In this document: in pieces, positions 1-28,251 of the stretch
How positions within the stretch are numbered: the first letter of the stretch is position 1
Layout: each line of letters opens with the position of its first letter
Source: Candidatus Altiarchaeota archaeon
Lineage (GTDB): Archaea; Altiarchaeota; Altiarchaeia; IMC4; SCGC-AAA252-I15
Length of the DNA stretch: 28,251 bases
Assembly (NCBI GenBank): GCA_043813075.1
Contig: JBDRLL010000025.1
Coordinates: 1-28,251 of the forward strand
Reading direction: 5' to 3'
Translations under genes and position numbers: made by a program
The notes under the pieces: model-generated
What the model was told of the DNA's origin: nothing
Databases searched by the model: none
Seen by the model: the letters and a program-made list of their open reading frames with translations, nothing else

Positions 1-477
1 GTTTGTCCTGTGGGTTATGTTAAAGTACTTTGGGCTGTGTATCCCACCCTTGTTCGGAACCATCACTATTATCGTGTTCAATCCTTCCCGGAAGTTGTTC
101 TCCTCAGTCAGGTATATCCTGGTTGTCTGCCTGTGTTCTGCGGACGCCTGGGCGGCGTCAACGTCCCTGTTGCATCCTTCATCCTCCAGTATGGTGGCGT
201 TGTTTACTGTTATCCTCTCAGCGCAATCGTCCGCTACCACGTCTATCCATTCAGTGCTTGTCTCTTCGGTGATGTTGAATGTCGCCTTGAAGTATTCCGT
301 GATGTCTGACTGGGTGTCGTAGAATGGTGGCACCATCTTCTGGTACTGTTTCCCGTCGAGTGAAGTGCCGTAGTCTATGGTGATGTCGTGGCCCCAGAAT
401 ATGCTGTGTATGAGTGTTATGGTGATGATTGCGAGTATTAAGGATATCAGCTCCTTCCTCTCTTCCAGGCCCGGCAT
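1..477 (-). CDS. Membrane-anchored protein with probable galactose-binding/jelly-roll-like extracellular domain (continues beyond the left edge; absent from ORF track)
   Basis: Manual translation from ATG at 477 is open to the window edge: MPGLEERKELISLILAIITITLIHSIFWGHDITIDYG...VVADDCAERITVNNATIL...FREGLNTIIVMVPNKGGIHSPKYFNITHRTN. It has an N-terminal hydrophobic helix, several N-x-T sequons, and DD..i.vN / G.NTI.V.V.N.GG patterns typical of jelly-roll sugar-binding domains. Confidence 0.75.
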   Translation of the reverse strand, partial: MPGLEERKELISLILAIITITLIHSIFWGHDITIDYGTSLDGKQYQKMVPPFYDTQSDITEYFKATFNITEETSTEWIDVVADDCAERITVNNATILEDEGCNRDVDAAQASAEHRQTTRIYLTEENNFREGLNTIIVMVPNKGGIHSPKYFNITHRTN

Positions 478-532
478 ATTGATAAAAATTATGTCTAAAC
501 ACGTTAATAGGGCCTTCTCCCCCCACCCAGCC

Positions 533-540
533 TTTTATAT
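533..540 (+). promoter_or_regulatory. Putative TATA box for rpl44e operon
   Basis: TTTTATAT ~30 nt upstream of ATG 572. Confidence 0.5.
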
Positions 541-571
541 ATGAATATGCCCATAATTTTAGTCACTTAAA

Positions 572-859
572 ATGAAGGTTCCAGACAAAACTAGGACTAA
601 CTGCCCGAATTGCGGTAAGCACACCGTGCACAATGTTAGGCTTAATCGGAAGGGCAAGGAAGCTCCCATGAACCGTGGCCGAAGGAAGTATAAGGTCATT
701 AAGGCCGGTTATGGTGGTAGTCCTAGGACTCCTAAGAAGGATGTCTACAAGATTGGTAAGAGGACTGTTCTACTGCTAGAGTGCAGTCAGTGTAAGAAGA
801 AGCAGCAGCGGTTGTTTAGCGCGAGGACTAAGAAGGTGGTGGAGGTTGGCGGGCAATGA
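572..859 (+). CDS. rpl44e: 50S ribosomal protein L44e (eL42)
   Basis: MKVPDKTRTNCPNCGKHTVH...GYGG...LECSQC zinc-ribbon pattern; basic 95-aa protein upstream of S27e. Confidence 0.97.
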   Translation: MKVPDKTRTNCPNCGKHTVHNVRLNRKGKEAPMNRGRRKYKVIKAGYGGSPRTPKKDVYKIGKRTVLLLECSQCKKKQQRLFSARTKKVVEVGGQ

Positions 860-1050
860 AGCGTGATGATGTTACTGAAAGCAGGTTTCTCAGGGTAAAG
901 TGCAATGACTGTGGTAACGAGCAGGTTATCTTCGGCGCTTCCTCCTCGACGATAAAGTGCCTGGTCTGCGACAAGGTTATGGCTAAGAGTACTGGCGGTA
1001 AGACGCAGGTTAAGACTCAAATCATCGCCGTCTTGGACAAGGACTTATAG
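856..1050 (+). CDS. rps27e: 30S ribosomal protein S27e
   Basis: SRFLRVKCNDCGNEQVIF...CLVC...STGGK signature; ATGA overlap with rpl44e. Confidence 0.97.
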   Translation: MKRDDVTESRFLRVKCNDCGNEQVIFGASSSTIKCLVCDKVMAKSTGGKTQVKTQIIAVLDKDL

Positions 1051-1059
1051 TGTCTCCCG

Positions 1060-1482
1060 ATGGACTACGAGTTTTTAGAGCATACGGCAGACTTGAAGTT
1101 TAGGGCATATGGCGGTTCTCTTGAGGAGTGTCTTGTTAATGCTGCAAGGGCTTTGTTGGAGGCGGTTGCCGGCGACAGCAGGGTCGAGCCGAAGATTGAG
1201 CGGGAGATAAAGGTTGTCATAAACCGGCCGGAGGTTTTGGTCCACGACTTCTTGTCTGAATTGATTTATCTGTTTTCAACCGAGCATCTGCTATTCGGTG
1301 AATTCGAGTTGAGTCTCAAAGAGTCTCTTGGCTACAAGCTTGTTGCTAAGGTTCGTGGCGAGGAATATGATCCTAAGCGGCATACGCTCATAAAAGAGGT
1401 CAAGGCGGTCACGTATCATGACATGCTCGTTGAGAAGGGGGATGACGGTCGTTGGGTCGTGCAGGTAGTATGCGACACTTAA
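1060..1482 (+). CDS. Archease (RtcB tRNA-ligase cofactor)
   Basis: YEFLEHTAD N-terminal motif, EVKAVTYH motif and C-terminal VVCDT. Confidence 0.95.
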   Translation: MDYEFLEHTADLKFRAYGGSLEECLVNAARALLEAVAGDSRVEPKIEREIKVVINRPEVLVHDFLSELIYLFSTEHLLFGEFELSLKESLGYKLVAKVRGEEYDPKRHTLIKEVKAVTYHDMLVEKGDDGRWVVQVVCDT

Positions 1483-2396
1483 GCCATTCTCGATTCAATC
1501 AAGTTCTTTATCTCATCCTCTATTTCAGGTGTTATTAGCGGCCATACGTGGTGTTTCTCAACATCTTTCGTGAATTTTTGTTTAACTGTTTTTCTTAGCG
1601 TCTCTGCCAGGTGTATTACGTCTTCCCCGCCTCTTCTCTTTCTGCTCCAGCCTTCAAGCAGGTTTATGCCCCATCTTTCACTGATTTTTTCCTTGAAGTA
1701 GTCTGCAGTCTCGCAGTTCACTGCGTCCACTGCGTGGTGTAGTCTGTGTATCTTGTCCACCCCTATGTGGAACACGTCCCAGAATAGTTCGGTGTTTGGC
1801 GTGAATATCCTCTCGTCCACGATGTCATTTGGCAGTCCTATGTCGAGTATCACCAGTTCGTTTGTCTGTGTTCTTCCTAGGCTGTCTAGCTTGAAGTCAT
1901 GATTGTATACGCCACGACTCCAGCATTCCTCCATCAGATTCATGTATTCGTCGATGAATTTCCGCTGCCTTAGCTCTTCGAGGGCTATTGGTGTTATCCT
2001 ACTGGCTGCGATACCCTCCCCGAATTCTGGTCTTCCGTGCATGTTGCCGGAATACATTATGAATGGTGTCACAAGGCCTCCAAGGCGTCTTCTTGTCAGT
2101 ATCATGCCCATCTTGGTTTTTTCCGGCAGTTGGTCGCCTTCGTTTACCCTGTATTTTATCCTCTTCAGCAGGAATGTTTTTTTCTCGTCTATTAGCACGT
2201 CTGTCTGTTTTCCGAAGCGTATGGTCTTCGTCACGTTGAATGACCTTATCTCTCTTGACAGAATGCTCTTGCTTGTGTTGGTGCTGAAGGCCCATAGTTC
2301 TTTCACGGAATTGAATCCAATGGCTCTTGCGTCTTCTATGGTGACTTCACCCTTTTCCATGCGCTTTATCAGTTGTGAGGAGAATTTATCGTCCAT
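1479..2396 (-). CDS. Hypothetical protein, protein-kinase-like fold
   Basis: 305-aa ORF with GVYNHDFKLDSLG (cf. HxDxKxxN catalytic loop) followed by LVILDIG (cf. DFG). Confidence 0.6.
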   Translation of the reverse strand: MDDKFSSQLIKRMEKGEVTIEDARAIGFNSVKELWAFSTNTSKSILSREIRSFNVTKTIRFGKQTDVLIDEKKTFLLKRIKYRVNEGDQLPEKTKMGMILTRRRLGGLVTPFIMYSGNMHGRPEFGEGIAASRITPIALEELRQRKFIDEYMNLMEECWSRGVYNHDFKLDSLGRTQTNELVILDIGLPNDIVDERIFTPNTELFWDVFHIGVDKIHRLHHAVDAVNCETADYFKEKISERWGINLLEGWSRKRRGGEDVIHLAETLRKTVKQKFTKDVEKHHVWPLITPEIEDEIKNLIESRMA

Positions 2397-2475
2397 GTCT
2401 GTCTTATATTACGTAAATCAACCCATTCCGATATAAATGCAGTATACAGGCTAACCAATCAGTAATCACAACGTA

Positions 2476-2504
2476 TTTATAGGGGTTTGCATACAATATT
2501 GTAT
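2476..2504 (+). promoter_or_regulatory. cdc48 promoter: TATA box plus perfect 14-bp palindrome at the expected start site
   Basis: TTTATA at 2476-2481, 25 nt before ATG 2506 (leaderless geometry); ATACAATATTGTAT at 2491-2504. Confidence 0.55.
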
Positions 2505-2505
2505 T

Positions 2506-4671
2506 ATGCCGGATGATGTCATAGAGCTTAAGGTATCTGAGGCCATGCAGAACGATGTTGGTCGCGGAATAATACGGATAGACGCGGATACTGCCAAGAA
2601 GCTTAACGTGACTACCGGGGATATAGTTGAGATAAACGGCGGCAACGTTACTGCCGCTAAAGTCTGGCAGTCCTACCAGGAGGATGAGGGCAGGCATATC
2701 ATCCGCATGGATGGCCTTACCCGACAGAACGCGGAAGTGTCGCTGGGCGACAAGGATAAGGGCAAGAAGGCTGGTGTTACTGCCGCCCAGACGATTGTAG
2801 TGGCTCCAACAGAACACCAGATAAGCTTCGGCAGCGACTTCAATGAATACGTGAAGATGAAGGTGCTTCTAGGAAAGCCTTTTGTAATTGGCAATGTATT
2901 TGACATAACCGTGCTCGGCAGGGCAATACCATTCACGGTGGCGGCGACAAAGCCTAAGGGTATTGTCGTAGTCAATGAGAAGAGCGAGGTTGAAGTCCGC
3001 AGCAAGCCCATGACTCTGACAGCGATTCACTCTCAGGTGGTGAGGTACGAGGATATCGGCGGCCTGAGGGATGAGGTCTCGCGTGTCCGGGAGATGATAG
3101 AGCTCCCCATGAAGCATCCTGAGCTGTTCGAAAAGCTGGGCATACAGCCCCCCAAGGGTGTGCTGCTTTACGGCCCTCCTGGAACAGGTAAAACACTGCT
3201 GGCGAGGGCTGTTGCTTCTGAGAGCAACGCTCATTTCATACCCCTCAACGGGCCTGAGATAATGGACAAGTTCTACGGCGAGTCGGAGCGGAAGCTGAGG
3301 GACATCTTCGAGGAGGCACAGCACAATTCTCCTGCCATAATATTCATAGACGAGATAGACTCCATAGCCCCCAAGAGGGATGAGACGAAGGGTGAGGTGG
3401 AGCGTAGGGTGGTGGCCCAGCTTCTCGCCCTCATGGACGGCCTAGTTACGCGCGGTAATGTCATTGTCGTCGCAGCCACAAACAGGCCGGATTCTCTTGA
3501 CCCCGCGTTGAGGAGGCCTGGGCGTTTCGACCGTGAGATAGAGATCGGTGTTCCGGACCGGAACGGCAGGAAGGAGATACTGCAGATCCACACTCGAGGG
3601 ATGCCTTTGGAGGAGGATGTTGACCTGGATGAAATAGCCTCTAAGACGAACGGTTTTGTCGGCGCTGACCTGCACGCCATATCACGGGAGGCTGCGATGA
3701 GCTCGTTGAAGCGGGTTCTCCCTAAAATCGATCTGGACAAGGGCGAGATTCCAGTGGATGTTCTGGAGAAGATTAAGGTTACTAAGGACGATTTCATAGA
3801 GGCTTTGAAGAGCGTTGAGCCTTCCGCGTTGAGGGAGGTCAGGGTTGAAGTCCCAAACGTAAACTGGACGGATATAGGCGGCCTTGAGACGGTTAAGCAG
3901 GACTTGATAGAGGCTGTCGAATGGCCTTTGAAGAATCCTGACGCCTTCAAGAAGCTGGGTATACATCCTCCCTGCGGAGTGTTGCTCTATGGCCCATCCG
4001 GCTGTGGGAAAACGCTCTTAGCGAAGGCTGCCGCGACCGAGAGTGAAGCCAATTTTATTGCAGTCAAGGGTCCTGAACTGTTGAGCATGTGGGTTGGGGA
4101 GAGCGAGAAGGGTGTTAGAGAGGTCTTCAAGAAGGCACGTCAGACTGCTCCGACCATCATATTCTTCGATGAGATTGATGCGTTGGTTCCTAAGCGCGGC
4201 TCATACTCCGGCAGTCATGTGACTGAGACTGTGGTGAACCAGATACTGACGGAGATAGATGGCATACAGTCCCTTGAGAACGTCATAATACTGGGTGCCA
4301 CGAACCGTCCGGACATGATTGACTCGAGCATACTGCGTCCCGGTCGTTTTGACCGGATAGTACTAGTCCCGCTGCCTGACCGGCCGGCGAGGCTGCAGAT
4401 ACTGAAGCTACATACCAAGGACATGCCTCTCCAGGGCGTTGACTTGGATGTCATATCAAGCAAGACCGACGGATACAGTGGCGCTGACCTGGAGGCTGTA
4501 TGCAGGGAGGCTGCGATGAACGCTTTGAGGGAGAATATAGAGTCCACTGGAGTCACAGCCATCCATTTTGAGAAGGCTTTGTTAAAGACAAAGCCTTCCG
4601 TGCACGCCACTGACGCCAAGAAATACGAGAAATCATTCGAAAAGGATGAGGGGAAGATAGGATACAGTTAG
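2506..4671 (+). CDS. cdc48: CDC48/VCP/VAT family AAA+ ATPase
   Basis: N-domain ([10 protein letters not shown]), two AAA modules ([16 protein letters not shown] and [16 protein letters not shown]), RPGRFDR arginine fingers, penultimate Tyr (KIGYS, HbYX-like). Confidence 0.97.
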
Positions 4672-4764
4672 GTCATACGTTTACATCACTTGTAATACAA
4701 GTTCTCCCTGCGTTATATCGTATTTAATACTGTGTTGAGATATCTAAACCCTACGGTGGTCTGG

Positions 4765-5580
4765 TTGGATGATGAGATAAAACTCCTTAAGAGCAAGGCT
4801 AATCTGGTCAGGAAGCATATCCTCACCATGACTACTGAGGCTGGGTCAGGTCATCCCGGCGGTTCTCTTTCTGCCATAGACATAATCACTGCATTATACT
4901 TCCACAAGATGCGCCACGACCCGGGTAATCCTAGCTGGTCTGAGCGGGACAGGTTTGTGCTATGTAAGGGTCATGCTTCGCCAGCACTATACTCGGTGCT
5001 CGCTGAGTCAGGTTATTTCCCTGTCGCGGAACTCGCTAACTTCAGGAAGATAGACAGCTATCTTGAGGGTCACCCATGTAAGAGGAAGGTCCCTGGCGTC
5101 GACGCTTCAACCGGTTCCCTAGGTCAGGGCCTTTCGATGGCGTGCGGAATGGCTGCGGCCGGCAAGCTGGACAAGAGGGACTACACGGTTTACGCGCTTC
5201 TGGGTGATGGTGAGTGTCAGGAGGGTCAAGTGTGGGAGGCTGCGATGGCTGCCGCCCACTACAAGCTGGATAATCTCGTTGCCATAGTCGATAGGAACGG
5301 GCTTCAGATTGACGGGAAGACCGAGGAAGTTATGTCACTGGAGCCTTTCATAGACAAGTGGATTTCATTCGGGTGGGTTGTTATATTCATCAACGGTCAC
5401 GACTTCAAGGAGATAACGACTGCATTGGAGAATGCGGGTAATAGTAAGGACAAGCCCACGGTCATAATAGCCAACACTACCAAGGGGAAGGGCGTTTCCT
5501 TCATGGAGGGTATAAGGGAATTTCACGGAAAGCCCCTCACCAAAGAGCAGTTGTGTGATGCGTTAAAAGAGTTGGTTTAA
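4765..5580 (+). CDS. Transketolase, N-terminal (TPP-binding) subunit
   Basis: SGHPGGSLS, DRFVLCKGH, STGSLGQG and GDGECQEG motifs. Start moved to TTG 4765 because GGTGG precedes it (track start 4732). Confidence 0.93.
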   Translation: MDDEIKLLKSKANLVRKHILTMTTEAGSGHPGGSLSAIDIITALYFHKMRHDPGNPSWSERDRFVLCKGHASPALYSVLAESGYFPVAELANFRKIDSYLEGHPCKRKVPGVDASTGSLGQGLSMACGMAAAGKLDKRDYTVYALLGDGECQEGQVWEAAMAAAHYKLDNLVAIVDRNGLQIDGKTEEVMSLEPFIDKWISFGWVVIFINGHDFKEITTALENAGNSKDKPTVIIANTTKGKGVSFMEGIREFHGKPLTKEQLCDALKELV

Positions 5581-5581
5581 G

Positions 5582-6529
5582 ATGAGATACGATTTAGACC
5601 GGAAGGAGCATACTAGGAGTGCATATGGGAAGACCCTGGTTAAGCTGGGCAAGGAGAACAAGGAGATAGTGGTCCTGGACTCTGACCTGTCTGAGTCGAC
5701 GAAGACGGTGTTGTTCGCGAGGGAGTTCCCGGAGAGGTTCTTCAACGTGGGTTGCGCGGAGCAGAATCTAATGGGCATGTCCGCTGGATTCGCTCTGGAG
5801 GGTAAGACTGTTTTCACTAGCGGCTTCGCGATGTTCGGGTGCGGGCGCGGGTGGGAGCAGATACGTAATTCGATCGCATACGACGCCCTCAACGTAAAGA
5901 TAGTCCTGACTCACGCTGGCATAACCGTCGGAAAGGACGGGAGCAGCCACCAGATACTGGAGGACATATGTCTCATGCGTTCAATACCCAACATGAGGGT
6001 GACGGTTCCTGCCGACGCTAGGGAGGTCGAGGTACTGATAACCGCGGCAGCCGGCCGTAAGGGTCCCGAGTACTTCAGGCTTACGAGGGAGAAGACTCCC
6101 GTATTGTCTGAGGAGTATGGTCATGACGCCAACAAGCCTGTGACATTGATTGACGGCTCTGACGCCACGATATTCGCGTGTGGCGTGATGATTTCAGAGT
6201 CTATTAAGGCCGCCTACCAGCTGGAGGGGGAGGGTGTCAGCGTCCGGGTTGTTAACATGCACACCATCAAGCCCCTGCACGAGAAGACCGTGTTGAAGGC
6301 TGCTAAGGAGACTGGATTTCTGGTCACTGCGGAAGAGCATTCTATAATAGGTGGTTTGGGTAGTGCCGTCTCCGAAGTATTGTGCGAGAAAAGGCCGACT
6401 CCAATGCGTCGTGTTGGAGTCAGGGATGTGTTTGGGCAGTCGGGTGATGCTTGGGATCTTATGGCTCATTACGGTCTCATGTCCAAGGATATAGTCGCTG
6501 CAGTAAAGGATGTCATGGGCAAGAGCTAG
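5582..6529 (+). CDS. Transketolase, C-terminal subunit
   Basis: DSDLSESTKT, FFNVGCAEQN, DGSSHQ and EEHSIIGGLGS motifs; adjacent to the N-subunit gene. Confidence 0.93.
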   Translation: MRYDLDRKEHTRSAYGKTLVKLGKENKEIVVLDSDLSESTKTVLFAREFPERFFNVGCAEQNLMGMSAGFALEGKTVFTSGFAMFGCGRGWEQIRNSIAYDALNVKIVLTHAGITVGKDGSSHQILEDICLMRSIPNMRVTVPADAREVEVLITAAAGRKGPEYFRLTREKTPVLSEEYGHDANKPVTLIDGSDATIFACGVMISESIKAAYQLEGEGVSVRVVNMHTIKPLHEKTVLKAAKETGFLVTAEEHSIIGGLGSAVSEVLCEKRPTPMRRVGVRDVFGQSGDAWDLMAHYGLMSKDIVAAVKDVMGKS

Positions 6530-7557
6530 TTTTTATCTAGTGCATTTATGAAAGACTCGTTTTCCTCTGTCTTGCCTACAGTCACGCGAACGTATTCCCC
6601 TTTGAATCCCCTGAATTTTCCGAAGACTCTAGTGATGAACCCCTGATCCAGCATCTTCTCATAGAATCCTCTCGCAGTTGTTGGGGAGACGTCTGCGAGC
6701 ACAAAGTTGGATTGTGACTTGAATGTCCTGTATCTCTTGCTTAACGCATTGTAGAGTGCTTCCCTGTCCTTCTTTATCCTACTCACGCATTCTTCCATGT
6801 ATCCTAAATCTTCTAGGGCCGCCAGCACGGATATCTGCGCGAGCAGGTTGACGTTGAATGGGGGCTTGACCTTACCGAGCGCTTCGATGGTCTCCTCGTC
6901 TGCTATGGCATAACCTACCCTGAGGCCTGCGAGTCCGAAGGCTTTCGCGAAGGTCCTTAGTATTATCAGGTTCTCGTATTCGTCAATCAAGTCGACAGTG
7001 CTTTCCACGCCGAACTCGTAGTATGCTTCGTCAACGACAACCGTCTTCCCAGTATCCAGCACCTTCACTATATCCTCCCTGCTGATTACCCCTCCAGTAG
7101 GGTTGTTTGGAGTGCAGAGGAACAGTGTATCAGCCATCCCACCCTCCTTGATGAACCTGCCTGCATTGAAGCTGAAGTCCTCTTCAAGCTTCACCTCAAC
7201 GTAATCCTCCCCCAATGCCTTGGCAACAAGTTCGTATTCGCTGAATGAAGGATAGGGGCCTGCGAAAGGGCCCTTGAATGTCTTGACTATCATGTCTATG
7301 AGCTCGTCGCTCCCGTTGCCTGCAATGACGTTCTCCTGGTTGACTCCCGCATATCTTGCAATCGCCTCGCGGACTTCATTGTCCATGAAAGGGTATTTAC
7401 CAACTTTTGGAGCCCACTCTATGATAGACTCAACTACCCTTGGGCTGGGGCCATAGTTGTTCTCGTTGCTGGAGAGTTTGACCAGGCCCTCCCTGGTCTT
7501 CCCCGGCTTATAGACGTCAAGCCCGTTTATCCAGGTTTTAACCCTGTTAGAGTCCAT
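6526..7557 (-). CDS. hisC: Histidinol-phosphate aminotransferase
   Basis: KLSSNENNYG, GNGSDELI, PNNPTG, VVDEAYYEF and RTFAKAFGLAGLRVGY (PLP lysine) motifs. Confidence 0.92.
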   Translation of the reverse strand: MDSNRVKTWINGLDVYKPGKTREGLVKLSSNENNYGPSPRVVESIIEWAPKVGKYPFMDNEVREAIARYAGVNQENVIAGNGSDELIDMIVKTFKGPFAGPYPSFSEYELVAKALGEDYVEVKLEEDFSFNAGRFIKEGGMADTLFLCTPNNPTGGVISREDIVKVLDTGKTVVVDEAYYEFGVESTVDLIDEYENLIILRTFAKAFGLAGLRVGYAIADEETIEALGKVKPPFNVNLLAQISVLAALEDLGYMEECVSRIKKDREALYNALSKRYRTFKSQSNFVLADVSPTTARGFYEKMLDQGFITRVFGKFRGFKGEYVRVTVGKTEENESFINALDKN

Positions 7558-7651
7558 TTTAATCGTTCACTCGGATTTAATTCTGGTATGCAATCCATTT
7601 ATACTAGTTGTATCTCATATAATATACTGTTCTTTAATACAGGGTAATAAG

Positions 7652-8500
7652 ATGACTGCTGACCTGAACCGGGAGAGACTGACGATAACGCTGAGGGAGG
7701 ACATACTGAAGAGCCTTGACGAGATGGTGGACGGCATCAACATACGGAATCGCTCCCACGCGATAGAGATAGTCCTGTCTAACGCAATCAGCGCACGCAA
7801 GGTCACCAAGGCCGTCATACTGGCTGGGGGTAAGGGTACTAGGATGAGGCCGTTCACATACGAGATGCCTAAGCCCATGATTCCCGTTAAAGACAAGCCT
7901 TTGATACAGCACATCATCGAGTTGTGCAGGAAATACGAGATACGCGAGATAATACTGTCAGTCGGATATCTTGGGGATAAGATCCGCAACCATTTTGGCG
8001 ACGGCAGCAACCTGGGCGTCAAGATAACCTACATCGAGGAGGAGGATGAGATGGGTACTGGGGGGCCTCTTGACATGGCACGGGACATTCTGAAGGACGG
8101 TCCGTTCCTGATGTTCAATGGTGATGTGCTGAGTGACATAGACTTGAGGGACTTTGTCAGGTTCCACACTGATAGCGGGGGTCTTGCCACCATAGCATTG
8201 ACGCAGGTTCGCGATACTTCCGCTTATGGTGTCGCAAGGCTTCAGGGCGAGAAGATACTCGAGTTCGTTGAGAAGCCCAAGAGTATTGAGGATTCGAAGC
8301 TGATTAACGCTGGAGTATACATGCTGGAGCCGAAAGTGCTTGACTACGTGCCTGAGGGGAAGTCTATGATGGAGAAGGATGTTTTCCCCAAGCTTGCTGC
8401 CGAAGGGAAGCTTTACGGCTACCATTTTGCTGGACAATGGTTTGACACCGGAACACCTGAAGCTTATGAGCGCGCGATCAAAAACTGGAAGGGCATCTAA
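7652..8500 (+). CDS. NDP-sugar pyrophosphorylase (mannose-1-P guanylyltransferase-like) with N-terminal ribbon-helix-helix DNA-binding domain
   Basis: RERLTITLREDILKSLDEMVD....NRSHAIEIVL is a CopG/NikR-type RHH pattern. It is followed by KAVILAGGKGTRMRPFT..PKPMIP, NGDV, FVEKP, INAGVY and WFDTGT. Confidence 0.9.
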   Translation: MTADLNRERLTITLREDILKSLDEMVDGINIRNRSHAIEIVLSNAISARKVTKAVILAGGKGTRMRPFTYEMPKPMIPVKDKPLIQHIIELCRKYEIREIILSVGYLGDKIRNHFGDGSNLGVKITYIEEEDEMGTGGPLDMARDILKDGPFLMFNGDVLSDIDLRDFVRFHTDSGGLATIALTQVRDTSAYGVARLQGEKILEFVEKPKSIEDSKLINAGVYMLEPKVLDYVPEGKSMMEKDVFPKLAAEGKLYGYHFAGQWFDTGTPEAYERAIKNWKGI

Positions 8501-10034
8501 GGACTCTCCAAGCAGAAAGAAAACCGGGCATCCTGCCGTATTAGAGCTATCAATAATATCCACCCTAGTGCTTTTACTTAAGTGGGATGTGCTTAGCCTA
8601 GCGTACATAAACGACGTCGCACTACACGTGGTGAACGTGGCGGAATGGGTCATGCACAACAACTTCTGGCCGTATCCGCCTGAGATGCCTGGCTTCATAG
8701 GCCATCCGCCATTCTTCTATGAGGTTCTTGCGTTCTCTTACATGGTTTTTGGGTTCAGGCCTTTCAGCGCCCATCTGGCTACCGTTTTTTTCTCGTCAAT
8801 CTGCCTGTTCTTCACCTATCGTCTGGGTAGGAGATTTGACTCTCATGTGGTTGGGGTTTCAGCAGCCCTGATGCTCCTCTCCCATCCACTGTATTTCGCT
8901 CAGAGCGGGATGGCTAATCTCGACATGGCTGTGGCATCCATGATGGTCGCTTCCCTCTACTTTGCCCTGGAGGGGCGTTGGAGGCTTTACCTGGTCTCCG
9001 CGTCATGCATGATAATGACAAAGGAAAGTGCCCTCGTGTTTTTCCCCATACTACTCGCCTATCACCTGCTTTACGTCAGCCGTGAAAGGAGGGATTTGCT
9101 GCTTATCCTGATGCCTGCCTTATTGTTTCCCCTATGGGTGTTGGGTAACAAGCTGGTTTACGGCTGGTTTTTCCTTCCCTATCACGTAGGTGTAGTATCC
9201 GCTAACATTGGATCCTTCTTCAGCATATTGTCTTCTCCCTCAACAATATCCCTTGAAGCAAGGGACATGCCCCTATTATTGAAGAACTTCTTCGAGCTGG
9301 CCAGCCAGCTCTTCATGTCCAGACTCCTCGTTGTCATAGTATTAGTCTCCTCCTACCCACTTCTATCTCAGGCCCGTCGTTTTATCCGGTCTGGTGGGCG
9401 GGATATGGCAAAGGTGTTGGGTGGAGAGTATTTCCTGATGGTCTCATACTCCCTGGCATTCATGTTCCTGTACGTTTTGACTGCAGGCACTCATCTTATG
9501 ATACGGTACATCCTCCCGGCACTGCCGTTCTACTTCCTGTTCCTATCCGTCGGCTTGAGGAGGGCCGTAAAAGACTATAGACTCGTTCTTGCCGTCACCC
9601 TGATCGTCTGCTACCTCTTCTACACCTCATGGTACGTGATAGACGCGGTATCGCCCCTGGATTTCGAGAGTAACATGTACTACACACACCAAGTCAGGAA
9701 TGAGATGAATGCGTTAAGATATGTTGAGTCCGATCATCCTGGCAGCCTGATAGTGAACTATCGTTTCGGCTTCTTCAAGAAGATTCAAGACCCATCCATC
9801 GGCTATGTGACGCGTCCACTCGATTTCGTGCTACCCCATAAGATGCCTGAACTCGACTTCAGTGGCAGTGAAGTGCTTTACATAACACACTCCCTCAAAA
9901 AGCATGACGGCAGGAGGAATACCATAGTCATACTCAAGGTCGTGTATGAGACAGAGGTTCTTAGGGAATTCAGGTCTGGCGGCCTTTATACTTATGTGGT
10001 GAAGATTAATTCTATGAGAAAGCGCGTTGGTTGA
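8466..10034 (+). CDS. GT-C fold membrane glycosyltransferase (ArnT/PMT, GT39/GT83-like)
   Basis: Multi-pass hydrophobic protein with HPPFFY, MTKES and RYILP motifs. Start at ATG 8466 is inferred because the track start 8379 overlaps the upstream gene deeply. Confidence 0.82.
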   Translation: MSARSKTGRASKDSPSRKKTGHPAVLELSIISTLVLLLKWDVLSLAYINDVALHVVNVAEWVMHNNFWPYPPEMPGFIGHPPFFYEVLAFSYMVFGFRPFSAHLATVFFSSICLFFTYRLGRRFDSHVVGVSAALMLLSHPLYFAQSGMANLDMAVASMMVASLYFALEGRWRLYLVSASCMIMTKESALVFFPILLAYHLLYVSRERRDLLLILMPALLFPLWVLGNKLVYGWFFLPYHVGVVSANIGSFFSILSSPSTISLEARDMPLLLKNFFELASQLFMSRLLVVIVLVSSYPLLSQARRFIRSGGRDMAKVLGGEYFLMVSYSLAFMFLYVLTAGTHLMIRYILPALPFYFLFLSVGLRRAVKDYRLVLAVTLIVCYLFYTSWYVIDAVSPLDFESNMYYTHQVRNEMNALRYVESDHPGSLIVNYRFGFFKKIQDPSIGYVTRPLDFVLPHKMPELDFSGSEVLYITHSLKKHDGRRNTIVILKVVYETEVLREFRSGGLYTYVVKINSMRKRVG

Positions 10035-10040
10035 TTTTCA

Positions 10041-11384
10041 ATGGGACTATACAGGGCCTACGATATACGTGGGATTTATGGTGAGGAGCTGACTGATGAT
10101 GTTGCGGTTAAGATAGGGAAGGCGTTCGCGTCCACGGTTCCGGGAAGGCTTGCAGTGGGGTATGATGCGCGAGTGAGCTCTCCATCGCTCTCAAGGTCTA
10201 TGATAGAGGGGCTGACGTCGGCTGGAGCTGACGTTGTTGACGTTGGCATGGTGCCCACGCCAGTCCTCTATTTCACGATACACAAGCTTGGTCTTGACGG
10301 TGGTGTGATGGTCACAGGATCCCATAATCCCCCGGAATACAATGGCTTCAAGCTTTGCAGGGGCACGATGACGTTGTATGGCCCTGAAATACAGGATATT
10401 GGCGCTAAGGCTGATAAGGGGGATTTCATGGAGGGTGACGGTAAAGTCGAGTCCTACGATATAATCCCCGAGTACCTGGATTTCCTGAGGGATAGGATAC
10501 GCCTAAAGAGAAAGCTTAAGGTGGTGGTGGACTCTGCTAACGGTACTGCCGGCCCAGTAGCCCCCCAACTATTCAGGAGTCTCGGGTGCGAGGTAGTCGA
10601 GTTGTATAGCGACCCTGACGGCAATTTCCCTAACCATCCCGCAGACCCTACTGTGGATGAGAACATGTCCGACCTTATACGGATGGTCAAGTCAAAGAAG
10701 GCGGATATTGGAGTGGGCTATGACGGCGATTCCGACCGAGCGGGGTTCGTCACCGAAGACGGCTCCATCATACGCGGAGACCAGGCGATAATACTCTTCT
10801 CCCGCGACATACTCAAAAAATACCCGGGCTCGCCCATAATATTCGAGGTCAAGTGCAGTCAGGCGGTCAGCGAGGATGTCGAGGCTAACGGCGGGAGGCC
10901 TGTTATGTACCGGACTGGACACTCATTCATCAAGAAGAAGATTAAGGAGGAGGGGGCTAAGCTTGCCGGGGAGATGAGCGGCCACTTCTTCTTTGCAGAC
11001 GACTATCCCGGCTATGATGATGGCATATATGCTTCAGCCAGGATGGTCCAGATAATCTCTAATTCACCCGGATCATTCGGGGATATCGTCTCCACGATAC
11101 CCAAGTACTATTCGACGCCTGAGATTAGGGTTGACTGCCCTGATGAATTAAAGTTCGATATTGTAGGCGAGATTACAGAGCACTTCAAGGGTAGTTACGA
11201 CACGATAACGGTTGACGGCGTCCGCGTGGAGTTCGGTGATGGTTGGGGTCTTGTGCGGGCCAGTAATACTCAGCCTGCAGTCATCCTCCGTTTTGAGGCT
11301 AAGACTCCTGCTCGTCTGGAGGAGATTATGTCCTTGTTCAGGGAGGTTGTTGACTCCTACCCTGAGTTGCGCGGAAAACTATGA
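10041..11384 (+). CDS. Phosphomannomutase/phosphoglucomutase
   Basis: YRAYDIRG, TGSHNP (phospho-Ser), DGDSDR (metal loop), GEMSGH and VRASNTQP motifs. Confidence 0.95.
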   Translation: MGLYRAYDIRGIYGEELTDDVAVKIGKAFASTVPGRLAVGYDARVSSPSLSRSMIEGLTSAGADVVDVGMVPTPVLYFTIHKLGLDGGVMVTGSHNPPEYNGFKLCRGTMTLYGPEIQDIGAKADKGDFMEGDGKVESYDIIPEYLDFLRDRIRLKRKLKVVVDSANGTAGPVAPQLFRSLGCEVVELYSDPDGNFPNHPADPTVDENMSDLIRMVKSKKADIGVGYDGDSDRAGFVTEDGSIIRGDQAIILFSRDILKKYPGSPIIFEVKCSQAVSEDVEANGGRPVMYRTGHSFIKKKIKEEGAKLAGEMSGHFFFADDYPGYDDGIYASARMVQIISNSPGSFGDIVSTIPKYYSTPEIRVDCPDELKFDIVGEITEHFKGSYDTITVDGVRVEFGDGWGLVRASNTQPAVILRFEAKTPARLEEIMSLFREVVDSYPELRGKL

Positions 11385-11469
11385 TTCATAATATACAAAA
11401 TTATTTTTTATAATATCGCTTTTTTTTGTATATTATAATCTGTATTTTATTCTATGTTCTCATATATCT

Positions 11470-11535
11470 CATGTGATGAGCAGCTTTTGCCGAGCTCCTT
11501 ACTGGGGCTGTGACGATGCTTATGAGTGCTGAAAT
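11470..11535 (+). ncRNA. Box C/D 2'-O-methylation guide sRNA, predicted target C34 of tRNA-Met(CAU)
   Basis: Box C GTGATGA 11473-11479; guide GCAGCTTTTG; box D' CCGA 11490-11493; hairpin GCTCC-TTACT-GGGGC; box C' GTGACGA 11510-11516; guide TGCTTATGAGTG; box D CTGA 11529-11532. It is a GC-richer island in an AT-rich intergenic region. Ends are approximate. Confidence 0.85.
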
Positions 11536-11572
11536 AACGCCCTTTAATACCGTTTAAAGCCAATAATCTTAC

Positions 11573-12691
11573 ATGAATCCCGGTCAATCGGGTAAGAGGG
11601 CGGAGTCAGGTTTCACACTTGGCTCCATAATTAATGAGTTGACCTCCTTCTTCACCAAATCCGATGTTGAGGCTGAAATCCCTAAGCTGAAGCTTCATGC
11701 TGGCGAGAAGATGGTGAAAATCCTTAAGCCGCACGTTTTGTCCTTCTATGACATGTATTTCGTGTGGGCTTACGTTATCCTAGTGAGCGTATTGTTCCTC
11801 TCTTTTGGCAGCGAGATATCTGATGCTCTAGGCAATCCAGTCTCCTCTGTGACGGAATTCATGGTAGCCTCCACCAAGGGTGGCGCGGAATCCATCTTAA
11901 TGCCTGACAGCATATCAGGCATGTTCAGGGATGTTAACGAACAGGTTACCGGCGCGAACAACATGGTCAATGAATACGCTCCAATAAGCCTATGGATAAC
12001 ACTACTGGTCGCGGCATCCGTGGTTTTTTCAGTGCTTAAGATATCATGGAAATGGATTGGCATACTGGTCGGAGTCGGCGTTGGAAGCGCTTTTATCACG
12101 ATAGCCCTCGAGCTTCCCGCTGAAGTGACATACCTGTTTGGCGTGCTCTTCAGCGTGATTGGTATCCTGATGGTAGACAAATACCGCCGTTCCCACACCT
12201 TCTTTGTGACAAACCAGCGCATAGTAACCCAAGTATCGTTCATAGACCACAAGAGGAACGAACTAGGCTACGATAAAATCAACAACCTGATAATGGAACG
12301 CACGCTAATAGCCCGCCTATTCAACTTTGGGACTATAATACCAGTCACCGCGTCAGGCCTTGGCATGGGATCAGACCTTGCGATGGTGACCATCGGTGCG
12401 GCAGGATCTTCCTCTAGCGGAGGCATGTACGGCGGAGCCATAACAGGAGGTCGTACAGTCCAGACCCCCCGGGTGCGCAGCATGTATGGCCTCTACGGCG
12501 TTGAGGATCCTGAGGCTCTGCAGGAGGTTATAAGCGATTTCATGCAGCAGTATGCTGAGGCTCCCTACTTGCGGAGGATGACCGAGCAGTTGGATGAGAT
12601 GAAGAGGGGGTTCAATAATAATTCCCATGGAAATAGGGGTGTTGGGGGGGATTCGGGTCCTGTCTACGATAAGGACGATCCTATACTCTGA
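11573..12691 (+). CDS. Membrane protein with bacterial PH (bPH_2/DUF304-like) domain
   Basis: About four TM segments, then FFVTNQRIV...ELGYDKINNLIMERTLIARLFNFGTI, the typical bPH_2 pattern. Confidence 0.75.
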   Translation: MNPGQSGKRAESGFTLGSIINELTSFFTKSDVEAEIPKLKLHAGEKMVKILKPHVLSFYDMYFVWAYVILVSVLFLSFGSEISDALGNPVSSVTEFMVASTKGGAESILMPDSISGMFRDVNEQVTGANNMVNEYAPISLWITLLVAASVVFSVLKISWKWIGILVGVGVGSAFITIALELPAEVTYLFGVLFSVIGILMVDKYRRSHTFFVTNQRIVTQVSFIDHKRNELGYDKINNLIMERTLIARLFNFGTIIPVTASGLGMGSDLAMVTIGAAGSSSSGGMYGGAITGGRTVQTPRVRSMYGLYGVEDPEALQEVISDFMQQYAEAPYLRRMTEQLDEMKRGFNNNSHGNRGVGGDSGPVYDKDDPIL

Positions 12692-12928
12692 ATGGTCTGC
12701 TGTGATAATCCTTTTGCGCTCAGGTTCAAGCTCAGCATCCTAGGTGTCATGCTATCCTTTGCTCTGACTATGGCTGGTTTTATATCGCCTTTCCGTGAGA
12801 TGCTCGTATTATTCCCCCTCACATGGCTGTTCTCATTGATAATACTGATACCCTCCATCGGACTTTATTATGCCGTTAAAGAGGATTTCTGGGCTGAAGT
12901 CATCAATAAGAAGAATAAGTCTACTTGA
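12692..12928 (+). CDS. Small two-TM hypothetical protein
   Basis: ATG directly after the upstream stop; two hydrophobic stretches and a basic tail; fills the gap up to lysA. Confidence 0.6.
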   Translation: MVCCDNPFALRFKLSILGVMLSFALTMAGFISPFREMLVLFPLTWLFSLIILIPSIGLYYAVKEDFWAEVINKKNKST

Positions 12929-14150
12929 GGTCTTCAGGCATCTTCTGCAGCCTATACATGTCTCCTATGGCTTCTCTCTCCCTGATTAAGTCTGTCTTCC
13001 CTTTCCTAACCAGGACTTCCGCGGGCAGGGGCATGCTGTTGTAGTTGCTCGCCATGCTGAAGCCGTAGGCGCCAGCGTTTTCAATCACTATTATGTCGCC
13101 GACTTCTGCTTTAGGCAGGCTCCTACCTCTAGCTAGTATGTCCCCTGACTCGCACAGGTTCCCTGCAATGTCGTAGACTTCTGAAGAGCCTTTCTTGCCT
13201 GCTATCCTCACGTTATGGTATGCGTCGTACATTGCCGGACGTATCAGGTCGTTGAATCCTGCATCAACGTTCACGAACTTCTTTTCCGGGGTCTCCTTGA
13301 CACTGTTGACTCTCGCCAGCAGCACTCCCGCCTCTGCTACGATGAATCTCCCCGGCTCGAACCATACTTCTGGAGCGTATCCTAGCGTGTCTAGTGCCTC
13401 TGTTATTATGTCTGTGTACGCGTCTGCGAATTCGGCTACTGACACCACCTCCTCATCATTGTATCTGACTCCCAGGCCTCCCCCGAGGTCTATGAAGTCG
13501 AGTTCAACGCCCAATTCCTTATTTATTCTGGCGGCGAACTCCATCATCTTGACGGCAGCCTCCTTGAAGCCTGACATGTCTTTCACGTTGGAGCCTACGT
13601 GGCAGTGGATTCCTGAGACTTCTAGTCCCATACTCAACGCTTCTTTCACTGCATTGAATGCGATGTCGTTCTCGAAGTGGAGTCCGAACTTGCTTCCCCT
13701 GAGTGACGTTGAAATCTTAGGATGGGTTTTCGCGTCCACGTCCGGGTTCACCCTGAACGCTATCCTGGCCCCCCCAACCTTCTTTAGTAATCCTATCTCA
13801 GTCGTGTTTCCTACTGTGATGTTTACTCCAGCGTCAACAGCTGCCTTCAGGTCAGACTCGCTCTTGCTGTTGCTGGTGTACATCACGTCTCCCGGGCTGA
13901 AACCGGCTTTTAGCACGGCATCCAGTTCTCCGACAGAGACCACGTCCGCCCCGAATCCTTCCCCCCGTATGAGCCTGAGTACCGCGAGGTTGCTGTTCGC
14001 CTTCACAGCGTAACAGCACTTCACTTTAACAGGGAAGCATTCGAAGGCTTGGCGGAATTCACGGCACCTGGCATGAATCAAGTCCCCGTCATAAACGTAC
14101 AGTGGCGTGCCATGCCTTTCCACCAATTCGATAAGAAGTTTTGACTCCAT
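12921..14150 (-). CDS. lysA: Diaminopimelate decarboxylase
   Basis: GTPLYVYD, YAVKAN (PLP Lys), SKFG, HCHVGS, DLGGG, EPGRFIV, GNLCESGD and GAYGFSMASNYN motifs. ATG 14150 preferred over track start 14177. Confidence 0.96.
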   Translation of the reverse strand: MESKLLIELVERHGTPLYVYDGDLIHARCREFRQAFECFPVKVKCCYAVKANSNLAVLRLIRGEGFGADVVSVGELDAVLKAGFSPGDVMYTSNSKSESDLKAAVDAGVNITVGNTTEIGLLKKVGGARIAFRVNPDVDAKTHPKISTSLRGSKFGLHFENDIAFNAVKEALSMGLEVSGIHCHVGSNVKDMSGFKEAAVKMMEFAARINKELGVELDFIDLGGGLGVRYNDEEVVSVAEFADAYTDIITEALDTLGYAPEVWFEPGRFIVAEAGVLLARVNSVKETPEKKFVNVDAGFNDLIRPAMYDAYHNVRIAGKKGSSEVYDIAGNLCESGDILARGRSLPKAEVGDIIVIENAGAYGFSMASNYNSMPLPAEVLVRKGKTDLIREREAIGDMYRLQKMPEDLK

Positions 14151-14187
14151 TTGTGAAATAATGTTGTATGCTGTCAATAAAAATAGT

Positions 14188-15399
14188 CTATGGTGCGTAT
14201 CTGGTGTCCGCGTATAACCGTCCCATTATGGGTTCAAGCCTGTCGTAGAGGCCACGGCCATAGCTTCTCAGTATGATGGATTCCCCTAGCGTTTCTCTGA
14301 ATTCATTCGAGAGTCTTTCTGATTCGGCAGCCAGGTCCTCCATACCCAACGACCTTGATGTCTGGGCGTTGACCTTCATCATGGCACTGTGCGCGCAGGG
14401 TCTTATAAGGTGGTTGTTGTCAACGTCAACACCTAATTGCATGAAATCCCTCCTTATTACCCCCGGGAGATCTGACACGTGTGTGGTGTATGCCCTAAGG
14501 TACACCTCCATGTTGCTTCTGTCCACTGACACTCCAAGACCTTCCCTGTCCACGTATCTGGACCCTAATTCCATCGCTATCCTGTCTGCCAAAACCTCCC
14601 TCCCGTTCCTGTACATCCAGGCCGGGTCGAACACTGCATCATCCTCGAACTGCCTGAAGTCGACTCTTGGCACGAGAAGGTGTCTTGTTGATACACCTTC
14701 CCTGAAGACTCTCCCCCATTCTTCAAGCATCTTGGATGGTGTGTCCTCCACATCCAGTATTCCCGTCTCATGGTCTGCGATGAAATGACCTATCTCGTGC
14801 GGGAAGATGCGGTTGCGTTTTTCAAATAACTCCCGGAAACCTCTCGAATACCCCATGTTGGCGAATACACTCCCCATGTCTTGTCTCGCCATTTCCCCTC
14901 CACCATACCTCAAACGCAGCTTAGGGTCTAGTCCATCAAGCCGGTAGGCTTTGCAGAAGCCTCTATAGCTTCTCGCTAGCCTCTCATAGTTCTCCCTACT
15001 CCATCCCTTATCCATCACCGCGTCTCCAACAGCCTGTATTATCGTCAAGTCCTCTGGAAACTCGTTTGGAGACGGCTTCATCATTTCTGGGAATTCTTTG
15101 ATGAAGAATATTGCATCACCCAGTTTACCTGCTTTTTCCAAGTCTTCAAGTACGTCAAGAGACGCTGATACCCCCCGCATCCCGGAATTCCTGGGGCTAT
15201 GGTGGTACCTGCCCCACCCGTCCCGTATGTTAGAGAGACACTCGAAAAGCTCTTCCCCAGAACCTTGTTGCCCTGCCTTTTTCACGAAGGCCCTGACCCT
15301 GCCTTCCTCAGGACCGAAGTCCCTAACACCACCAACGGCCTCTGACACTATACGTTGTTCTGGTTGTCTGGCTCCGGGGTCTTGCAGGAGGAAGATCAT
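14188..15399 (-). CDS. Hypothetical protein, possible zinc metallopeptidase (HExxH)
   Basis: 403-aa ORF with IFPHEIGHF and a downstream helix REVLADRIAME that could supply the third Zn ligand. Confidence 0.6.
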   Translation of the reverse strand: MIFLLQDPGARQPEQRIVSEAVGGVRDFGPEEGRVRAFVKKAGQQGSGEELFECLSNIRDGWGRYHHSPRNSGMRGVSASLDVLEDLEKAGKLGDAIFFIKEFPEMMKPSPNEFPEDLTIIQAVGDAVMDKGWSRENYERLARSYRGFCKAYRLDGLDPKLRLRYGGGEMARQDMGSVFANMGYSRGFRELFEKRNRIFPHEIGHFIADHETGILDVEDTPSKMLEEWGRVFREGVSTRHLLVPRVDFRQFEDDAVFDPAWMYRNGREVLADRIAMELGSRYVDREGLGVSVDRSNMEVYLRAYTTHVSDLPGVIRRDFMQLGVDVDNNHLIRPCAHSAMMKVNAQTSRSLGMEDLAAESERLSNEFRETLGESIILRSYGRGLYDRLEPIMGRLYADTRYAP

Positions 15400-15438
15400 G
15401 TTATCATTAATGCAGTGTCTGTTAATATCATGCCCCGT

Positions 15439-16149
15439 CTATTTGCCAAGCCCCTCCTTGGCGCGTCTGAATAGTCCTATCAGCGTCTGGGCTTCTCTTC
15501 CGGATACGAAGGCCCTGCCTATCAATTGTCTTATCGTCTTTTTCGCCAGGTTGTTCTCGTATTCCCTGTCGTATATGCCATCTATCATCCCGTCTATGTT
15601 TTCCAGCAGCACCCTCTTCCTCTCCCCGTCTATCTCGCGGAATTTCCTTCTATCCAGCTTCCTTGTCATCGAGTCTTTAGACAGCTCGTACAGTATCACC
15701 CCCACTGATTGGGCGAGATTAAGTGTGGGATATTCCGGGTTAGCGGGGATGGTGACTTGCAGGTCGCATAACTCCAACTCCTCGTTGAGTAGTCCGTAGT
15801 CTTCGCGCCCGAAAACCAGCCCTATCTTACCCCTGCTTTTTAGGGCGTTGTCCAGCTGCCATGGCATTATGGGGCTGCGGTTGGGGTTGGAGTCCGTGGC
15901 TATCTTAGCTGTTGTGGCGACTAGATAGTCCATCCTCTCCTGCAGTTCAGCCAGGTCCCTGACTTTCCCGGCTTTTTGTAGCACTTCCAGCGCGTGCATT
16001 GATTTCTGCCGCGCCTCACTCCCCAGTTCGGGCGGGTTGACTAGGGTCAGGTTCGTGAAACCGAAGTTCTTCATCACCCTTGCAACCGACCCTATGTTGC
16101 CCTCGTATTTGGGCTCCACCAGGATTATGTGGAAGTTCTCTTGAATCAA
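15439..16149 (-). CDS. trmJ: tRNA (cytidine/uridine-32-2'-O)-methyltransferase, SPOUT family
   Basis: IILVEPKYEGNIGSVARVMKNFG, VFGREDYGLLNEEL and IPANPEYPTLNLAQSV motifs. TTG 16149 preferred from TATA spacing (track start 16170). Confidence 0.9.
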   Translation of the reverse strand: MIQENFHIILVEPKYEGNIGSVARVMKNFGFTNLTLVNPPELGSEARQKSMHALEVLQKAGKVRDLAELQERMDYLVATTAKIATDSNPNRSPIMPWQLDNALKSRGKIGLVFGREDYGLLNEELELCDLQVTIPANPEYPTLNLAQSVGVILYELSKDSMTRKLDRRKFREIDGERKRVLLENIDGMIDGIYDREYENNLAKKTIRQLIGRAFVSGREAQTLIGLFRRAKEGLGK

Positions 16150-16183
16150 CTCATTAATACTTTGAATCAAATACTTTTAACGG

Positions 16184-17734
16184 ATGGATGAGGTCGGGTT
16201 TATCAAGGGTGCGGTCAAGCAGACCGAGTTCAATGTCCTGTTGAGCGACCATAAGATCGGGCGTGGAAGCTACCTGAAGATAAAGCATGACGTATGCGGG
16301 TGGGTGTTGGCTCGCATAGAGACTCTTAAGCGTTACCTGGATGATTTTGACGAGGAGCAGACGATAGCTAGGGTGCGTACAATCGGCTACCGGGAGGGTC
16401 CGAGCGTCGTAATGCCTAAGACGCCGTTTAAGCCCAACGAGAAGGTTTTCATGGCTGATGACCGCATCATAACCAGCGTGCTTGGATTGCGCAAGGACAG
16501 GGACAACTCCATATACCTTGGGCTTCTTGAAGGCCATGACATTCCAGTCTACCTTGACTCTAGGAAGCTTATTGAAAAGCATATGAGCGTGCTCGCGAAG
16601 ACTGGCGCGGGTAAGAGTTATACTGTCGCGGTCATCATCGAGGAGTTGCTGAAGACGGACACTCCGATAGTCGTGATCGACCCTCACGGGGAGTATGGGA
16701 GCCTGTCCATGGAGAACGACGACTATGACTCTATGACAAAGTATGACGTTCAAGTCCACTCCTACTCAAGCCAGATAACCGAGTATGCAGTCAACACCGA
16801 TATTAACGAAAATGCGGAGAAGCTTTCCCTAAAGCCGGACTTCACTGTAATGGACTTGATTGGCTTCATGCCCATACAGTTGTCTGACCGTCAGAAGGGC
16901 GTCCTCTACTCTGCATTGGAGGATCTGGAGCCTGGCCGCTACACGATGAAGGATCTTATCCGGCGTATTGATGAGGAGCCGACTAAGCTGAAGTGGAAGA
17001 TTCTGGAGGGTTTGGAGTCGCTCCAGGTGTCCGGCGTCTTTGACGGCACTCCAGTGGATTACGGTGACCTGGTGAAGCCTGGCAGGGCGGCCATAATAAA
17101 CCTTAAGGGTGTTGACCCCCACGTCCAGCAGCTGGTTGTCGCCAGGATGACTAAAGACTTGTTCGAGCAGGTGAGCATAGGCAGGCTCCCGAAACTATTC
17201 TATCTTGTGGAGGAGGCCCATAACTTCTGTCCTGAACGAGGGTTCGGGAATGTCATGTCTTCCGAGATATTCCGGACTATAGCGTCCGAGGGCCGGAAGT
17301 TCGGCTTCCGGCTTGGCGTTGTCAGCCAGAGGCCTGCCCGCATAGACAAGAACGTTCTCAGCCAATGTAACACCCAGGTGATACTCACTGTCACTAATCC
17401 AAACGACTTGAAGGCCATCGGCCAGAGCATCGAAGGCTTCACGCCTGGCATGGAGGATGAGATCAAGGAGCTCAGAGTCGGTTACGCTATGGTTGTCGGT
17501 GACTGTGTGGAGCAGCCGATTATCGTTGACGTCAGGGCCAGGGAGACTAAGCACGGCGGCAAGTACGTTCCCAAGCCTGGGGACGAGAAGAAGAAGCCCC
17601 CAAAATACGAGAAAAAGAGGCCCGGCCCCAAGGGTTCTAAGGCGGTCATCGAAAAGAGCGGTGGCCTGTTAAAACGCCTTTCAAAGGCTTTCATAGGGCT
17701 TTTTGTGGAGTTCAAGAAAGAAGAAGAAAAATAA
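16184..17734 (+). CDS. HerA/FtsK-family ATPase (HAS barrel plus DUF87-type ATPase)
   Basis: KHMSVLAKTGAGKSY (Walker A), VIDPHGEY, VEEAHNF (Walker B), EGRKFG, SQRPA and LSQCNT motifs. Confidence 0.93.
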   Translation: MDEVGFIKGAVKQTEFNVLLSDHKIGRGSYLKIKHDVCGWVLARIETLKRYLDDFDEEQTIARVRTIGYREGPSVVMPKTPFKPNEKVFMADDRIITSVLGLRKDRDNSIYLGLLEGHDIPVYLDSRKLIEKHMSVLAKTGAGKSYTVAVIIEELLKTDTPIVVIDPHGEYGSLSMENDDYDSMTKYDVQVHSYSSQITEYAVNTDINENAEKLSLKPDFTVMDLIGFMPIQLSDRQKGVLYSALEDLEPGRYTMKDLIRRIDEEPTKLKWKILEGLESLQVSGVFDGTPVDYGDLVKPGRAAIINLKGVDPHVQQLVVARMTKDLFEQVSIGRLPKLFYLVEEAHNFCPERGFGNVMSSEIFRTIASEGRKFGFRLGVVSQRPARIDKNVLSQCNTQVILTVTNPNDLKAIGQSIEGFTPGMEDEIKELRVGYAMVVGDCVEQPIIVDVRARETKHGGKYVPKPGDEKKKPPKYEKKRPGPKGSKAVIEKSGGLLKRLSKAFIGLFVEFKKEEEK

Positions 17735-17775
17735 TGTTTTAAAGTTTAAACATTACTACTTTTAAATATTGTATG
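17732..17775 (+). promoter_or_regulatory. ABC operon promoter: inverted repeat plus TATA box
   Basis: TAATGTTT-N8-AAACATTA at 17732-17755, just upstream of TTTAAATA at 17761-17768; Shine-Dalgarno GGAGGTG at 17806-17812. Confidence 0.5.
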
Positions 17776-17818
17776 TGTTTTTAAATCTATTTGATTAATA
17801 CTATTGGAGGTGGTGGAT

Positions 17819-18847
17819 TTGAAAAAAAGTTATCTCCTATTAACTGTCTCTATGCTAATGCTCTCTCTCATTGGTTGCATTTCACCATCAAGCGAAAAGA
17901 AAAATGAAGTAATCGTGTACACGTCACGTGACAAGTATTTTTCAGAGCCGATACTGAACGACTTTGAAGCACAGACTGGCATCAAAGTAAAGCCTGTCTA
18001 CGATACTGGTGCAACCAAGACTGCCGGTCTCGTGAATCGTATTATCGCTGAAAAGAATAACCCGCAGGCCGACGTCTTCTGGAATTCGGAGACTGGGCGG
18101 ACAATAGTGCTCAAGAAAAACGGGCTCCTATCCCCCTATTTCTCGCCTAATGCCGTGGATGTTCCAGGCCAGTACAAGGATCCTGAAGGCTACTGGACCG
18201 GGTTCGGGGCGAGGGCGCGAGTATTCATCTACAACACGAATCTACTGAATCCAGAAGAGCTTCCTGAATCCCTATTCGACCTTGAGAAGCCTGAGTGGAA
18301 CGGGAGATTCTGTGTTGGGAATGGCTGGCTTGGTACGATGGCAACACACAACGCCGCCCTGTTCCTAACGCTCGGAGACGAGAAAGCCAGGCAGCACTTC
18401 CAGAACCTCAAGGACAACGGAGTCAAGATGCTGGTCGGCAACACAGCGGTAAGAGATGCTGTTAGCGTAGGCGAAGTCCCCCTAGGAATAATAGACACTT
18501 CAGACGCTCAGGAGGCCATATCCTACGGCAAGCCAGTGGCAATAGCATACCCAGACCAGGGTGAAAACCAGGTTGGAGTAATGCTGATACCAAACACGGT
18601 GGCTTTAATCAAGGACGGGCCAAACCCTGAGAACGGGCGGAGGTTCATAGACTACATGCTTAGCAGGGAGATGGAGGAGAGGCTGGCTTTCATGGAGTCA
18701 AGTCAGATTCCATTAAAGCAGGGGGTGCCTACTCCAGACCATGTAAAGACTGCTGGCGAACTCAAGGTCATGGAAGTCGACTTCAGCAAGGTCGCCGACA
18801 AGATGGATGAGTCAAACAAGTTCCTGCTTGATTTATTCACTGGATAA
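17819..18847 (+). CDS. ABC transporter substrate-binding lipoprotein (Fe3+/FbpA-AfuA-like)
   Basis: Lipobox-like LIGC after a hydrophobic core; VIVYTS, FEAQTGIKV, NPQADVFW and FIYNT motifs. TTG 17819 follows the SD. Confidence 0.88.
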   Translation: MKKSYLLLTVSMLMLSLIGCISPSSEKKNEVIVYTSRDKYFSEPILNDFEAQTGIKVKPVYDTGATKTAGLVNRIIAEKNNPQADVFWNSETGRTIVLKKNGLLSPYFSPNAVDVPGQYKDPEGYWTGFGARARVFIYNTNLLNPEELPESLFDLEKPEWNGRFCVGNGWLGTMATHNAALFLTLGDEKARQHFQNLKDNGVKMLVGNTAVRDAVSVGEVPLGIIDTSDAQEAISYGKPVAIAYPDQGENQVGVMLIPNTVALIKDGPNPENGRRFIDYMLSREMEERLAFMESSQIPLKQGVPTPDHVKTAGELKVMEVDFSKVADKMDESNKFLLDLFTG

Positions 18848-18860
18848 AAAGACATAACAC

Positions 18861-20480
18861 ATGGCCGCAGATCACAGGAGCGTTATGCTGCTGGCAGCCT
18901 CGGCGATATTCATCATAGTCGCCCTGATGCCGGTGACATTCCTCCTCTTGGACTCATTCACATCAGACCAGGGACTCAACCTAGCCACCTACCACAGCAT
19001 ACTGTCAAACAAAAGACAGACCCAGTTACTAAAAAATACCATCAAGCTGTCAGTGGCTGTGACAATACTATCCACACTGATGGGAGTCCCACTCTCAATA
19101 CTCCTCTACAAGACAGACCTGCCGCTCCAGAAGATATACAGGATCGCATTCATCTCCATACTCATAGTCCCACCATACATCGGGGCGATAGCATGGATCA
19201 ATCTTATGGGAAGCGCAGGATACCTAAACCAGGCAATTTCAGGCATCACAGGCCTTAAAAGCCCTTTATTCGACATCTACGGCTTCTGGGGTTCAGTGCT
19301 CGTACTCACATTATCCACCTTCCCCCTAGTCGTCCTGCTATCAGGCGGCGCCCTCAACTCGATAGACAAAAACCTTGAGGAGGCGGCCATAATCTCGCGG
19401 GGATACTTGAAGTCAATCACGGCAGTGACACTGCGGCTCGCATCACCAGGAATAACGCTAGGCGCACTACTAGTCTTCATAACCGTCGTCTCAGACTTCG
19501 GGGTGGTGTCATTCCTAACGTACGACACATTCACGATAGAGATATACAGCCAGCTCGCAGCATTCTATGACACCAAAACAGCGACAGCATACTCGCTCGT
19601 ACTAATAGCACTAGCCCTCCCACCCATACTACTCCACACACGCATATACGGCACAAAAACATACACCTCAATATTCAGCGCCACAACCTCTAAAACACTA
19701 AAACTCGGAAAATGGAGGAAGCCCGCGCTAGTGGCCACGACACTACTACTCACCATAAGCTTGATACTTCCACTGTCAACACTAGCATACACGTCCCTAT
19801 TCTTCTACGGCAAGTTCAGCCACATCCAAAACTACCTGACATCACTCAACCAAGGAATGTCCAACATAACAAACAGCCTACTCTACTCACTCGCAGGATC
19901 AACGGCATCAATGATACTCGGCTTCACCATAGCATACGGCCTAAGACAAAAAAACAATACAAACAAAAAAATATTCGACATGGCACTCACACTACCCTAC
20001 ATCCTCCCAGGCACAATAATCGGGCTAGGACTCATCATACTGTGGAACAACCCAACACTCCTCATCTACAACACGCCCATAATAATAATCATCGGCTACA
20101 TGGCAAAATACACGTTTATAGCCTCTAAAACCTCAGAAATCGCTTTGAACAAGATAAGCCGATCCCTAGAGGAGGCGGCTGAATTAACTGGTAGCATGTG
20201 GCACAAGACACTGCGGAAAATCACATTACCCTTATCATCGCCAACACTATCCAATGGATGGATCCTAACATACATACTCTGCATGACCGAACTCAACACG
20301 ACCATAATGGTATACCCCCCCGGCCAAGCAACACTACCTATAAGCTTATACATTCTACAACATGACGGGCCTCCCGGGCTCGTAGCCGCACTGGCGGTCA
20401 CGCTAATCTTAATTACCCTAGCGCCCATAGTATCCCTAACAACCATAAGATGGCTGAAAACCAGAAAATCCTCGAGCTAA
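18861..20480 (+). CDS. ABC transporter permease (FbpB-like, duplicated domains)
   Basis: Multi-pass membrane protein with two EAA loops (LEEAAIISRG, LEEAAELTG). Confidence 0.9.
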   Translation: MAADHRSVMLLAASAIFIIVALMPVTFLLLDSFTSDQGLNLATYHSILSNKRQTQLLKNTIKLSVAVTILSTLMGVPLSILLYKTDLPLQKIYRIAFISILIVPPYIGAIAWINLMGSAGYLNQAISGITGLKSPLFDIYGFWGSVLVLTLSTFPLVVLLSGGALNSIDKNLEEAAIISRGYLKSITAVTLRLASPGITLGALLVFITVVSDFGVVSFLTYDTFTIEIYSQLAAFYDTKTATAYSLVLIALALPPILLHTRIYGTKTYTSIFSATTSKTLKLGKWRKPALVATTLLLTISLILPLSTLAYTSLFFYGKFSHIQNYLTSLNQGMSNITNSLLYSLAGSTASMILGFTIAYGLRQKNNTNKKIFDMALTLPYILPGTIIGLGLIILWNNPTLLIYNTPIIIIIGYMAKYTFIASKTSEIALNKISRSLEEAAELTGSMWHKTLRKITLPLSSPTLSNGWILTYILCMTELNTTIMVYPPGQATLPISLYILQHDGPPGLVAALAVTLILITLAPIVSLTTIRWLKTRKSSS

Positions 20481-21205
20481 AGGGTGTATCCAAGAGTTTT
20501 GGAAAATCGAAAATACTGGAAGACGTAGATTTGACGCTCACAAAAAAACAGATACACGTAATCCTCGGTCCGACAGGCTGCGGCAAGACAACTCTGCTAA
20601 GTCTAATCGCTGGCCTTGAGGATTTGGACAAAGGAGAAATCTGGATAAGAGACAAGCTAATTGCAGACGAGGGAAAAGCAATGTCTCCAAGGGAGAGGGA
20701 TGTTGGCATGGTATTCCAGGACACTGCGGTATGGCCTCACATGACTGTGCGGGAAAACATTGAATTCGCCTTAAAAGGCGGTGAAAACCACTATAAACGC
20801 CTTTTAAACGTTTTGAATCTTGAGAGTCTTGAAGAGAGGATGCCTCACACCCTCTCTGGCGGGCAGAGGCAGTGTGTGGCTATTGCAAGAGCTTTAGCCC
20901 AGAAGCCGTCCATGCTACTACTCGACGAGCCCATGGCAAACCTCGACTGGAGCCTCAAGAAACGGCTTCTAGACCTAATAAAAGTGCTCAAGAAAGAGTT
21001 CGAAGTGTCCATGATATATGTGACCCACGATCAGTTGGAGGCCTTCAGTATTGCTGATGTTGTTACTCTGATGAATCAAGGTCGTGTTGAACAGACTGGA
21101 GTCCTGAATGATTTTTTCAGTAAACCATCTTCAGATTTTGTCTCTGACTTTATCATAATCCCCTCACTACTAAAAGAACTGCAATCAATATCCCCCAAAA
21201 CCTAA
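20450..21205 (+). CDS. ABC transporter ATP-binding protein
   Basis: GPTGCGKT, VFQD, LSGGQRQ, LLLDEP and VTHD motifs; short, with no obvious TOBE domain. Confidence 0.93.
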   Translation: MAENQKILELKGVSKSFGKSKILEDVDLTLTKKQIHVILGPTGCGKTTLLSLIAGLEDLDKGEIWIRDKLIADEGKAMSPRERDVGMVFQDTAVWPHMTVRENIEFALKGGENHYKRLLNVLNLESLEERMPHTLSGGQRQCVAIARALAQKPSMLLLDEPMANLDWSLKKRLLDLIKVLKKEFEVSMIYVTHDQLEAFSIADVVTLMNQGRVEQTGVLNDFFSKPSSDFVSDFIIIPSLLKELQSISPKT

Positions 21206-21281
21206 ACCCTTAAATTACTGCGTTTTAGCTACTAAAACCCATGATATTTTGTATTTAAGTCATGACTGGCTTATATTAACA

Positions 21282-21309
21282 ATCCTTTTTTTTAACAGTC
21301 AAAAAGGAT
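21282..21309 (+). terminator. Possible terminator: T-tract and inverted repeat downstream of ABC operon
   Basis: ATCCTTTTT-N10-AAAAAGGAT containing a T8 run. Confidence 0.3.
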
Positions 21310-21325
21310 ACTAATCTCTCTCTTT

Positions 21326-21519
21326 ATCCTTCTTAAATCTTGAATGCACTAATAATTAATATCCATTAATCTGAAATTCTGAAAATCAAAAATCTTGACT
21401 TATATCCTTCTATATCCTTCTTAAATCTGTGATTCCATATCTTTTATCATAAGTTTCTGAAAGTAAAATTCTGAAAATCTTGATATTTAAAACCTTCTCT
21501 ATCCTTCTTATATCCATTA
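21326..21519. repeat. Degenerate ~88-bp periodic direct repeats in AT-rich intergenic region
   Basis: ATCCTTCTTA at 21326, 21414 and 21501; AAATTCTGAAAATC at 21374 and 21466; AAAATCTTGA at 21389 and 21474; tandem TATATCCTTC x2 at 21401-21420. Confidence 0.75.
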
Positions 21520-21580
21520 GCCCTTATATTATTATCAATATTTGACAGTCAAATACTGGCACTCCGCATCCACCACCAAA

Positions 21581-24500
21581 ATGCGCATTGAACAAGAGAC
21601 TACGATAGGTCCTATAGGTTCTATAATTCGGAGTGGGAAAACTGTTTTAACAGCGCTTTTTCTCGTGTTTTTGTTGCTTCCTGGCCTGGTGGATGCACAG
21701 ACAGGAGCCTGCTGTGTCGGCGACGTCTCATGTAGTGACGGCAAGACCCAGGCGGAGTGTACTGGAATGGGTGGCACCAACTGGTTTGTCAACACGTACT
21801 GCAACACGTACCCCTGCTGTGACCCCCATGCATGCTGCACCGACACCGGCTGCATAATGAAGCCGATAGCCTCTGACTGCCTATCCATCGGTGGTACCTG
21901 GATGGGGAGTGAGGACACGTGCAGCCCTGACCCCTGCCCGCAACCTAAGGCATGCTGTCTTCCGAGTGGTGGATGCTCGAACGAACTGCCAGGGGATTGC
22001 GGAGGGTTGGGTGGGACCTATTTCTCAACCGACACGTGCACAGCCGACCCTCCATTGTGCACGAGGTCAGCGTGCTGTAGGTCTGGTGGAACATGCGACG
22101 ACACTTTTTCTGAACTATGTACTGGAGCAGGAGAGCAATTCTACAATGGGCAGGCGTGTTCTGGAGTGAATTGTCTGCACGCCTGTTGCCATATGGGAAT
22201 ATGCAGTATGAAGACAGAGGCGGAATGCAGTGGAGCCAACTACCAGAAATATGTCGGGCAAACATGCTCTGAAGTGCAGTGTCCTGGAGTATGCTGCGAC
22301 AAGTCTGGCGGCGACGCAGGCACATGCTTCATGACAGATGAGGCTACGTGCGCTCCTGGCACCGACTATGAATGGCATGGGTCACTAACGACATGCACTC
22401 CAAATCCCTGCCCGCAACCAACGGGCTGCTGTGAAGACGGTTCCTGCAGCTGGAAACTCCAAACCGAATGCACGGGAACTATAATCAATACAGACGCTCT
22501 ATCCTGTGCAGGAGTCAACGACCCATGTGAAGAAGTAGCATGCTGTGTTTCAGGGACATGCATCATGAAACGCCGGAGTGAATGCAATGGAGACAGTGTA
22601 CCGATGGAAGGCCACGCGGACTGTTCAACAGTGCAGTGTAACGGAGCCTGCTGTGACAGTGAGGGAGCTAACGCTGGGATTTGTGCTCTCATGTCCGATG
22701 CGGCTTGCCCTGACACTGGACATACATTCCACCAGACATGGGACACGTGCGAACCCAATCCCTGCCCACAGCCGAGTGGCTGTTGTGAGGGAGGTAATTG
22801 CGTCTGGAAATTGCAGACCCAATGTTCCGGTACCGTAATGGGTAGCGTCAATGAGGCACAGTGTGGTGGGGATCCTGACCCCTGTGAAGAAGTGCCTTGC
22901 TGTGACACTGGCACATGCCAGATGAAGCGTCGGAGTGAATGCAACAGAATAGAGGCTGGCGGTAGTTGCAGTGGCGTCGAGTGTACTGGAGTCTGCTGCG
23001 ACAGTAGCGGAGGCAATGCTGGAACATGCGCGATGACAACAGCAAGCGGATGCCCCCCCGGGGATACATTCCACCAGACTTGGACTACGTGCACTCCAAA
23101 CCCTTGTCCACAACCAGGCGGCTGTTGTGAAGGAGACAACTGTGCGTGGAAGCTAATAACAGAATGTAGTGGGGGGCTGATATCAACTACCGAAGCAGAG
23201 TGCGGCGGCGACCCAGACCCCTGCGAACAAGTCCCATGTTGTCATAGCGGCGTCTGCACGATGAAGCGCCGTGCAGAATGCACCAGCAGCGGAGGACAAA
23301 TACAAGCAGGAGGAGACTGCGCCAGCGCACAATGCCCCGGAGCATGCTGCGACAGCGACAACACTGACGGAGGAGCTGGCGGATGCTCAATGGAAAAACC
23401 AGCAGACTGCGGTGCAGGCCACACCTTCCATCAGAACTGGCAGACATGCTCACCCAATCCATGCCCACAATTGAAGGCTTGTTGTGAGGGTGATAGTTGC
23501 GCGTGGAAGCTGGAGGACGAGTGTGGTGGTTTCCCTGTTGGTTTCACAGAAGCTGAATGTAATGCTGCGGAAGATCCGTGTGAAATGGTCCCCTGTTGTG
23601 TGTCAGGTACATGCATCATGCAGCGTAGGGGGCAGTGTACTGGCACAACAAGGAGTGTGATGGACGGGCACGCTGATTGTGGCACGGTCGAATGTCCGGG
23701 TGTGTGTTGTGATGTTGAGGGGGCGGGTATTGGTGGTTGTTCTGTTACCGAGCAGAGTAACTGTCAGGGTGCTGGGGAAGACTTCCACCAGACTTGGCAG
23801 AATTGTAATCCTGATGGAACACCATGTCCACAGCCTATCGGATGCTGTGACGGATTCGGAGAGGACTGCTCGTGGAAATTATCGTCGCAATGTACTGGCG
23901 CGCTGATTGGTGGCATAGACCAAGCCAAATGCGAAGGCGATCCTGACCCATGTGAGATGGTGCCTTGCTGCAGGTCTTCTGGGGTTTGTTCTATTGTCCG
24001 CAGGCGTTTGTGCGAGATTCAAGGCAATACTGTTGTTGAGGGGTCTGATGTTTGTGAGGGGGAGTGTCCTGGTGCTTGCTGTGATTCTGAGGGTGCTGAT
24101 GCTGGGACTTGTAATACAAAGAAGGAGAGTGAGTGCGCTAATCCCGACACCTTCCATCAGACATGGAATTGCGCTGCTGACCCTTGTCCTAAAATGAAGT
24201 CTTGTTGTGAGGGTGAGAGTTGTTCTTGGAAATTGGAGACCCAGTGTACTCCACCAAATATTGTTACTGGTTTTGATGAGGCTACTTGTAATGCTGCTGA
24301 CGACCCATGCGAGATGGTGCCGTGTTGTAAATCAGGTGTTTGCACTGATAAGCGCCGTTATCTCTGCACCCAGCAGGGCGGGACTATCGGTGTTGGCGGT
24401 GACACGTGTGCGACTGCTGAATGTCAGGGTGCTTGTTGTGATGCTGAGGATCCTGGCGCGGGTGATTGTAATCTGAAGAAGGAGAGTGAGTGCGCTAATC

Positions 24501-26353
24501 CTGACGCCTTCCATCAGAACTGGCAGTGTAATCCTGCTAATAATCCTTGCCCTCAGATGAAGGCTTGTTGTGACGGTGACAGTTGCTCTTGGAAGCTTCA
24601 GACGGAATGCACTGCACCTTCTGTTCCTGTCGGTGGTTGGGACCAGGATACATGTAACGCTGACCCTGATCCGTGTGAGATGAAGCCGTGCTGCAAGAAT
24701 GGTGTCTGCACTATGAAGCGACGCAAGTTGTGTGAAGACGATGGTGGTGTGGTCAAGGATGAGGCTGGTTGCGATCCTAACCCCTGTCAGGGTGCTTGTT
24801 GTGATGCTGAGGATCCTGGCGCAGGCGACTGCAATATGAAATTAATGGCTGACTGCGCCGATCCTGACACCTTCCATCAGACATGGCAGTGTGACCCTGC
24901 TAATAATCCTTGCCCTCAGAAGAAGGCTTGTTGTGAGGGTGACAGTTGCGTGTGGAAGTTAGAGTCTGATTGTACTGCTCCTCATACTCCTACTGGGTGG
25001 GATGAGGATACGTGTAACCTTGACCCTGATCCGTGTGAGATGGTGGCTTGTTGTAGTAATGGTGTGTGTACGATGAAGCGACGTAAGTTGTGTGAGGATG
25101 CTGGCGATCAGGTTAAGGATGGTGTTACTTCTTGCGATCCTAATCCGTGTACTGGCGCTTGCTGTGATTCTGAAGGTGATGGTCTCGGTACTTGTGAGAT
25201 GAAGACTTCTGATGAGTGCGGTGACGGCTTTGAATTCCATCAGACTTGGGAGTGTGAGACTGACGGTAAGAAACCTTGTCCGCAGCCTGGCGTATGTTGT
25301 ACTGAAAATGAAGATCCCACGCAACCGAAAGACTGTAGTGTAGTGTTGCTTAGCACTTGCGTTGACGATGGCGGCGCATTCTACTCCAGTAAAAATTCGT
25401 GCGACCCTAATCCGTGCGCGGGTTTATGTCCGCCGTCAGGCGGTGGCTCAGTGTCGTCGGCTCAACCCGCATCCATCCTAGATTCATTGTTCCGTATGCT
25501 TGGTTTTTCGTCTGATCTAGGGGGCATTGCGGAAGAGGCGCCACCTTCAACAGTGAATCTGGATGAATGTAAGTACGCATGTTGCGAATGTGATGGCTCA
25601 TGCAGTGAAAAGACTAAAGATGAGTGTGATGACGTTGATGGTGAAAGACATGAAACCAAGGAATGCAGTGAAGTAACATGCACAACATGCACCAGCAGCA
25701 CAACATCCTCTGCTACTACGTCTTCATCTGAGACTACTTCGTCTTCGGCTACGTCTTCGTCTGAGACTACTTCGTCTTCGGCTACGTCTTCGTCTGAGAC
25801 TACTTCGTCTTCGGCTACGTCTTCGTCTGCGACGACTGGGACTACTGCGACTACTGGCACGACTGCGACTACGGCTACTACTGGTACTACGGCGACTACT
25901 GCGACTACTGCGACTACGGCTACGACTGGTACGACTGCGACTACTGCGACTACGGCTACGACTGCGACTACTGGTACTACTGGTACGACTGCGACTACTG
26001 CGACTACTGCGACTACTGCGACTACGGCTACGACTGCGACTACTGGTACTACTGCGACTACTGCGACTACGGCTACGACTGCGACTACTGGGACTACTTT
26101 GGTGGGTTGTGTTGGTTTTTGTGGTGGTTGGAATTCGGATGAGTTTTGTTTTTGTGATTGTGGTTGTTTGGATGATGATACTTTTTGTTGTGGTGGTGCT
26201 GTGAGTGATTGTAGTCTTGATGTGGTTTGTGCGTCTACTACTTTGACGACTGGTACGACTGGTACGACTGCGACTACTGGTACGACTGGTACAACTATTG
26301 ATTGTAACACTATGTGCATCAACGCCGGATATGCGGGGGGGTACTGTGCATGA
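21581..26353 (+). CDS. Giant secreted cysteine-rich repeat protein (~1590 aa) with Thr-rich mucin-like stalk
   Basis: Signal peptide (KTVLTALFLVFLLLPGLVDA/QT), ~32 CC-C-C-C-C modules, S/T repeats, (TT[A/G])30, SMB-like Cys knot; no C-terminal TM anchor seen. ATG 21581 preferred over track start 21542. Confidence 0.92.
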   Translation: MRIEQETTIGPIGSIIRSGKTVLTALFLVFLLLPGLVDAQTGACCVGDVSCSDGKTQAECTGMGGTNWFVNTYCNTYPCCDPHACCTDTGCIMKPIASDCLSIGGTWMGSEDTCSPDPCPQPKACCLPSGGCSNELPGDCGGLGGTYFSTDTCTADPPLCTRSACCRSGGTCDDTFSELCTGAGEQFYNGQACSGVNCLHACCHMGICSMKTEAECSGANYQKYVGQTCSEVQCPGVCCDKSGGDAGTCFMTDEATCAPGTDYEWHGSLTTCTPNPCPQPTGCCEDGSCSWKLQTECTGTIINTDALSCAGVNDPCEEVACCVSGTCIMKRRSECNGDSVPMEGHADCSTVQCNGACCDSEGANAGICALMSDAACPDTGHTFHQTWDTCEPNPCPQPSGCCEGGNCVWKLQTQCSGTVMGSVNEAQCGGDPDPCEEVPCCDTGTCQMKRRSECNRIEAGGSCSGVECTGVCCDSSGGNAGTCAMTTASGCPPGDTFHQTWTTCTPNPCPQPGGCCEGDNCAWKLITECSGGLISTTEAECGGDPDPCEQVPCCHSGVCTMKRRAECTSSGGQIQAGGDCASAQCPGACCDSDNTDGGAGGCSMEKPADCGAGHTFHQNWQTCSPNPCPQLKACCEGDSCAWKLEDECGGFPVGFTEAECNAAEDPCEMVPCCVSGTCIMQRRGQCTGTTRSVMDGHADCGTVECPGVCCDVEGAGIGGCSVTEQSNCQGAGEDFHQTWQNCNPDGTPCPQPIGCCDGFGEDCSWKLSSQCTGALIGGIDQAKCEGDPDPCEMVPCCRSSGVCSIVRRRLCEIQGNTVVEGSDVCEGECPGACCDSEGADAGTCNTKKESECANPDTFHQTWNCAADPCPKMKSCCEGESCSWKLETQCTPPNIVTGFDEATCNAADDPCEMVPCCKSGVCTDKRRYLCTQQGGTIGVGGDTCATAECQGACCDAEDPGAGDCNLKKESECANPDAFHQNWQCNPANNPCPQMKACCDGDSCSWKLQTECTAPSVPVGGWDQDTCNADPDPCEMKPCCKNGVCTMKRRKLCEDDGGVVKDEAGCDPNPCQGACCDAEDPGAGDCNMKLMADCADPDTFHQTWQCDPANNPCPQKKACCEGDSCVWKLESDCTAPHTPTGWDEDTCNLDPDPCEMVACCSNGVCTMKRRKLCEDAGDQVKDGVTSCDPNPCTGACCDSEGDGLGTCEMKTSDECGDGFEFHQTWECETDGKKPCPQPGVCCTENEDPTQPKDCSVVLLSTCVDDGGAFYSSKNSCDPNPCAGLCPPSGGGSVSSAQPASILDSLFRMLGFSSDLGGIAEEAPPSTVNLDECKYACCECDGSCSEKTKDECDDVDGERHETKECSEVTCTTCTSSTTSSATTSSSETTSSSATSSSETTSSSATSSSETTSSSATSSSATTGTTATTGTTATTATTGTTATTATTATTATTGTTATTATTATTATTGTTGTTATTATTATTATTATTATTGTTATTATTATTATTGTTLVGCVGFCGGWNSDEFCFCDCGCLDDDTFCCGGAVSDCSLDVVCASTTLTTGTTGTTATTGTTGTTIDCNTMCINAGYAGGYCA
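22283..25417 (+). repeat. Intragenic ~360-bp (~120-aa) ABC super-repeat, 8 full copies plus a partial ninth
   Basis: A = G[AV]CCD...FHQ[TN]W..C...PCPQ; B = CCEG..C.WKL...C...DPCE; C = CC..G.C.MKRR..C...C....C. Copies starting near 24425 and 24788 share long stretches of near-identical DNA. Confidence 0.92.
25730..25828 (+). repeat. Perfect 33-bp tandem repeat x3 (ETTSSSATSSS)
   Basis: GAGACTACTTCGTCTTCGGCTACGTCTTCGTCT at 25730, 25763 and 25796. Confidence 0.95.
25829..26098 (+). repeat. 9-bp tandem repeat x30 encoding ([A/G]TT)n
   Basis: Units of the form GSK-ACK-ACK over 270 bp. Confidence 0.95.
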
Positions 26354-27615
26354 GCAGGACTAGTGGTCTACGAAAATTAGGTGGAGAAAACACCAAGGAT
26401 AAGTTCAGAGTAGACTCCCTAAGGTTAAACCAAACCCTATCAATCATACTACTCATTTCCCTAGCCTTAGCGATTTTATATGCATACTACCCCTCTCAAC
26501 CCACCACACCACTAAATAAAACCTATTTCTCAGAACTCTCGAATTATTCCCTTTCAAAAGAAAAGCCAGAATCTATTAATCAATCAATTAAAAGGAGTGC
26601 TGATTTTGTTTCCAAAACTTTCAATGGAACGTCCATACTTTCCATAACCTGCGATCAAAGTGCAGATACATGTGAACTTAAGCATCAGAACTTGACTACC
26701 GCCCATATTGGATGGCTTATCCGAGCGGCAGTCGGACAGTACCAGATACAACCAACAGAAAAGAATCTAGGGGCCGTTAGTGCTCTAATGGACGAGCTAA
26801 TCTCAAGATGCTGGCCATACGGTGAGGGGACGTGTGGTATTGAATTATACAAGCCTTTTGAACGCTGCCATTCTCAACTATCTCACCTTATGATTGGCTA
26901 TGGGGTTACCCAAAAGAAAGAGCATATGGACCACATTAAAAAGATGATGCACTGTAATTTCGATGTATATGGTCTTATGCCTGCTGACGGTTCAACAATG
27001 GACATGGCTTGGCTTTCTATGACTCACTTCCAAGCATATGATATTTGTGAAAACGATCAGAACTACAAGCTTTCAACAGTGTTGGATGAGCAATCAGATC
27101 CGGTGATTATTCTATTAAGTCCTAAGGGTGAGAAAAAATCATGTGATTTCCTTTTAGAACGCGCTGAGCAAGACCTTAATACAGCTAAAAGCAAGGAAAA
27201 TTTCGTTCCTGTGTTATACTCCTACAGTGGTGTTGAACTAAGAGGCTTTACTTGTTTTAGGGTTTTAGCAGAAGCACAGGCTTATGCTTCAACTGGGGAT
27301 GAAAAGTATATCGACAGTGCTGGATTATTCTTAGATAACATAAGATTCAATGAGAGTCTAGAACTTAATTGGGACATGCCTAGCTATCCCCAAGCCATCA
27401 TCCCCTGTATAGAAGCTATGCAGATTCTTGACAAAAGCCAAGATAATTCCAAGTATTCATCTAGTATCAATTCTTTAAAGCAATACTTAGTTGAAAAGCA
27501 CGCTGTTGATGGTCCAATATCTGTCGGTTCATCTGATATTGGTATTAGAACCTACAACATCCCCGACAACTCTTGGTTCATTTATGTCATGTCTATCGAG
27601 GTGGGAAATGAATAA
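26350..27615 (+). CDS. N-terminally anchored extracellular protein, possible (alpha/alpha) toroid (six-hairpin glycosidase-like fold)
   Basis: ATG 26350 overlaps the upstream TGA (ATGA). TM helix LSIILLISLALAILYAYY; many sequons; recurring hairpin-type motifs (QYQIQPTEKNLGAV, GYGVTQKKEHMDHI, QAYASTGDEKYIDSA). Confidence 0.75.
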   Translation: MSRTSGLRKLGGENTKDKFRVDSLRLNQTLSIILLISLALAILYAYYPSQPTTPLNKTYFSELSNYSLSKEKPESINQSIKRSADFVSKTFNGTSILSITCDQSADTCELKHQNLTTAHIGWLIRAAVGQYQIQPTEKNLGAVSALMDELISRCWPYGEGTCGIELYKPFERCHSQLSHLMIGYGVTQKKEHMDHIKKMMHCNFDVYGLMPADGSTMDMAWLSMTHFQAYDICENDQNYKLSTVLDEQSDPVIILLSPKGEKKSCDFLLERAEQDLNTAKSKENFVPVLYSYSGVELRGFTCFRVLAEAQAYASTGDEKYIDSAGLFLDNIRFNESLELNWDMPSYPQAIIPCIEAMQILDKSQDNSKYSSSINSLKQYLVEKHAVDGPISVGSSDIGIRTYNIPDNSWFIYVMSIEVGNE

Positions 27616-28251
27616 AAAATTCATTTTACTCTCGGTTTTGTTTTTATGCATCTTACCTCCAGATTCATCTGCTTTGTGCGGGGAATGTAATCCACTGGCT
27701 TGTACTGCCTCTTGCCCAGGTGGAGCTTGTTATTGTGATGATTTTGGCTGTAGTGGTGGGGAAGAGCAATGTGTTGGTTCTGTAGGTGGGTGTGGTCCTC
27801 CATTAGGCCCTCAATGTCCAACTCTCAGTCAACCTCTATGTGGTCCTGGTGAGGTAAGGCAAGATATTCTTCCATGTCACTGCACTAATTGTGATAATTA
27901 TCTAAATCAGTGGATCTGTGTAACTACGTCAAGCACCACGACTACTACAAGTACTACAACCACCGTCACTACGGCTACGACTGGTACGACTGGTACGACT
28001 GCGACTACTGCGACTACTGCGACTACGGCTACGACTGCGACTACTGCGACTACGGCTACGACTGCGACTACTGGTACTACGGCTACGACTGGTACGACGG
28101 CTACTACTGCGACTACTGGTACTACGGCTACGACTGCGACTACGGCGACTACTGCGACTACTGGTACGACGGCTACGACTGCGACTACGGCTACTACGGC
28201 TACGACTGCGACTACTGCGACTACTGGTACGACTGCTACTACTGGTACGAC
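27608..28251 (+). CDS. Second secreted Cys-rich protein with (TT[A/G])n stalk (runs off the window; absent from ORF track)
   Basis: Manual translation from ATG 27608 (overlaps upstream stop): MNKKFILLSVLFLCILPPDSSA-LCGECNPLACTASCPGGACYCDDFGCSGGEEQCVGSVGGCGPPLGPQCPTLSQPLCGPGEVRQDILPCHCTNCDNYLNQWICV-TTSSTTTTTSTTTTVTTATTGTTG..., open to the edge. Confidence 0.9.
   Translation, partial: MNKKFILLSVLFLCILPPDSSALCGECNPLACTASCPGGACYCDDFGCSGGEEQCVGSVGGCGPPLGPQCPTLSQPLCGPGEVRQDILPCHCTNCDNYLNQWICVTTSSTTTTTSTTTTVTTATTGTTGTTATTATTATTATTATTATTATTATTGTTATTGTTATTATTGTTATTATTATTATTGTTATTATTATTATTATTATTGTTATTGT
27974..28251 (+). repeat. 9-bp tandem repeat (~30 or more units) encoding ([A/G]TT)n
   Basis: Same GSK-ACK-ACK unit as 25829-26098; continues to the window end. 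Confidence 0.95.

Follow-up and report, generated by a model that had tools for sequence, protein, structure and literature searches.

A cluster of stalked, cysteine-rich exoproteins and a membrane-anchored six-hairpin protein in a Candidatus Altiarchaeota archaeon

Three co-oriented genes (g1, g2 and g3) at the right end of a Candidatus Altiarchaeota contig encode two Cys-rich proteins with Thr-rich stalks and, between them, a membrane-anchored protein with a predicted six-hairpin fold. We hold it evenly balanced whether the cluster is an operon-like surface module, in which stalked, Cys-rich adhesin or matrix proteins are accompanied by a tethered g2 that would act on, or hold, their sugar-bearing part. 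The mucin-like surface-glycoprotein reading proposed in an earlier note was partly supported: architecture, export and synteny were observed, and glycosylation, cross-linking and an enzyme activity are presumed.

Gene cluster and features

The window, i.e. the whole 28,251-nt stretch analysed, is an entire contig (C25) of a 1.8-Mb metagenome-assembled genome (G000) of 89% completeness. The following features were assigned at its right end:

21312..21530, no strand: three direct repeats of ~88 bp (family D1, spaced by 88 and 87 nt) in the AT-rich spacer that precedes g1
21581-26353, + strand: g1, 1590 aa
21581..21700, + strand: g1 signal peptide, residues 1-40, core ending VDA before QTG (translation, hydrophobic windows)
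21701..25480, + strand: g1 array of six-Cys "CC" modules (spacing, self-match, TRF period, homologous modules)
25481..25714, + strand: g1 linker and one more CC unit (CC at residue 1334)
25715..26098, + strand: g1 stalk A, a Ser/Thr-rich 33-nt repeat followed by (Thr-Thr-Ala/Gly)n with 9-nt period (TRF)
26099..26353, + strand: Cys-rich knob at the g1 C-terminus (residues 1507-1590), containing a short Thr-Gly tract
26350-27615, + strand: g2, 421 aa, stop codon TAA at 27613-27615
26350..27615, + strand: predicted membrane-anchored (alpha/alpha)6 barrel of g2, anchor at residues ~24-50, barrel helices at 76-415
27608-28251, + strand: g3, ATG start, open at the contig end
27608..27925, + strand: g3 signal peptide (residues 1-22) and Cys-rich head (23-106)
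27926..28251, + strand: g3 stalk B, (Thr-Thr-Ala/Gly)n, truncated where the contig ends; 51 nt are identical to part of stalk A

The start/stop overlaps that had been claimed to join the genes were confirmed from the sequence. The g2 ATG lies on the g1 TGA (4-nt overlap, ATGA at 26350-26353), and the g3 ATG at 27608 lies inside the end of g2 (8-nt overlap). Both the knob-g2 and the g2-g3 junction fall on unique sequence. The third gene had indeed been missing from the ORF track, because the window is the whole contig and g3 is cut inside its stalk; a stalk-type repeat was not found at other contig ends in the rest of the assembly. The direct repeats at 21312..21530 may represent a candidate regulatory region. 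Rfam and tRNA scans of the window gave no matches.

Strongly hydrophobic 19-aa windows (Kyte-Doolittle at least 1.6) were found solely at the N-termini of the three proteins, with window starts at residues 14-28 in g1, 24-32 in g2 and 5-7 in g3. GC3 was 0.25-0.38 for the knob, g2 and the g3 head, 0.48 for the g1 head, and 0.57-0.68 for the housekeeping genes of the contig.

Cysteine-rich proteins and their stalks

The description of g1 and g3 as Cys-dense, signal-peptide proteins with the same (Thr-Thr-Ala/Gly)n stalk held true. Cys makes up 210 of the 1590 residues of g1 (13.2%) and 7.5% of g3, where nearly all of it lies N-terminal of the stalk. The g1 array consists of 32 CC-delimited units, which include eight complete A-B-C triplets of ~120 aa each (residues 238-1193). 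Exactly six Cys are present in 29 of the 32 units, with the spacing CC-x4-11-C-x7-8-C-x8-14-C-x3-7-C. Aligned to itself, the array shows 49% identity across 1222 aa, and its period is 363 nt with 81% matches (TRF). Stalk A (residues 1376-1506, 131 aa) is composed of 54% Thr, 20% Ala and 18% Ser. The tracts with 9-nt period extend over 25827-26098 in g1 and 27968-28251 in g3 (TRF), and the two stalks have an exact match of 51 nt in common.

For g1 and g3, Pfam searches at E up to 1 returned 0 families, and neither Pfam nor NCBIfam contains a model for the CC module. Neither a C-terminal hydrophobic window nor a PGF-CTERM or other sorting-signal family (NCBIfam) was found in g1. Searched by sequence against solved structures, the CC module gave no relative (best E 0.59). 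It matched 312 long proteins at E up to 1e-3 (best E 1.2e-67), with the repeats aligned in register; the 24 of these that carry an organism name are all from Planctomycetota or Eisenbacteria, and the nearest ESM Atlas clusters are unnamed Planctomycetota clusters. With the query used, the module was absent from 60 other Altiarchaeota genomes. Judged by sequence comparison, the g1 Cys module is a bacterial-type exoprotein repeat: module and spacing are those of the six-Cys repeat of Planctomycetota (including Phycisphaerae) and Candidatus Eisenbacteria. In bacteria, most fusions of the module are with peptidases and adhesin-like domains, and the module usually appends to peptidases (S8, M12, C10), beta-helix proteins or multicopper oxidases. 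In g1, by contrast, it forms the whole 1260-aa head, is followed by a Thr stalk and occurs in an archaeal host.

The proposed mucin-like layout stood in so far as Cys-rich domains and a Ser/Thr stalk are present; it did not hold for mucin domains (0 Pfam matches) or for alternation, since each protein has a single stalk. Gel-forming mucins contain alternating tracts and vWD, C8, TIL, CysD and cystine-knot domains, none of which was matched in g1 or g3. The likeness lies in secretion and in the combination of Cys-rich domains with low-complexity tracts of Pro/Thr/Ser type, also described for the mucin-like diatom adhesive CaFAP1 in the available part of bioRxiv 10.1101/2023.03.06.531300. In composition, stalk A of g1 would fit the densely O-glycosylated Pro/Thr/Ser tract of gel-forming mucins.

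Among archaeal surface proteins, the haloarchaeal S-layer glycoprotein carries O-glycans on a Thr-rich stalk adjacent to the membrane anchor, and g1 resembles it in having a Thr-rich stalk near the C-terminus. Unlike it, g1 ends in a Cys-rich knob, has a Cys-rich head, and shows no transmembrane helix at the end and no PGF-CTERM match.

Fold and family of the middle protein

For g2, a structure model based on 71 sequences (pLDDT 80, pTM 0.78) contained 12 helices; a model from a 3-sequence alignment (pLDDT 46) was discarded. In a Foldseek search of the PDB, the best matches were the GH88 structure 3wiw and the GH76 structures 4v1s and 6shm (TM-scores 0.47-0.57), and all fold matches listed at E up to 0.001 (ranks 1-10) were GH88 or GH76-type six-hairpin proteins. 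The ESM Atlas model of g2 gave TM-scores of 0.56-0.60 against GH76-type clusters. Among solved structures, the family profile matched GH76 Aman6 best (E 2.3e-8, profile positions 106-257). Weak Pfam matches among the 71 members were to GH88 (21/71), GH127 (21/71) and GH76 (10/71, best E 6.4e-6). Searched alone against Pfam and NCBIfam at E up to 1, g2 matched no glycosidase family (PF03663 and PF07470 included), and neither collection contains a model of the g2 family. According to the model, g2 is an (alpha/alpha)6 six-hairpin barrel of an unnamed family, with GH88 and GH76 as nearest solved folds. Together with the N-terminal anchor, this agrees with the earlier description of a membrane-anchored, enzyme-like middle protein.

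A family profile built from three Altiarchaeota copies matched 252 representatives at E up to 1e-3 and 30 at E up to 1e-30. Against a family HMM built without it, g2 scored E 4e-46 (141 bits, residues 28-390). An N-terminal hydrophobic segment is present in 68 of the 71 aligned relatives. The family was found in 5 of 60 other Altiarchaeota genomes searched, and a Woesearchaeota MAG is among its carriers. Word-based searches, in which g2 alone retrieved only g2 and the alignment scored 2 proteins, were uninformative on the range of the family.

The best-conserved residues of the family (W122, Q179, R224/E225, W303, E355, D387 and D406) sit at or just before the starts of even-numbered helices in the model, which is where the pocket of six-hairpin enzymes lies. 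Of 17 positions conserved in at least 80% of the family, g2 keeps 11, including all six Cys, W122, D387 and D406. It departs at the other six (H179, M224, F303, V386, S395, V413) and also at E225. Because of these departures, this copy of g2 may be inactive or changed in specificity.

GH76 alpha-1,6-mannanases such as Bacillus circulans Aman6 and Bacteroides BT2949 share the (alpha/alpha)6 barrel with g2, and the family also resembles g2 in being extracytoplasmic, envelope-tethered and glycoprotein-associated. Their catalysis depends on an adjacent Asp-Asp pair, and mutants of D124/D125 type are named in the PDB titles of the GH76 fold matches. In the HMM alignment this pair coincided with an insertion of 9 residues and with a weak column that is variable in the g2 family; unlike GH76, the family does not conserve the pair, and g2 has no Pfam GH76 match. 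It has instead a set of its own (Q179, R224, E225, E355, D387, D406) and three covarying Cys pairs. Resemblance to the unsaturated glucuronyl and rhamnogalacturonyl hydrolases of GH88/GH105 comprises the top Foldseek match (3wiw, TM 0.47/0.53) and one g2 relative automatically named YesR. Against it, TM-scores for this group were only 0.45-0.53 at 8-12% identity, and no polysaccharide lyase is encoded near g2.

A more specific proposal is that the g2 family of Altiarchaeota and DPANN-type archaea is dedicated to the maturation or anchoring of Cys-rich, stalked surface proteins, as a transglycosidase that would act on stalk O-glycans and attach these anchorless proteins to one another or to the envelope. 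It would be the archaeal counterpart of fungal Dfg5/Dcw1, GH76 members that tie mannoproteins into the wall, but with another catalytic set (D387, D406, E355 and R224/E225). We consider this proposal unlikely as it stands.

Alternatively, g2 might be non-catalytic and serve as receptor, anchor or chaperone that holds or folds its anchorless, Cys-rich stalked neighbours. Such a role, to which we assign a small but appreciable probability, would suit a membrane-anchored g2 and a g1 that lacks a C-terminal hydrophobic segment or sorting signal and so needs a tether. It would also suit the loss of six of the 17 conserved residues, with Gln179 and the Arg-Glu pair among the losses, and the lack of the GH76 catalytic pair in the family. 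The relatives, however, keep a polar pocket (Q179, R224, E225, E355, D387, D406), which fits catalysis or the specific binding of a sugar better than the docking of a protein, and the heads and knobs of the neighbours are mostly non-homologous between loci, which speaks against a specific protein-protein lock. A complex prediction with the g2 ectodomain and the g1 knob, in which the score was 0.00 and the partner was poorly folded, speaks neither for nor against binding.

A thiol chemistry for g2 was also considered. LanC-like cyclases have a Cys-Cys-His zinc site in a LanC fold, and GH127 enzymes use a Cys nucleophile with a Zn Cys3-Glu site. A g2 of either kind would use Cys302 and Cys353 as zinc site or nucleophile, and might join Cys to dehydrated Ser/Thr as thioethers in its neighbours, which are rich in Cys, Ser and Thr. 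These two nearly invariant Cys lie 51 residues apart at the starts of adjacent inner helices, and weak matches were obtained to GH127 (the 21 members given above) and to LANCL2 (E 0.0022; no single stretch passed by itself). Across the aligned sequences, however, pair 302/353 was complete in 70, missing in 1 and represented by one Cys alone in 0; the sole sequence without Cys302 is also without Cys353. For pair 154/173, which is likewise all-or-none, the numbers were 44, 27 and 0. This pattern favours structural disulfides, and on these grounds the idea that g2 has a nucleophilic Cys or a zinc site was set aside. With no LanC structure among the listed fold matches and no dehydratase in the cluster, we regard a thiol enzyme as highly improbable.

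Conserved neighbourhood and assembly

Ten loci with strong g2 homologues were obtained, eight of them with a readable flanking gene (G000; G016:C10; G017:C31; G017:C42; G015:C67; G003:C182; L024; L025). The proposed check for Cys-rich genes beside homologues of the middle gene was run on these loci. In 8/8, the g2 homologue adjoins a co-oriented gene whose secreted product contains 4.7-13.2% Cys, at a spacing between 26-nt overlap and 27-nt gap; the loci of known taxon are Altiarchaeota of one family and hence related rather than independent, and the other two are unplaced metagenome contigs. As background, 76 of 1380 ORFs of at least 150 aa in G000 (5.5%) have at least 4.5% Cys. Most of the Cys-rich neighbours contain low-complexity tracts rich in Ser, Thr and Pro. 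Their heads are mostly non-homologous between loci, so the feature in common is a generic one: Cys-rich plus stalk. For the g3 head, no BLASTP match to other downstream proteins was obtained at E 1e-3, and shuffle z-scores against 8 neighbours were at most 2.1; a motif common to the g3 head and other downstream proteins, suggested by a 3-sequence alignment, was dropped after these tests.

It might still be that the three genes are mere neighbours without common function, or that the g1 head was misjoined in the Thr-Thr-Ala repeat, and that the apparent system reflects a genome laden with Cys-rich exoproteins. Such proteins are common in G000 (the 76 ORFs above, 11 of them also with Ser/Thr tracts) and are a genome-wide theme there, not a unique system. 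The g1 head is joined to knob, g2 and g3 solely via stalk A, composition shifts across this stalk, its 51-nt exact match with stalk B could mislead an assembler, and the other 60 Altiarchaeota genomes gave no match to the CC module. Against this, the knob-g2 and g2-g3 junctions are unique and overlapping, so that g2 is flanked by stalked, Cys-rich genes regardless of stalk A, and the pairing in all eight informative loci stands against the 5.5% background. The stalk A-knob junction was moreover bridged by contigs of two sequencing runs; these were short Logan contigs of low depth, none of those listed spanning unique head, stalk A and knob together, and cover was missing at 26975-27751 (within g2 and the g3 head), 21277-21794 (g1 start) and 25421-25679. 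Chance or misassembly is in our judgement distinctly unlikely.

Surface and redox context

Loci of g2 relatives also contain pilin-like genes and genes for a VWA protein, a beta-helix/NHL protein and GT2/GT4 glycosyltransferases. In the window, genes for an NTP_transferase, a PMT_2 GT-C glycosyltransferase and a PGM/PMM lie side by side 11 kb upstream and are a possible candidate source of glycosylation. In G000 there are genes for a DsbA-like CPYC protein with a membrane anchor and for a second, thioredoxin-like exoprotein; a VKOR homologue was not found in this 89% complete genome.

Six Cys at fixed spacing are the usual signature of three disulfides. The Cys modules could alternatively bind metals or minerals via free thiols, with g2 serving that function. 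Altiarchaeales are described in the available text of PMC4975002 from the anoxic subsurface and from sulfidic springs, habitats that would suit free thiols and in which disulfides might not persist. An even number of Cys, including a CC doublet, and bacterial fusions that include multicopper oxidases and NosD-like beta-helices would also fit. Several observations nevertheless favour disulfides: the fixed six-Cys spacing of the modules, the covariation, as between disulfide partners, of Cys pairs in the exported g2 family, the DsbA-like exoproteins encoded in G000, and the bacterial module being fused mostly to peptidases and adhesin-like domains. Free-thiol modules are on balance very unlikely.

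Proposed function and significance

In the surface module that we propose, g1 and g3 would be exported and their Cys-rich domains stabilised by disulfides. The Thr-rich stalks, probably O-glycosylated, would hold these domains away from the cell, and both proteins would likely be adhesin or matrix components. g2 would be a membrane-tethered, extracytoplasmic six-hairpin protein of a family dedicated to Cys-rich stalked neighbours, and would most likely trim, transglycosylate or tether the sugar-bearing part of these neighbours.

Altiarchaeota include biofilm-forming archaea with unusual cell surfaces (available text of PMC4975002). In papers on Altiarchaeota, DPANN, Planctomycetes and mucin-like archaea, judged by title and start of abstract, no account was found of the CC module or of the pairing of the g2 family with Cys-rich proteins. 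To our knowledge, almost nothing is known of the surface proteins of Altiarchaeota without hami.

The locus yields a conserved pairing of the g2 family, a widespread extracytoplasmic six-hairpin family without a Pfam or NCBIfam model, with Cys-rich stalked exoproteins, and in it a bacterial-type six-Cys repeat makes up an entire giant protein of an archaeon. Should the g2 family process or anchor glycoproteins, its members would constitute a new family of glycan-acting enzymes. In that case, the family would also help in studying how archaea with small genomes form adhesive surfaces under anoxia.

Organization of the locus

The source MAG (G000; 1.8 Mb, 41 contigs, 89% complete) contributes the window as its whole 28,251-bp contig C25. 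The left 21 kb carries ordinary archaeal genes, e.g. a split transketolase, a CDC48-like ATPase and an ABC transporter. Three co-oriented genes at the right end are preceded by an AT-rich spacer of 375 bp:

21312-21530: direct repeat in three copies, each about 88 bp, at a spacing of 88 and 87 nt, forming most of the AT-rich spacer upstream of g1
21581-26353: g1, co-oriented with g2 and g3
26350-27615: g2, co-oriented with g1 and g3
27608 to contig end: g3, co-oriented with g1 and g2

Shorter repeats (AAATTCTGAAAATC, two copies) lie within the direct repeats. The start/stop coupling of the three genes described in the earlier note was borne out, with a 4-nt overlap (ATGA) between g1 and g2 and an 8-nt overlap between g2 and g3. 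No paralogues of the three genes were found elsewhere in G000. The Thr-Thr-Ala repeat was found at the end of no other contig of the assembly, and the 3' part of g3 is therefore absent from it.

Architecture of the g1 and g3 proteins

Cys accounts for 210 of the 1590 residues of g1. Its signal peptide is followed by 32 units that each open with a CC doublet, and 29 of them have a Cys count of exactly six and are spaced CC-x4-11-C-x7-8-C-x8-14-C-x3-7-C (CC module). From residue 238 on, the array comprises eight full A-B-C triplets, each about 120 aa long; the youngest copies are 81% alike in DNA at a period of 363 nt. A stalk of 131 residues (stalk A; 54% Thr, 20% Ala, 18% Ser) leads to an 84-residue Cys-rich C-terminal knob without hydrophobic segment. 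Pfam and NCBIfam contained no model for any part of g1, and no solved structure was similar to the CC module by sequence. A typical signal peptide opens g3 and is followed by a head of 84 residues that contains nearly all Cys of the protein. The (Thr-Thr-Ala/Gly)n stalk that had been claimed for both proteins was indeed present after the g3 head (stalk B), where it is cut at the contig end.

N-x-S/T sequons were absent from all 1590 residues of g1, though it contains 55 Asn and 20% Ser+Thr. Shuffled g1 sequences had 10.5 sequons on average and 0 of 500 lacked them, an effect overstated by the non-independent repeats. g2 has 7 sequons.

Assembly and composition

Stalk A is the sole link of the g1 head to the knob, g2 and g3, and has a 51-nt exact repeat in common with stalk B. 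GC3 was 0.57-0.68 in the housekeeping genes of the contig (2506-21205), with 0.49 for the last ABC transporter gene; within the cluster it fell to 0.48 (g1 head), 0.29 (knob), 0.38 (g2) and 0.25 (g3 head). TGT:TGC ratios of Cys codons were 102:95 (g1 head), 12:1 (knob), 7:3 (g2) and 12:4 (g3 head). The junction of stalk A and knob was bridged by contigs from two sequencing runs, and a run labelled biofilm metagenome contained short contigs that match parts of the g1 head exactly. Since the knob-g2-g3 junctions consist of unique, overlapping sequence, this unit stands whatever becomes of the g1 head.

Occurrence of the CC module

CC module matches were obtained in 312 proteins of 874-2783 aa (E up to 1e-3; best E 1.2e-67), with alignments that keep register across many repeats. 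By these matches the module is already present in sequence space and not new. Among the 120 matches listed (312 in all), 24 were named by organism, all bacterial: 13 Candidatus Eisenbacteria, 7 Phycisphaerae or Phycisphaerales and 4 Planctomycetota. Fusions to S8, M12 or C10 peptidases, beta-helix or multicopper-oxidase domains were frequent in the bacterial proteins, and ESM Atlas concurred with the bacterial affinity. The module (238-aa query) was not found in any of 60 other Altiarchaeota genomes, including one of the same genus (84% complete).

Fold and family of g2

The g2 protein begins with positive charge and one hydrophobic segment (19-aa windows starting at residues 24-32), and is thereby N-terminally anchored with its bulk outside. 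g2 alone had no family match in Pfam or NCBIfam. Searched with a profile of three Altiarchaeota copies, a set of 1.84 billion proteins yielded 252 family representatives (E up to 1e-3); among the members with names are one from a Woesearchaeota MAG and one from an unclassified bacterium. The N-terminal hydrophobic segment was present in 68 of 71 aligned members. An AlphaFold2 model from this 71-sequence alignment (pLDDT 80, pTM 0.78) was a 12-helix (alpha/alpha)6 barrel, for which GH88 (3wiw) and GH76 (4v1s, 6shm) ranked first in Foldseek against PDB (TM 0.47-0.57). The family profile matched GH76 Aman6 over partial length (E 2.3e-8), weak Pfam matches among the 71 members were to GH88 (21), GH127 (21) and GH76 (10), and the ESM Atlas's own g2 model concurred with a six-hairpin affinity. 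From these Foldseek, profile, Pfam and Atlas comparisons the family is therefore placed as a distant, unnamed branch of six-hairpin glycosidase-type proteins. Assignment of g2 to GH76 itself was rejected because the catalytic Asp-Asp pair coincides with an insertion and with a column that varies within the family.

The conserved set of the family consists of W122, Q179, R224/E225, W303, E355, W386/D387 and D406. In the model these residues sit where even-numbered helices start or just ahead of that point, which is the site of the pocket in six-hairpin enzymes. Cys 154/173 were both present in 44 sequences and both missing from 27, and Cys 302/353 were both present in 70 and both missing from 1, with no sequence holding only one of either pair. 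The six conserved Cys thus behave as three putative disulfides, 101-108, 154-173 and 302-353. Such covariation in pairs argues against g2 being a thiol enzyme, which we consider highly improbable.

The G000 copy is a true family member by its match to a family HMM built without it (E 4e-46). It is nevertheless divergent: it differs at 6 of the 17 positions conserved at at least 80% (H179, M224, F303, V386, S395, V413), and position 225 is Thr in place of the family's E225. Because several pocket residues are lost in this copy, the main rival reading is that g2 serves as a non-catalytic tether or chaperone, which we judge unlikely.

Recurrence beside Cys-rich genes

Strong g2-family copies were found by family-profile search in 5 of 60 other Altiarchaeota genomes, and a metagenome scan gave three further contigs. 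Ten loci resulted in all, two of which (G015:C155 and L023) were uninformative, the contig ending at the gene. A check for synteny in relatives, proposed in the earlier note, gave a positive result: the barrel gene adjoins a co-oriented signal-peptide Cys-rich gene in 8 of 8 informative loci, which come from related genomes and hence are not independent. The neighbours contain 4.7-13.2% Cys, at distances ranging between a 26-nt overlap and a 27-nt gap; the background in G000 is 76 of 1380 ORFs (at least 150 aa) with at least 4.5% Cys. Most neighbours have a Ser/Thr/Pro-rich tract, e.g. (TTG)n in G016 and poly-Thr and (SP)n in metagenome contigs L024 and L025. Since their heads are mostly non-homologous to one another or to g1/g3, the conserved element is the combination and not one intact inherited gene pair.

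In relatives, pilin-like genes occur at the barrel loci together with genes for a VWA protein, a beta-helix/NHL protein and GT2/GT4 glycosyltransferases; the setting is that of the cell surface. Pilin-like N-termini (class III signal peptide-like, by eye) were seen at L017 613-1077 and 8857-9537, L018 6411-7130 and L006 4760-7891; one such gene encodes a 1043-aa VWA-domain protein. A second small family (about 5% Cys, N-terminal anchor, repeated Cys-containing motifs) occurs with the barrel gene in genomes G017 and G003 (L006 2925-4691, L019 1495-3423), and the G017 barrel protein P0005 is lengthened N-terminally by repeats that look alike by eye.

Disulfide and possible glycosylation capacity

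Genome G000 habitually encodes giant Cys-rich exoproteins, and the three-gene system is one instance of this lineage habit, set apart by the barrel gene. In 11 ORFs, a Cys content of 4.5% or more was combined with a tract in which Ser/Thr make up 60% or more across 40 aa. Most of the 76 Cys-rich ORFs have signal-peptide-like starts; examples are C6:103594-110531, C19:42636-52907, C40:4841-12394 and C33:54323-59479. Candidate genes for disulfide formation and glycosylation were:

G000:C32 (L034 1372-1974): membrane-anchored DsbA-like protein, 200 aa, N-terminal hydrophobic segment, CPYC motif
G000:C27 (L035 493-2331): membrane-anchored thioredoxin-like protein, 612 aa, two thioredoxin-like domains (CPFG, CPYG)
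Window 7652-8500: NTP_transferase, about 11 kb upstream of the cluster
Window 8379-10034: PMT_2-family GT-C glycosyltransferase, 37.5 bits vs cut-off 26.1
Window 10041-11384: phosphoglucomutase/phosphomannomutase (PGM/PMM), adjoining the PMT_2 gene

The gene adjoining the DsbA-like protein encodes a metal-binding-type membrane protein. VKOR was not found in the 89% complete genome. The DsbA-like and thioredoxin-like exoproteins and the covarying Cys pairs of the g2 family show that G000 is able to form extracytoplasmic disulfides. The three window genes could be a sugar-activation and protein O-glycosylation set and a source of O-mannosylation.

Proposed function and comparison with known systems

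We give an even chance to a working of the locus as exported stalked proteins with a membrane-held g2. g1 and g3 would be exported, with six-Cys modules whose fold includes disulfides and with Thr stalks, probably O-glycosylated, as spacers. g2 would reside on the external side of the membrane and act on, or hold, the sugar-bearing part of such proteins. What we infer for the locus is glycosylation, cross-linking, a role as adhesin or in a matrix, and catalysis of any kind.

The mucin-like reading of the cluster survives as to layout, which would function in the manner of a mucin or adhesin paired with an enzyme, but not as to membership, since mucin families require domains (Pfam) that g1 and g3 lack. 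Nor is g1 an S-layer-type anchored protein, having no C-terminal hydrophobic segment and no NCBIfam match. Fungal GH76 Dfg5/Dcw1 fixes mannoproteins to the wall and may be the closest functional analogy.

By title and abstract start, no account of the barrel/Cys-rich pairing or the CC module was found in the literature searched. In Bird et al. 2016 (PMC4975002), hami and biofilm genes are discussed and the word cysteine is absent. The kind of locus is known, namely one for surface glycoproteins together with a partner resembling a glycosidase; the two unmodelled families it contains, the g2 barrel and the CC module, are worth naming.
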